Shown here: piece after piece, positions 1-64,000 of the stretch
How positions within the stretch are numbered: the first letter of the stretch is position 1
How the letters are laid out: each line of letters starts with the position of its first letter
DNA from: Gammaproteobacteria bacterium
Lineage (GTDB): Bacteria; Pseudomonadota; Gammaproteobacteria; Nevskiales; Nevskiaceae
Length of the DNA stretch: 64,000 bases
Assembly (NCBI GenBank): GCA_046565985.1
Contig: JBKHXN010000044.1
Coordinates: forward strand, 9,944-73,943
Direction of reading: 5' to 3'
Program-made: the position numbers and the translations under genes
Notes under the pieces: model-generated
The model's database searches: none
Seen by the model: only the letters and a program-made list of their open reading frames with translations
What the model was told of the DNA's origin: nothing

Positions 1-2532
1 GAGATACTGCTGGTGGGGCACGGCATGGTCGGCCAGCGCTTCCTGGAGCAGCTGGCAGAATCGGGCATGCCCTGCACGGTCACCGTACTGTGCGAGGAAC
101 CGCGCCCTGCCTACGACCGGGTCCAGCTGTCGGCCTACTTCAGCGGCAGGACAGCGGCGGAGCTCTCCCTCACGCCTGCGGATTTCTTCGAGCGCAACGG
201 CTACACGCTGCGCCTGGGCGATCGCGCCGTGAGCGTCGACCGCGCCCAGCGCACGGTGCTGACCGCGCGCGGCGACACGCTGCGCTACGACGTGCTGGTG
301 CTGGCCACCGGCTCCTATCCCTTCGTGCCGCCGCTGCCGGGCAAGGACCGTCCGGCCTGCCTGGTGTACCGCACGATCGAGGATCTGGACGCCATCCGCA
401 GCGCCGCCAACGGCGCGCGCACCGGCGCCGTGGTCGGCGGCGGCCTGCTCGGTCTGGAGGCGGCAAAGGCCCTGCAGGATCTGGGCCTGACCACCCACGT
501 GGTCGAGTTTGCGCCGCGGCTGATGGCGGTGCAGATCGACGACCTCGGCGGCCGCCTGCTGCAACGCAAGATCGAGGCGATCGGTGTGCAGGTGCATACG
601 CAGAAGAACACGCTGGCGATCGTGGATGGAGAGTCTGCGCGCCATCGCATGACCTTCGCGGACGGCAGTCACCTGGAGACCGATCTGGTGCTGTTCTCGG
701 CCGGTATCCGCCCGCGCGACGAGCTGGCGCGTGGCTGCCAGCTGGAAGTGGGTCCGCGCGGCGGTATCGTCATCGGTGACGACTGCCGCACCGGCGATCC
801 GGCGATCTACGCCATCGGCGAATGCGCGCTGTGGAACGGGCGGATCTTCGGCCTGGTCGCGCCCGGCTACGACATGGCGCGGGTGGCGGCGGCACAGATC
901 GCCGCCAGCAGCGGGCACGCTGCCGCGCCGCCGGTCTTCACCGGCGCCGACATGAGCACCAAGCTCAAGCTGCTGGGCGTGGACGTCGCCTCCATCGGCG
1001 ATGCGCACGGCAGCACACCGGGCAGCCTGCATTATCTGTTCAGCGACGAGGTGGCCGGGCTCTACAAGAAGCTGGTGGTGAGCGCCGACCGCCAGAGGCT
1101 GCTCGGCGCGGTGCTGGTCGGCGACACCCAGGATTACGGCAACCTGCTGCAGCTCGCGCTCAACGGCATCACCCTGCCGGCGCATCCGGAAGATCTGATC
1201 CTGCCGGCGCGCGAGGGTGCGCCCAAGTCCGGTCTGGGCGTGGACCTGCTGCCCGAGACCGCCACCATCTGCTCCTGCAACAACGTCAGCAAGGGTGCGC
1301 TGTGCGCCGCCATCGGAGAGGGGCAGACCTCGCTGGGTGCGCTCAAGAAATGCACCAAGGCCGCCAGCACCTGCGGCGGCTGTGCGCCCCTGGTCAAGCA
1401 GATCCTCGACGCCGAGCTGCGGCGGCGCGGGGAGACCGTGCTCAATCATCTCTGCGAACATTTTCCGCACTCACGGCAGGAGCTCTTCCATCTGGTCAAG
1501 CTGGGGCAGCTCAAGACCTATGACGAGATCCTGGTCCGCCACGGCCAGGGGCGCGGCTGCGACGTCTGCAAGCCGGCGCTGGCAAGCATCCTGGCCAGTG
1601 CCTGGAACGAGCACGTGCTCAAGCCACGCCACGCCAGCATCCAGGACACCAACGACTATTACCTCGCCAACCTGCAGAAGGACGGCAGCTACTCGGTGGT
1701 GCCGCGCATACCCGGCGGCGAGATCACGCCGGAAAAGCTCATCGTGATCGGCCGCGTGGCGCAGCGCTTCGGGCTCTACACCAAGATCACCGGAGGCCAG
1801 CGCATTGACCTGTTCGGCGCGCGCGTCGAGCAGCTGCCGCTGATCTGGAAGGATCTGGTGGACGCCGGCTTCGAATCCGGCCATGCCTACGGCAAGGCCA
1901 TGCGCACGGTGAAATCCTGCGTCGGCTCCACCTGGTGCCGCTACGGCGTGCAGGACTCGGTGGCCATGGCCATCCGCATCGAGCAGCGCTATCGCGGGCT
2001 GCGCTCCCCGCACAAGATCAAGCTCGCCGTCTCGGGCTGCACCCGCGAGTGTGCCGAGGCGCAGGGCAAGGACGTGGGCGTGATCGCCACCGAAAAGGGC
2101 TGGAATCTCTACGTCGGCGGCAACGGCGGGATGAAGCCGCGCCACGCCGAGCTGCTGGCCACGGATCTCGATGACGCCACCCTGATCCGCTACATAGACC
2201 GCTTCCTGATGTTCTACATCCGCACCGCCGACCGGCTGCAGCGCACCTCGGTGTGGATGGAGAACATCGAAGGCGGACTGGCCTACGTGCAGCAGGTGGT
2301 GTGCGCCGACTCGCTGGGCATCGGCGCCGAACTGGAAGCCGAGATGCAGACCCTCGTGGACCGCTACGAGTGCGAGTGGAAGAAAGCGATCGAGGATCCG
2401 GCCACGCTGCGGCGCTTCCGCCACTTCGTCAATTCGCAGGAACCGGATCCGGCGATCCAGTTCGTGGACGAGCGCGGCCAGATCCGCCCGGCCCGCGCCA
2501 GCGAGCGGGTGCCCGTGAGCGAGGAGGGCTGA
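1..2532 (+). CDS. nirB: Assimilatory nitrite reductase [NAD(P)H], large subunit (5' end truncated by the window edge)
   Basis: The frame is open from base 1 (EILLVGHGMVGQRFL). It has the FAD motif GGGLLGLE, BFD-like CSCNNV and CEHF..CDVC motifs, and siroheme/4Fe-4S motifs (KSCVGSTWC, SGCTRECAE). Confidence 0.96.
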   Translation, partial: EILLVGHGMVGQRFLEQLAESGMPCTVTVLCEEPRPAYDRVQLSAYFSGRTAAELSLTPADFFERNGYTLRLGDRAVSVDRAQRTVLTARGDTLRYDVLVLATGSYPFVPPLPGKDRPACLVYRTIEDLDAIRSAANGARTGAVVGGGLLGLEAAKALQDLGLTTHVVEFAPRLMAVQIDDLGGRLLQRKIEAIGVQVHTQKNTLAIVDGESARHRMTFADGSHLETDLVLFSAGIRPRDELARGCQLEVGPRGGIVIGDDCRTGDPAIYAIGECALWNGRIFGLVAPGYDMARVAAAQIAASSGHAAAPPVFTGADMSTKLKLLGVDVASIGDAHGSTPGSLHYLFSDEVAGLYKKLVVSADRQRLLGAVLVGDTQDYGNLLQLALNGITLPAHPEDLILPAREGAPKSGLGVDLLPETATICSCNNVSKGALCAAIGEGQTSLGALKKCTKAASTCGGCAPLVKQILDAELRRRGETVLNHLCEHFPHSRQELFHLVKLGQLKTYDEILVRHGQGRGCDVCKPALASILASAWNEHVLKPRHASIQDTNDYYLANLQKDGSYSVVPRIPGGEITPEKLIVIGRVAQRFGLYTKITGGQRIDLFGARVEQLPLIWKDLVDAGFESGHAYGKAMRTVKSCVGSTWCRYGVQDSVAMAIRIEQRYRGLRSPHKIKLAVSGCTRECAEAQGKDVGVIATEKGWNLYVGGNGGMKPRHAELLATDLDDATLIRYIDRFLMFYIRTADRLQRTSVWMENIEGGLAYVQQVVCADSLGIGAELEAEMQTLVDRYECEWKKAIEDPATLRRFRHFVNSQEPDPAIQFVDERGQIRPARASERVPVSEEG

Positions 2533-2533
2533 G

Positions 2534-2887
2534 ATGACCCAGTCCGCGCGTTGGACCTATGTCTGCCGCCTGCACGAGATCGTGCCCAATACCGGCGTCT
2601 GCGCCAGGGTGGGCAAGACCCAGGTGGCGGTCTTCCGCCTGGTCTCGCCGCAGGGCGAGGAGGAGGGTGTGCACGCCATTGCCAACCATGACCCGCAGGC
2701 CAGTGCCAATGTGCTGTCGCGCGGCCTGGTCGGGGATCTGGGCGGCGAGCGGGTGGTGGCTTCCCCGGTCTACAAGCATCACTACAGCCTGCTCAGCGGC
2801 CGCTGCCTGGAGGATGAGCATCTGCGCGTCGCGGTCTATCCCGTGCGGCTCAGCGAGGACGGGCTGATCCTGGTATGCGTGCCGTGA
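2534..2887 (+). CDS. nirD: Nitrite reductase small subunit (Rieske-like)
   Basis: NHDPQASANVLSRGLVGD and VASPVYKHHYSL motifs; starts 1 nt after the nirB stop. Confidence 0.95.
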   Translation: MTQSARWTYVCRLHEIVPNTGVCARVGKTQVAVFRLVSPQGEEEGVHAIANHDPQASANVLSRGLVGDLGGERVVASPVYKHHYSLLSGRCLEDEHLRVAVYPVRLSEDGLILVCVP

Positions 2888-4116
2888 AACCACGGCGGCT
2901 GGTGGTGGTGGGCAACGGCATGGCCGCCGTGCGCACCCTGGAAGAACTCCTGCGCGTGGCGCCCGGACAGTTTCATATCAGCGTGCTCGGCGCCGAGGCG
3001 CACGGGCATTACAACCGCATCGGCCTCACGCCGGTGCTCGCCGGCGAGAAATCCTTTGCCGACATCCTGACTCACGACCATGACTGGTACGCCGCACAGG
3101 GCATCACGCTGTACGCCGGCGACCCCGCCGTGGCGATCGACCGCCAGCGGCGTGAGGTCCATTCCCGTCAGGGCCGGGTCCTGCCCTACGACCGGCTGCT
3201 GATCGCCACCGGTTCCACCCCCTTCGTCCCGGCGCTCCCCGGGCATGACCTGCCCGGCGTGCTGTGCTTCCGGGACATCGAGGACGTGGAACACATGCTG
3301 GCGGCGGGACGCCAGGGGGGGCGCCGCGCCGTGGTCGTGGGTGGCGGCCTGCTGGGCCTGGAAGCCGCCTGTGGCCTGCTGCATCGGGGTATGCAGGTCA
3401 GCGTGGTGCACGTGCACGCGCAGCTCATGGAGCGCCAGCTCGACCCCTACGCCGCCGCGCTGCTGCAGGCCGCGCTGGAGCGGCGCGGCCTGCGCTTCAT
3501 CCTGCCCGCGCGTACCCTGGCCATCCTCGGCGACCGCCAGGCCCGGGGCCTGCGCCTGGAAGACGGGCGCGAGTGCGCCGCCGAGCTGGTGGTGATGGCC
3601 ACCGGCGTGCGCCCCAACATCGCCCTGGCGCAGCAGGCTGGGTTGTACTGCGAGCGCGCGCTGGTGGTGGACGACACCCTGCAGACCCTGACTGACCCGC
3701 GCATCTACGCCGTGGGCGAATGCGTGCAGCACCGCCAGACCACCTACGGTCTGGTCGCCCCGCTGTACGAACAGGCACGGGTCTGCGCCCAGCACCTCGC
3801 CGGTCTGGGCACGGGCCGCTACAGCGGATCGCAGACCGGCACGCGCCTCAAGGTAACGGGGATCGATCTGTTCTCGGCCGGCGAGCACGCCGGCGGCCCG
3901 GGAACCCAGGACCTCTATTACCGGGACCCCGCGCAGGGCGTGTACAAGCGTCTGGCGCTGCGCAACGGCCGCCTCACCGGCGTGCTGCTGATGGGTGATG
4001 TGCGTGACAGCGCTTGGTACTTCGACCTGCTGCAACGCGGCGTGGACGTTGGCCCTTGGCGTGATCGGCTGCTGTTCGGCCGCGCCCGCTGCGAACCGCT
4101 GGCGCAGGCCGCCTGA
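2884..4116 (+). CDS. NAD(P)H/FAD-dependent electron-transfer subunit of assimilatory nitrate reductase (NasC-like, resembles the NirB N-terminal half)
   Basis: VVVGNGMAA, GGGLLGLEAA and AVGEC motifs. It lacks the siroheme domain. The GTG start at 2884 overlaps the nirD stop (GTGA). Confidence 0.85.
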   Translation: MKPRRLVVVGNGMAAVRTLEELLRVAPGQFHISVLGAEAHGHYNRIGLTPVLAGEKSFADILTHDHDWYAAQGITLYAGDPAVAIDRQRREVHSRQGRVLPYDRLLIATGSTPFVPALPGHDLPGVLCFRDIEDVEHMLAAGRQGGRRAVVVGGGLLGLEAACGLLHRGMQVSVVHVHAQLMERQLDPYAAALLQAALERRGLRFILPARTLAILGDRQARGLRLEDGRECAAELVVMATGVRPNIALAQQAGLYCERALVVDDTLQTLTDPRIYAVGECVQHRQTTYGLVAPLYEQARVCAQHLAGLGTGRYSGSQTGTRLKVTGIDLFSAGEHAGGPGTQDLYYRDPAQGVYKRLALRNGRLTGVLLMGDVRDSAWYFDLLQRGVDVGPWRDRLLFGRARCEPLAQAA

Positions 4117-4118
4117 GG

Positions 4119-6848
4119 ATGGACGGGCACGGCCCGCTCACGGTCAAGACCACCTGCCCCTACTGCGGGACGGGCTGCGGCGTGGACGCGCAGCTCAGCG
4201 GCGGCCAGGTCACGATCCGCGGCGACGCCCAGCACCCGGGCAATGCCGGGCGCCTGTGCGTGAAGGGGGCGGCGCTCGGAGAGACGCTCCATCACGCCGG
4301 CCGCCTGCTCTACCCGCAGCTGCGCGCCGACCGGCAGGCGCCTTTCCAGCGCGGCAGCTGGGATCAGGCGCTGGACCGTGTGGCCGGCACCTTCCGCAGG
4401 TTGATCGATACCCACGGACCCGGTGCGGTGGCCTGGTATGTCTCCGGCCAGCTGCTGACCGAGGACTACTACGTGGCCAACAAGCTGGTGAAGGGCTTTG
4501 TCGGCAGCGCCAACATCGACACCAACTCGCGCCTGTGCATGTCCTCTGCCGCTGCCGGTCACAAGCGCGCGTTCGGCGAGGATATCGTGCCGGTGTCCTA
4601 CGCCGATCTGGAGCAGGCTGACCTGGTGGTGCTGGTGGGCAGCAATACCGCCTGGTGTCATCCAATCCTGTTCCAGCGCCTGCTCAAGGCGCGCGAGCGC
4701 CGCCCGGAGCTGCGGCTGGTGGTGGTGGACCCGCGCCGCACCGCGACCAGCGACATGGCCGATCTGCACCTGCCTCTGCGCGGCGGCAGCGACGTGTGGC
4801 TGTTCAACGGCCTGCTGCACCATCTGCACCAGCACGGCGCGCTGGATACGGCCTTCGTGGCACAGCACACCCGGGGCGCGGAAGATGCCCTGCGCGTGGC
4901 GGCGCAGAGCAGCGGCGATCCGGCCGAAGTCGCCCGTCGCTGTGGGCTGATGCCGGATCAGCTGGCCGATTTCTACGCTCTTTTCACCCGCAGCTCGCGC
5001 GTGGTCACGGCCTTCTCCATGGGCGTGAACCAGTCGTCCGCCGGGACCGACAAGGTCAACAGCATCATCAACTGCCACCTGCTGACCGGGCGCATCGGCA
5101 AGCCGGGCGCCGGCCCGTTCTCCCTCACCGGCCAGCCCAACGCCATGGGCGGGCGTGAGGTCGGCGGCCTGTCCAACATGCTCGCCGCGCACCTGGACCT
5201 GGAACAGCCCACGCACCGCGAGCTCGTGCAGGGCTTCTGGAACAGTCCGCGGATCGCCGACAGCCCGGGCCTGCGCGCGGTGGAACTGTTTGACGCCATC
5301 GACAACGGCGAGGTCAAGGCGGTATGGATCATGGCGACCAACCCGGTGGTGAGCCTGCCGGACGCCGACCGCGTGCGCCGTGCGCTGGCGCGCTGCGAGC
5401 TGGTGGTGGTCTCCGACGTGATGGCGCAGACCGATACCACGGCGCAGGCCCACGTCCTGCTGCCCGCGCTGGGCTGGGGCGAGAAAGACGGAACCGTGAC
5501 CAATTCCGAGCGCTGCATCTCACGCCAGCGCGCCTTTCTGCCGGCACCCGGCGAGGCACGGCCGGACTGGTGGGCGCTCAGCGAGATCGCGCGGCGCTGG
5601 GGCTACGCCGCGCAGTTTGCCTATCGGCACCCCGCCGAGATCTTCGACGAGCATGCGCGGCTGAGCCAGTACCGCAACCACGCGGCCGGTGGCGTGCCGC
5701 GCTATTTCAATCTCTCGGGGCTGGCCGGCCTGGACGCGGCGCAGTATGACCGTCTGGCTCCGCAGCGCTGGCCGGTGCTCAGCCCGGACAACCCGGAGAG
5801 CCGCCAGCCGGTGTTTGCCGACGGCCGCTTCTACCACCCGGACGGCCGCGCGCGGCTGGTGCCGGTGATCCCGCGCGAGCCGGTCAGCGCCCCCACAACG
5901 GACTGGCCGCTGGTGCTCAACACCGGCCGCGTGCGCGACCACTGGCACACCATGACCCGCACCGGCCTCTCACCCCGCCTGGCCACGCACTGCGTGGAAC
6001 CCTATGTGGACCTGCACCCAGAGGATGCCGCGCGCTGCCAGGTACGGGAGCGGGAACTGGCGCGCGTGAGTTCGCGCTGGGGCAGCTGCGTGGTGCGGGT
6101 GCGCCTCAGCGGCGAGATGCAGCCGGGCAGCGTCTTCGTGCCGATTCACTGGAACGGACAGTTCGCCTCGTCCGCACGCGTCGGAAGCCTGGTCAACCCG
6201 GTGGTGGATCCGCTATCGGGCGAGCCCGAATTCAAGCACACGCCGGTGCGCGTGGAACCCTGCGTGGTGGCCTGGTATGGCTTCCTGTTGCTGCGCCAGG
6301 ACACGGCGAAAGACCCTGCCGGGCTGCAGGAACGGCTCGCAGCGCTGGCGTGGTGGACGCGCGTGACCGGCGAGCACTACACCCGCTTCGAGCTGGCCGG
6401 CACCCAGCCGGCCGCCGGCGCCATGGCCCTGCTGCTGCAGGACCTGCAGGGAACGGACATCGAATGGCTGGACTACCAGGATGCCGCCGCCGGCATCCAT
6501 CGCCGCATCGCCCTGCGCGACGGCCGGCTGGAGGCCGCCCTGTTCCTGTCAGCCGGCCCCGATCTTCCGGCGCGCAACTGGCTGGGCGGGCTGTTCAGTG
6601 CGTCCGGACTCGACACTGCCACCCGCGCCGCGTTGCTCGGCGGCGAGCCGCCCGCGCAGGGCGAGGAGACGGGTCCGCTGGTGTGCGCCTGCTTCGGCGT
6701 CGGCCGCAACACCCTGCTGCAGGCCATCCGTACCCGGGGCCTGCGCACACCGGCCGCGCTCGGGCAGGCCCTGCGCTGCGGCACCAACTGCGGCTCCTGC
6801 ATACCCGAGCTGAAGCGGCTCATCGACCACGCCGGGAGCAAGGTCTGA
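4119..6848 (+). CDS. nasA: Assimilatory nitrate reductase catalytic subunit (Mo-bisPGD)
   Basis: TTCPYCGTGCG..C 4Fe-4S motif, NSRLCMSSA, GQPNAMGGREVG, and a C-terminal BFD-like CACFGVG..CGTNCGSC. Confidence 0.95.
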   Translation: MDGHGPLTVKTTCPYCGTGCGVDAQLSGGQVTIRGDAQHPGNAGRLCVKGAALGETLHHAGRLLYPQLRADRQAPFQRGSWDQALDRVAGTFRRLIDTHGPGAVAWYVSGQLLTEDYYVANKLVKGFVGSANIDTNSRLCMSSAAAGHKRAFGEDIVPVSYADLEQADLVVLVGSNTAWCHPILFQRLLKARERRPELRLVVVDPRRTATSDMADLHLPLRGGSDVWLFNGLLHHLHQHGALDTAFVAQHTRGAEDALRVAAQSSGDPAEVARRCGLMPDQLADFYALFTRSSRVVTAFSMGVNQSSAGTDKVNSIINCHLLTGRIGKPGAGPFSLTGQPNAMGGREVGGLSNMLAAHLDLEQPTHRELVQGFWNSPRIADSPGLRAVELFDAIDNGEVKAVWIMATNPVVSLPDADRVRRALARCELVVVSDVMAQTDTTAQAHVLLPALGWGEKDGTVTNSERCISRQRAFLPAPGEARPDWWALSEIARRWGYAAQFAYRHPAEIFDEHARLSQYRNHAAGGVPRYFNLSGLAGLDAAQYDRLAPQRWPVLSPDNPESRQPVFADGRFYHPDGRARLVPVIPREPVSAPTTDWPLVLNTGRVRDHWHTMTRTGLSPRLATHCVEPYVDLHPEDAARCQVRERELARVSSRWGSCVVRVRLSGEMQPGSVFVPIHWNGQFASSARVGSLVNPVVDPLSGEPEFKHTPVRVEPCVVAWYGFLLLRQDTAKDPAGLQERLAALAWWTRVTGEHYTRFELAGTQPAAGAMALLLQDLQGTDIEWLDYQDAAAGIHRRIALRDGRLEAALFLSAGPDLPARNWLGGLFSASGLDTATRAALLGGEPPAQGEETGPLVCACFGVGRNTLLQAIRTRGLRTPAALGQALRCGTNCGSCIPELKRLIDHAGSKV

Positions 6849-7582
6849 TGGCGCCGGACATGCTATGGCTGCTGGTCCTCGGCGTGTTGGTGGTGGCCTT
6901 TCTCTATGCCTCGGTCGGCCATGCCGGGGCGTCGGGCTACATCGCGGTGATGTCGCTGCTGAGCATGGCGCCGGAGACGATCAAGCCCGCCGCGCTCTCG
7001 CTCAATATCCTGGTGGCGTCCATCGGCACCTGGCAGTTCTGGCGCGCCGGCCATTTCCGCTGGCATCTGTTCTGGCCGTTTGTGCTGCTCTCGGCGCCGC
7101 TGGCGTTTGTGGGCGGCTACCTCAACCTGCCATCACCGCTATTTCATCTGCTACTGGGCACGGTGCTGCTCTATGCCGCGGCGCAATTCATGCTGCCCGT
7201 GCGTGTGGAGCCGGTGCCGCGCGAGGCGCCCACGCTGCTGGGCGTGGCCTCCGGCGGCGGCATCGGGCTGCTGTCGGGCCTCACCGGCACCGGCGGCGGG
7301 ATCTTCCTCACTCCGCTGATGCTGTTCATGCGCTGGTCGGGCATCAAGGCGGCGGCGGCGGTCTCGGCGCTGTTCATCCTGGTGAACTCCACTGCCGGGC
7401 TGCTGGGCAACCTGAGCAGCACCCAGCAGTTTCCCGCGTTCACCCTCGGGCTGGTGGCAGCGGCGGGGCTGGGCGGCGCCATCGGCGCGCACTGCGGCAG
7501 CCGGCGCTTTGATCCGGCAGTGATCCGGCGCTGCCTGGCGCTGGTGCTGACCATCGCCGGACTCAAGCTGATCCTCAGCTAG
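6848..7582 (+). CDS. Sulfite exporter TauE/SafE (TSUP) family membrane protein
   Basis: YASVGHAGASGY and GLLSGLTGTGGGIFL motifs with about 8 TM segments. The ATG overlaps the nasA stop (TGATG); the track start at 6350 is an over-extension. Confidence 0.88.
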   Translation: MAPDMLWLLVLGVLVVAFLYASVGHAGASGYIAVMSLLSMAPETIKPAALSLNILVASIGTWQFWRAGHFRWHLFWPFVLLSAPLAFVGGYLNLPSPLFHLLLGTVLLYAAAQFMLPVRVEPVPREAPTLLGVASGGGIGLLSGLTGTGGGIFLTPLMLFMRWSGIKAAAAVSALFILVNSTAGLLGNLSSTQQFPAFTLGLVAAAGLGGAIGAHCGSRRFDPAVIRRCLALVLTIAGLKLILS

Positions 7583-7591
7583 GATCCGGAA

Positions 7592-8491
7592 TCAGGGCAG
7601 CAGCGCGTTCCACGCCGGGACAGTCAGCAGCGAGAGCAGGATGCCCGCGCCCAGCACGGTATTGGCCAACTGCGGTTCCAGGCGGTGCTGGTCGGCCAGG
7701 ATGGCGGCGGAGATCATCGGCGCCATCGCCGCCTGCAGTACCCCGATGCTCATCACGGCCCCGCCGATACCGGCCAGCAGCGCCAGGCCATACACCGCCA
7801 GCGGCGCCGCGAGCAGTTTCCAGCCCAGGCCCAGACCCAGCGGCACGGCCTGGCGGTCCCCGAACTGCAGGCGGAAACGCAGGCCCACCGAGAACAGCGC
7901 CAGCGGAGTGAGCGTGGCCCCGAGGCGTCCGAACAGCGATTCCAGCGGCGGCGGCCAACCGCCGAAGTAGCCCGCGGCCACGCCGGCCAGCAGCGCCAGA
8001 AAGGCCGGGAACAGCAGGACCCGGCGCGCCACCTCGCGCGGCGCGGCCACCGCACCGGAATAGACGCTGGTGACCATCACCCCGCCGATGGCGAGCAGCG
8101 GAAAGCAGCCCAGCTGGTCCGCCACCACGGCCAGCGACAGGCCGTCGCGCCCCCGCAGGGCCTCGATCAGCGGATAGCCCATGAACGAGGTATTGCCCAG
8201 ACCACAGACCAGGATCAGTGCACCGATGCGCGCGCGCGACCAGCCCAGCCGCCGCCCCAGCGGCGCGAACAGCAGCCAGGCGCCGCCAAAGACCAGCCAC
8301 TGCGAGGCGATCAGGAACCACAGCTGCGGATCGAAGTGCAGACGCGGGACCAGGTCCAGCACCAGCGCCGGCAGCGCAATCTGGATCACCCACCAGTTGA
8401 GCCCCTGCGCCAGCCCCAGCGGCGGCTGCGCGCAGCGCGCCACGGCGATCCCCAGGGCCAGACAGCCCACCAGCAGCAGGAAGGCGGTCAT
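7592..8491 (-). CDS. AEC (auxin efflux carrier) family transporter
   Basis: GNTSFMGYPL, ATLTPLALFSVG and QAAMAP motifs; multi-TM protein. Confidence 0.88.
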   Translation of the reverse strand: MTAFLLLVGCLALGIAVARCAQPPLGLAQGLNWWVIQIALPALVLDLVPRLHFDPQLWFLIASQWLVFGGAWLLFAPLGRRLGWSRARIGALILVCGLGNTSFMGYPLIEALRGRDGLSLAVVADQLGCFPLLAIGGVMVTSVYSGAVAAPREVARRVLLFPAFLALLAGVAAGYFGGWPPPLESLFGRLGATLTPLALFSVGLRFRLQFGDRQAVPLGLGLGWKLLAAPLAVYGLALLAGIGGAVMSIGVLQAAMAPMISAAILADQHRLEPQLANTVLGAGILLSLLTVPAWNALLP

Positions 8492-8498
8492 GCCGGAA

Positions 8499-10331
<1,833 letters not shown>

Positions 10332-10334
10332 GGG

Positions 10335-11741
10335 TCAGTCCTTTGCCGGCTTGCCGCCGGCCTTGACCGGGCGCTTCCAGCCCGTGACGGTGATCTGCTT
10401 GCCGCGTGCCACGGTGAGCTGCCCGGCGGGGGCATCCTTGGTGAGCGTGCTGCCGGCGCCGACGGTGGCCCCGGCGCCGATCTCCAGCGGCGCCACCAGG
10501 GCGCTGTTGGAGCCGATGAAGGCCCGGTCGCCGATACGGGTCTGATGCTTGTTGGCGCCGTCGTAGTTGCAGGTGATGGTGCCGGCGCCCACGTTGACGT
10601 CCTGGCCCAGCTCGGCATCACCGATATAGCTCAGGTGGTTGACCTTGCTGCCGCGCCCGATGCGCGCCTGCTTGGTCTCCACGAAATTGCCGATGCGGGC
10701 CTGGTCGGCCAGCTCGGTGCCGGGCCGCAGGCGGGCGAACGGGCCGATGTGCACGCCGGCCCCGGCGTTCACGCCGTCGAGCACGCTGTGGGCCTCCACC
10801 ACGCTGCCCGGGCCCAGGCGCACGTTGCGCAGCAGGCAGTAGGGCCCGATCCGCACGCCATCCGCGAGTTGCACCTGACCTTCGAGCACGGTGCCGACAT
10901 CGAACTGCACATCCCGGCCGCAGGCCAGCGTGCCGCGCAGGTCGAAGCGCGCCGGATCGGCGATCTGCACGCCCTCGCGCAGCAGGCGCTCCGCCTGGGC
11001 GCGCTGGTAGTGGCGTTCGGCGCGCGCCAGCTGTACGCGGTCGTTGACGCCCTCGACCTCCTCGGCGCTGGCGGCCATCACCGCCACCACCGGATGCCCG
11101 GCCGCCGCCGCCAGGGCCACGGTGTCGGTCAGGTAGTACTCGCCCTTGGCATTGTGATTGCCCACGCGCGCCAGCCAGCCCTTGAGCTGGGCCGCGGGCG
11201 CACTCATCAGCCCGGTGTTGATTTCGTTGATCTGTTTCTGCTCGGCACTGGCATCGTTCTCCTCGACGATGCCGCGTATCTCGCCATCGGCGCCGCGCAG
11301 GATGCGGCCATAGCCGCGCGGATCGGCCAGGCGCACCGTCACCAGTGCCAGGCTGCCTGCGCCCGCGCGCTGCAGGGCCTGCAGCGTCGTGGCGCCGATC
11401 AAGGGCACATCGCCGTAGAGGATCATCACCTGGGCGGCGTCCGGTATGCCGGGCAGGGCCTGGATCACGGCGTGCGCGGTCCCCAGCTGCTCAGCCTGCA
11501 GCACCCAGTGCACAGCACCGGCGGCCGGCTGAGCGGCGTGCCAGTCGCGCACGGCCTGCGCGCCGTGGCCGTGCACCACGTGGCAGGCACTGGCGCCGAG
11601 CGCCTGCGCGGCCTCCAGCACGTGCGCCAGCATCGGCTTGCCGCCTACCGGATGCAGGACCTTGGGCAGCGCACTCTTCATCCGCGTGCCCTGCCCGGCG
11701 GCAAGCACGATGACGTGCAACGGTGGTGTGGCGGCGGACAT
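10335..11741 (-). CDS. glmU: Bifunctional UDP-GlcNAc pyrophosphorylase / GlcN-1-P acetyltransferase
   Basis: LAAGQGTRMKS, GEYYLTD, GNFVETK, HLSYIGDA and hexapeptide repeats. Confidence 0.99.
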   Translation of the reverse strand: MSAATPPLHVIVLAAGQGTRMKSALPKVLHPVGGKPMLAHVLEAAQALGASACHVVHGHGAQAVRDWHAAQPAAGAVHWVLQAEQLGTAHAVIQALPGIPDAAQVMILYGDVPLIGATTLQALQRAGAGSLALVTVRLADPRGYGRILRGADGEIRGIVEENDASAEQKQINEINTGLMSAPAAQLKGWLARVGNHNAKGEYYLTDTVALAAAAGHPVVAVMAASAEEVEGVNDRVQLARAERHYQRAQAERLLREGVQIADPARFDLRGTLACGRDVQFDVGTVLEGQVQLADGVRIGPYCLLRNVRLGPGSVVEAHSVLDGVNAGAGVHIGPFARLRPGTELADQARIGNFVETKQARIGRGSKVNHLSYIGDAELGQDVNVGAGTITCNYDGANKHQTRIGDRAFIGSNSALVAPLEIGAGATVGAGSTLTKDAPAGQLTVARGKQITVTGWKRPVKAGGKPAKD

Positions 11742-11785
11742 AGTGCGGCTCCCCTTCAGGCTGCCAGTTTACGGCGAGCCAACGC

Positions 11786-11810
11786 AAAAGGGGCCGGCTG
11801 GCCGGCCCCT
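11786..11810 (-). terminator. Rho-independent terminator of the atp operon
   Basis: On the minus strand: GGGGCCGG-ccag-CCGGCCCC followed by TTTT, just downstream of atpC. Confidence 0.65.
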
Positions 11811-11853
11811 CTCGAATACTCCTGCGGCGTGCGCGCTTGCGGCCAACCGGCGT

Positions 11854-12270
11854 TCAGCGGGTCTTCTTGAGATTCTGTACAAACTGCAGACGGGCGGCGG
11901 CCTCGATCAGCTCGGCCTGGGCGCGTGCCACGTCGATATCGCTCTTGGCGTTGGCCAGCGCGTCCTCGGCCGCTTCCTTGGCCTTGGCGGCGGCGGCTTC
12001 GTCGGCATCCTTGGCGCGCAGGGCGGTATCGGCGAGCACCGTGACCAGGTGCGGCTGGATCTCCAGGATGCCGCCGCCGACGAAGAACTTCAGCTCCTCG
12101 CCACCGGCCTGCTGCACGCGCACCGTGCCGGGTTTGAGCCGGGTCAGCAGGGGCGCGTGGCGCGGCGCGATGCCGACTTCACCCATCTCTGCCGGCGCAA
12201 AGACCATGGTGGCCTCACCCGTGTGGATGTGGCCTTCGGCAGACACGATGTCGACATGCAGAGCGGTCAT
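11854..12270 (-). CDS. atpC: ATP synthase F1 epsilon subunit
   Basis: LHVDIVSAE..GEVGIAPRHAPLLT. The ATG at 12270 is preceded by an AGGAG SD. Confidence 0.97.
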   Translation of the reverse strand: MTALHVDIVSAEGHIHTGEATMVFAPAEMGEVGIAPRHAPLLTRLKPGTVRVQQAGGEELKFFVGGGILEIQPHLVTVLADTALRAKDADEAAAAKAKEAAEDALANAKSDIDVARAQAELIEAAARLQFVQNLKKTR

Positions 12271-12293
12271 GGGCAATTCTCCTGACGCCGGCC

Positions 12294-14569
<2,276 letters not shown>

Positions 14570-14598
14570 GGCTGCTCCTGGTTAGGGTCGGTGACGGA

Positions 14599-16140
14599 TC
14601 AGAGCGCGGACTGCTTGACGTAGGCTTCGAGCGCGGCCTTCATGCCGGCTTCCAGCTCGTCGTTCCAGTCGCCCTTCTCGTTGAGCTTGGCCACCAGGGC
14701 CGCGTGGCTGCTGGCCATGAACTGATGCAGGCCGGCTTCCCAGGCCTGGATCCTGTCCACCGGCACCTTGTCCAGATAACCCTTCTCGGCGGCGTACAGC
14801 GAGGACGCCATCAGGCCCACCGACAGCGGGGCATACTGCTTCTGCTTCATCAGCTCGGTCACGCGCTGGCCGCGCTCCAGCTGCTTGCGGGTGGCTTCGT
14901 CGAGATCAGACGCAAACTGGGCGAAGGCCGCCAGTTCGCGATACTGCGCCAGCGCAATGCGGATGCCGCCGGAGAGCTTCTTGATCACCTTGGTCTGGGC
15001 CGCGCCACCCACACGCGAGACCGAGATGCCGGCGTTGACCGCCGGGCGAATGCCGGCATTGAACAGGTCGGTTTCCAGGAAGATCTGGCCGTCGGTGATG
15101 GAGATGACGTTGGTCGGCACGAAGGCGGAGACGTCACCGGCCTGGGTTTCGATGATCGGCAGCGCGGTCAGCGAGCCGGTCTTGCCCTTGACCTTGCCGT
15201 TGGTGATCTTTTCCACGTAGTCGGCGTTGACGCGCGCGGCACGCTCCAGCAGGCGGGAGTGGAGATAGAACACGTCGCCCGGATAGGCTTCGCGGCCCGG
15301 CGGACGCTTGAGCAGCAGCGACACCTGGCGGTAGGCCACGGCCTGCTTGGAGAGATCGTCGTAGATGATCAGCGCGTCTTCGCCCTTGTCGCGGAAGTAC
15401 TCGCCCATCGAGCAGCCGGAATACGGCGCGATGAACTGCAGCGCGGCGGACTCCGAAGCGCTGGCGGCGACCACGATGGTGTGGGCGAGCGCGCCGTGCT
15501 CTTCGAGCTTGCGGACCACGTTGGCGATCGAGCTGGCCTTCTGGCCGATGGCAACGTACACGCACTTAATGCCGCTGCCCTTCTGGTTGATGATGGCGTC
15601 GATGGCGAGCGCCGTCTTGCCGGTCTGGCGGTCGCCGATGATCAGTTCGCGCTGGCCGCGGCCGATCGGGATCATCGAGTCCACCGACTTGTAGCCGGTC
15701 TGCACCGGCTGGTCCACGGACTTGCGCGCGATCACGCCGGGCGCCACTTTCTCGATCGGCGAGAAGCCGGTGGCCTTGATCTCACCCTTGCCGTCGATCG
15801 GCTGACCCAGCGCGTTGACCACGCGGCCCAGCAGCGCCTCGCCCACCGGCACTTCGAGGATGCGGCCCGTGGTTTTCACGGTGTCGCCTTCCGCCAGGTG
15901 CTTGTAGTCGCCGAGAATCACCGCGCCGACGGAGTCGCGCTCGAGGTTCAGGGCCAGGCCGTAGGTCTGGCCGGGGAACTCGAGCATTTCACCCTGCAGT
16001 GCGTCCGACAGGCCGTGGATGCGGACGATGCCGTCCTGCAGCGACACGATGGTGCCGGTATTGCGCGCTTCGGTGACGCTTTCGAAATTCTTGATGCGGC
16101 TCTTGATGAGGTCGCTGATTTCCGAAGGGTTGAGTTGCAT
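14599..16140 (-). CDS. atpA: ATP synthase F1 alpha subunit
   Basis: GDRQTGKT and [23 protein letters not shown]. Confidence 0.99.
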
Positions 16141-16173
16141 GTGAACCGTTCCTTAAAAATGTCTTCTGGCGAC

Positions 16174-16710
16174 TTAGCGCGCCAGTGCCGCCTGCAGGCG
16201 TTCGAGCTCGCCACGCACGGAGCCGTCGATCACCAGGTCGTCGGCGCGGATCACCGCGCCACCCAGGATCGCCGGGTCTGCTTTCCAGCTGATTTCCACT
16301 TCCCGCTGCAACCGGCCGGCAATCGCCTGCGCCAGCAGCTTCTGCTGCGCGGCGGGCACTTCGACCGCCGCGGTGATTTCCACGTTGATACGCCGCTCGG
16401 CCTCGGCACGCAGCTGCTCGAACTGCTCGGCGAGTGCACCCGCCGCCTGCAGCCGCCGGTTTTCCACCAGCGTGCGCACCAGGTTGGCGCCCTCGGCGCT
16501 GAGGGCGGAACCCAGCCCCTCGATCAGCGCCCCGGACAATGCGTTGCGCGTGAGCGCCGGGTGCGTGATCAGCGTCGCCACCTCGGGCTGCGCCACGACG
16601 CCGGCGATCAGCCCGAGCTGAGCCGACCATTCCTTGAACTGGCCCGCATCACGGGCAAGCTCGAAGACTGCCTTGGCGTAGGGTCTCGCAAGTTGGTGAT
16701 GACTGGCCAT
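16174..16710 (-). CDS. atpH: ATP synthase F1 delta subunit
   Basis: ARPYAKAVF, ILGGAVIRADDLVIDGSVR and operon position. Confidence 0.97.
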   Translation of the reverse strand: MASHHQLARPYAKAVFELARDAGQFKEWSAQLGLIAGVVAQPEVATLITHPALTRNALSGALIEGLGSALSAEGANLVRTLVENRRLQAAGALAEQFEQLRAEAERRINVEITAAVEVPAAQQKLLAQAIAGRLQREVEISWKADPAILGGAVIRADDLVIDGSVRGELERLQAALAR

Positions 16711-16718
16711 GCCGGCGC

Positions 16719-17192
16719 TCAGACCTTGCCGGCCAGGCCGGTGAGGATTTCCGCATGGGCCTTGGCGTCGATCTCACGCTTGAGGATCTGCTCGGCGCCC
16801 GCAACCGCCAGCTGGGCCACCTGCTGGCGCAGCGCGTCCCGCGCCTTGGCGATCTGGCGCTCGAGCTCGGCCTGCGCGTTGCCGACGATGCGCTCGCCTT
16901 CGGCGGTGGCATCGGCGCGGGCCTTCTCGACCATCTGCGTCGCCTGCTTGTTGGCGGCCGTCAGGATCTCCTGCGCCTGCGCGCGGGCCGCCTGCAGTTC
17001 TTCCTCGGACTTGGAGGAGGCCTGCTGCAGGGCCGTCGCCGCCTTTTCCGCGGCGGCGAGACCGTCGGCAATCTTCGCCTGACGCTCCTGCATCGCCTTG
17101 GTGATGGGCGGCCATACGAATTTCATCGTGAACCAGATGAAGATCGCGAAGACGATCATCTGGCCGACGATGGAGGGGATGCTAGCCTGCAT
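16719..17192 (-). CDS. atpF: ATP synthase Fo b subunit
   Basis: N-terminal TM ([12 protein letters not shown]) followed by a coiled coil. Confidence 0.97.
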
Positions 17193-17238
17193 CGCTACGC
17201 TCCGTTATGCCTGTGAGACAAGTGCTGATCAAGCCGGA

Positions 17239-17517
<279 letters not shown>

Positions 17518-17566
17518 TTACGTCGTGAGGATGAAAAAGAATTCGAAATGAAAATCCGCGGGTGCT

Positions 17567-18349
<783 letters not shown>

Positions 18350-18697
18350 TTAGCTTTTCCAGAGCAAAGCAAACCAGTAAACCGTGAGTGTCCCGGCAAA
18401 TGTCGTCGCCAAGGGCACGAAGTTATCCGCGAACAACCAGACCGCCAGACCGAAGAGCACCACTGCCAGCGCCCACTTGCGCGCCTCGGCCCGATAAAAA
18501 TTCATGACCACCGCTTCCGGATCAGAACTGGCCGTTCCGAAAACCTTCAACGCTGCGTAGAACGTCAGCGTGGCACTGATGAGCCCCCCGCAGAACCCGG
18601 AGGCCGCGGAGCCCAGGCCCTCGGCAAACCCCCAGATCGCGGCGGCTATAACCGCCAGAAGCAGCTGATACAGCGCAATCCGCAGTGCAATTTTCAT
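18350..18697 (-). CDS. atpI: ATP synthase protein I
   Basis: Small four-TM protein at the head of the atp operon; FYRAEARKW. Confidence 0.88.
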   Translation of the reverse strand: MKIALRIALYQLLLAVIAAAIWGFAEGLGSAASGFCGGLISATLTFYAALKVFGTASSDPEAVVMNFYRAEARKWALAVVLFGLAVWLFADNFVPLATTFAGTLTVYWFALLWKS

Positions 18698-18742
18698 GCG
18701 CGTGTTGCGTGTCGGTGACGATGCGCTGCATCAAGCCCATCG

Positions 18743-18772
18743 ATTATAGCGGGTAGGCCGGACCCCGATCAA
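18743..18772 (-). promoter_or_regulatory. Candidate sigma70 promoter of the atp operon
   Basis: Minus strand TTGATC-N18-TATAAT, 45 nt upstream of atpI. Confidence 0.6.
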
Positions 18773-18813
18773 CAGCGCGGGGCCGGATCTGCCCCGCGCG
18801 GCGGAAGACGGGG

Positions 18814-19656
18814 CTAGCCCAGACGGCCCAGCAGGCGCTGCAGCTCGGCCTCGTCGCGGAAGCTGATGGTGAGGCGGCCCTGCCCGCGCGGCCCCTGCTG
18901 GAGCTTGACCGGCAGGCCGATGCGCTGGGTCAGCTGGCTGGCCAGGGGGTGAACCCGGGCGGGCGGCGTCTTGCCCCCGTCCGCGTCCGGGGCGTGAAGC
19001 AGGGCCTCGGTCTGGCGCACGGAGAGATGCTTCTGGCATACCAGGCGCGCCAGGCTGGTCTGCCGCGCGCCATTGACCCCGAGCAGGACCTTGGCGTGTC
19101 CCAGGGAGAGCTGGCGGTTGCGCACCAGTTGCTGCACGTCCGGATTGAGTTCCATCAGCCGCAGCAGGTTGGTGACCTGGGCGCGCGAGCGTCCGATCGC
19201 GCTGGCGCACTGATCGTGGGTCAGGCCGCATTCCTCGATCAGCTTGTGCAGGGCCTCGGCCTCTTCCAGCGGGTTGAGATCGGCACGCTGGATGTTTTCC
19301 ACCAGCGCCGCGGCCATGGCGCCCCGCTCGTCCAGAGCCCTGACCACGGCGGGGATGCGCTTGAGCCCCGCCAGCTTGGCGGCACGCCAGCGGCGCTCGC
19401 CGGCGACGATCTCGTAACGGCCGGCGCCGGCCTGGCGCACCACGATCGGCTGCACCACCCCCTGCGCGCGGATGGAATCGGCGAGCTGGGTCAGCGCCTC
19501 GTCGTCAAAATGGCGACGGGGCTGATGCCTGCCGGGGCCCAGCTGCTCCAGCGGCAGGTCGCGCAGCTCGTCCTCGCTGCCCTCGGCAGTCGCCGGGCTG
19601 GCGCTGCTCAGCAGGGCGTCGAGTCCACGGCCCAGTCCTCGTTTCTTGTTGCTCAT
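18814..19656 (-). CDS. parB: Chromosome partitioning protein ParB
   Basis: GLGRGLDALL and EIVAGERRWRA (ParB GxxRxxA), ENIQRADLNPLEEA and an HTH. Confidence 0.97.
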   Translation of the reverse strand: MSNKKRGLGRGLDALLSSASPATAEGSEDELRDLPLEQLGPGRHQPRRHFDDEALTQLADSIRAQGVVQPIVVRQAGAGRYEIVAGERRWRAAKLAGLKRIPAVVRALDERGAMAAALVENIQRADLNPLEEAEALHKLIEECGLTHDQCASAIGRSRAQVTNLLRLMELNPDVQQLVRNRQLSLGHAKVLLGVNGARQTSLARLVCQKHLSVRQTEALLHAPDADGGKTPPARVHPLASQLTQRIGLPVKLQQGPRGQGRLTISFRDEAELQRLLGRLG

Positions 19657-20441
19657 GCGTTCAGCCTCAACTGGCCACCGTCACGGCGGCGAAGTACCTC
19701 ACCCGCCAGCGCCAGGTAGGCCTTGGCCCCGGAGGACAGGGGGTCGTAGGCCATCACCGGCAGTCCGTGGCTCGGCGCTTCGGCCAGGCGCACGTTGCGC
19801 GGGATGATGGTGCGATACACCTTGTCGCCAAAATGCTGGACAAGCTGGGCGGAGACGTCGTTGGCCAGATTGTTGCGCGGATCGAACATGGTGCGCAGCA
19901 GCCCTTCGATCTCCAGCGCGGGGTTGATCACCCTCTTGATCTTGTTCACCGTATCCATCAGTGCGGTCAGGCCTTCCAGCGCGTAGTACTCACACTGCAT
20001 GGGGATCAGCACGCCGCTGGCCGCGACCAGGGCGTTGACGGTGAGCTTGGACAGCGCGGGCGGGCAGTCGAGGATGACGTAGTCGTACTCGGCGGCGACT
20101 TCCAGCAGGGCGCTCTTGAGGGCGAAATCACCCGCCGCGACTTCGCGCAGCTTGATCTCGGCCTCGGTCATGTCGCCGTTGGCAGGCATCAGCGAGATGC
20201 CGATCTGCGGCAGATGCTGGATGACGTCCGCTGCGTGCGCCTGCTCCAGCAGCACGTCGCGCGCGGTCTGCGTGACCTGGCTCTTGTCCACGCCCACGCC
20301 CATGGTGGCGTTGCCCTGGGCGTCGAGGTCAACCAGCAGCACGCGGCGCTTGGTCGCCCCCAGCGAGGCCGCAAGGTTGATCGAGGTGGTGGTCTTGCCC
20401 ACCCCGCCTTTCTGATTGGCAACGGCGATGACGTACGTCAT
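19653..20441 (-). CDS. parA: Chromosome partitioning ATPase ParA/Soj
   Basis: NQKGGVGKTT deviant Walker A, DCPP and EYYALEG. The ATG at 20441 overlaps the rsmG stop; the track start is over-extended. Confidence 0.97.
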   Translation of the reverse strand: MTYVIAVANQKGGVGKTTTSINLAASLGATKRRVLLVDLDAQGNATMGVGVDKSQVTQTARDVLLEQAHAADVIQHLPQIGISLMPANGDMTEAEIKLREVAAGDFALKSALLEVAAEYDYVILDCPPALSKLTVNALVAASGVLIPMQCEYYALEGLTALMDTVNKIKRVINPALEIEGLLRTMFDPRNNLANDVSAQLVQHFGDKVYRTIIPRNVRLAEAPSHGLPVMAYDPLSSGAKAYLALAGEVLRRRDGGQLRLNA

Positions 20442-21058
20442 TGTCTGAGCGTGGCGATCACGAGGTGCCGGTCCTCCTGCAGACCCGGCACGGTGAGGCG
20501 ATGCGTCTCCCTGATGGTGATGTCGGCCGGCAAGCCGGCGAGTTCCTGTGTTTCTAGTTTGCCCTTCATCGCCAGCCACTGGCCACCCGGCGCCAGCAGA
20601 TGGCGGGTGAGCCGGCAGAAATCCCCCAGCGCGGCAAAGGCCCGGCTCACGATCACGTCGTGCGGCGAGTCCGGCAGGGCTTCCACCCGTCCTTCCAGGA
20701 CCTCGACATTGCGCAGGCCCAGCTGCCGCACCGCATGCCGCATGAAGCGTGCCTTCTTGCCGTTGCTGTCGATCAGCCGCGCCTCCAGCTCCGGCCGGGC
20801 CAGTGCCAGCACCAGCCCGGGCAGTCCGGCGCCGGCGCCGACGTCCAGCAGCCGGCCGCGAACATAGGGCAAGACGGCCAGGGAATCCAGCAGATGGCGT
20901 GTCACCATCTGCTGCGGATCCCGCACGGCGGTCAGATTGTAAGCCGCATTCCAGCGCACCAGCTCGTCCAGATAGGCCAGCAGGGGCGCGGCCAGGCCGG
21001 CCGGCAGCCCCAGCTGCGCCAGCCCGCGGTCCAGCGCGGCGGCGGCCGGCCGGCTCAA
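20438..21058 (-). CDS. rsmG: 16S rRNA m7G527 methyltransferase (GidB)
   Basis: WNAAYNLTA, HLLDSL, DVGAGAGLPG and VSRAFA; TTG start. Confidence 0.96.
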   Translation of the reverse strand: MSRPAAAALDRGLAQLGLPAGLAAPLLAYLDELVRWNAAYNLTAVRDPQQMVTRHLLDSLAVLPYVRGRLLDVGAGAGLPGLVLALARPELEARLIDSNGKKARFMRHAVRQLGLRNVEVLEGRVEALPDSPHDVIVSRAFAALGDFCRLTRHLLAPGGQWLAMKGKLETQELAGLPADITIRETHRLTVPGLQEDRHLVIATLRQ

Positions 21059-21148
21059 GGGCGCGGCGCCCGCGGCTGGCGGCCGGGACGCGGTCGGTGG
21101 CGGTGGTTCACATCAGGCCCGGGTAGTCCAGCGGGCGGGCATTATAGG

Positions 21149-22645
21149 TCAGCGCTTGCGCAGGGAACCGAGCAGCCCGCGCAGCAGCTGGCGGCCCACT
21201 TCGCGGCCGAGCGTGGACCCGACGCTGCGCACCGCCGATTTCATCGCCGCCTCGCCGAGGGTCTGGCGCGCCGCGGGGCGGCTGCGGGCGCGCTGGGGGC
21301 TGCCCAGGTCGGCGTCCACCTGATCGCGCCAGCTGCCCGCCGGCGGGCCGGCGGCCGGGGCCGTCTGGGCCGCGCGCTGGGCCAGCCGCTCGTAGGCCGA
21401 TTCGCGGTCCACCGCCTGTTCGTAACGCCCCGCCACCGGGCTGCGGGCCATGACCTGGCGGCGCTCCTCAGGGCTGAGCACGCCCATGCGGCTGCGCGGT
21501 GGACGTACCAGGGTCCTCTCCACCACGCCCGGGGCGCCGCCGGCCTGCAGGGTGGAGACCAGGGCCTCACCCACGCCCAGGGTGGTGATCGCCTCCACCA
21601 CGTTCAGGCGTGGATTGCTGCGGAAGGTTTCCGCCGCCGCGCGCACCGCCTTCTGGTCGCGCGGAGTGAACGCCCGCAGCGCGTGCTGCACCCGGTTGCC
21701 CAGCTGGCCGAGCACGGTCTCCGGCAGGTCCAGCGGATTCTGGGTGACGAAGTACACCCCCACGCCCTTGGAACGGATCAGGCGCACGACCTGCTCGACT
21801 TTTTCCACCAGCGCCCGCGGTGCATCCTGGAACAGCAGGTGGGCCTCGTCGAAGAACAGCACCAGCAGCGGCTTTTCGGCGTCGCCGCGCTCGGGCAGGC
21901 GCTCGAACAGCTCGGCCAGCAGCCAGAGCAGGAAGGTGGCGTACAGACGGGGGCGCAGGTAGAGACGGTCCGCCGCCAGGATATGGACGATGCCGCGACC
22001 GGTGAGGTCGGTACGCAGCAGCTCGCCCAGGTCCAGCGCCGGCTCGCCGAAGAACTGCTCGGCGCCATCGGCTTCCAGCTGCAGCAGCGCGCGCTGGATG
22101 GCGCCCAGCGAGGCACTGCTGACCAGGCCGTAATCCGGCCCCAGCTCGCGGGCGTGCTCCCCCACGTACTGCAGGGTGGCGCGCAGGTCCTTGAGGTCGA
22201 GCAGCAGCAGACCCTGGTCGTCGGCGTACCTGAAGACCAGGCCGAGCACGGCCTCCTGCACCTCGCTCAGCTGCAGGAGGCGGCCCAGCAGCAGCGGGCC
22301 CAGATCGGAGAGGGTGGCGCGGACCGGGTGGCCGCTGACCCCGAAGACATCCCAGAACACCGTCGGGAAGCCCTGCGGCAAGTACGGGTGCAGGCCCACC
22401 TGCGCGGCGCGCTCGGCGAGCTTGGGCTTGAGCTCCCCGGGCTGGCTGATGCCGGCCAGGTCGCCCTTGACGTCCACCGCGAACACCGGCACGCCGAGGT
22501 CCGAGAATCCCTCCGCCAGGATCTGCAGGGTGATGGTCTTGCCGGTGCCCGTGGCGCCCGCCACCAGTCCGTGACGGTTGGCATAGGCGGCGAGCAGATG
22601 CTGGGGGCTGTCTTCGCCCTTGCCGATCAGCAGGGTCTGGGTCAT
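21149..22645 (-). CDS. DUF853 / YjgR-like HerA-FtsK superfamily ATPase
   Basis: [38 protein letters not shown] and [13 protein letters not shown]. Confidence 0.9.
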
Positions 22646-22685
22646 GAGGTCTGGGCTTGCGGGAGTGTGAGCGCCAAGATGACGC

Positions 22686-22713
22686 AAAAAAAATGGGCCG
22701 GCAATGCCGGCCC
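22686..22713 (-). terminator. Rho-independent terminator of tetR-fadE
   Basis: Minus strand GGGCCGGC-att-GCCGGCCC-A-TTTTTTTT. Confidence 0.8.
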
Positions 22714-22734
22714 GGAAACGCGACTCGGGCAGCT

Positions 22735-25212
22735 TCAGGCGACGCGGGCGCGCGCCTCGGCCAGGTCCACCACTTCCGCGCGGCCGGCCGTGTAGTCGCC
22801 GGCGATGTATTCGGGGCGGAAGTCGTCGGTCAGGATCACGTCGAAGCGGATGCGGTCGTACTCCTCGGCCTGCGCGGCTTCCTGGGGCGTCAGCAGGTTG
22901 CGGCTCACCGCATCCTTGAGCCTGTCGGCCACGCTGTCGCCGGCCAGCTCGCCCCTGGCGGCCAGGCGGTAAAACTTGGCGTAGGCCTCCTCGCAGCGCT
23001 GCGAGACTTCCCAGGCGTGCTCCATCCTGCCTACCGCTTCCTGCGGCCCGCCGTTGGCGAACACCAGCGCGGTGATGCGCTCGCGCACGTCGGAGGGTTC
23101 GAGAATCAGATCGGCGACGCGGGCATTGAGTCTGTCGCTCACCGGGCGCCAGCGGTTGCCCAGCGGGAACACCACGGCGCGCATCACCCCGCGCGCCCAG
23201 CCGACCGGGAAGTTGCGGATGAATTCTTCGAACGCGCGGGCGGTCTCGTACAGGCAGTGGTCCAGCGCCCAGCGGGCGTGGGCCAGCTCGGCCTCGCTGC
23301 GCGAGCCTTCCAGGTAGTACTTGGCCACGGCCGAGGCGATGTAGAGCTGCGACAGCACATCGCCCAGGCGGGCCGACAGGCGTTCCTTGAACTTGAGCTG
23401 GCCGCCCAGCACGCCCATGGTCAGGTCGGAGACAAACGCCAGACTGGCGGAGAAGCGCTCCAGATGACGGAAGTAAGGCGCCATCTCGCCGCTTACCGGC
23501 GAGCGCGCCAGGCGCGCGCCGCTGAGCGCCAGGGTGAACGAACGCACGGCACGGTTGATGGAGAAGCCGATATGCCCGAACAGCAGCCTGTCGAATGCCG
23601 GCAGATCATCCTCGCGCGCCGCTTCCATTTCCGGGAAGACGTATTCGTGGCAGCGGATCGCCCCCTGCCCGAAGATCATCAGATTACGGGTGAGGATGTT
23701 GGCGCCTTCCACGGTGATCGCCACCGGGGTGGCCTTGTAGCCGGTGGCCATGAAGTTGCGCGGCCCCTGCTGGATGGCGCGGCCGGCCATCACGTCCATG
23801 CCGTCGATGACGATCTTCCGCATCAGCTCGGTCATGTGGTACTTGGCCATGGCGGTGACCACGCTGGGGGCACAGTGATCCACCGCCGAAGCGGTGAGCA
23901 CGCGCATGGCTTCCAGCGTGTAGGCGTAGCCGCCGATCCGGCCGGTGGCCTCCTGCACGCCCTCGAACCTGCCGATCGCCACCTTGAACTGGCGGCGCAT
24001 GCGGCAGTACACGCCGGTCATGCGGTAGGCCACCTGCCCTGCCGCGGCGGCCAGCGCCGGCAACGAGATGCCGCGGCCGGCGGACAGGCATTCCACCAGC
24101 ATGCGCCAGCCCTTGCCGGCCATGGCCGGGCCGCCGATGATCCAGTCCACCGGGATGAAGACGTCGCGGCCGAAAATGGTGCCGTTATGGAAGGCAGCGC
24201 CCGGATAATGACGGCGGCCGATCTCCACGCCCGGATGGCCGGCCGGGATCAGCGCGCAGGTAATGCCGTAATCGCTCTTGCTGCGGTCGCCGAGCAGGCC
24301 GTCCGGGTCGCGCAGCTTGAAGGCCAGTCCCACCACCGTGGCCACCGGCGCCAGGGTGATGTAGCGCTTGGAGAAGTTCAGGCGGATGCCGAGCACCTTC
24401 TTGCCCTCATGCTCGCCGTAGCAGACCACCCCGTTGTCGGGCATGGCGGTGGCGTCGGAGCCAACCTCGGGGCCGGTCAGGCCGAAGCAGGGCAGCTCCT
24501 TGCCGGAGACCAGCCCGGGCAGCCACTGCTTTTTCTGCGCGTCGGTGCCGTAGTGCATGAGCAGCTCGCCCGGGCCCAGCGAGTTGGGCACCATCACCGT
24601 CACCGCCATGGCGATGGACTTGGTGGCGAGCTTGGTCACCACCGCCGACTGGGCGACGGCCGAGAACCCCAGGCCACCGTATTCCTTCTTGATGAGCATG
24701 GCGAGAAAGCCCTTCTCGCGGATGTACTGCCAGACTTCCGGCGGCAGATCGCGGTCCTCGAACTCGATCTTCCAGTCATCGGCGAGCTTGCACAGCTCCT
24801 CGCATTCGTGGTCAAGAAAGCGCTGTTCCTCGGGCGTGAGGCGGGTGTACTGGAAGTCCAGCAGCTTCGACCAGTCGGGCCGGCCGCGGAACATCTCGGC
24901 CTCCCACCACACGTCGCCGGCTTCCAGCGCCTCGCGCTCGGTGGAGGACATTTCGGGCAATACTTTCTTGAACCCGGCGAAGATCGGCCGCGTCAGCACC
25001 GCACGCCGCAGCGGGCGCAGGTTGAGCAGCAGGGCCAGCGGCAGGAACACGGCCGCGGCGATCAGCGTGCCGGCGCTGCCGAGCCAGCCGGCCGCAGACA
25101 GTGCCGCCAGGACCAGGCCCACCACGCCGGTCCAGACGATCAGGGGGGCGCCGACGAAGGCCAGCGTCCAGGCTGCCGCCAGGGCGAGCAGCAACAGGCT
25201 GAGGGTCAGCAT
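22735..25212 (-). CDS. fadE: Membrane-anchored acyl-CoA dehydrogenase (FadE type)
   Basis: N-terminal TMs, [35 protein letters not shown] and a DUF1974-like C-terminus; 825 aa. Confidence 0.93.
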
Positions 25213-25895
25213 GAGACGTTCTCCGGTGAGTCGGGGGGCTCCGCCGCGCGGTGCAGGGGCACCACGTGCGGATGGGGGTCTGCGCCGGGCGCCGCGCTCC
25301 CGCGCGGGATCAGCGTCTTGATCATGAGCTTGAGGTAATCGTTGAACTGCGCGCCCTTGGGCATGGCGTCCGGCGTGTCGCGGCGGATCTGCAGGTTGCC
25401 CATGAAGGTGGCGTAGGCAAACCGCGCCCAGTGCTGGGCCTGGGCCTCCTCGAAGCCCAGGGCGCGATAGCAGCTCTGCAGGTACTGCATGCGCCGCTCG
25501 GAAACCCGCGAGACGCAGGCAGCGATCAGGGGGTGATCCTCGGCGGCGGCGATGGCCAGGTACAGCCGCCCGGCGCGGTAGCTGGCGTTGGCCGACTTGA
25601 ACAGCTTGACGATGCGCTCGTAGGGATCGGGTTCGGGGCCGACCCGGGCGAGGATGTCATCGGTCTCGGCTTTCTCCCAGCGGGCCAGGGCGGCGCGCAG
25701 CAGCGCCTCGCGGTTGGGGAAGTGCCAGTAGAAACTGCCCTTGGTCACGCCCAGGCGGCGCGCCAGCGGCTCCACGGCCAGCGCGTCCAGCCCGCCGGCG
25801 GCGATCGCCTCCAGGGCGGCGTCGGCCCAGTCGTCGGCGCTGAGGCTGTGCCGGGACTCGGTCGCAGGAGCGGAAGTGGGGCGGGCGTCCGGCAT
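25206..25895 (-). CDS. TetR/AcrR family transcriptional regulator
   Basis: HTH AVEPLARRLGVTKGSFYWHFPNRE; overlaps the fadE start by 7 nt. Confidence 0.93.
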   Translation of the reverse strand: MPDARPTSAPATESRHSLSADDWADAALEAIAAGGLDALAVEPLARRLGVTKGSFYWHFPNREALLRAALARWEKAETDDILARVGPEPDPYERIVKLFKSANASYRAGRLYLAIAAAEDHPLIAACVSRVSERRMQYLQSCYRALGFEEAQAQHWARFAYATFMGNLQIRRDTPDAMPKGAQFNDYLKLMIKTLIPRGSAAPGADPHPHVVPLHRAAEPPDSPENVSC

Positions 25896-25899
25896 GATC

Positions 25900-25947
25900 C
25901 ATACGGTTGCGTATTGGGCTCAGGATTGAACCATACGCAACCGTATG
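25900..25947. promoter_or_regulatory. Pair of inverted palindromic operators (ATACG-N4-CGTAT), probably TetR autoregulatory sites
   Basis: ATACGGTTGCGTAT (25901-25914) and its exact reverse complement ATACGCAACCGTAT (25933-25946), directly upstream of tetR. Confidence 0.7.
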
Positions 25948-25971
25948 TTGCAAGACAGCAGACCGCCGCCC

Positions 25972-28119
25972 TCAGTCGGCGGACGGCGCCTGCGCCGCTG
26001 GCCGGGTGGTGTAGTGACGGATGAAGGCCAGGGCATCGGCGGCCTCGTCGATCGCCTTGGACAGCGGCTTGCCCGCCCCGTGGCCGGCCTTGACGTCCAC
26101 CCGGATCAGCACCGGCGCCTCGCCGGCCTGGGCGTGCTGCAGCGCGGCCGTGTACTTGTAGGAATGGCCGGGCACGACCCGGTCGTCGTGATCGGCGGTG
26201 GTCACCAGCACCGCCGGGTAGCGGGTCCCGGGCCTGATGTTGTGATACGGCGAATAGGCCGAGAGATAGCGGAAGCCCTCCGGGTCATCAGAGGAACCGT
26301 AGTCGCCGGTCCAGGCCCAGCCGATGGTGAATTTGTGGAAGCGCAGCATGTCCATCACCCCCACCGCCGGCAGCGCGGCGGCGAACAGCTCGGGGTGCTG
26401 GTTGAGCGTGGCGCCGACCAGCAGGCCGCCGTTGGAGCGGCCGCTGATCGCCAGCTGCGCGGGGCGGGTCCAGCCCTGGGCGATCAGGTATTGCGCGGCG
26501 GCGGCAAAATCGTCGAACACGTTCTGCTTGCGCTCCTTGGTGCCGGCCTCGTGCCACTCGCGGCCGTACTCGCCGCCACCGCGCAGGTTGGCCTGGGCGT
26601 AGACGCCGCCGGCCTCCATCCACACCAGATTGCTCACCGAGAAGCCCGGGGTGAGCGAGATGTCGAATCCGCCATAGCCGTAGAGCAGCGTGGGCGCGGG
26701 GCCCTTGCGGCGCGGTTTTTTCTTGTAGCTGATGAACATCGGCACGCGGGTGCCATCCTTGGAGCGGTAGAACACCTGCTCGGTGACGTAATCCGCCGGA
26801 TTGAAGCGCAGCTTGAGCGGCTGCAGGGGGCTGACCTTGCCGCGGCGCAGGTCCAGCTGGTAGTTGCTGGCGGGCTGATTGAAGGAGGCGTAGCCGAAAT
26901 ACACGGTGTCATCGCCCGGCTTGCCAGAGAAGCCGGTGATGGACCCCAGCCCCGGCAGCTTGACCGCCCTGAGCGCCTTGCCGTCCAGGCTGTAACGCCG
27001 CAGCCGGTGGCTGGCGTCCTTGAGGCTGAGCGTGACCAGCTGGTTGCCGGCGTGCGTCGCGCCGACCAGGGTCTCGTCCGACTGCGGGATCAGCGCCAGC
27101 GGCGTAGCCGGCTCGGCGGCGGCCAGATCCAGTGCGATGACCTGCCCGCGCGGCGCATCCCGCGTGGTCTGCACGAACAGCCGCGGCCCGACGTTGCCCA
27201 CCACCTGGTACTGGGCGCTGAACTCGTCCACCAGCTTGATCACCGGGGCGCTGAAATCCGGCGCCTCGCCCTCGCCCAGCGGCTTGACGTACAGCGCGTT
27301 CTGGCTGCTCGCCCCCTGCCAGACGTGGATGAACAGATAGCGGCCGTCCTCACTGGCCTCCGCGCCAAACCCCCACTTGGGCTGGTCGGGGCGCTCATAG
27401 ACCAGCGCATCGGCACTCTGCGGGGTTCCCAGGCGGTGGTAGTACAGCTTCTGGTTGGCCAGATCGTCGAACACGCCGGGCTGGGCCTTCTTGGGCGGCT
27501 GCGGGTAGCGCGAGTAGAAGAAACCCTGCGCGTCGCGGCTCCAGCTGATGCCCGAGAACTTGATCCGCTCCAGCACCTGCGGCTGGTCACGGCCGCTGGC
27601 GATCTCGCGCACGCGGAACTCGTTCCAGTCGGAACCCGCGGCGGCCAGACCATAGGCCAGCCAGCGGCCGTCGGGCGAGACTTCCCACTGGGTCAGCGCC
27701 ACGGTGCCGTCGGCGGCCAGGGTGTTGGGGTCGAGCAGCACGCGCGGCGCGGCGGCGGCATCTTCCTGCACGTACAGCACCGGCTGGTTCTGCAGGCCGT
27801 CGTTGCGGGTATAGAACAGCTTGCCGGCGATGCGCTGCGGCACACCGTAGCGTTCAAAGTTCCACAGGTCGGTCAGGCGCGCGTGCAGCGCCTCGCGCTC
27901 CGGCAGGGCAGCCAGGAAGGGCTGCGACAGCTGGTTCTGCGCCGCCACCCAGGCGCGGGTCTGCGGGGCATCCACATCCTCCAGCCAGCGGTAGGGATCG
28001 GCGACCTGGCTGCCATGGTAGTTGTCCACGGTCTTGCCCCGCGGCGCGGCGGGGTAATCGAAGCCCTGGGCCATCAAGGGCAGGAGCAGGCTGGCGCAGG
28101 CAAGGGGCAGGTAACGCAT
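25972..28119 (-). CDS. Prolyl oligopeptidase (S9A), with signal peptide
   Basis: DPYRWLE, GRSNGG nucleophile motif, DDRV and AGHG. The ATG at 28119 follows a GGAG SD. Confidence 0.94.
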   Translation of the reverse strand: MRYLPLACASLLLPLMAQGFDYPAAPRGKTVDNYHGSQVADPYRWLEDVDAPQTRAWVAAQNQLSQPFLAALPEREALHARLTDLWNFERYGVPQRIAGKLFYTRNDGLQNQPVLYVQEDAAAAPRVLLDPNTLAADGTVALTQWEVSPDGRWLAYGLAAAGSDWNEFRVREIASGRDQPQVLERIKFSGISWSRDAQGFFYSRYPQPPKKAQPGVFDDLANQKLYYHRLGTPQSADALVYERPDQPKWGFGAEASEDGRYLFIHVWQGASSQNALYVKPLGEGEAPDFSAPVIKLVDEFSAQYQVVGNVGPRLFVQTTRDAPRGQVIALDLAAAEPATPLALIPQSDETLVGATHAGNQLVTLSLKDASHRLRRYSLDGKALRAVKLPGLGSITGFSGKPGDDTVYFGYASFNQPASNYQLDLRRGKVSPLQPLKLRFNPADYVTEQVFYRSKDGTRVPMFISYKKKPRRKGPAPTLLYGYGGFDISLTPGFSVSNLVWMEAGGVYAQANLRGGGEYGREWHEAGTKERKQNVFDDFAAAAQYLIAQGWTRPAQLAISGRSNGGLLVGATLNQHPELFAAALPAVGVMDMLRFHKFTIGWAWTGDYGSSDDPEGFRYLSAYSPYHNIRPGTRYPAVLVTTADHDDRVVPGHSYKYTAALQHAQAGEAPVLIRVDVKAGHGAGKPLSKAIDEAADALAFIRHYTTRPAAQAPSAD

Positions 28120-28216
28120 GGGCACTCCAGACTAGGGGTGAGTGACAGATCGGATGGCTGATTGTCGGCGAGGCGCCGGCGGCGGGACATGGTGGAATAT
28201 ACCCAGTGGACCCGCA

Positions 28217-30010
28217 TCAGCCGTCGCCGGCAGCCGTGGGCTGGAGCAGCTTGTCGCGCTGCTCGCCGAGCTGCTGCAGGGCATGCTCGTAGCCGCGCTG
28301 GCAGACCTCGTCGAGCTTTTTCCAGTCGAACAGCGCGATGCCGCTGACCGGCATGCGCAGATAGACATCCGCGCGCTGGGCGCGCGCCGCCACCTGGGTT
28401 TCGCTGGTGATGGTGGCGGTGCGGAACATGATGTTGAACAGACCCGGGCGCTTGCCCAGCGCCTTCCACTTGAACAGGCCCTCGGGGTCGGGACCCTCGA
28501 TGCCCGGCGCCTGCAGGCCGCCGGCGGTGGAGACGTCCGAGGCCAGGATCGGCCCGCGCTGCAGGCGCTGCATCACGTCGGTGGGCAGGCTGTTGACCAG
28601 CGCGCCGTCCACCAGCAGCTCCCCCTTGTAGACGATCGGCGGCGCCACCCCGGGGACCGCCATGCTGGCCGCCAGCCAGATCGCCAGCGGGCCACGGTCG
28701 TGCACCATCTCGGTGCCGCGGGTGAGGTTGCTGGAAATGCAGAAGAACGGGGTGCGCAGATGCTCGATCTGGCGCTCGCCGAAGATGTCCTTCAGCCGGC
28801 CCACGAACTTGCGCCCGCGCAGCAGCGCCACCGAGGGAAACAGGTAATCGTTGAGGTAGTTGTGCGTGACGAAGGTCTCGCGGGCGATGTGCAGGATCTC
28901 GTGGTGCGAATATCCGGCGCCGACCAGCGCGGCGAAAAATGCGCCCATGCTGCTGCCGCCGGCCACGTCGACCGGGATCTTCAGCTCGGCCATCGCGCGC
29001 AGCAGGCCGATGTGGGCAAAGCCACGGGCGCCGCCGCCGCCCAGCACCAGGCCCACGCCGCGTCCGGTGAGGCTGCGCGCCAGACTGGCCGCGTCGCCGG
29101 CGTGCTGCGGGCGCAGGTAGAAGTGCGCTTCCGCGCCGGTCTGTTCGCGCCAGCTGTCCACTTCGCCAGGGCCTTCACTCTCGGCGCGCAGCAGCAGCAG
29201 CCTGATCGCGGCCCGGCTGCCCGACTGGCGCAGCTCGTCCACCATGGCCGTGGCCAGGGGCCGGGTCTGGACCGGGGCGCAGACCAGTATCTCGTCGGCC
29301 TGACGCATGCAGCGCCGCGCCCAGGCGTCGGCGTCGTCTCCGGCGCAATAGATCAGGTAACGAAACTCGGCTTCCTGGGCATTGAGCCAGGTGACCAGCC
29401 GCTCATTGGCGGCGCCGTCCTCAAAGCGGGCCTGCGCCGCACCCGCCCCCAGCGCGGCGTCCACGGTGGCGATGTCGAGCACGCGCACCGTCCCGTAGCG
29501 TCCCAGCTCCTCGGCCATGTCCTGGGCCAGAGCCTTCAACGACGGGCGGGGCACCAGCGGAATCAGCGCGATGGCGCGCTGGGCGCGCACCGATTCCAGG
29601 CGGCGCACGCCGTGGTGCACCCGCAGGCGCTGGATGATCACGCGCGTGGCGTCGAGCAGGGCCTGCGGATACTGCTGGATCAGTTCGGCCAGTACCTCGC
29701 GCGTGATCTTCAGCAGCAGCGAGTCACGCACTGCAAAGACCGTGGTGGCACGGTGCTCGATGGCCAGCAGATCCACTTCGCCGAAGGCCTCGGCACGGCC
29801 GATGTCGCCCGCCGGCTGGCCGCTGGGAAAGATCGCGCGCAGCCTGCCGGAGCCGACGACATAAACCGCGTCGGCCGCGTCGCCGTGGCGATAGAGGACC
29901 GAGCCACCGCGGATCTCGAACAGCGCCGCCCGCGCCGCGAGGGCGGTGAGGGCTTCCCGCGTGAGCCCGGCGAACAGCCGGGTTTCGGAAAGCACCTCGA
30001 CCGCGTTCAT
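28217..30010 (-). CDS. cNMP-binding domain plus patatin-like phospholipase (NTE-like)
   Basis: N-terminal cNMP domain (YVVGSGRL..FGEVDLL..RATTV); patatin GGGARG, GSSMG and DGA motifs. Confidence 0.9.
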   Translation of the reverse strand: MNAVEVLSETRLFAGLTREALTALAARAALFEIRGGSVLYRHGDAADAVYVVGSGRLRAIFPSGQPAGDIGRAEAFGEVDLLAIEHRATTVFAVRDSLLLKITREVLAELIQQYPQALLDATRVIIQRLRVHHGVRRLESVRAQRAIALIPLVPRPSLKALAQDMAEELGRYGTVRVLDIATVDAALGAGAAQARFEDGAANERLVTWLNAQEAEFRYLIYCAGDDADAWARRCMRQADEILVCAPVQTRPLATAMVDELRQSGSRAAIRLLLLRAESEGPGEVDSWREQTGAEAHFYLRPQHAGDAASLARSLTGRGVGLVLGGGGARGFAHIGLLRAMAELKIPVDVAGGSSMGAFFAALVGAGYSHHEILHIARETFVTHNYLNDYLFPSVALLRGRKFVGRLKDIFGERQIEHLRTPFFCISSNLTRGTEMVHDRGPLAIWLAASMAVPGVAPPIVYKGELLVDGALVNSLPTDVMQRLQRGPILASDVSTAGGLQAPGIEGPDPEGLFKWKALGKRPGLFNIMFRTATITSETQVAARAQRADVYLRMPVSGIALFDWKKLDEVCQRGYEHALQQLGEQRDKLLQPTAAGDG

Positions 30011-30038
30011 GCCGGCCTCATCGGATCGTGGCGGGCGC

Positions 30039-31850
30039 TCAGCGCTGGCCGGCGATCCAGCCGTCCACCACGCGCTCCAGGATACTCAGCGGCATGGAGC
30101 CGTTCTGCAGCACCAGGTTGTGGAACTGGCGGATGTCGAAACGCTCGCCGAGCTGTTCCTGCGCGCGAGTGCGCAGCTCCAGCAGCTTGAGCATGCCGAT
30201 CTTGTACGCGAGCGCCTGGCCGGGGATCACCAGGTAGCGCTCGATCTCGGCGACCACGTCGGTCTGCGGCATGCCGGTCTTTTCCTGCATGTAGGCGATG
30301 GCCTGTTCGCGCGTCCAGCGCTTGGCGTGCAGGCCGGTATCCACCACCAGCCGCACGGAGCGGAACATCTCCGCCTGCAGGCGGCCGAGGTCGTCATAGG
30401 GGTCCTGCAGATAGCCCAGTTCCTTGGCCAGCCGCTCGGCATACAGCGCCCAGCCCTCGACATAGGCGGTCTGGTAGGTCACGCGGCGGAAGGTGGGCAC
30501 GCCGCTGAGCTCCTGGGCGATGGCGATCTGGAAGTGGTGCCCGGGAATCGCCTCGTGATAGGCCAGCGTACGCATGCCGAACTTGGCCACTTCCTTGACG
30601 TTGCGCAGGTTCATGTAAAAGATGCCGGGCCGCGAGCCGTCCAGCGCCGGCGGGTTGTAGTAGGCGCCCGGGGATCCCTGTTCCTTGAAGGGCGGAATGC
30701 GCTCGACTTTCACCCCCATGCGCGGGCGCACGTCGAAGACCGGATCGAGCCCGGCGCTGATGTCGTCGATCAGCGTCTGGAAGTCCGCCAGGATCGCCGC
30801 GCGGCCCTCGTCGGTATCCGGATAGAGGAAGCGCTCGTCCTCGCCCAGCGCGGTCATGCGCTCGCCCACGCTGCCACGGGTGTGGCCCTGGCTGCGCAGC
30901 AGGGCGTCCATCTCCGCCTCCACCCGTGCCACTTCCGCGAGCCCAATGGCGTGCACCTCGTCCGGCGTCAGTTGCGTGGTGGTGTGGTGGCGTACGGCAT
31001 GGCGGTAGTAGGCGTCGCCGTCGGGCAGCTTCCACACGCCGTAATTCTCGGTCACGCGCGGCAGCAGCGCCTCGAAGTAGGCGATCAGCCCCGCGTAGGC
31101 GGGATAGACGGTCTGCGTGATGGCCGCCTCGCCCTGCGCCAGCAGCGCCTGGCGCGCACCGTCGTCGAGCGTTTCGAGCCCTTCCACGCCCTTGCGCAGG
31201 CTGACGTAGAGAATGTTCTCGGTCGCCGGCGTGGCGATGAAGCCGCGCATCTCCGCCAGGACTTTCTCGATGACGAACCGCGGCGGCAGGATGCCGCGCG
31301 ATTCGCGCAGGCGCAGACCTTCCATGAGCTGGTCAAACTTCCAGCCAAAGCGCTCCAGACGGGCGATGTAGTCGCGCGCCTCGTCGGCATCACCAATGGC
31401 GTGTACGGTGGCCATGAACGTCGGCAGGCCGTTCTGCACGCCGAACAGCTGGTTCACCGGGTAGTTGTGGTACTGCCAGGGCTCGCCGTCCACGCTGTCC
31501 ACCAGGGCGGCTTCCATCAGGTCATAGGACAGCTGATCCTCGGCGGAGAGCCGGCTACGCTCATAGCGGCGCAGGGTCTCCAGCGCGGTGCGTGCGTGCT
31601 CGGCCTTTATTTGTTGGTGAGCCGGCGAGATCGGGGTCAGATCGTCACGGTGGAAGGTGATGCCGTACTGCTCCAGCACCCGCAGCTGGGACAGGGCCTC
31701 GGGGTCGTCCATGACCGACTGCACCAGCGTGCGCTCGAAGAACAGGCCCAGCGTGAGCGGCTTGAAATACCAGGTATGCAGGCCCAGCGCGACGGCGCCC
31801 AGCACCGCCAGCAGCAGCACCGAGCCTGTGATCTTGAAGAAGGTTTTCAT
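30039..31850 (-). CDS. DUF885 family protein (predicted metallopeptidase), N-terminally anchored
   Basis: AYHEAIPGHHFQ, YVEGWALYAE and PGQALAYKIG. Confidence 0.92.
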   Translation of the reverse strand: MKTFFKITGSVLLLAVLGAVALGLHTWYFKPLTLGLFFERTLVQSVMDDPEALSQLRVLEQYGITFHRDDLTPISPAHQQIKAEHARTALETLRRYERSRLSAEDQLSYDLMEAALVDSVDGEPWQYHNYPVNQLFGVQNGLPTFMATVHAIGDADEARDYIARLERFGWKFDQLMEGLRLRESRGILPPRFVIEKVLAEMRGFIATPATENILYVSLRKGVEGLETLDDGARQALLAQGEAAITQTVYPAYAGLIAYFEALLPRVTENYGVWKLPDGDAYYRHAVRHHTTTQLTPDEVHAIGLAEVARVEAEMDALLRSQGHTRGSVGERMTALGEDERFLYPDTDEGRAAILADFQTLIDDISAGLDPVFDVRPRMGVKVERIPPFKEQGSPGAYYNPPALDGSRPGIFYMNLRNVKEVAKFGMRTLAYHEAIPGHHFQIAIAQELSGVPTFRRVTYQTAYVEGWALYAERLAKELGYLQDPYDDLGRLQAEMFRSVRLVVDTGLHAKRWTREQAIAYMQEKTGMPQTDVVAEIERYLVIPGQALAYKIGMLKLLELRTRAQEQLGERFDIRQFHNLVLQNGSMPLSILERVVDGWIAGQR

Positions 31851-31952
31851 CTGGATGTTCCGATTGCGTTGAACGGTCCGAGGCTGCGGACAGCCCGGGA
31901 AGAATCGAGTGACGGGTAGAGCCTAGTGTTGCAGACGGGTCTGCGGACTAGC

Positions 31953-31980
31953 AAAAAAGCGGCGCAGTTGCCTGCGCCGC
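31953..31980 (-). terminator. Rho-independent terminator downstream of the M2 peptidase gene and the repeats
   Basis: Minus strand GCGGCGCAG-GCAA-CTGCGCCGC-TTTTTT. Confidence 0.82.
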
Positions 31981-32022
31981 CCAGTCCTCCCTGCCCGCTT
32001 CCCCCATTATTCCGTGTCGCTA

Positions 32023-32220
32023 CCGCCGTGCCTCATTGAACCCCGGGGCGGCCCTCCCTGGCCGCCCGCTCGCGGGAGCGGATGTCCACTGGACATCCTG
32101 CCGCACCGCTTGAATGCACTCCTTCCTCGCCATCCATGGCGCCGCCGCCGTGCCTCATTGAACCCCGGGGCGGCCCTCCCTGGCCGCCCGCTCGCGGGAG
32201 CGGATGTCCACTGGACATCC
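32023..32220. repeat. Two identical 76-bp multi-hairpin (REP-like) direct repeats, 32023-32098 and 32145-32220
   Basis: Exact copies with a 122-bp period. Each contains GGCGGCC-ctccct-GGCCGCC, CCGCTC-gcgg-GAGCGG and GGATGTCCA-c-TGGACATCC. Confidence 0.92.
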
Positions 32221-32222
32221 GC

Positions 32223-34130
32223 TTAGTTCCCGCTCGCCCAGCCGCAGCTCTTGCCCTGGTTCTGGGTCTTCAGGTAAGCGCGCAGCGGAGCGAAGTAGTC
32301 CACCAGCGCGGTGGCGTCCATCTGCCGCTGGCCGGTGATTTTCTCCATCGCCACCGGCCAGGGCTGGCTGGCGCCCAGGGCCAGCATCTCGCGCAGTTTC
32401 TTGCCAGCTTCGGCGTTGCCGTAGATGTCGCACTCGTGCAGCGGGCCCCGGTGGCCGGCGGCCTCGCACAGCGCCTTCTGGAACTGGAACTGCAGGACGA
32501 AAGCGAGGAAGTAGCGCGTATACGGCGTGTTGCCGGGGATGTGGTACTTGGCGCCGGGATCAAAATCGGTCTCGCTGCGCCCCAGCGGCGGCGCCACGCC
32601 CTGGTATTGCGCACGCAGGTCCCACCAGCCCTGGTTGTACTGATCCGGGCCCAGCTCGCCGGAAAACACTTTCCAGCGCCACTGATCCACCAGCTTGCCC
32701 CAGGGCAGGAAGGTGATCTTGTCCAGCGCCAGCTTCATCTGCTGGTTGATGACCGCCTGCTCGTCGGTCTTGACGTCCTTGACCAGCCCGATCTTCTGCA
32801 GGTGCGCCGGGGTGAGCGACAGGGTGATGGTGTCGCCGATCGCCTCGTGGAAGCCGTCGTGCGCGCCGGTCTGGAACATCGGCGGCAGATGGTTGTACAT
32901 CAGGTAGTAGTAGATGTGGCCGAGCTCGTGATGGATGGTGGTGAGCTGATCCTCGTCCGGCTCGATGCACTGCTTGATCCGCACATCTCCCTTGTAATTC
33001 AGGTCCCAGGCGCTGGCGTGGCAGACCACGTCGCGGTCGCGCGGCTGCACCAGCAGGGATTTCTCGTAGAAGCTCTCCGGCAGCTTGGGGAAACCCAGCG
33101 AGGTGTAGAAGTCCTCGCTGAGCTCGGTCATCTTCACCGCCACGGCGCGGTCTGCCTGGTATTCGATCTCGGCCAGCTGGCGCGCGTCGGGCTTGCCGGC
33201 CGCGGCCAGCCGCTCACGGTACTCGGCTTCGCGCAGGGCGCGCAGGCTGCGGCTCACGTCCAGATCGCCGACGCCCTTGTACGGCTCCATCAGCGGGTAG
33301 AGGTTGCCCCACTGCTGCGCCCACATGTTGCCCAGCAGATGCGCCGGGATCAGGCCCTCGCGCGGCACGACCTCGTTGCCGTAGCGGGCATTGAGCCGCT
33401 CGCGCACATGGCAGTGCAGCTCCTCGTAGAGCGGCTCCACCTGGCTCCACAGCCGCTCGACCTCCGCCTCGAACTCGGCAGGGCTCATGTCATAGCCGCC
33501 GCGCCAGACTTCGCCGGTGTTGGCAAAGCCCATCTCGCGGGCGCCGGTGTTCACCAGCTCCACGAAGCGCTGGTAATCGGCACGGATCGGCTTGGCCGTG
33601 GCGTGCCAGCCGGCCCAGGCCTCGGCGATCTGTTCCGGCGTGTAGCGGAACTCGGTGTTGTTGATGATCTTCTCGATCTCCTGCAGCGTCATGCAGGGCT
33701 TGCCTTCCGGGCACCACTTGCCCGAGCCGTAATTGGCCTCCATCTTGGCCATCAGGGTGGCGAGCTCGCCCTGCAGCGCCGGATCCGAAGGTGCCGGGGC
33801 CGAGACATTCTTCAGCAGCATCAGGCTGCGCGCGGTCTCTGGCGCCAGGCCCTGCACGCCGTTGAAGCGCTTGGATTCCTCCACCTTGCGCGCGGAATAC
33901 TCCAGCAGCTCGGCGGTGGCGGTGGAGGACAGCAGCTGGCTGTCATCATTGATGTAGGTCGCGCCGATCCAGAACGCGGCGTTGAGTCGCGCGGCATTGT
34001 CGAGCTGGAACTGGTTGATGCCGGCGATGAAGGCATCGGCTTCCTGCGGCGTGGGTGCGGAGGTTTCAGGCGCCCGCGAACAGGCGGCCAGGCTCAGCGC
34101 GGCGAGCGCCAGGATCAGACGTTTCGGCAT
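32223..34130 (-). CDS. M2 family metallopeptidase (ACE-like peptidyl-dipeptidase A), predicted lipoprotein
   Basis: Lipobox LAAC, HHELGH zinc motif, GFHEAIGD, FDPGAKYHIP and PYTRYF. Confidence 0.94.
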   Translation of the reverse strand: MPKRLILALAALSLAACSRAPETSAPTPQEADAFIAGINQFQLDNAARLNAAFWIGATYINDDSQLLSSTATAELLEYSARKVEESKRFNGVQGLAPETARSLMLLKNVSAPAPSDPALQGELATLMAKMEANYGSGKWCPEGKPCMTLQEIEKIINNTEFRYTPEQIAEAWAGWHATAKPIRADYQRFVELVNTGAREMGFANTGEVWRGGYDMSPAEFEAEVERLWSQVEPLYEELHCHVRERLNARYGNEVVPREGLIPAHLLGNMWAQQWGNLYPLMEPYKGVGDLDVSRSLRALREAEYRERLAAAGKPDARQLAEIEYQADRAVAVKMTELSEDFYTSLGFPKLPESFYEKSLLVQPRDRDVVCHASAWDLNYKGDVRIKQCIEPDEDQLTTIHHELGHIYYYLMYNHLPPMFQTGAHDGFHEAIGDTITLSLTPAHLQKIGLVKDVKTDEQAVINQQMKLALDKITFLPWGKLVDQWRWKVFSGELGPDQYNQGWWDLRAQYQGVAPPLGRSETDFDPGAKYHIPGNTPYTRYFLAFVLQFQFQKALCEAAGHRGPLHECDIYGNAEAGKKLREMLALGASQPWPVAMEKITGQRQMDATALVDYFAPLRAYLKTQNQGKSCGWASGN

Positions 34131-34162
34131 GGTCAGGCTCCGGTCTGGAGAAATGGAAAATT

Positions 34163-35629
<1,467 letters not shown>

Positions 35630-35826
35630 CTTGATCTGAACCCTGTCTGTGGTGCGCGGCGCCGCGCACAATGGGCGGAATCTGCGTGAAGATCGGCGCA
35701 GCGTCAATGCTGCATCGCAATAAGCGGACGTGCGCGGCGACGCCAAGAATGCGGATGGCTTCGAGTACACTCTGCGCCCAATAAATCCAGTGCGCCCGGC
35801 CAGGGTGCCGCTACAGGGATATCTGC

Positions 35827-38322
35827 ATGCGCTCGCTATTGCTCAGCATGTCGTACGGTCTGGCGTGGTGGCTGTTCCGGCCCTTCAGCCGGCTGATCCG
35901 CTACAAGACCGCGCCCGGCGCGCTGCGCGAGAGCCTGGGCCTGGACCCGTCCAAACCGGTGGTCTTCGTGCTCGCCACCCGCGACTGGAGCGATCTGTTC
36001 GTGCTCGAGCGCCTGTGCCGCGACCTGCAGCTGCCGCGCCCCAGCCGCACCGGCCTGAATTTTCCCAGCGTGGACCGCGCCGGCGTGGTGTACCTGCCGG
36101 CCCTGCTGGAGACACGGGTGCGCCGCACCGAGCTGACCGGGCTCATGGAGACGGCGATCGCCACGCGCGACTACGAGGCACAGATCGTGCCCGTCTCGAT
36201 CTTCTGGGGGCGTGATCCGGGCTCCGAGACCAGCCTGTTCAAGCTGCTGTTTGCCGACAGCGTGCAGGCCGGCCGCCTGCGCAAGCTGTTCATCATGCTG
36301 GTCAACGGGCGCAACGTGCTGGCGCACTTCGGCCTGCCGTTCTCCTTCCGCGAGTACGTGGACAAGAGTCCGGACGCGGCCACCGCCATCCGCAAGATCA
36401 CGCGCGTGATGCACTTCCACTTCCTGCGTGCGCGCACCGCGGCGCTGGGCCCGACCCTGCTGCGGCGCCAGGTGGTGATCGACGGCCTGCTGCAGACCCC
36501 GGGCGTGCGCGAGGCCTGCCAGAAACAGGCCGCCGAGCAGGGCGGCACGCCGGAGGCGGCGATGCGGCACGCCCGCCGCTGCGCCGAGGAAATCGCCGCC
36601 GACTACTCCTCGACCAGCATCAATTTTCTGGAGCGCTTCCTGGCCACCGTGGTGTGGAAGCGCGTGTTCCGCGATATTGACGTGCGCGGCCTGGAGCGTG
36701 TCCGCGAGCTGGCGCAGGGGCATGAAATCATCTACATGCCCTCGCACCGCAGCCACGCCGACTATCTGCTGGTGTCCTACTCGCTGTACCACGCCGGCCT
36801 GGTGCCGCCGCACATCGCCGCCGGCGTCAATCTCAACTTCTGGCCGGTGGGCGGGCTGCTGCGCCGCTGCGGTGCTTTCTACATGCGCCGCAGCTTCAGC
36901 GGCGACCGCGTCTATACCGCCGTGTTCCGCGCCTACGTGGAAGCGCTGATCAGCCGCGGCTATTCCATCGAGTTCTTCCCCGAAGGCGGGCGCAGCCGCA
37001 CCGGCCGCCTGCTGGCGCCCAAGACCGGCCTGCTGTCCATGGTCGCCGAGGCCGGGCTCAAGCAGCGCGCGCGCAAGATCGCCATGGTCCCGGTCTTCAT
37101 CGGTTACGACAAATGCTGGGAAGTCGCCAGCTATTCCAAGGAGCTGCGCGGCGCGGCCAAGACCAAGGAATCGGCCGAGGGCCTGCTCAAGGCCGGCAAG
37201 ATCCTCGGCAAGAGCTATGGCAAGGCCTACATCAATTTTGGCGAGCCACTGCTCTTGCAGGAATACGCCGACCAGCACCTGCCCGGCTGGCGTGAGCAGT
37301 TCCAGCCCGATTCGGACCAGCGCCCGGACCACTTCCAGCCCTTCATCAACGAGCTGGCGCTGGAAAACGCGCGGCGCATCAATGCCGCGGCGGTAGCCAA
37401 CCCCACGGGACTGGCGGCGGTGGCGCTGCTGTCCAGTCCGCAGCGGGCGGTGAGCCGGGAAGAGTTCGTCGAACAGGTCGGCCACCTGATCTGGCTGCTC
37501 AAGGGACGCCCGGCGGGCCCCTACCAGGTGATCCCGGAAACCTCACCGCGCGCGGTGGTGGAGTGGACGGCGCCGATCTCCCGCATCGCCCAGATCGGCC
37601 ATCCCTGGGGCGAGGTCTACGCCATCACCGGCCGGGACGCGGCCAGTCTCACCTACAACCGCAACAACGTGCAGCACCTGTTCGCGCTGCCGGGGCTGAT
37701 CGCCAACTTCTTCCGCACCCGTCTGCTGCTCAGCGAAGACCTGGTCCTGATGGGTGTGCGCGCCCTGTATCCGTTCCTGCGCAACGAATTCTTCCTGCAA
37801 TGGCCGCCCGATGCGATCGAGCCGGTGGCGCGCGAGTGGCTGGCGGTGATGATCGGGCTGGGCCTGATCGAGCGCGCCGACGACGGCCGGCTGCGCCGCC
37901 CGGAAGTCACCAGCCCCACCTATTCCAGCCTGGCCATGCTCGGACGCGTCATGGGGGAGACCCTGGAACGCTACTGCATGACCGCGCTGCTGCTGGCACA
38001 CGAGCGCAAGACCCAGCAGCGCCTGCCGCGCGAGCAGTTCGAGGAAGACTGCCGCCTGATGGCCGAGCGCATCGCCATGCTGACCGGGCGCAATGCCCCG
38101 GAATTCTTCGACAAGACGCTGTTCCGCGGCTATCTCAATACGCTGATCGAGATCGGCATGGTCAGCGAGACCGGGGAGAAGACCCTGGTGGTGGATGCTC
38201 GGATCGAGCGCATCGCCGAACGCTCGCTGGAACTGCTCTCCGACGAGGCGCGGCAGACCCTGCTGCAGGTGCTCTCGCGCCGCAAACCCGGGGCAGAGAC
38301 CGAGGCGGCGGTTTCGCTATAA
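35827..38322 (+). CDS. plsB: Glycerol-3-phosphate 1-O-acyltransferase
   Basis: PSHRSHADY (HxxxxD), AAGVNL, GAFYMRR and FPEGGRSRTG; 831 aa. Confidence 0.95.
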   Translation: MRSLLLSMSYGLAWWLFRPFSRLIRYKTAPGALRESLGLDPSKPVVFVLATRDWSDLFVLERLCRDLQLPRPSRTGLNFPSVDRAGVVYLPALLETRVRRTELTGLMETAIATRDYEAQIVPVSIFWGRDPGSETSLFKLLFADSVQAGRLRKLFIMLVNGRNVLAHFGLPFSFREYVDKSPDAATAIRKITRVMHFHFLRARTAALGPTLLRRQVVIDGLLQTPGVREACQKQAAEQGGTPEAAMRHARRCAEEIAADYSSTSINFLERFLATVVWKRVFRDIDVRGLERVRELAQGHEIIYMPSHRSHADYLLVSYSLYHAGLVPPHIAAGVNLNFWPVGGLLRRCGAFYMRRSFSGDRVYTAVFRAYVEALISRGYSIEFFPEGGRSRTGRLLAPKTGLLSMVAEAGLKQRARKIAMVPVFIGYDKCWEVASYSKELRGAAKTKESAEGLLKAGKILGKSYGKAYINFGEPLLLQEYADQHLPGWREQFQPDSDQRPDHFQPFINELALENARRINAAAVANPTGLAAVALLSSPQRAVSREEFVEQVGHLIWLLKGRPAGPYQVIPETSPRAVVEWTAPISRIAQIGHPWGEVYAITGRDAASLTYNRNNVQHLFALPGLIANFFRTRLLLSEDLVLMGVRALYPFLRNEFFLQWPPDAIEPVAREWLAVMIGLGLIERADDGRLRRPEVTSPTYSSLAMLGRVMGETLERYCMTALLLAHERKTQQRLPREQFEEDCRLMAERIAMLTGRNAPEFFDKTLFRGYLNTLIEIGMVSETGEKTLVVDARIERIAERSLELLSDEARQTLLQVLSRRKPGAETEAAVSL

Positions 38323-38393
38323 TCGCCGGGCCGTTCCGCACTCCGGCTGCATACACCCACATTCCGGCGTTCTGCCTTTTTCAGGATTTCCTC

Positions 38394-39116
38394 ATGCTCA
38401 AGCCTCTTCGTTTTCTGCCGGCCGTGCTGGTCGCCGGCCTCCTCGGTGCCTGTGCCCAGTCCGGTGATTCGGGCAGCTCCACGGCCGATCTCAAGACCGA
38501 CGCCCAGAAGTTTGGCTACGCCATCGGCGTGGACCTGGGCCAGTCCCTGCAGCCGGTGAAGGACGACGTGGACGTCGCCGCGCTCAAGGCCGGCCTGGAC
38601 GATGCCTTCAACGGCAAGACCCTGCGGCTGGATGAAGCCGCGCGCGACGAGGTGAAGGACACCGTCTCCGCCCGCATGCAGCAGCGTCAGGCTGAAGAGC
38701 GCAGCGCGCAGGCCAGCAAGGCGCTGGAAGAAGGCACCAAGTTCCTGGCCGAGAACGGCAAGCGCGAGGGCGTGAAGACCACTGCCTCGGGCCTGCAGTA
38801 CGAGGTGCTGGCCGAGGGCAAGGGCGCCAAACCCACCGCCGCCGACACCGTCACCGTCCACTATCGCGGCACGCTGATCAACGGCGAGGAGTTCGACAGT
38901 TCGCACTCGCGCGGCGAGCCGGCCACCTTCCCGCTGGCCAACGTGATCAGCGGCTGGACCGAGGGCGTGCAGCTGATGTCCCCGGGCGCCAAGTACAAGT
39001 TCTACATCCCGTCCGCCCTGGCCTATGGCGAGCGCGGCGCCGGCGTACGCATCAGCCCCAACTCCACGCTGATCTTTGAAGTGGAGCTGCTGTCGGTGGA
39101 AAAAGCCGGCAAGTAA
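38394..39116 (+). CDS. FKBP-type peptidyl-prolyl isomerase (FkpA/Mip-like), with lipobox
   Basis: LLGAC lipobox, GVKTTASGLQYEV, VHYRGTLING EEFDSS and VISGWTEG; ATG at 38394. Confidence 0.93.
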   Translation: MLKPLRFLPAVLVAGLLGACAQSGDSGSSTADLKTDAQKFGYAIGVDLGQSLQPVKDDVDVAALKAGLDDAFNGKTLRLDEAARDEVKDTVSARMQQRQAEERSAQASKALEEGTKFLAENGKREGVKTTASGLQYEVLAEGKGAKPTAADTVTVHYRGTLINGEEFDSSHSRGEPATFPLANVISGWTEGVQLMSPGAKYKFYIPSALAYGERGAGVRISPNSTLIFEVELLSVEKAGK

Positions 39117-39135
39117 GCCCGCAGCGCGGTTCCAG

Positions 39136-39162
39136 AACGGCCGGGTCTCCCCGGCCGTTTTT
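39136..39162 (+). terminator. Rho-independent terminator after the FKBP gene
   Basis: AACGGCCGGG-tctc-CCCGGCCGTT-TTT. Confidence 0.8.
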
Positions 39163-39611
39163 CATGGAGCCGGAGCCGTGCAGTGTTCGGCGATGGTTTG
39201 CTGCGCCTGAGTCTTGCGCCGCTCGTGCTCGGCCTCGGTCATGCGGGTGATGCCCCCTTGCGCATCCTCGATGCGGATCCGGCTGGGCGGGCGCTGCTCC
39301 AGCTTTTCCAGCTCGGCGCGAGCCTGCTCGCAGCGGGCCTGCGCCTGCTGGCGGGTCTCGGCCGCCTGGCCCTGCTCGGCCGCCTTGCGTTCACGGGCGG
39401 CCTGCAACTGCTCGGCGTAGCTCTGCAGGCGCTGCGCGCCGTCCTCGTCGGCCACGCCGGCACCGTGTGCCGGCATTCTTTCCGCGCGCTGCCCCGGTGG
39501 CGGGACTTGCCCATAATGGACCTGGCCGCTGGCATCCACCCAGCGATAGATTTCCGTCGCCTGGGCGGCGGCGCAGCAGAGCAGCAGTGCCAGGAGCAGG
39601 ATATGGCGCAT
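39162..39611 (-). CDS. DUF4124 domain exported protein
   Basis: Signal peptide followed by IYRWVDASGQVHYGQVPP; C-terminal helix with a Cys pair. Confidence 0.88.
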   Translation of the reverse strand: MRHILLLALLLCCAAAQATEIYRWVDASGQVHYGQVPPPGQRAERMPAHGAGVADEDGAQRLQSYAEQLQAARERKAAEQGQAAETRQQAQARCEQARAELEKLEQRPPSRIRIEDAQGGITRMTEAEHERRKTQAQQTIAEHCTAPAP

Positions 39612-39647
39612 GACAGGCAGTGTAGAGCGCTTGCAGGCCGCGCGGTC

Positions 39648-40721
39648 ATGATCTGGGTCACGGCTTGCGGTGTCTGCCTGCTGGCGGCCGGGTGCAGCGA
39701 GACCCCGGTGGGCCTGCTGGGCGATTACGAGCAGCGCGTGGCCCGCGTCACCGCCCAGCCACCCCCGCCCGCCGTGCGGTACGACACCCCCGCCTACCCG
39801 CGCCTCCGCGAGCGCAGCGTGCCGGCCCCGGAGGTCCGGGTCCGCTTGCTGGAACTGTTCGACTTCGAGTTCTGTGACCTCAGCCAGCTGATCGCCGAAC
39901 GCAACAGCATCCTCGACCGTTATGCCCCGGCCTCACGCAGGCTGGATTACGAGTGGCGCTTCGCCCACCGCCTGGGCCGCTGCCGCGAGTGGCTGGGGCA
40001 GGACCGCGACCCGGCGCGCGATGAACTGCGCGCGCGGCTGGACGAGATTGCCGCGATCAAGCGCGAGGCGCTGGGCCCGGCCTGGTGGGCGACGACCTAC
40101 GGCAGCGCCGAGTTCGAGCGCCACCTGTCGCTGGCCACGCCGCCCTTGCCATCCGACGTGTCGAGCGCGCCGCCGCTCGCGGCGCTGGATGCGCTGCTGG
40201 CCCTCGAGGCAGGGCAGGCGTCGCCACCCGACGGGCTCGATCTGCCGGCGCTGGAAGCGCAGTTGCAGCAGCTCGGCGCCAGCGCCTGGGGCGGCGCCTG
40301 GCTGCACGCCGCCGTGGCCCTGGGCACCACGCTCGACGGGACCGCCGCACTGCTGGAACAGGCCGCCGCCCGCCCCTATTGCCGCCAAGGCCGGCCCACG
40401 CCGGAGGCGCGCATCCTGCAGACCGTGTTCTGGAAGTTCTACGCCGGGCGGGTCCAGCCCTATCTGTCGCAGGTCCACCGCCAGGGCGAGGCCTGGCTGC
40501 AACGCCACACGGCGCTGCTGGCCAGCCAGCGCGTGACGCCACCGCCCGCCTTTGCCGACTACGCCGCGCGGGCGCTGGGTACCGGCGAGGGCTCGGTGTG
40601 GCAGCGCCTGGGGGCGGCACGCGAACGCCACACCCGCGCCTGGCAGGAACTGCTGGGGCAATGCGGCCTGATGCCGGACGCCGGACAAAGAAAAGGGGAG
40701 CCCGAGGGCTCCCCTGGATGA
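39648..40721 (+). CDS. DUF3080 family putative lipoprotein
   Basis: LAAGC lipobox and LSQLIAERNSIL..S..LDYE motif; ATG at 39648. Confidence 0.75.
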   Translation: MIWVTACGVCLLAAGCSETPVGLLGDYEQRVARVTAQPPPPAVRYDTPAYPRLRERSVPAPEVRVRLLELFDFEFCDLSQLIAERNSILDRYAPASRRLDYEWRFAHRLGRCREWLGQDRDPARDELRARLDEIAAIKREALGPAWWATTYGSAEFERHLSLATPPLPSDVSSAPPLAALDALLALEAGQASPPDGLDLPALEAQLQQLGASAWGGAWLHAAVALGTTLDGTAALLEQAAARPYCRQGRPTPEARILQTVFWKFYAGRVQPYLSQVHRQGEAWLQRHTALLASQRVTPPPAFADYAARALGTGEGSVWQRLGAARERHTRAWQELLGQCGLMPDAGQRKGEPEGSPG

Positions 40722-40734
40722 AACCGGCAGTCGT

Positions 40735-42093
40735 CTAGCGCGAGGCCTGCTTCTGCACGTTGCTCGGATCAAAGTACTTGATGTCGAACGTGGTCTCGTA
40801 GGTTTCCTCGTCCTCGTTGTTCATCGCCTGGGCGAGGTAACGGTTGTTCTGCATGTCGTACACCGTTTCCAGGATCGGCAGTGCGAAGGGCTTGTCGTAG
40901 GCCTGGATCGGGTGGGCTTCCTGCCAGCGCCACAGCTGGCCGCGACGGTCGTAGATGTCCACCAGCGAGATCTGCCAGGTGTCCTCGTCGATGTAGAACA
41001 CGCGCTTGGCGTAGATGTGGCTGGTGCTGGGCTTGACCGTACCTTCCACCACCCAGACGCGGTGCAGCTCGTAGCGCGCCAGGTCCTGGTTGATATGGCC
41101 TTTCTTGATGATGTCGGTGTACTTGTACTTGTCGCTGTGGATCTCGTAGGCGTTGTAGGGGATGTACATCTCCTTCTTGCCCACGAACTTCCAGGTGTAA
41201 CGGTCGGTGGCACCGTTGAAGGTGTCGGTCTGGTCGTTGGTGCGCAGGCCATCGGCACCGGTGCCCGGGTTGTCGTAGCCCACGTTCGGCGCGCGGCGCA
41301 GACGGCGCTGGCCCGGGTTGTACTGCCAGGCGCGGCGTGCTTCCTTGATCTGGTCCATGGTCTCGTGGACCAGGGTGATGGTGCCAGCCAGGCGCGGCGG
41401 GCCGAATACCACCTGCAGAAAGTAGATGGAGACGTTGTTCAGCTGCTCCGGCGTGATGCCCTTGCGGCTGTAGGAGAACAGTACGTCTTCACGGATCTTC
41501 ACCAGGTTGAAGTCACCACCCGGGGTCACCGCGGTCTGGTTGTTCCAGCGTACCGCGCCCTCGCCGCGATAGCGCAGCTTGTGATTCCACACCGGCTCCA
41601 GGCCGGACTTGGGGATCGGGAACGGGATGCCGACCACCGCACCGGACACACCCTCGCCGTTGGAGATCAGCTGGGCACTGGTGGCGTTCTTGAAGGTCGC
41701 GTCGTAGACAAAGTCCGGGAACGCCGCCGTGCGGCGCGTCTGATAGACGTTCATCTTGTAGCTGTCGGGGAAACGCTTGAACGTCTCGATCTGCCCGGCT
41801 GACAGCTTGGTCTGGTACTGCTGATAGTTCTGCGCGGTGATGGTGAAGACCGGACGGTCTTCCGGGAACGGATCACAGTAACGCGTGCGCTCGCCCTTGT
41901 AGCAGGGCGGAGACTGCGCCAGTCCGCCTTCCCAGGCCGGGATGCTGCCGTCTGCATTGCCTGCACGCTCGCCGCCCAGCGGCATCAGCTTGGTTTTGAG
42001 CAGGGCAGCCTCTTCAGGACTGACCTTGGCCGCCACGGGGAGCGACATTGCGAGCGCCATGAGGGCTGCAACCGACGCGATTTGAATCTTCAT
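40735..42093 (-). CDS. DUF1329 family exported protein
   Basis: Signal peptide, LMPLGGERAGNADGSIPAWEGG, AWQYNPGQRRLRRAP and ELHRVWVVEGT; strong GGAGG SD. Confidence 0.92.
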   Translation of the reverse strand: MKIQIASVAALMALAMSLPVAAKVSPEEAALLKTKLMPLGGERAGNADGSIPAWEGGLAQSPPCYKGERTRYCDPFPEDRPVFTITAQNYQQYQTKLSAGQIETFKRFPDSYKMNVYQTRRTAAFPDFVYDATFKNATSAQLISNGEGVSGAVVGIPFPIPKSGLEPVWNHKLRYRGEGAVRWNNQTAVTPGGDFNLVKIREDVLFSYSRKGITPEQLNNVSIYFLQVVFGPPRLAGTITLVHETMDQIKEARRAWQYNPGQRRLRRAPNVGYDNPGTGADGLRTNDQTDTFNGATDRYTWKFVGKKEMYIPYNAYEIHSDKYKYTDIIKKGHINQDLARYELHRVWVVEGTVKPSTSHIYAKRVFYIDEDTWQISLVDIYDRRGQLWRWQEAHPIQAYDKPFALPILETVYDMQNNRYLAQAMNNEDEETYETTFDIKYFDPSNVQKQASR

Positions 42094-42136
42094 GTTTCCT
42101 CCAACCAGATTGATATTGTGCGCAGACCGAAAACTA

Positions 42137-42176
42137 GCAGACTGAACCTTAAGACAGACTGAACCTTAAGGCAGAT
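42137..42176. repeat. 17-bp-period tandem direct repeat upstream of DUF1329
   Basis: CAGACTGAACCTTAAG at 42138-42153 and 42155-42170, followed by a partial third copy GCAGAT. Confidence 0.85.
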
Positions 42177-42207
42177 TCAGCGCCCGCGCCACCGCGCAGG
42201 CCGCCGC

Positions 42208-42669
42208 TCAGGGCGCTGTACCCAGCGGTTTGCTCAACCGCAGCCCGTCAGCGCCGTCGTCGTAATAACCCGGCAACGACCGCTCCACAGCGTATCCCAA
42301 ATCCGCGTAGAGGGCTCTGGCCGCGGCGTTGTCCGCCCGCACCTCCAGCACCAGCATGCGCAGACCGGCCTGCACGGCCAGCGCCTCGGCCTGCCGGACC
42401 AGCCGGGCACCGAGCCCCTGGCCACGGGCCGCCGGGGCCACCACCAGCGAATACAGACGGCCGCGCCGGCTGCCTGCACGGGTGAGCAGGATCAGCGCCC
42501 CGCAGATGGCCTGCTGCCGTTCCGCCACCCAGACACGGGCGCCGGGGGAGCGCAGAAAGCGGCGCAGGGCGGCGCGGCTCAGGCGGTCGGAAGGAAAATG
42601 CTGCTCCAGGGCCAGCAGGCCCGGCACGTCGCCCGGCCCGGCCGGGCGCAGGCGTGGCGTGACGCTCAT
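42208..42669 (-). CDS. RimI-like GNAT acetyltransferase
   Basis: LYSLVVAPAARGQGLG acetyl-CoA motif, LEVRADNAAARALY and YYDDGADGLRL. The ATG overlaps the upstream stop (ATGA). Confidence 0.9.
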   Translation of the reverse strand: MSVTPRLRPAGPGDVPGLLALEQHFPSDRLSRAALRRFLRSPGARVWVAERQQAICGALILLTRAGSRRGRLYSLVVAPAARGQGLGARLVRQAEALAVQAGLRMLVLEVRADNAAARALYADLGYAVERSLPGYYDDGADGLRLSKPLGTAP

Positions 42670-44126
42670 GTGCGGGTACGCGCCTCGAGGCGGGCGATGA
42701 AATATTCCATGATGCGGCGGTACAGCGCCTCCTTGAGCACCAGGTCTTCCACCCCGAAGTCGATGTTGGGGTTGTCGTTGACCTCGATCACCTTGACCAG
42801 CCTGCCGAACTGCTTGAGGTCCACGCCGTACAGGCCCTGCCCCACGGCACGCGCCGCCTGCACGGCAATCTGCAGCACCTGCGGCGGCACGTCCTTCACG
42901 TCCAGGGTCTCGTGGTTGCCTTCGTGCTTGGCGCCCTTGTCGTCGCGCTTGACCACCTGCCAATGGTCCTTGGCCATGTAATAGCGGCAGGCGTACAGCG
43001 GCTGGCCGTTGAGCACGCCGACCCGCCAGTCGTACTCGGTGGGCTCGAAGCTCTGGGCGATGATCAGGTCGGAGCGCTCCAGCATGTCGCGCGTCAGGCG
43101 GCGCAGCTCGGTCTCGTCTTCCACCTTGATGACCCCGCGCGAGAACTGGGAGTCCGGCTGCTTGAGCACGCAGGGGAAGCCCAGCGTCTTCGCCACCTCG
43201 CCCACGTTCTTGCTGTGGATCAGCAGGGTGCGCGGCTGGGGGATGCGGTGACGTTCCATGAGCTGCGCCAGGAACACCTTGTTGGCGGCGCGCAGGATCG
43301 ACAGCGGATCGTCCACTACCACCAAGCCTTCGCGTGCGGCGCGGCGGGCAAAGCGGTAGGTATGGTGGTTGACCGCGGTGGTCTCGCGGATGAACAGGGC
43401 GTCGAACTCGGCGACATGGCCGTAGTCGCCCTTGTCGAGAAATTCCACATCAAACCCCAGGTCCTCCGCCGCCTTCTCGAACTGCTTGAGCGCGCGCGGG
43501 TTGGACGGGGCTTCCTTGTCCTCGTCGTTGATGAGGATGGCGAGGTCGTAGCGCGAGGCCTCGCGCTTGGTGCGCGGCGCGCGCTTGAGCGTGAAGTAGT
43601 CGGCCGCCGCCTCGAACAGGAATTCGCGATGGCTCTCCGGCACTTCGCCGAGCGCAATGGGCGACAGCGAATCGGTGCGCCACTCGTCGCCACGCCAGAC
43701 GAACTCCGCCTGCAGCAGCGGCGCGGGGAACAGATTGAACAGGGCGCGTGACAGGCGCTCGTGGCGCTTGGCCAGGCTGCGCCCGAAGTACACGTTCATC
43801 ACGTAGCGTTCGGAGCCGATGCGCGACAGCGACTTCTGCAGCAGCTCCTCGATCTCGTCGTTGAGATAACGCGGGCTCTCGGCGAGCTTGAGATCCTGGA
43901 TGGTGTCGATCTCGGGCAGCGGCTTGTGGCCGCGCGCGCCCGCCAGCAGCGAGACGTAGTAGCCCGTGCTCTGGTAGCTGAAGGAACGGCACAGGTTGTA
44001 CAGGCGCGTGCGGCGGGCCCGCGTCAGGGTTTCATGGGTCAGATAATCCCAGGCGGTGACGACCTCGATGCCGGGGATGTTCACCGGCCAGTCGCTGCGC
44101 TGATCCACTACCACCAGGCCGCTCAC
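42666..44126 (-). CDS. RimK-family ATP-grasp ligase with N-terminal RLAN domain
   Basis: NLCRSFSYQSTGYYVSLLAGARGH (RLAN); LKQPDSQFSRGVIK, YDWRVGVL and GVDLK..VIEVNDNPNID (ATP-grasp). Confidence 0.88.
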   Translation of the reverse strand: MSGLVVVDQRSDWPVNIPGIEVVTAWDYLTHETLTRARRTRLYNLCRSFSYQSTGYYVSLLAGARGHKPLPEIDTIQDLKLAESPRYLNDEIEELLQKSLSRIGSERYVMNVYFGRSLAKRHERLSRALFNLFPAPLLQAEFVWRGDEWRTDSLSPIALGEVPESHREFLFEAAADYFTLKRAPRTKREASRYDLAILINDEDKEAPSNPRALKQFEKAAEDLGFDVEFLDKGDYGHVAEFDALFIRETTAVNHHTYRFARRAAREGLVVVDDPLSILRAANKVFLAQLMERHRIPQPRTLLIHSKNVGEVAKTLGFPCVLKQPDSQFSRGVIKVEDETELRRLTRDMLERSDLIIAQSFEPTEYDWRVGVLNGQPLYACRYYMAKDHWQVVKRDDKGAKHEGNHETLDVKDVPPQVLQIAVQAARAVGQGLYGVDLKQFGRLVKVIEVNDNPNIDFGVEDLVLKEALYRRIMEYFIARLEARTRT

Positions 44127-44276
44127 GCGGCACCTGTCACTTCAGGCAAGGGGTCTGCTGGGTCTTCGGGCATGGGGGCAAGGGGTGGCGGGAATGGCCG
44201 CGCGCAAAATCCTAGCAGGATTGCAGCACGCCGGTGCATGGGAAATGATGCATGCCCACCCGCGCCACGCCGACCG

Positions 44277-45149
44277 ATGTCCGCCACGCTGAGCGTCATC
44301 ATCCCCACCCTGGACGAGGCCGAGACCCTGCCCGCCCTGCTGGCCGACCTGCACGCGCAGACCGGGCTGGTGCTGCAGATCATCGTCGCCGACGGCGGCT
44401 CCCGCGATGGCACCCCCGGTCTGGCGCTGGCCGCCGGCGCGCAGCTGCAGACCAGCCCACGCGGCCGGGCGCGGCAGATGAACGCCGGGCGGCGGCTGGC
44501 CACAGCCGCGCACCTGCTGTTCCTGCACGCCGATTCGCGCCTGCCCGATCCGCAGCTGCTGGCCCGCGCCCTGGCCAGCCTGCAGGCCTGCGCCGATCCG
44601 CGGGTGGCCGGGCACTTCGGCCTGCGCTTCATCCGCCACCAACCCGGGCGCGAGCGCTTCTACCGGTTTCTGGAAGCCAAGACCCGCAGCCAGCGCCCCG
44701 GCACCATCAACGGCGACCAGGGCCTGCTGCTGCGCGCCAGCTGGTTCGACCAGCTTGGCGGCTTCGACGAAAGCCTGCCCTACCTGGAAGACCAGCACTT
44801 CGCCGCGACGGTCTTCCGCTACGGCCGCTGGCTGCTGCTGCCGGGCGAGCTGCATACCTCGGCACGCCGCTTCGAGCAGGAGGGGCACGGACGCCGCTAC
44901 GCCCTGATGGGCCTGATGAGCGCAATGCACACGCTGGGGCTACGCGCCTTCTTCGACGCAGCGCCGGGCATCTATGTGGCCCAGTCCGAGACCCACGAGC
45001 TGCGCCTGGGCCCCTACCTGCGGCTGGCCGCGCGGCTGATCGTCACCCGGCCCCGCTGCTGGTGGCCGCTGCTGCGCCTGGGCCTGGCCAACGCCTGGCA
45101 GCTGGGGCTGGCACTGCGCATCCGGCTGGGCCGCCACCCCGGCCGCTGA
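44277..45149 (+). CDS. Family 2 glycosyltransferase, TIGR04283-like
   Basis: SVIIPTLDE, VADGGSRDGT, GRARQMNAG, LFLHAD, GDQG and LHTSARRF; ATG at 44277. Confidence 0.85.
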   Translation: MSATLSVIIPTLDEAETLPALLADLHAQTGLVLQIIVADGGSRDGTPGLALAAGAQLQTSPRGRARQMNAGRRLATAAHLLFLHADSRLPDPQLLARALASLQACADPRVAGHFGLRFIRHQPGRERFYRFLEAKTRSQRPGTINGDQGLLLRASWFDQLGGFDESLPYLEDQHFAATVFRYGRWLLLPGELHTSARRFEQEGHGRRYALMGLMSAMHTLGLRAFFDAAPGIYVAQSETHELRLGPYLRLAARLIVTRPRCWWPLLRLGLANAWQLGLALRIRLGRHPGR

Positions 45150-45151
45150 GC

Positions 45152-45169
45152 GCTGTACACTTGTACACT
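45152..45169 (+). promoter_or_regulatory. Candidate FabR/DesT-type operator and -10 of the desaturase gene
   Basis: GCTGTACACTTGTACACT: a near-palindrome TGTACA-CT-TGTACA, 24 nt upstream of the desaturase ATG. Confidence 0.5.
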
Positions 45170-45193
45170 GAAACCCCCTCCCGAGACTGCCGG

Positions 45194-46333
45194 ATGCCCG
45201 CTGCAAGCTTTGACCGTGCGCCCCCGAACTGGCCCGCGATCATCATGTTCACCCTGACCACCGTGCCGGTGCTCACCCTGTTTCCCTGGTACGCCTGGAC
45301 CTACGGCTTCGACGGTTACGAGATTGGCTGGGCCATCGCGCTGATGTTTGCCACCGGCCTGTCCATCACCGCCGGGTATCACCGCCTGTGGGCACACCGC
45401 ACCTACCAGGCCCACTGGAGCCTGCGCCTGGTGCTGATGCTGTTCGGCGCCATGAGCCTGCAGAACAGCATCCTGATCTGGGCCTCGATGCACCGCATCC
45501 ACCACAAGCATGTGGACGACGAGGACCGCGACCCCTACTCCGCCCGCCGCGGCCTGTGGTTCTCGCACATCGGCTGGATGCTGCGCGATTACCCCAGCTC
45601 CGCGCTGGATTTCGAGAACGCCCGCGACCTCAAGGACGATCCGATCGTGATGTTCCAGCACCGCCACTATCTCAAGCTGGCGCTGGCCATGAACATCGGC
45701 CTGCCCGCGCTGCTGGGCTGGCTGCACGGCGACCTCTGGGGCAGCCTGCTGATGGCCGGCCTGCTGCGCCTGGTGGCGAGCCACCACGTGACGTTCTTCA
45801 TCAACTCGCTGGCCCACTACTGGGGCCGCCAGCCCTACACCACCGCCAACACCGCGCGCGACAACGGGCTGCTGGCGCTGGTGACCTACGGCGAGGGCTA
45901 CCACAACTACCACCACCTGTTTCAGTGGGATTACCGCAACGGCATCCGCTGGTGGCATTACGACCCCACCAAATGGCTGATCGCCGTCTGCAGCTGGCTG
46001 GGCCTGGCCCGCAACCTCAAGCGCGTCCCCCGCTTCACCGTGCGCCGCGCCATGTTGCAGCGCCAGTTCGAGCATGCCCGAGAAAAACTCGCCCGCAGCG
46101 CCCAGCCCGGCCGGATCAGCGAACTCCAGCACCTGCTGGAGCAGGAGTGGGAGCACTACACCCAGATCCTGGCGCAATGGTCACAGCTGCAGGCCGAGCG
46201 CTTCGAGGCCGCCCGGCAGCAGCTGGTGGACCAGTGGGAACACAGCGACGCCCGCAAACGCCTGCACGCCCTGGAAGAAGCGCTGCACCTGCAGTACCAG
46301 CGCGTGCGCCTGCTGCAACTGCAAGCCGCCTGA
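45194..46333 (+). CDS. Delta-9-type fatty acid (acyl-CoA) desaturase
   Basis: His boxes GYHRLWAH, HRIHHKH and GEGYHNYHH; ATG at 45194. Confidence 0.93.
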   Translation: MPAASFDRAPPNWPAIIMFTLTTVPVLTLFPWYAWTYGFDGYEIGWAIALMFATGLSITAGYHRLWAHRTYQAHWSLRLVLMLFGAMSLQNSILIWASMHRIHHKHVDDEDRDPYSARRGLWFSHIGWMLRDYPSSALDFENARDLKDDPIVMFQHRHYLKLALAMNIGLPALLGWLHGDLWGSLLMAGLLRLVASHHVTFFINSLAHYWGRQPYTTANTARDNGLLALVTYGEGYHNYHHLFQWDYRNGIRWWHYDPTKWLIAVCSWLGLARNLKRVPRFTVRRAMLQRQFEHAREKLARSAQPGRISELQHLLEQEWEHYTQILAQWSQLQAERFEAARQQLVDQWEHSDARKRLHALEEALHLQYQRVRLLQLQAA

Positions 46334-46348
46334 ACCTTCGGGCGGCCC

Positions 46349-46383
46349 AACGACAAAGCCGCCCGAAGGCGGCTTTGTCGTTT
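46349..46383. terminator. Bidirectional terminator between convergent genes
   Basis: Perfect 15-bp stem AACGACAAAGCCGCC-cgaa-GGCGGCTTTGTCGTT. Confidence 0.85.
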
Positions 46384-46396
46384 GCGGCGATGGAGA

Positions 46397-46711
46397 TCAG
46401 CCGTCGTCGCCCGGGGTGCGATATTCCATATCGCCCAGCCGCCGGAAGAAGGTGTAGCGCGCCGGCTCGATGACCAGCTTGCGGGCCGGTTCGCGGGGCA
46501 GCTCGCCCTGGATCACCGCCAGCGGCAGCGACACCACGAAGAAGCCCACGCCCAGGGTGGTGGCGACCAGACTCAGCGGACGGATCAGCACCAGATCGAA
46601 CACCATGGCGCCCGCGGACGGGCTGTCGTCTATGCCTTCACGGTCCTGCGCCTGCAGGGCGCTGGCCGACACCATCAGCACCAGTGCGGCGGTCAAAGTC
46701 ACTACTTTCAT
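46397..46711 (-). CDS. Small conserved exported/membrane protein of unknown function
   Basis: Signal peptide, then DLVLIRPLSLVATTLG..SLP and LVIEPARYTFFRRLG; AAGGAA SD. Confidence 0.8.
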   Translation of the reverse strand: MKVVTLTAALVLMVSASALQAQDREGIDDSPSAGAMVFDLVLIRPLSLVATTLGVGFFVVSLPLAVIQGELPREPARKLVIEPARYTFFRRLGDMEYRTPGDDG

Positions 46712-46738
46712 GGCTGTTCCTTCCCTTGCCTGTGATCG

Positions 46739-46767
46739 AGACTAGGCAGCGTTTCCCACGCTGTCAA
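46739..46767 (-). promoter_or_regulatory. Near-consensus sigma70 promoter of the small protein gene
   Basis: Minus strand TTGACA-N17-TAGTCT. Confidence 0.72.
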
Positions 46768-46788
46768 CGAAATCCTACACTGTTGCGG

Positions 46789-47094
46789 ATGCCTGCCCTG
46801 TATCTTGCCGCCGATCCGATCGAAGCGCAGCTGCTCAAGGACTATCTGGGCGCGCACGATATCGCCGTGCAGATCCTCGGCTCAGAGGGCTGGGGCGCGC
46901 GCGGTGAAGTGCCGGTGGACCAGTATCCGCGCCTGTACCTGATGGAACCCGCCGACCAGCCGCGCGCGCTGGCGCTGCTGCGGCAGTATGAACAGCGCCG
47001 CCATGCGCACGGGGAATGGCGCTGCGACTGCGGCGAGTGCTCGCCGGTCACCTTCGAGGTCTGCTGGGCCTGCCAGGCGCCGCGGCCGGCATGA
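46789..47094 (+). CDS. DUF2007-like protein with C-terminal zinc ribbon
   Basis: [13 protein letters not shown]; W-R-C-D-C-G-E..F..C-W-A-C. Confidence 0.82.
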
Positions 47095-47558
47095 TCCACG
47101 TGGCGCTCTACCAGCCGGAGATCCCGCCCAATACCGGCAACATCATCCGCCTGTGCGCCAACACCGGATCGGCGCTGCACCTGGTGCATCCGCTGGGGTT
47201 TCGCATGGACGACCGCGCCCTGCAGCGCGCCGGGCTGGACTACCACGAGTACGCGCAGGTGACCGAACACGCCAGCCTGCCGGAGCTGCGCGCGGCGCTG
47301 CCGGGCACCCGCCTGCTGGCGTTCAGCACGCGCGGCGAAACGCGCTACGACACGGTGCGCTACCAGCCCGGGGACGTGCTGCTGTTCGGCCCCGAAACCC
47401 GTGGACTGCCGGCGGCCGTGCTGGCCGGACTGCCGCCGGAGCAGCGCCTGCGCCTGCCGATGCGCGCGCGCAGCCGCAGCCTGAATCTGGCCAACGCGGT
47501 GGCCGTGGCGGTGTACGAGGCCTGGCGCCAGCTCGGCTTCGGGCCCGGCTGGGCCTGA
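47091..47558 (+). CDS. trmL: tRNA (cytidine/uridine 34-2'-O)-methyltransferase
   Basis: [30 protein letters not shown] and SLNLAN; ATGA overlap with the upstream gene. Confidence 0.95.
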
Positions 47559-47565
47559 GGCCCGC

Positions 47566-48570
47566 CTATTCCGGCCGTGGCGGCCGCGTGGCCAGCACGC
47601 GCACCGCTTCGATGGGGCTGATCTGGCCGGTCAGCACCCGGTTGACCGCCTCAGTGATCGGCATCTCCACCCCGTGACGCGCGGCCAGACGCAGAACCTC
47701 GGGCGCGGCCTTGATGCCCTCCACCACCTGGCGGATCTCGGCGGTGGCCTCGGCCACGCTGCGGCCCTGTGCCAGCAGCAGGCCCATGCGGCGGTTGCGC
47801 GACTGGTTGTCGGTACAGGTCAGCACCAGGTCACCCATGCCGGCGAGCCCCATCAGCGTCTCCGGGCGGGCGCCCAGGGCCTCGCCCAGGCGCATGATCT
47901 CGGCCAGGCCGCGCGTGATCAGCGCCGCGCGCGTGTTGGCGCCCAGGTTGAGGCCATCGGCAATGCCCACGCCGATGGCCATGACGTTCTTGGCGGCGCC
48001 GCCGATCTCCACCCCGGGCAGGTCATCGGCGGTATAGGCGCGAAACCCGTCGCCGTGCAGCGCGGTGGCCACCTTTTCGGCAAAGGCGCCGTCGGCGGAG
48101 GACACCGTGACGGCCGTGGGCAGGCCGATCCCCAGCTCCTTGGCAAACGTGGGGCCGGAGATGACGGCCAGGGGGTGCGTGCGGCCGACCACGTCCTCGA
48201 TCACCTCGTGCACCAGAAGCCCGCTGCCCGGCTCCAGGCCCTTGCAGGCGCAGGCGATGCCCTGCCCCCTGCGCAGCAGGCCGCGGACGGCGAGCAGGGT
48301 GTCGCGCAGGGCGTGGCTGGGCGTGGCGATCAGCAGATCTTCCGACTGCCCCACCACCTCGGCAAGATCGGCGGTAGCCTTGAGCCGCAGCGGAAACGCA
48401 CAGCCCGGCAGATAGGCGGCATTCTCGCGCGCCTCCTGCATCTGCTGGAGCCTGGCGGCGTCGCGGCCCCACAGCAGGGTGGCGCCGCCGCGGCGGGCGA
48501 GGTGGATGGCCAGCGCCGTGCCAAATGAACCGGCGCCGAGTACCCCCATGCGATGCAGCTCCGTGCTCAT
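47566..48570 (-). CDS. gpsA: NAD(P)H-dependent glycerol-3-phosphate dehydrogenase
   Basis: GAGSFG, SGPTFAKE, KNVMAIG, GDLVLTCTDNQSRNRR and EMPITE. Confidence 0.97.
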   Translation of the reverse strand: MSTELHRMGVLGAGSFGTALAIHLARRGGATLLWGRDAARLQQMQEARENAAYLPGCAFPLRLKATADLAEVVGQSEDLLIATPSHALRDTLLAVRGLLRRGQGIACACKGLEPGSGLLVHEVIEDVVGRTHPLAVISGPTFAKELGIGLPTAVTVSSADGAFAEKVATALHGDGFRAYTADDLPGVEIGGAAKNVMAIGVGIADGLNLGANTRAALITRGLAEIMRLGEALGARPETLMGLAGMGDLVLTCTDNQSRNRRMGLLLAQGRSVAEATAEIRQVVEGIKAAPEVLRLAARHGVEMPITEAVNRVLTGQISPIEAVRVLATRPPRPE

Positions 48571-48764
48571 GCCCTTTCCCTCGCGCTGGCGCAACGCCTG
48601 CGCTTTGGCGAACCGCTGCTGCGCAGCTGTCGCGGGCTCCGGCGTGCCTTCGCCGTGCCAAATGAACCGGCACCGAGTACCCCCATGCGATGCAGCTCCG
48701 TGCTCATGCCCTTTCCCTCGCGCTGGCGCAACGCCTGCGCTTTGGCGAACCGCTGCTGCGCAGC
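48514..48764. repeat. 114-bp tandem duplication spanning the gpsA RBS and first 19 codons (48514-48627 and 48651-48764)
   Basis: The copies are identical except 48535 G versus 48672 A; 137-bp period with a 23-bp unique spacer. Confidence 0.95.
48567..48707 (-). CDS. Putative 46-aa upstream ORF created by the duplication (GpsA N-terminus plus basic tail)
   Basis: It has the same RBS as gpsA and encodes MSTELHRMGVLGAGSFGTAKARRSPRQLRSSGSPKRRRCASARERA. Its TGA overlaps the gpsA ATG (ATGA). Confidence 0.4.
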   Translation of the reverse strand: MSTELHRMGVLGAGSFGTAKARRSPRQLRSSGSPKRRRCASARERA

Positions 48765-48800
48765 GGCGGCGGATACAGGGCGTGGAGGGGGGTCACGGGC

Positions 48801-49262
48801 TCAGTGCTGGGTGGGGGCGGGGGCGGGCTGGGCGCGGGCCAGGTGCTGCTGGTAGAGGGCGTCGAAATTGACCGGCTGCAGCAGCAGCTGCGGAAAGCCG
48901 CCGCGCTGGACCAGCTCGGCGATCGCCTCGCGGGCAAACGGAAAGACCACACCGGGGCAGTAGGCACCCAGGGCGGCGGCCTTGTCCTGGGGGCTGCTGA
49001 AGCCCTTGAGGGTGAAGATGCCGCCCTGGTGGACCTCGGCGAGAAACGCCGTGTCCTCACCGAGCTTGGCGGTGACGGTGACGCGGAGCATCACCTGGTA
49101 GGCGTCGGCGGCCAGTTCGGTGGTATGGGTGTTGAGCTGCACATCCACCTGTGGCTGCCACTGGCGGGTGAAGACCTGCGGCGCGAGGGGGACTTCCAGC
49201 GAGGCGTCCTTGAGGTAGATTTTCTGCAGCAGCACCTGCGCAGCGGCGGGAGCGTCGGCCAT
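48801..49262 (-). CDS. secB: Protein-export chaperone SecB
   Basis: LQKIYLKDASLEVP, AFLAEVHQGGIF, YCPGVVFPFARE and GGFPQLLLQPVNFDALY. Confidence 0.97.
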   Translation of the reverse strand: MADAPAAAQVLLQKIYLKDASLEVPLAPQVFTRQWQPQVDVQLNTHTTELAADAYQVMLRVTVTAKLGEDTAFLAEVHQGGIFTLKGFSSPQDKAAALGAYCPGVVFPFAREAIAELVQRGGFPQLLLQPVNFDALYQQHLARAQPAPAPTQH

Positions 49263-49266
49263 GGCG

Positions 49267-49530
49267 CTAGCGGTCGAGCAGGGGGTCGAGTCCGCCGGCG
49301 CGCTCGAGGGCGAACAGGTCGTCGTAGCCGCCCACGTGGGTGTCGCCGATGAAGATCTGCGGCACGGTGCGCCGGCCGCTGATGCGCATCATGGTCTCAC
49401 GCTGCTCGGGGCTTTCGTCCACGCGGATCTCCTCTATGTCCGCGCCTTTCTGTTGCAGCAGGCGCTTGGCCATCACGCAGAAGGGACAGATCCGGGTGGT
49501 GTACATGCGCACGGCTTTCATGGGGCTCAC
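49267..49530 (-). CDS. grxC: Glutaredoxin 3
   Basis: CPFC active site, TVPQIFI and GGYDDL. The start may instead be the ATG at 49521. Confidence 0.95.
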   Translation of the reverse strand: MSPMKAVRMYTTRICPFCVMAKRLLQQKGADIEEIRVDESPEQRETMMRISGRRTVPQIFIGDTHVGGYDDLFALERAGGLDPLLDR

Positions 49531-49952
49531 CGAGTGGTGACGGGCAGGTTGGCGGCCGCCCAGGCATTGAGTCCGCCGCGCAGGGGATAGACCTCGCTGA
49601 ACCCGGCGGCGCGGATCTTCTCGGTGGCCGTCAGGCTGCTGCTGCCCAGCGCGCAGTAGACCAGCACCGGCTGCTGGCGATCCTTGCCCAGGCGCGGCAG
49701 GTGCTCATCGAGTTTGGCCAGCGGCGCGTTCACCGCGCCGAGCAGGTGCCCGCGCTTGTAGTCCACCGGGCTGCGCACGTCCACGATCACCGGGCTGCGG
49801 TCGTTGATCAGCCGTACCGCCTCCAGCGCGCTGAGGCGCTTGCCGCCGGTGAGGTTGCCGTGCACCTCGTTGGCCACCAGCAACAGCAGCACCGCCCCGA
49901 GGGCGAGGAACAGGAAGGGATGCTGATTGAAGAATTCCAGGAACTGATCCAT
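49527..49952 (-). CDS. Rhodanese-like protein (YibN-like)
   Basis: N-terminal TM, VDVRSP..GHLLGA and LRGGLNAW; conserved position before grxC-secB-gpsA. Confidence 0.92.
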   Translation of the reverse strand: MDQFLEFFNQHPFLFLALGAVLLLLVANEVHGNLTGGKRLSALEAVRLINDRSPVIVDVRSPVDYKRGHLLGAVNAPLAKLDEHLPRLGKDRQQPVLVYCALGSSSLTATEKIRAAGFSEVYPLRGGLNAWAAANLPVTTR

Positions 49953-49987
49953 CTCGTCGTCACGTCAAAACCTTTTATGATTATCGC

Positions 49988-51136
49988 ATGTTCCGCGCCC
50001 TGCTCCTGCTGGCACTGCTGCTCCCGCTGCCGCCGGCCCTGGCGCAGGATGACGACCCGCGCCTTGCGCGCAACCAGGCCGAGCTGGAACGGGTCCGCAG
50101 CCGCATCGAGGCCCTGAGCCGCTCGCTGGAACGCGACCGCGGCCGCCAGGACGAGCTGCGCAAATCCCTGGAGGATACGGAGAAAAAGATCGCCTCCATC
50201 GCCGCCGACCTGCGCAGCCTGGGCCGTGATCTGGACCAGCAGAGCCGCAAGGTGCGCGCCACCCAGGAGGACCAGCGGCGCATCGAACAGCAGCTGGCCG
50301 CGCAGAAGCGCGGACTGGGCCGGCAGATCCGCTCGGCCTACGTCATGGGCGAAGGCGGACAGACCCAGCTGCTGCTCAGCCAGGAGCAGGCCGGGCCGCT
50401 GTCGCGGATGATGACCTACTACGACTATCTCAACCGCGCCCGGGCGCGGAAGATCCAGGGCATTCTCGAGCAGGTGGCGCAGCTGCAGGCGGTCACCGCC
50501 CGGCTGCTGGAAGAACGCCAGGCGCTGGAGCAGCTGCGCGCCCAGCGCGAGCGCACCCTCAAGGGTCTGGAAGCGGGCCGTGCCGAGCGCGCGCAGATGA
50601 TCAGCCGCCTGGCCGCGCGCATCGCCGACGAACAGGCCGAGCTGCAACAGCTGCGGCAGAACGAGCAGGAAGTGCGCCGCCTGCTGGATTCCCTGCGCAA
50701 TGCGCTGGCCGACATCCCGCTCGATATCGGCAGCGAAAAGCCCTTTGCCAAACAGCGCGGCAAGCTGCCCTGGCCGGCGCGGGGCCGGCTGCTGGCCAGC
50801 TTCGGCCAGCCCAAGGCCGGCAAGAACCTGCTGTGGAACGGCCTGTGGATCGCCGCGCCGCAGGGCAGCCCGGTACGGGCGGTGGCCGGCGGGCGCGTGG
50901 CCTACGTGGGCTGGATGCACCGCTACGGGCTGATCGTGGTGCTGGAACACGAGGGCGGTTATTTCACCCTCTACGGCCACAATGACAGCACGCTCAGGGG
51001 CGTGGGGGAATGGGTGGCCGCGGGGCAGCCGCTGGCCCAGGCCGGCGCCAGTGGCGGTCACGCACAGCCCGGAGTGTATTTCGAGGTGCGCAAGGGCAAG
51101 GAACCGCTCAACCCCCGGATCTGGCTGAGCCGCTGA
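49988..51136 (+). CDS. envC: Murein hydrolase activator EnvC
   Basis: Signal peptide, long coiled coil and M23 domain (GKLPWP, YGLIVVLEH..YFTLYGH, YFEVRK). Confidence 0.92.
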   Translation: MFRALLLLALLLPLPPALAQDDDPRLARNQAELERVRSRIEALSRSLERDRGRQDELRKSLEDTEKKIASIAADLRSLGRDLDQQSRKVRATQEDQRRIEQQLAAQKRGLGRQIRSAYVMGEGGQTQLLLSQEQAGPLSRMMTYYDYLNRARARKIQGILEQVAQLQAVTARLLEERQALEQLRAQRERTLKGLEAGRAERAQMISRLAARIADEQAELQQLRQNEQEVRRLLDSLRNALADIPLDIGSEKPFAKQRGKLPWPARGRLLASFGQPKAGKNLLWNGLWIAAPQGSPVRAVAGGRVAYVGWMHRYGLIVVLEHEGGYFTLYGHNDSTLRGVGEWVAAGQPLAQAGASGGHAQPGVYFEVRKGKEPLNPRIWLSR

Positions 51137-51201
51137 GACGGCCCCGGGAGGCGCGGCCTCTTGTGCTATCTTCCTTTTCCCTCGTTTTCCTGCAGATTCC
51201 C

Positions 51202-52524
51202 ATGTCTCTTTTCTCCCGCACCACCCTGGCACTCGGCCTCGGGGTCCTGATCGGCACCGGCGTCTCCCTCACCCACGGCGTGCTGGCAGAGAAACCCGGC
51301 GCCAGCGGCGAAGCCGTGCCGTTCCAGGAGCTCCAGTCCTTCGTGGAGATCCTCAACCGGGTCAAGAGCGAGTACGTGGAACCGGTGGAGGACAAGACCC
51401 TGTTCGAGAACGCCGTGCGCGGCATGATCGCGGGGCTGGATCCGCACTCGTCCTACCTCAATCGCGAGGAATTCAAGGACATCAACATCGCCACCAGCGG
51501 CAAGTTCGGTGGCCTGGGCATCGAGGTGCAGATGCAGAACGGCTTCGTCCGCGTGGTCTCCCCCATAGACGACACCCCGGCGGCCCGTGCCGGCGTACAG
51601 CCGGGCGATCTGATCATCCGCATCGACGATACGCCGGTCAAAGGCCTGTCGCTGGACGAGGCGGTGAAGATGATGCGCGGCGAGCCGGGCACCCGGATCA
51701 AGCTGGTGATCGCGCGCGAGAACGCCCCCGCGCCCATCACCCTGGAACTCAAGCGGGACGTGATCGCCGTGACCAGCGTGCGCGGCCGCCTGCTGGGCGA
51801 CGGCCTGGGCTATCTGCGTATCAGCAGCTTCACCACCGAGACCGGCAGCTCGCTGAACAAGGAGCTGTCCAAGCTCGTCAAGAGCAGCGACCAGCCGCTC
51901 AAGGGTCTGGTGCTGGATCTGCGCAACAACCCGGGCGGCGTGCTCGACGCCGCGGTCCAGGTCAGCGACGCCTTCCTCGATACCGGCGCCATCGTCTCCA
52001 TCCGTGGGCGCGACGCCGCGGAAAGCCGCGAATTCCGCGCCCAGCAGGGCGACCTGCTGCAGGGTGCCCCGGTGGTGGTGATGATCAACGGCGGCTCGGC
52101 GAGCGCCTCGGAAATCGTCGCCGGCGCGCTGCAGGACCAGAAGCGCGCGGTGCTGGTGGGCTCCAAGAGCTTCGGCAAGGGTTCGGTGCAGTCCATCATG
52201 CCGCTGTCCAATCAGTCGGCCATCAAGCTCACCACGGCGCGCTACTACACGCCCTCGGGCCGGAGCATCCAGGGGGAGGGCATTGAGCCCGACATCGTCA
52301 TCCGCCCGCTGCGGCTTGCCGCCGAGCAGGATGCTCCGGCCTTTGAACCGACCAAGGAGGCTGACCTCAAGGGCAGCCTCAAGAACGAGAACGGCCAGAC
52401 CCCTGCACCCAAGACCGGCGCTGCAACGGACGAGGAAGTGCAGAAACTGGCGGAGCAGGACTACGCGCTGTACGAGGCGCTGAACCTGCTCAAGGGCTTG
52501 GTCGTTACCCGCACACGTCTATAG
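51202..52524 (+). CDS. ctpA: S41 family carboxy-terminal processing protease
   Basis: LDPHS, PDZ (FGGLGI), DLRNNPGG, SASASEI and GKGSVQ; ATG at 51202. Confidence 0.92.
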   Translation: MSLFSRTTLALGLGVLIGTGVSLTHGVLAEKPGASGEAVPFQELQSFVEILNRVKSEYVEPVEDKTLFENAVRGMIAGLDPHSSYLNREEFKDINIATSGKFGGLGIEVQMQNGFVRVVSPIDDTPAARAGVQPGDLIIRIDDTPVKGLSLDEAVKMMRGEPGTRIKLVIARENAPAPITLELKRDVIAVTSVRGRLLGDGLGYLRISSFTTETGSSLNKELSKLVKSSDQPLKGLVLDLRNNPGGVLDAAVQVSDAFLDTGAIVSIRGRDAAESREFRAQQGDLLQGAPVVVMINGGSASASEIVAGALQDQKRAVLVGSKSFGKGSVQSIMPLSNQSAIKLTTARYYTPSGRSIQGEGIEPDIVIRPLRLAAEQDAPAFEPTKEADLKGSLKNENGQTPAPKTGAATDEEVQKLAEQDYALYEALNLLKGLVVTRTRL

Positions 52525-52542
52525 CGGCAGCGGGCGCGGCGC

Positions 52543-54141
52543 TCAGGCGTCGCGCCACAGCAGCCACAGGCTCCAGGCAGCACCAAAGGCCAGTACGGCG
52601 CCGCCCGCCAGCGCCGGGCCGGCCGGCCAGACCAGCAGCAGGCTGCCGGCAATCACGCAGCCCAGCGCGGCCAGCATGCGCCGCGTGCGCTGGTGGGATT
52701 GGCGCACCTCATCGCGCAGGCGCTGGAACTCCAGCCGCTGCGCCGCGCTGCCAAAGCCCTCGCCCTTCTCCAGCTGTCGCAGCGCCTGGCTGGCGAGCTG
52801 CGGCAGGGTTTCAGCCAATATCGGCAGCTGCGCACGGGCGCGTTCCAGCATTGCCGTCGGACCCATGCGGTCCTTCATCCAGTTTTCCATGATCGGCTTG
52901 GCGGTCTTCCAGAGATCCAGCTCGTCATAGAGCTGGCGCCCCAGGCCCTCGATCTGCAGCAGGGTTTTCTGCAACAGCACCAGCTGCGGCTGCACCTGAT
53001 AGTTGAAGCGCCGCGCAATCTGGAAAAGGCGCAGCAGGAAAAAGCCGAACGAGATGTCCTTGAGCGGTCGCTGGAAGATCGGCTCGCAGACCGTGCGGAT
53101 CGCCGATTCGAATTCTTCCACGCGGGTATCGCCGGGGATCCAGCCGCTCTCGATGTGCAGCTCAGCCACCCGACGATAGTCGCGGTTGAAGAAGGCGAGG
53201 AAGTTTTCGGCCAGATAGCGCTGGTCGGCGGGCGTCAGGCTGCCGACGATCCCAAAGTCCACCGCCAGATAGCTGGGCTGCCGGGGGTTGGCGGCGTCCA
53301 CAAAGATATTGCCGGGGTGCATGTCGGCGTGGAAGAAGTTGTCGCGGAAGGTCTGCTTGAAGAAGATCTCCACGCCGCGCTCGGCCAGTACCTGGAAATC
53401 CACGCCCATCTCGCGCAGCCGGGGCAGCTCGCGCATGCTGATGCCGTGGATGCGCTCCATGACCAGAACCTCGGGCCGGGTGTAATCCCAGAACACGATC
53501 GGGTGGTAGATCAGCTCGCTGCCCAGCCAGTTGCGCCGCAGCTGGCTGCAGTTGGCACCTTCGCGCATCAGGTCGAGTTCATCGAACAGGATTTTTTCGT
53601 ATTCATCCACGATCGCGCGCGGGCGGATGCGGCGCGCCTGGGCAGAGAAGCGTTCGGCGAGCGCGGCCAGGCTGTGCAGCAGGCCCACGTCTTTCTGCAT
53701 CTGCTCCAGCATGCCGGGGCGAATGACCTTGACCACGACCTGCATGCCCGAGTCCTGCGCGCCGGCAGGCTTCAGGCGCGCGGCGTGCACCTGCGCGACG
53801 GAGGCGGTGGCGAGCGGTGTCTCGTCGAATTCCGCAAACAGTTCCGTCACCGGCTTGCCGAGCGCGCGCTCGACGATGCCGCGCGCCACGGCGCCGGGAA
53901 ACGGCCCCACCTGATCCTGCAGCTTGACCAGCTCCTCGGCGATGTCGGGCGGGATCAGATCCGGCCGGGTGGAGAGCGCCTGCCCCAGCTTGATGAACAC
54001 CGGGCCCAGCTCCTCCAGCGCCAGCCGCAGGCGCAGGCCGCGCGGCCGCGGATCACGCGCCGGCCGGTCGTTGAGAAATTCGCGCAGGCCGTAGCGCCGG
54101 CTGACGCGGTGGATCTGCCACAGACGTATCCAGGATTTCAT
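52543..54141 (-). CDS. ubiB: Ubiquinone biosynthesis kinase-like protein UbiB
   Basis: [32 protein letters not shown] and DFGI; ATGA overlap with ubiJ. Confidence 0.96.
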
Positions 54142-54743
54142 GCACGCTCCAGTCGTTGCAGCCGGGCCTCCAGGCGCGCCACGCCGTCGCGCAGGCGCTC
54201 CACGCCGTCCAGCCAGTCCGCCACATCCGCCGCGCGCGCCAGATCGCCGGTCTCTTCGCGCAGGTACTCGGCCGTATCCAGCGCCAGCGTGCCGGCGGCC
54301 TGGCGGCCCCAGCCGAACAGCTGCTGCGCCCACTGGCCCGCACGGTGCGCGGGCAGATCACCCAGATAGGGGACGAGCAGTTCCTCGAGGTCCACATCCA
54401 CCTGGGCCAGCAGCTGGTTGAACTGGTGCAGCAGATCCACATCGCCTTCCACACGCAGGCCCTGTGGCAGGCTGGACTGCCCCTGCGCACGGCGCCAGGC
54501 CAGGCCGAGGAGCTGGCCCAGGCTGCCGGATACCGTGACCTGGGCCGGCAGGGCGTCGTCGCCCAGCACCCGCACGCCGGCGGGATGGAATTCCAGGATG
54601 AAGCACCAGTCGGGCGCGGTGCAGCGCAGGGCCATCACCCGGCCCGAGAGCGGCTGGCACAAGGCCAGCGCGGCGGGCTCCAGCGCCAGGGTACGGTTGA
54701 GCGCCACTTCCAGCGCGGCGCACAGCAGCGCGGGCGTGCTCAT
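54138..54743 (-). CDS. ubiJ: Ubiquinone biosynthesis accessory factor UbiJ (SCP2)
   Basis: SCP2-like N-terminus, DLEELL..YLGD, EYLREE and a C-terminal coiled coil; lies between ubiE and ubiB. Confidence 0.92.
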
Positions 54744-55498
54744 GGGAGCCGGTAGCCGCGGTGCACGGCGACAATGCCGCCGGTCAGGTTGTATACCTGC
54801 ACGCGGCTCAGCCCGGCGCTTTCCATCATGCCCTTGAGCGTGGCCTGGTCCGGGTGCATGCGGATGGACTCGGCGAGATAGCGGTAGGACTCGGCATCGT
54901 TGGCCACCAGCCGGCCCATCAGCGGCAGCAGCTTGAAGGAATACTGGTCATAGACGCGCGACAGCGGCTCGCTCAGCGGGCGGGAGAATTCCAGCACCAG
55001 CAGGCGCCCGCCGGGCTTGAGGCAGCGGGTCATGGAGCGCAGCGCGGCGTCCTTGTCGGTGACGTTGCGCAGGCCGAAGCCGATGGTGATGCAGTCGAAG
55101 CTGGCCTCGGCAAACGGCAGCCTCTCGGCATTGGCCTGCGCCAGCGGCACGTTGACCACGCCCCGGTCGGCCAGCCGGGCGCGGCCCTCGCCCAGCATCG
55201 CGGCATTGATGTCGGAGAGGATCACCAGCCCCTGGTCGCCGGCCAGACGGGCAAATTCACGGGCGAGATCGCCGGTGCCCCCGGCCACGTCCAACACCCG
55301 TTCGCCGGGCCGCACGGCCGCGAGGTCGATGACGAAGCGCTTCCACAGGCGATGGATGCCGAGCGACATGAGATCGTTCATCACGTCGTACTTGCGCGCC
55401 ACGGAGGTGAAAACGCCGGCCACGCGCTGCTGCTTCTCGGTGACCGGCACCTGCTGGAAGCCGAAGTGGGTATAACCGGGTTTTTCTGAAGCGGACAT
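54740..55498 (-). CDS. ubiE: Ubiquinone/menaquinone C-methyltransferase UbiE
   Basis: [38 protein letters not shown] and [10 protein letters not shown]. Confidence 0.98.
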
Positions 55499-55561
55499 GG
55501 GCGGCACGCAACCGGACGGGCCCACATTGTAGCGGCAAGCCCCGCGGCCCCGCCCTGCCGC

Positions 55562-55969
55562 TCAGGACCGTGGAGCGGCCGGCTTGCCGAGCGCGGAGAG
55601 CGTCACCACGTCGCGGTCGCGCGACATGCCGGCCTCGGCCAGACGCTCCAGATAGCGGGCCCAGTTGCGCGCCTGGTGGCGGGCAAGCTCGTGGAGCACG
55701 TCCCAGGAATACAGGCCGGTATCGTGCCCGTCATCGAAGCACAGGCGCACCGCATAGTGGCCTACCGGTTCGATGCGGGCGATGTTGACGTTGCGCCGGC
55801 CGCCCACCAGCAAGGGCTCCGGCAGGCCGTGACCACGCAGCTCCGCGCTGGGGGAGAACACCCGCAGGTACTCGCAGGGCAGCTGCGCCTGGGTACCGTC
55901 GGCAAACTCCACGTCCAGCACCCGCGACTGGCAGTGCAGCCTGAGCGCGGTGACGGCCGTGCCGCTCAC
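55562..55969 (-). CDS. DUF971 (gamma-butyrobetaine hydroxylase-like N-terminal) protein
   Basis: [21 protein letters not shown] and [13 protein letters not shown]. Confidence 0.92.
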
Positions 55970-57321
55970 AGGATGTACCGGGCCAGATCCTCGTCGCCGG
56001 CCAGCTTGCTGAGCTTGCCGGTGACATAGGCGGCGTCGATCTGCAGCGTGGTGCCGGCGCGTTCCGGTGCGTCAAAGGCAATCTCTTCGAGCAGGCGTTC
56101 CAGCACGGTGTGCAGGCGGCGGGCGCCGATGTTCTCGGTGCGCTCGTTGACCTGGAAGGCCACCTCGGCGATGCGCTGCACGCCGTCGGGGCTGAACTCC
56201 ACGGTCACGCCTTCGGTGGAGAGCAGGGCCTTGTACTGCTCGGTCAGCGAGTAGTGCGGCTCGGTGAGGATACGCACGAAATCGGCGGTTGCCAGCGCAT
56301 CCAGCTCGACACGGATCGGCAGACGGCCCTGCAGTTCCGGGATCAGGTCCGAGGGCTTGGCCAGGTGAAAGGCGCCGCTGGCGATGAACAGGATGTGGTC
56401 GGTACGCACCATGCCGTACTTGGTGCTGATGGTGCTGCCTTCCACCAGCGGCAGCAGGTCGCGCTGCACGCCTTCGCGGGAGATGTCGCTGCCGGCAAAT
56501 TCGCCGCGCTTGCAGACCTTGTCCAGCTCGTCGATGAAGACGATGCCGTTTTCCTCGGCATTCTTCAGCGCCTCGGCACGGATCGCTTCCTCGTCCACCA
56601 GGCGCGCGGCCTCCTCGTCGGCGAGCTGCTTGAGCGCGTCGGCGATCTTGATCTTGCGGCTGCGTGCCTTGCCGCCTCCCAGATTGGCGAACATGGACTG
56701 CAGCTGCTGGGTCATTTCCTCCATGCCCGGCGGGCCCATCAGCTCCACGCGCGGGCTGGGCGCGCTGAGCTTGATCTCGATCTCGCGGTCGTTGAGCTTG
56801 CCCTCGCGCAGCTGTTTGCGGAATACCTGGCGTGCGGCCGAATTCTCCGTATGGCGCTGCTCGCTGGCCTCGCCAAAATCCTTGGGTGGCGGCAGCAGCG
56901 CATCCAGCACCCGCTCCTCGGCGGCCAGCGCGGCGCGGTCCGCCACCTGGCGCATGGCCCGCTCGCGGGTCTGCTTGATGGCGATCTCCATGAGGTCACG
57001 GATGATCGAATCCACGTCCTTGCCCACATAACCCACCTCGGTGAACTTGGTGGCCTCCACCTTCACGAAGGGCGCGTTGGCCAGGGTGGCGAGGCGGCGC
57101 GCGATCTCGGTCTTGCCGACGCCGGTGGGCCCGATCATCAGGATGTTCTTGGGGTGGATCTCGGTGCGCATCGGCCCTTCCAGCCGGCTGCGCCGCCAGC
57201 GGTTGCGCAGGGCGATGGCAACCGCGCGCTTGGCGGCGGCCTGGCCGACGATGTGCTGGTCCAGGGCCTGCACGATCTCGCGCGGCGTGAGCACCGCGGC
57301 GGCTTCAGCAGGGGCGCTCAT
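55966..57321 (-). CDS. hslU: ATP-dependent protease ATPase subunit HslU
   Basis: [28 protein letters not shown] and NIGARRL. Confidence 0.99.
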
Positions 57322-57857
57322 TCAAACGTCTCGATGGTCAGGGAATGATTGGTATAGATGCAGATGTCGGCCGCGATGTGCAGGGATTTCTCCACCACCT
57401 CGCGCGCGCTCAGTGCGCTGTTGTGCACCAGCGCCAGCGCGGCGGCCTGGGCGAAGGCGCCGCCGCTGCCGATGGCCATGACGCCGTGAGGCTCGGGCTC
57501 CATCACGTCGCCGTTGCCGGTGATCATCAGCGAGGTGTCGCGGTCGGCGACCAGCAGCAGGGCTTCCAGGCGCCGCAGCATGCGGTCGGTGCGCCAGTCC
57601 TTGGCCAGCTCCACGGCGGCGCGCAGCAGGTGGCCGCTGTGCTTTTCCAGCTTGCCCTCGAAGCGCTCGAAGAGCGTGAAGGCATCGGCCGTGCCGCCGG
57701 CGAATCCGGCGATCACCTGGCCGTTGTAGAGGCGCCGTACCTTGCGCGCGTTGCCCTTGATGCGCGTGTTGCCCAGCGAGACCTGTCCGTCTCCGCCCAG
57801 GGCCACGTGGCCGTCCTTGCGGACGCTGAGGATGGTGGTGCCGTCAAATTGCTGCAT
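57318..57857 (-). CDS. hslV: ATP-dependent protease peptidase subunit HslV
   Basis: [24 protein letters not shown] and IGSGG. Confidence 0.99.
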
Positions 57858-57885
57858 GGGGGTTTCCGGTGTGCGCGTCTGATCA

Positions 57886-57913
57886 AGCTGGGGGGTCTTG
57901 CCCGGCTTTCAAG
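57886..57913 (-). promoter_or_regulatory. Candidate sigma32 (RpoH) heat-shock promoter of hslVU
   Basis: Minus strand CTTGAAA-N13-CCCCAGCT, compared with the RpoH consensus CTTGAAA-N13/14-CCCCATNT. Confidence 0.75.
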
Positions 57914-57940
57914 CGGCGGCGGCCCTGATGCGGGAGCGGC

Positions 57941-58219
57941 TCACTGGTACTCGTTGGGCAGCGCCGGGGCTGGGGCCGCCTCGCAGCGGGCGCGCGGCTC
58001 GGCGGTACAGTCGCAGACCGCCGCCTCGCCGGCGGCGCACTGGATGGAGGCGGTCAGCCCCGCGCCGCAGTCCAGGCTGCAGGACTGCGCCACGGAAGCG
58101 GCGGCGGCGGCGTCGGCCTGCGCTTCCTGCGCGCTGGCGGCGGGGGCTTCGGCGGGTGGCTGGCCGCAGGCGCAGAGCAGCAGGGCCAGACTCAGGAGGG
58201 GCAGCAGCGGGCGATTCAT
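57941..58219 (-). CDS. Small Cys-rich putative lipoprotein of unknown function
   Basis: GGAG SD, MNRPLLPLLSLALLLCAC lipobox, Ala-rich linker and six further Cys. It fills an otherwise empty gap. Confidence 0.72.
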   Translation of the reverse strand: MNRPLLPLLSLALLLCACGQPPAEAPAASAQEAQADAAAAASVAQSCSLDCGAGLTASIQCAAGEAAVCDCTAEPRARCEAAPAPALPNEYQ

Positions 58220-58299
58220 CTTCACGACTCCGGGGATACGGCGCCGGGCGCCGGGGGTCTGCATTATCCGCGTCTGCGGCGGCGGCTCAAGGACGGCGG

Positions 58300-59220
58300 T
58301 CACGTCCGGCGCTGGCGGGCGCGCGGGTGGGCCGCGTCGTACACCTCGGCCAGATGGCGGAAATCCAGATGCGTGTAGATCTGTGTGGTGGACAGGTGCG
58401 CGTGGCCGAGCAGTTCCTGCACCGCGCGCAGATCACCGCTTTCTTCCAGCAGATGGGTGGCAAAGGCGTGGCGCAGCCGGTGCGGGTGCAGATGGGCACC
58501 CAGGCCGGTGCGCTGCGCCCAGGCCTTGAGCAGCACGCCGATCTGCGAACGGCCCAGGCGCCGGCCGCGGGCGCCGACGAACAGCGCCGGCTCGTCCGCT
58601 GCCGCCAGCTGCGCACGCAGCGCCAGCCAGGCGTCCAGCGCCGCACGGGCCTGGCTGCCGATCAGCGCGACGCGCTCCTTGTTGCCCTTGCCGATGATGC
58701 GCAGCTCGGTCTGCCCGCCGGAGACGGCGGCGAGATCGAGCCCGTGCAGCTCGGCCAGGCGCAGGCCGGCGGAGTAGAACAGTTCCACCAGGGCGCGGTC
58801 GCGGCATTGCGCGGGACCGCTGGCGGGCTGGTCGAGGGCGTGCGCCAGCGCCTGCGCCTCGATCACGCCGGGCAGCTTGCGCCGGTGGCGCGGTGCCCGC
58901 ACCCCGGCGGCCGGGTTGTGCGCCATGCGGCCGTGCTTGAGCTGCTCGCGGAAGAAGCTGCGCAGGCTCGACAGATAGCGCTGCAGGCTGGCCGGCTGGT
59001 GGCCGGCACGGTGCAGGCCGGTGATGAAGCCGCGCACGGCGTGTTCGTCGAGCTGCTCGGGGCCGGTATAGCCGGCACGGGTGCAGTAGCGCGCAAACTG
59101 ATCCAGGTCACGGCGCACCGCGTCGAGGGTGTTGAGCGGAGATTGGCGCTCCACCGCCCGGCTGCGCAGGTACTCCGCGGCCCAGGCCGCGAGCCAGGCC
59201 GCGGGGGGCTCGTCGTTCAC
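58300..59220 (-). CDS. xerC: Tyrosine recombinase XerC
   Basis: R-K-H-R-H-Y catalytic set (GLRLAEL, GKGNKER, HPHRLRH, LGH, TQIYTH); dapF-DUF484-xerC synteny; GTG start. Confidence 0.95.
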   Translation of the reverse strand: MNDEPPAAWLAAWAAEYLRSRAVERQSPLNTLDAVRRDLDQFARYCTRAGYTGPEQLDEHAVRGFITGLHRAGHQPASLQRYLSSLRSFFREQLKHGRMAHNPAAGVRAPRHRRKLPGVIEAQALAHALDQPASGPAQCRDRALVELFYSAGLRLAELHGLDLAAVSGGQTELRIIGKGNKERVALIGSQARAALDAWLALRAQLAAADEPALFVGARGRRLGRSQIGVLLKAWAQRTGLGAHLHPHRLRHAFATHLLEESGDLRAVQELLGHAHLSTTQIYTHLDFRHLAEVYDAAHPRARQRRT

Positions 59221-59927
59221 CCCAGCCGGGCCCGGACGGCGGCGGCCACCAGCTCCGCCGTCATCTCCAGGAACAGCTTGCCCTGACGGGGCTGGAAGCG
59301 CTCCGGGTCCCGCGAGGCGAACACCAGCATGCCCAGGTGCTTTTCCTTTTCCAGCGGCACGATGGCCGCCGACTGTGGCAGCGGATCGGCCTTGGGGAAC
59401 AGCAGGCGGGCGCCGGGCTCGGCCAGCGGGCCGCATTCGATCAGGCGGGTGCGCATGAAATTCTCGAACGCCCGGGCGATGCGGCCCTCGGGGTCCAGCG
59501 GGGTGAGCCCGTCGATGTCGTGGCGCTTGTAATAGACGCTGCTGAGCCCGACGAAGACTTCGTCCACGTCGAAGTCATCGCGCATGCACTGCCTGAGCCC
59601 GGCCACCACACCGGCCAGCGAGGGCGCGCGGATCAGGGTGCGGGCCAGACGATGGACGTTGCCGGCCCGGCCCTCGTTTTCACGCGCGGCTTCCAGCAGC
59701 CGGCCCAGGCGCTCCTCAAGCCGCGCGTTGCGGGCGCGCAGCACGTCCACCTGCTTTTCCATCAGCGAGACCGCCGAACCAGCCTTGTGGCGCAGCTCGA
59801 TCTCGCCCAGCGCGTCCGGAAAGCGGGTGAAGAGATCCGGCCGGGCCTTGAGGTAGGCGACGATCTCGGTCTCGTCCAGGTCCGGCACCGGCGCGGTTTC
59901 CGGTTTGATGTTCTTTACTTCGGCCAC
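59217..59927 (-). CDS. DUF484 family protein (YigA-like)
   Basis: IVAYLKARPDLF, AVSLMEKQVDVLR and SRDPERF..G.LFL; synteny. The start codon is inferred. Confidence 0.9.
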   Translation of the reverse strand: MAEVKNIKPETAPVPDLDETEIVAYLKARPDLFTRFPDALGEIELRHKAGSAVSLMEKQVDVLRARNARLEERLGRLLEAARENEGRAGNVHRLARTLIRAPSLAGVVAGLRQCMRDDFDVDEVFVGLSSVYYKRHDIDGLTPLDPEGRIARAFENFMRTRLIECGPLAEPGARLLFPKADPLPQSAAIVPLEKEKHLGMLVFASRDPERFQPRQGKLFLEMTAELVAAAVRARLG

Positions 59928-60754
59928 TGCAGTTCCCCTGTGTAAACCGTCTCGGCCGGCCCGGTCATCCACACCGGCCGCCCCTCCCCTTCCCACTCCA
60001 GCGTGAGCATACCGCCCCGCACGGCCACGTCCACCCGCGGGCCCAGCTCGCCCCAGAGCCGGCCGGCGACCACCGCCGCGCAGGCGCCGCTGCCGCAGGC
60101 CAGGGTCTCGCCCGCGCCGCGCTCGTAAACGCGCAGGCGGGCGTGGGCGGAATCCTCGATCTGCAGAAAGCCCACATTCACCCCCTGCGGGAACTGCGGC
60201 TGCGCCTGCAGCAGCGGGCCCAAGTCGGCGACCGGGGCGGTGTCCGCGTCATCCACGCGCAGCACGGCGTGGGGGTTGCCCATGGAGACTGCGGCAAAGC
60301 GCGCTGATTCGCCCCCGGGCAGGGGCAGCGTGTACCAGCGCTGGCGCGCCGGCGCGGTGTAGGGCACCTCGGCCGGCTCCAGGCCGGGCGGCCCCATGTT
60401 GACGCGCACCCGGCCGTCATCGAGCACCTGCAGCTCCAGCACCCGGCTCAGCGTGCGCACGCGGATGCGGCGCTGGGCGGTGAGGCCCTGCGCGCGCAGA
60501 AAATGGGCGAGGCAGCGCGAGCCGTTGCCGCACTGGCCCACTTCCGAGCCGTCCGGGTTGAAGATGCGGTAATTGAAGTCCACGTCCGGCGCGTCCGGCG
60601 CCTCGGCCACCAGCACCTGATCGCAGCCGACGCCGAAGCGGCGGTCGGTGAGCCGCAGCAGCAGCTCCGGCGTGGGGCGAAAGGGCGTGCGCGTGGCGTC
60701 AATGACGACAAAGTCATTCCCGGTACCGTGCATCTTGGTGAAGCGCAGCGTCAT
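59915..60754 (-). CDS. dapF: Diaminopimelate epimerase
   Basis: KMHGTGNDF, CGNGSRC, MGNPH and ERGAGETLACGSGAC. Confidence 0.98.
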   Translation of the reverse strand: MTLRFTKMHGTGNDFVVIDATRTPFRPTPELLLRLTDRRFGVGCDQVLVAEAPDAPDVDFNYRIFNPDGSEVGQCGNGSRCLAHFLRAQGLTAQRRIRVRTLSRVLELQVLDDGRVRVNMGPPGLEPAEVPYTAPARQRWYTLPLPGGESARFAAVSMGNPHAVLRVDDADTAPVADLGPLLQAQPQFPQGVNVGFLQIEDSAHARLRVYERGAGETLACGSGACAAVVAGRLWGELGPRVDVAVRGGMLTLEWEGEGRPVWMTGPAETVYTGELQWPK

Positions 60755-60851
60755 GCGCGGATTCTAGGGCCTGGCCCGCATTTCTCACAGGGTCGCCTTC
60801 GATCCGAGCTGCGGGAGAGACCGAGGCCCGGCGGCAGGCTACCATCGCGGC

Positions 60852-61244
60852 ATGGATGATCGGGTTCGGCATACCGGAGGCTGTCACTGCGGCGCGGTGC
60901 GCTTTGCGGTGCGGGCTCCGGCGCGTCTCACGGTGCAGCGCTGCAACTGCTCCATGTGCGCGCGCACCGGCTACGAGCACCTGATCGTGCCCGCCGCCGA
61001 CTTCGATCTGCTCAGCGGCGCGGAACAGCTGAGCACCTACACCTTCCATACCGGGACCGCGCGGCATCTGTTCTGCCGCATCTGCGGCATCAAGTCCTTC
61101 TACGTTCCGCGCTCCAACCCGGACGGCTACTCGGTGAACCTGCGCTGCCTGGACCCCGGTACCGTGGAAGCGGTGCACTACGAGGAATTCGACGGCCAGA
61201 ACTGGGAAGCGCACGGCGCGCGGCTGCGCCACCTCAGCCGTTGA
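60852..61244 (+). CDS. GFA/CENP-V family zinc protein
   Basis: GGCHCGAVRF, CNCSMC and FCRICG. Confidence 0.93.
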   Translation: MDDRVRHTGGCHCGAVRFAVRAPARLTVQRCNCSMCARTGYEHLIVPAADFDLLSGAEQLSTYTFHTGTARHLFCRICGIKSFYVPRSNPDGYSVNLRCLDPGTVEAVHYEEFDGQNWEAHGARLRHLSR

Positions 61245-62145
61245 GCGTCCCGTAGAGGCCACGTTGCCAGTCGATCAGGATCTGCGCCAGCGCCTCGCCC
61301 TGGTCTTCCTGGATGAAATGGCCGGCCGCGCGCACCGTGGTGTGCGGCTGGCCGTGGGCGCCGGGGATATGTTCCTGCAGCAGGCGGTCGGCGCCGCGCG
61401 TGATCGGATCGCGGCTGGCAAAGGCGGTGAGGAAGGGCTTGCGCCACTGTCCGAGCGCGTCCCAGGCGGCACGGTTGGCGGGCACCGCCGGATCCTGTTC
61501 ATGGGCCGGCACCAGCGCCGGAAAGGCGCGGGCCGCCACCTTGTGGGCGCGCGTGGGAAACGGCGCATCGTAGGCCGCCCGTTCCTGGGGCGTGAGCCGG
61601 CGCACGCAGCCGGACTGCACGATGCGCCCGATGGGAAACCAGGGCGAATGCAGGGCGAAGGCCCGCCACAGTCTGAACGCCAGCGGCAGCGGATGCCGCG
61701 CCGTGGGCAGGAAGCCGTTGGAGACGGCGATGCGCCCGAAGCGCTCGCCCGCCAGCCCCGCGATGCGCAGGCCCAGCAGTGAGCCCCAGTCCTGACAGAA
61801 CAGGGTGATGTCGCGCAGGTCCAGTCCCTCGATGAACTGCTGCACCCAGCGCGCGTGTTGGTCATAGCTGTAGGCGCTCAGGGCGGCGGGCTTGTCGGAC
61901 TTGCCGAAGCCGATCAGATCCGGCGCCACCACACGGTACCCGGCCGCCGCCAGCGGCGGGATCATCTTGCGGTACAGGTAGCTCCAGGTCGGCTCACCGT
62001 GCAGCAACAGCATCACCGGCCCCGAGCGCGGACCCTCGTCCACGTAGTGCATGCGCAGGCCGTCGGGCAGCAGCAGATGGTGCGGCACGAACGGGTATCC
62101 GGGCAGGTCGTGGAAACGGGCTTCCGGCGTGCGGAGGATGTCCAT
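61234..62145 (-). CDS. Haloalkane dehalogenase (alpha/beta hydrolase)
   Basis: LLLHGEPTWSYLY, QDWGS nucleophile Asp-Trp and AGHFIQED; ATG at 62145 with a GGAG SD. Confidence 0.9.
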   Translation of the reverse strand: MDILRTPEARFHDLPGYPFVPHHLLLPDGLRMHYVDEGPRSGPVMLLLHGEPTWSYLYRKMIPPLAAAGYRVVAPDLIGFGKSDKPAALSAYSYDQHARWVQQFIEGLDLRDITLFCQDWGSLLGLRIAGLAGERFGRIAVSNGFLPTARHPLPLAFRLWRAFALHSPWFPIGRIVQSGCVRRLTPQERAAYDAPFPTRAHKVAARAFPALVPAHEQDPAVPANRAAWDALGQWRKPFLTAFASRDPITRGADRLLQEHIPGAHGQPHTTVRAAGHFIQEDQGEALAQILIDWQRGLYGTLNG

Positions 62146-62251
62146 GTCTGCGGCTCCAGCGAGGGTGGCGCCGCATGATGCCGGGTTTTTGACCGCCCCA
62201 GAAGGCCGTGCTACAAGAATCGCCAGCAAAAACAAGGCAAGGGAGCGGCTC

Positions 62252-63277
62252 GTGAAAGTGTTGGCGGCGGATATTGGCTTTGGCTATACCAAGGCCACGG
62301 ACGGTCGGCAGTTCCAGATTTTCAAATCCATACTCGGCGAGGCCAACGAGGCCCAGTTTGCCGAATCCCTGCTGCCCGCCACCCAGGCGCAGCCCCGCCA
62401 CTTCGAGATCGGCGACGAGGCCTTTTTTGTCGGCGACCTGGCCGAAACCCAGTCCCGCGGACGCAGCTTCACGCTCGACCCGGTGCAGTTCCTCAGCCAG
62501 CAGGCCCAGCGTCTGGCGCTGGCCGGCCTGGCGCCGCTGGCGGCCGACAACGAACCCCTGCGGGTGGTCACCGGGCTGCCGATCAGCTTCTTCCGCCGCC
62601 ACAAGGACACCCTCACCGCCCTGCTGCAGGGGCGGCACAAGATCACCATCGTGCAGGCCAACGGCACGCGCGAGGAAAAGACCCTGTACATCGAGCGCGC
62701 CCGCGTCATCCCGCAGCCGTTCGGCAGCATGTTCAACCTCATGCTCAACAACGTGGGCAAGCCCGCCAGCCAGCGCTTCCTGAGCGAGAAGATCGGCATC
62801 ATCGACATCGGCTTCCGCACTGCCGACTACGCGGTGTGCGACAAGACCAAGTATTCCGAGCGCGGCAGCCAGTCCACCGACTCCGGCATGTCCATGGCCT
62901 ACAGCGCCATCGTCAATTACCTGCACGAGAAATCCGGGGTCAATATCGAGCTGTTCCGCCTCTACGAGGGCATCAGCCGCGGCAGCATCAAGATCAAGGG
63001 CAAGCTCTACGATCTCAAGCCGATCACCGAGCAGGCCTTCACCTACCTGGCCAGCCGCATTGCCACGGAAGTGAACCGCTTGTGGTCGGACGACTGGGAC
63101 ATCGACGCCATCGTGCTGACCGGCGGCGGCAGCACCGTGCTGGCCAAGCATCTCACCCCGCTGCTGGAGGGCGAGGTGCTGCCCATCCCCCCCGAAACCG
63201 ACGGCCGTCTCAACAACGTCAGCGGCTATTACAAGTACGGCCTGCACGTGTGGGGGAATGCACCGGCAACGGCCTGA
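62252..63277 (+). CDS. ParM/StbA-like bacterial actin homolog
   Basis: Actin-fold motifs: phosphate-1 DIGFGYTK, connect-1 IPQPFGS, phosphate-2 DIGFRTAD, adenosine VLTGGGS and connect-2 NVSGYYKYG. GTG start with an AAGGGAG SD. Confidence 0.88.
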   Translation: MKVLAADIGFGYTKATDGRQFQIFKSILGEANEAQFAESLLPATQAQPRHFEIGDEAFFVGDLAETQSRGRSFTLDPVQFLSQQAQRLALAGLAPLAADNEPLRVVTGLPISFFRRHKDTLTALLQGRHKITIVQANGTREEKTLYIERARVIPQPFGSMFNLMLNNVGKPASQRFLSEKIGIIDIGFRTADYAVCDKTKYSERGSQSTDSGMSMAYSAIVNYLHEKSGVNIELFRLYEGISRGSIKIKGKLYDLKPITEQAFTYLASRIATEVNRLWSDDWDIDAIVLTGGGSTVLAKHLTPLLEGEVLPIPPETDGRLNNVSGYYKYGLHVWGNAPATA

Positions 63278-63280
63278 GGC

Positions 63281-63305
63281 AGGCCCGCGGTCGCGGGCCT
63301 TTGTT
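63281..63305 (+). terminator. Candidate terminator between the convergent actin-like and WS/DGAT genes
   Basis: AGGCCCGC-ggtc-GCGGGCCT-TTGTT. Confidence 0.6.
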
Positions 63306-63313
63306 CAGCTTGC

Positions 63314-64000
63314 TCAGGCGCCTGCCACCGGCTTCCTGCGCGCGGGCGCACGGCGGCGGGGGCTGGCGGCCTTGGCCTTGCGGGCCTTGGGCGCGGCGGT
63401 CTTGGTCAGGCGCTCCAGTTCTTCCAGCGCCTCCCCCATGTACACGGCCAGACGCTGCATGCGCGGCAGGGTGTTGCGGCAGCCGGTAAAGCCGATGTTG
63501 AACTGCCCGGCGTAGCTCACCACGGTGATGTTCAGCGCCTGCCCGTGCGAGAGCAGGGAGACCGGGTACATCTGCTCCATGCGCGCACCGTTGAAGTACA
63601 GCGGGCGGTCGGGGCCGGGGACGTTGGAGATGGTGACGTTGAACATGGGCCGGCCCTTGCCGCCCAGACCGGTGAGCAGCTGCAGGATGAACGGCGCCAT
63701 GAACAGCATGGTGTAGTTGTCGATGCCGGCCTTGGGCAGCTGCTGCAGGTGCTCCTTGGCGATCTGCGTGGAGCGGCGGATGGCCTGCAGGCGGATCAGC
63801 GGATCGGCGATGTGGGTGTTGAGGTTGGCGATGATGAAGCTGATGGCATTGCCCACCGCCTCGTCGCCCGCCGGGCGCACCGAGACCGGCACGCCGGCGG
63901 TGAGCGGTTTTTCCGGCAGGGCCTGGATCTCCTCCAGGTAGCGGCGCAGGGCGCCGGCGCAGAGGCCCAGGAACACGTCGTTGACCGTCACGTCCGCCGC
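63314..64000 (-). CDS. Wax ester synthase / diacylglycerol acyltransferase (WS/DGAT), 3' part only
   Basis: TVNDVFL, AGVPVSVR, GNAIS, NVTISNVPGP and LNITVVSY. The frame runs off the window end, so the HHxxxDG motif is not visible. Confidence 0.88.
   Translation of the reverse strand, partial: AADVTVNDVFLGLCAGALRRYLEEIQALPEKPLTAGVPVSVRPAGDEAVGNAISFIIANLNTHIADPLIRLQAIRRSTQIAKEHLQQLPKAGIDNYTMLFMAPFILQLLTGLGGKGRPMFNVTISNVPGPDRPLYFNGARMEQMYPVSLLSHGQALNITVVSYAGQFNIGFTGCRNTLPRMQRLAVYMGEALEELERLTKTAAPKARKAKAASPRRRAPARRKPVAGA

Follow-up and report, generated by a model that had tools for sequence, protein, structure and literature searches.

Tandem duplication of 137 bp at the start of gpsA in related Nevskiaceae-like Gammaproteobacteria

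Most short tandem duplications are transient, and near-identical direct repeats of 114 nt should soon disappear by recombination or slippage, as in plasmid repeat-deletion assays. An assay of this Lovett type is described in PMC7145654, which gives no wild-type rate. Translational coupling is known from overlapping gene pairs joined by ATGA or TGATG in E. coli and Haloferax (PMC6728339; review PMC12548453). Four of five tested E. coli gene pairs with a 4-nt overlap were translationally coupled, and removal of the Shine–Dalgarno (SD) sequence lowered reinitiation in four of five such pairs (PMC6728339). Other systems come close in layout. Leader-peptide attenuators of the trpL and ermCL type have a short frame directly upstream of, and touching, the regulated gene. 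Gene-end duplications at phage or island integration sites leave a displaced fragment beside an intact gene with a substitute start.

The clade considered here consists of Nevskiaceae-like Gammaproteobacteria and includes carriers of a 137-bp tandem duplication of the gpsA translation-initiation region. Judged from its sequence, the locus should resemble a coupled overlapping gene pair in its behaviour and a slippage or unequal-crossover duplication in its origin. With the coupled pairs it shares a 4-nt same-strand ATGA overlap and a downstream SD sequence situated inside the upstream frame, and the secB–gpsA junctions of its own outgroups are of that type. However, the upstream partner is not a gene but a 46-codon frame which starts from the copied start of the downstream gene, and the coupling is one that we infer. 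With short tandem duplications that undergo gene conversion it has in common the head-to-tail copies, the 137-nt period, the loss of one unit in a close strain and the sharing of strain-specific changes. In contrast to those, the gpsA duplication covers the point at which translation of an essential gene begins, and lineages with an 18–33% difference at synonymous sites have it in common. The likeness to leader-peptide attenuators is one of position; here there is no terminator/antiterminator pair, no run of pathway-linked codons and no Rfam match, and the frame derives from the gene itself. An integration-site (att) duplication was considered and rejected. The fragment and the substitute leader are just 23 nt apart, neither an integrase nor an element body is present, and these 23 nt (spacer B) look like diverged native upstream sequence. 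What makes the locus unusual is the combination of an upstream partner which is a copy of the gene's own start, an essential target, and persistence with concerted evolution across lineages.

The window, that is the whole stretch of 64,000 nucleotides that was analysed, comes from a metagenome-type assembly of 2.1 Mb in 140 contigs with 68% GC. Its minus strand carries, in this order, rhodanese, glutaredoxin, secB and gpsA genes (open reading frames, with Pfam labels from identical products). The locus comprises the following features:

49262..48801, minus strand: secB, 153 aa, the gene 5′ of the duplication (ORF; the exact product on contig L015 has PF02556 SecB)
48800..48765, minus strand: flank U, 36 nt, from the secB stop to the distal copy (from the sequence)
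48764..48651, minus strand: distal repeat copy, 114 nt, made of leader (48764..48708) and gpsA codons 1–19 (48707..48651); 113/114 identical to the proximal copy
48722..48712, minus strand: distal SD-like purine-rich tract, GAGGGAAAGGG (from the sequence)
48707..48567, minus strand: decoy upstream ORF, 46 codons plus TGA, MSTELHRMGVLGAGSFGTAKARRSPRQLRSSGSPKRRRCASARERA (ORF from the distal ATG)
48650..48628, minus strand: spacer B, 23 nt, AAGGCACGCCGGAGCCCGCGACA, equal to decoy ORF codons 20–27 (from the sequence)
48627..48514, minus strand: proximal repeat copy, 114 nt, made of gpsA's direct leader (48627..48571) and codons 1–19 (from the sequence)
48585..48575, minus strand: proximal SD-like tract (from the sequence)
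48570..48568 (ATG) to 47568..47566 (stop codon), minus strand: gpsA, NAD(P)H-dependent glycerol-3-phosphate dehydrogenase, 334 aa, intact (ORF)

The identity of gpsA, an essential gene of lipid synthesis, is given by an exact product on contig L016 with PF01210, PF07479 and PF20618, and by homologues of the product which are named GpsA in Nevskiaceae. The repeat unit consists of the 57-nt gpsA leader with its purine tract GAGGGAAAGGG and of codons 1–19 (MSTELHRMGVLGAGSFGTA), present twice head to tail with a period of 137 nt (TRF score 495). A single synonymous mismatch separates the copies, T at 48672 (GGT) versus C at 48535 (GGC), which leaves the initiation sites identical from −57 to +57 save one base. 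The whole secB–gpsA intergenic region measures 230 nt. Past codon 19, the decoy ORF reads B and the proximal leader in another frame, and its TGA (48569..48567) overlaps the gpsA ATG as ATGA (48570..48567). A first-pass annotation had described a duplicated 57-nt leader and 19 codons with one synonymous change and a 23-nt spacer, as well as a 46-codon upstream ORF whose TGA overlaps the true ATG; every one of these anatomical details was confirmed. A genome BLAST returned just the two adjacent copies in 2.1 Mb (E 2e-66 and 2e-53), and a dispersed repeat of the REP/MITE type was rejected on this ground. Spacer B occurs once in the window and, with as many as 4 mismatches allowed, once in the 2.1-Mb genome. 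An origin of B from elsewhere in the genome was likewise dismissed: a 16-mer in common with contig C88 lies in unrelated coding-like sequence and is at about chance level. The last 23 nt of flank U, here called u, do resemble B weakly (CACGCC...GCCCGC).

Contigs of other samples carry the same structure:

L016, JGI 3300072659: begins within the distal copy, crosses B and continues into gpsA; its GpsA is 100% identical to that of the window
L113, JGI 3300072974: another strain, with identical c57–B–leader junctions
L101, JGI 3300072658: a 7975-nt contig with both copies, an identical B and a 230-nt secB–gpsA spacing
L019, L020 and L103, three SRA runs: a diverged copy of codons 1–19, then B, leader and gpsA (the duplication in truncated form)

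Since L016 has GGC in both copies, it is a separate assembly and the mismatch of the window is a polymorphism. Some contigs have their ends inside the repeat: L015 stops 30 nt into it, and L018, L116 and L114 begin within gpsA codons 4–10, which are breaks of the kind that a real repeat produces. With at least four independent assemblies and three lineages, the contigs indicate that the duplication is genuine and inherited. Mixed strains could in principle have been mis-joined into an apparent duplication, as the window's genome is a 140-contig metagenome-type assembly and several contigs of other samples break within the repeat. However, at least four further assemblies, made from different samples by different assemblers, show both junctions. 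Moreover, copies that are well diverged (L101) or truncated (L019, L020, L103) are not confusable in an assembly graph, and breaks within the repeat are expected from a real one. We consider such an artefact highly improbable. The earlier verdict against an assembly slip is thereby borne out, with the same junctions on L016, L113 and L101 and truncated ones in L019, L020 and L103.

An exact-pattern scan of a metagenome contig collection for the repeat gave no match, and a protein-guided scan of the same collection found relatives at 77% identity or less only. At least ten contigs (L104–L112; JGI 3300044452 and the 30000726xx/729xx series) with a glutaredoxin identical to that of the window all stop inside secB, short of the locus. 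This suggests co-occurring strains which break assemblies at this place. Window-type (L106) and L101-type contigs do co-occur in one sample, 3300072658.

Some relatives have simpler layouts. In contig L017, the secB–gpsA region measures 93 nt, equal to 230 minus 137, and holds one leader and one start; its GpsA is 97% identical to that of the window and its gpsA is 98.6% nucleotide-identical to that of L101. In the outgroups, which are species representatives of the same genus and family taken as Nevskiaceae from the names attached to homologues, gpsA starts 0–30 nt from the secB stop, often as TGATG, and has no leader. Loci L004, L008 and L009 and other genomes of the family place gpsA on or right after the secB stop (TGATG), and a secB–gpsA leader of 80–93 nt is limited to the small clade of the window. 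The leader is therefore a novelty of this clade and the duplication a further step within it. The abutting or overlapping outgroup junctions also imply that coupling to an upstream frame is the ancestral mode of gpsA translation here.

Over codons 20–272, synonymous differences per site (pS) in gpsA amount to 0.176 between the window and L101, 0.328 between the window and L019, and 0.033 between L017 and L101. The relationships are ((L017, L101), window), L019, for which the simplest history would be a single origin that predates the splits, followed by one loss in L017. The first-pass annotation had also offered a 'neutral recent event', and it is the second adjective that has to be withdrawn: synonymous sites of gpsA differ by 18% and 33% between the window and other carriers, and the two leaders of L101 are 7/57 apart.

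How the copies have evolved is informative in itself. The leader copies within the window do not differ (0/57). In L101, the proximal leader is nearest to that of the window (3/57) and the distal one nearest to that of L017 (5/57). The 3′ end of the leader (AGCGAAAGGG versus AGCGCGAGGG) is lineage-specific in both copies, and L113 carries a strain-specific GGT GTA CTG in both copies. Such sharing of strain-specific changes within a genome points to repeated gene conversion between old tandem copies. Spacer B is unchanged in L101, L016 and L113 (0/23) and has a single change in L019 (1/23), and the proximal leader of the window differs at 3/57 positions from that of L101 and also from that of L019. 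For B and the proximal leader taken together, the window is 3/80 positions away from L101 (P=2e-4 against pS) and 4/80 away from L019 (P=2e-9 against pS). By comparison, u, which precedes the distal copy, differs at 5–6/23 positions between the window and L101 or L017, about the neutral level. On these counts B and the proximal leader appear much better conserved than synonymous sites, whereas u drifts.

Since the CACGCC...GCCCGC elements stand in the same order in both, B is probably a diverged copy of u. The founding event was then probably a plain tandem duplication of 137 nt that took in the 57-nt leader, about 23 nt ahead of it and codons 1–19. A derivation of B and the leader from the 3′ end of secB was rejected at only about 40% identity (33/57 differences within L019).

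L019 complicates this history. Its distal fragment begins 13 nt after the secB stop, at the site of the outgroup gpsA starts, and lacks a distal leader. In addition, its gpsA is a mosaic relative to that of the window, with pS 0.16 in codons 1–30 and about 0.45 in codons 31–180. Either L019 inherited the duplication and then lost 80 nt, or it may have imported a module of fragment, B, leader and start by homologous recombination from the clade of the window and L101. The co-occurrence of window-type and L101-type strains in one sample makes an exchange of modules plausible. Part of the apparent age could then reflect import of the module, not vertical descent.

Our preferred reading, to which we assign a probability of about 0.6, is that the duplication is a real, old and tolerated structural allele which is incidentally coupled to gpsA. 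The window, L016, L101 and L019 all have an intact decoy frame whose stop overlaps the gpsA ATG as ATGA. This frame probably hands ribosomes to gpsA by termination–reinitiation. Ribosomes would load at both near-identical initiation sites: initiation at the distal site is expected because the site matches that of gpsA from −57 to +57 save one base, and de novo initiation at gpsA is likely too because gpsA has its own SD. Ribosomes on the decoy would translate through the real SD, melt the leader and terminate on the gpsA ATG, where a fraction of them would reinitiate, so that the essential gene would still be expressed. The duplication would have survived because this architecture is benign. 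The net change in GpsA output would probably be small, from none to a modest rise, and the decoy peptide itself would be functionless. The ATGA overlap and the intact ORF of the carriers are compatible with coupling. However, any period of 2 mod 3 would give this phasing provided that the GC-rich frame is open, roughly a 1-in-5 accident by our own estimate, and the phasing is therefore not evidence of design.

Searches for RNA and regulatory elements returned little. Rfam covariance models gave 0 matches at E<=1 between 48300 and 49000, and a scan of the locus for sigma-70-like promoters found none. The one weak terminator-like match lies inside the repeated coding part and is within shuffle expectation; no alternative terminator/antiterminator hairpins follow the decoy ORF, and a leader-peptide attenuator was rejected accordingly. 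RNA folds were no stabler than shuffles (z-scores +0.13 to −0.70). A consensus fold of the leader has two compensatory pairs among six sequences which are all closely related, too little for a claim of structure. A candidate sigma-54 promoter at the junction of the fragment and B (48645–48660, minus strand; TGGCACGGCGAAGGCA, GG-N10-GC) was discarded as native gpsA (TGGCACGGCGCTGGCC) has the same spacing, which is probably a by-product of the Phe-Gly-Thr-Ala codons.

Long persistence and the conservation of B may point to selection and not to mere tolerance. The decoy start and its ATGA would then have been kept as a relay or booster which restores or tunes the delivery of ribosomes to gpsA after a structured 80-nt leader broke the ancestral secB–gpsA overlap; in L019 the chain would run from the secB stop over 13 nt to the decoy ORF, ATGA and gpsA. 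The duplication has indeed persisted across pS 0.18–0.33 although repeats should delete readily, B and the proximal leader are conserved far above synonymous sites while the paralogous u is not, the ORF has kept an identical length and stop in all carriers, and the decoy ATG of L019 occupies the outgroup gpsA start position, 13 nt after secB. Yet L017, a close strain, manages with a single copy, and conservation of the proximal leader would be expected in any case, since gpsA is essential and this leader serves as its working 5′ UTR. An intact ORF is also statistically unsurprising at such divergence. Selection at the codon level is not apparent, as synonymous and non-synonymous changes are about equally frequent (3 and 3) in the part of the ORF made of B and leader, and an attenuator, a terminator, an Rfam family and an unusually stable fold are all absent. 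Sideways spread could also mimic both age and conservation. We therefore hold a selected regulatory device to be unlikely. A related proposal is that a selected start cassette, passed between co-occurring species by recombination, forms a self-contained translational relay which secures or raises GpsA synthesis after the loss of the secB–gpsA overlap. If true, gpsA would be a natural example of a gene which controls its own translation via a copy of its start; we regard the proposal as rather doubtful. Far less credible is a functional 46-residue basic peptide, an idea raised by the first-pass annotation which found no support. The ORF is intact in all carriers, but its N-terminal 19 residues include 8 replacements in L019, its tail is an out-of-frame reading of GC-rich leader and hence Arg-rich, and the substitutions in its unique part (again about 3:3) follow no purifying pattern. 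No homologous called protein was found among 5.8 billion, and neither the 46-aa nor the 54-aa form has an exact record as a called protein.

The other alternatives concern the age and the origin of the structure. It may have a single and fairly recent origin, with the c57–B–leader–gpsA 5′ segment recombined among co-occurring lineages, in which case its spread and the conservation of B would reflect recency and neither age nor selection. The mosaic gpsA of L019 fits such spread, as do its missing distal leader with the retained outgroup-like 13-nt distance from secB to ATG, the presence of window-type and L101-type strains in the same sample (3300072658), and a B which differs at only 0–1/23 positions everywhere. 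Against this, the proximal codons 1–19 of L101 are L017-like (3/57) and not window-like (5/57), which would confine an imported tract to about 80 nt, and the 7/57 differences between the distal and proximal leaders of L101 need time or a diverged donor. The distal fragment of L019 is also 15–17/57 away from all other copies, about neutral for the split of the lineages, which fits vertical descent. A young, spreading module is thus possible, though we do not expect it to be the correct account. Still more improbable, in our assessment, is an insertion scar, whereby foreign or element-borne DNA made of B, the proximal leader and codons 1–19 was inserted behind gpsA codon 19 and brought a replacement start, through homology-facilitated illegitimate recombination or from an integrative element since decayed. 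Seen from L019, the layout is that of an insertion after codon 19 of exactly 137 nt, complete with SD and start; the genome contains the B/leader sequence nowhere else, and GGCACG stands on either side of the junction. However, an integrase and an element body are absent, B resembles u as expected of a diverged native upstream copy, and the layouts of the window and L101 are explained by a plain tandem duplication without foreign DNA.

Under the preferred reading of an old and tolerated allele, a short tandem duplication on the initiation site of an essential gene would have survived species-level divergence, evolving in concert and being lost at least once. The clade and its relatives offer a natural series of four states: no leader (outgroups), a single leader (L017), a duplicated start (window, L101) and a truncated duplication (L019). 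This series could be used to gauge the contribution of a phased upstream ORF to translation and the persistence time of near-identical direct repeats. For annotation, the locus carries a warning, as the first gpsA-like start after secB in the duplication carriers of this clade is the decoy.

Other tandem repeats occur in the genome. One repeat family of 132–138 nt forms arrays of 2–4.7 copies at C7:18970-19304, C40:635-897, C51:8933-9592, C75:3780-4158, C78:3886-4274 and C113:3916-4351. It contains the GC-rich palindromes GTCATTCCCGCGCACGCGGGAATCC and CCCCGTTTGCACGGGGATGACGG and sits for the most part near the ends of contigs or on short ones. A 137-nt period in common with other tandem repeats had suggested an artefact, either mechanistic or made by the assembler. 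This was rejected: these arrays are one family without sequence relationship to the gpsA repeat, and the likeness in period is a coincidence. A second unique two-copy tandem duplication, of 124 nt with 119/124 identity, is found at C37:7591-7832 and covers the last ~23 codons, the stop and downstream sequence of a gene for a TerC-like membrane protein. Lastly, a 143-nt unit present 1.9 times (120/143) at C86:3259-3526 opens with the 3′ end of a tRNA gene (TCGATTCCTGCCGGGCGCGCCA); its appearance is that of an att-site duplication which an integrative element has left behind.
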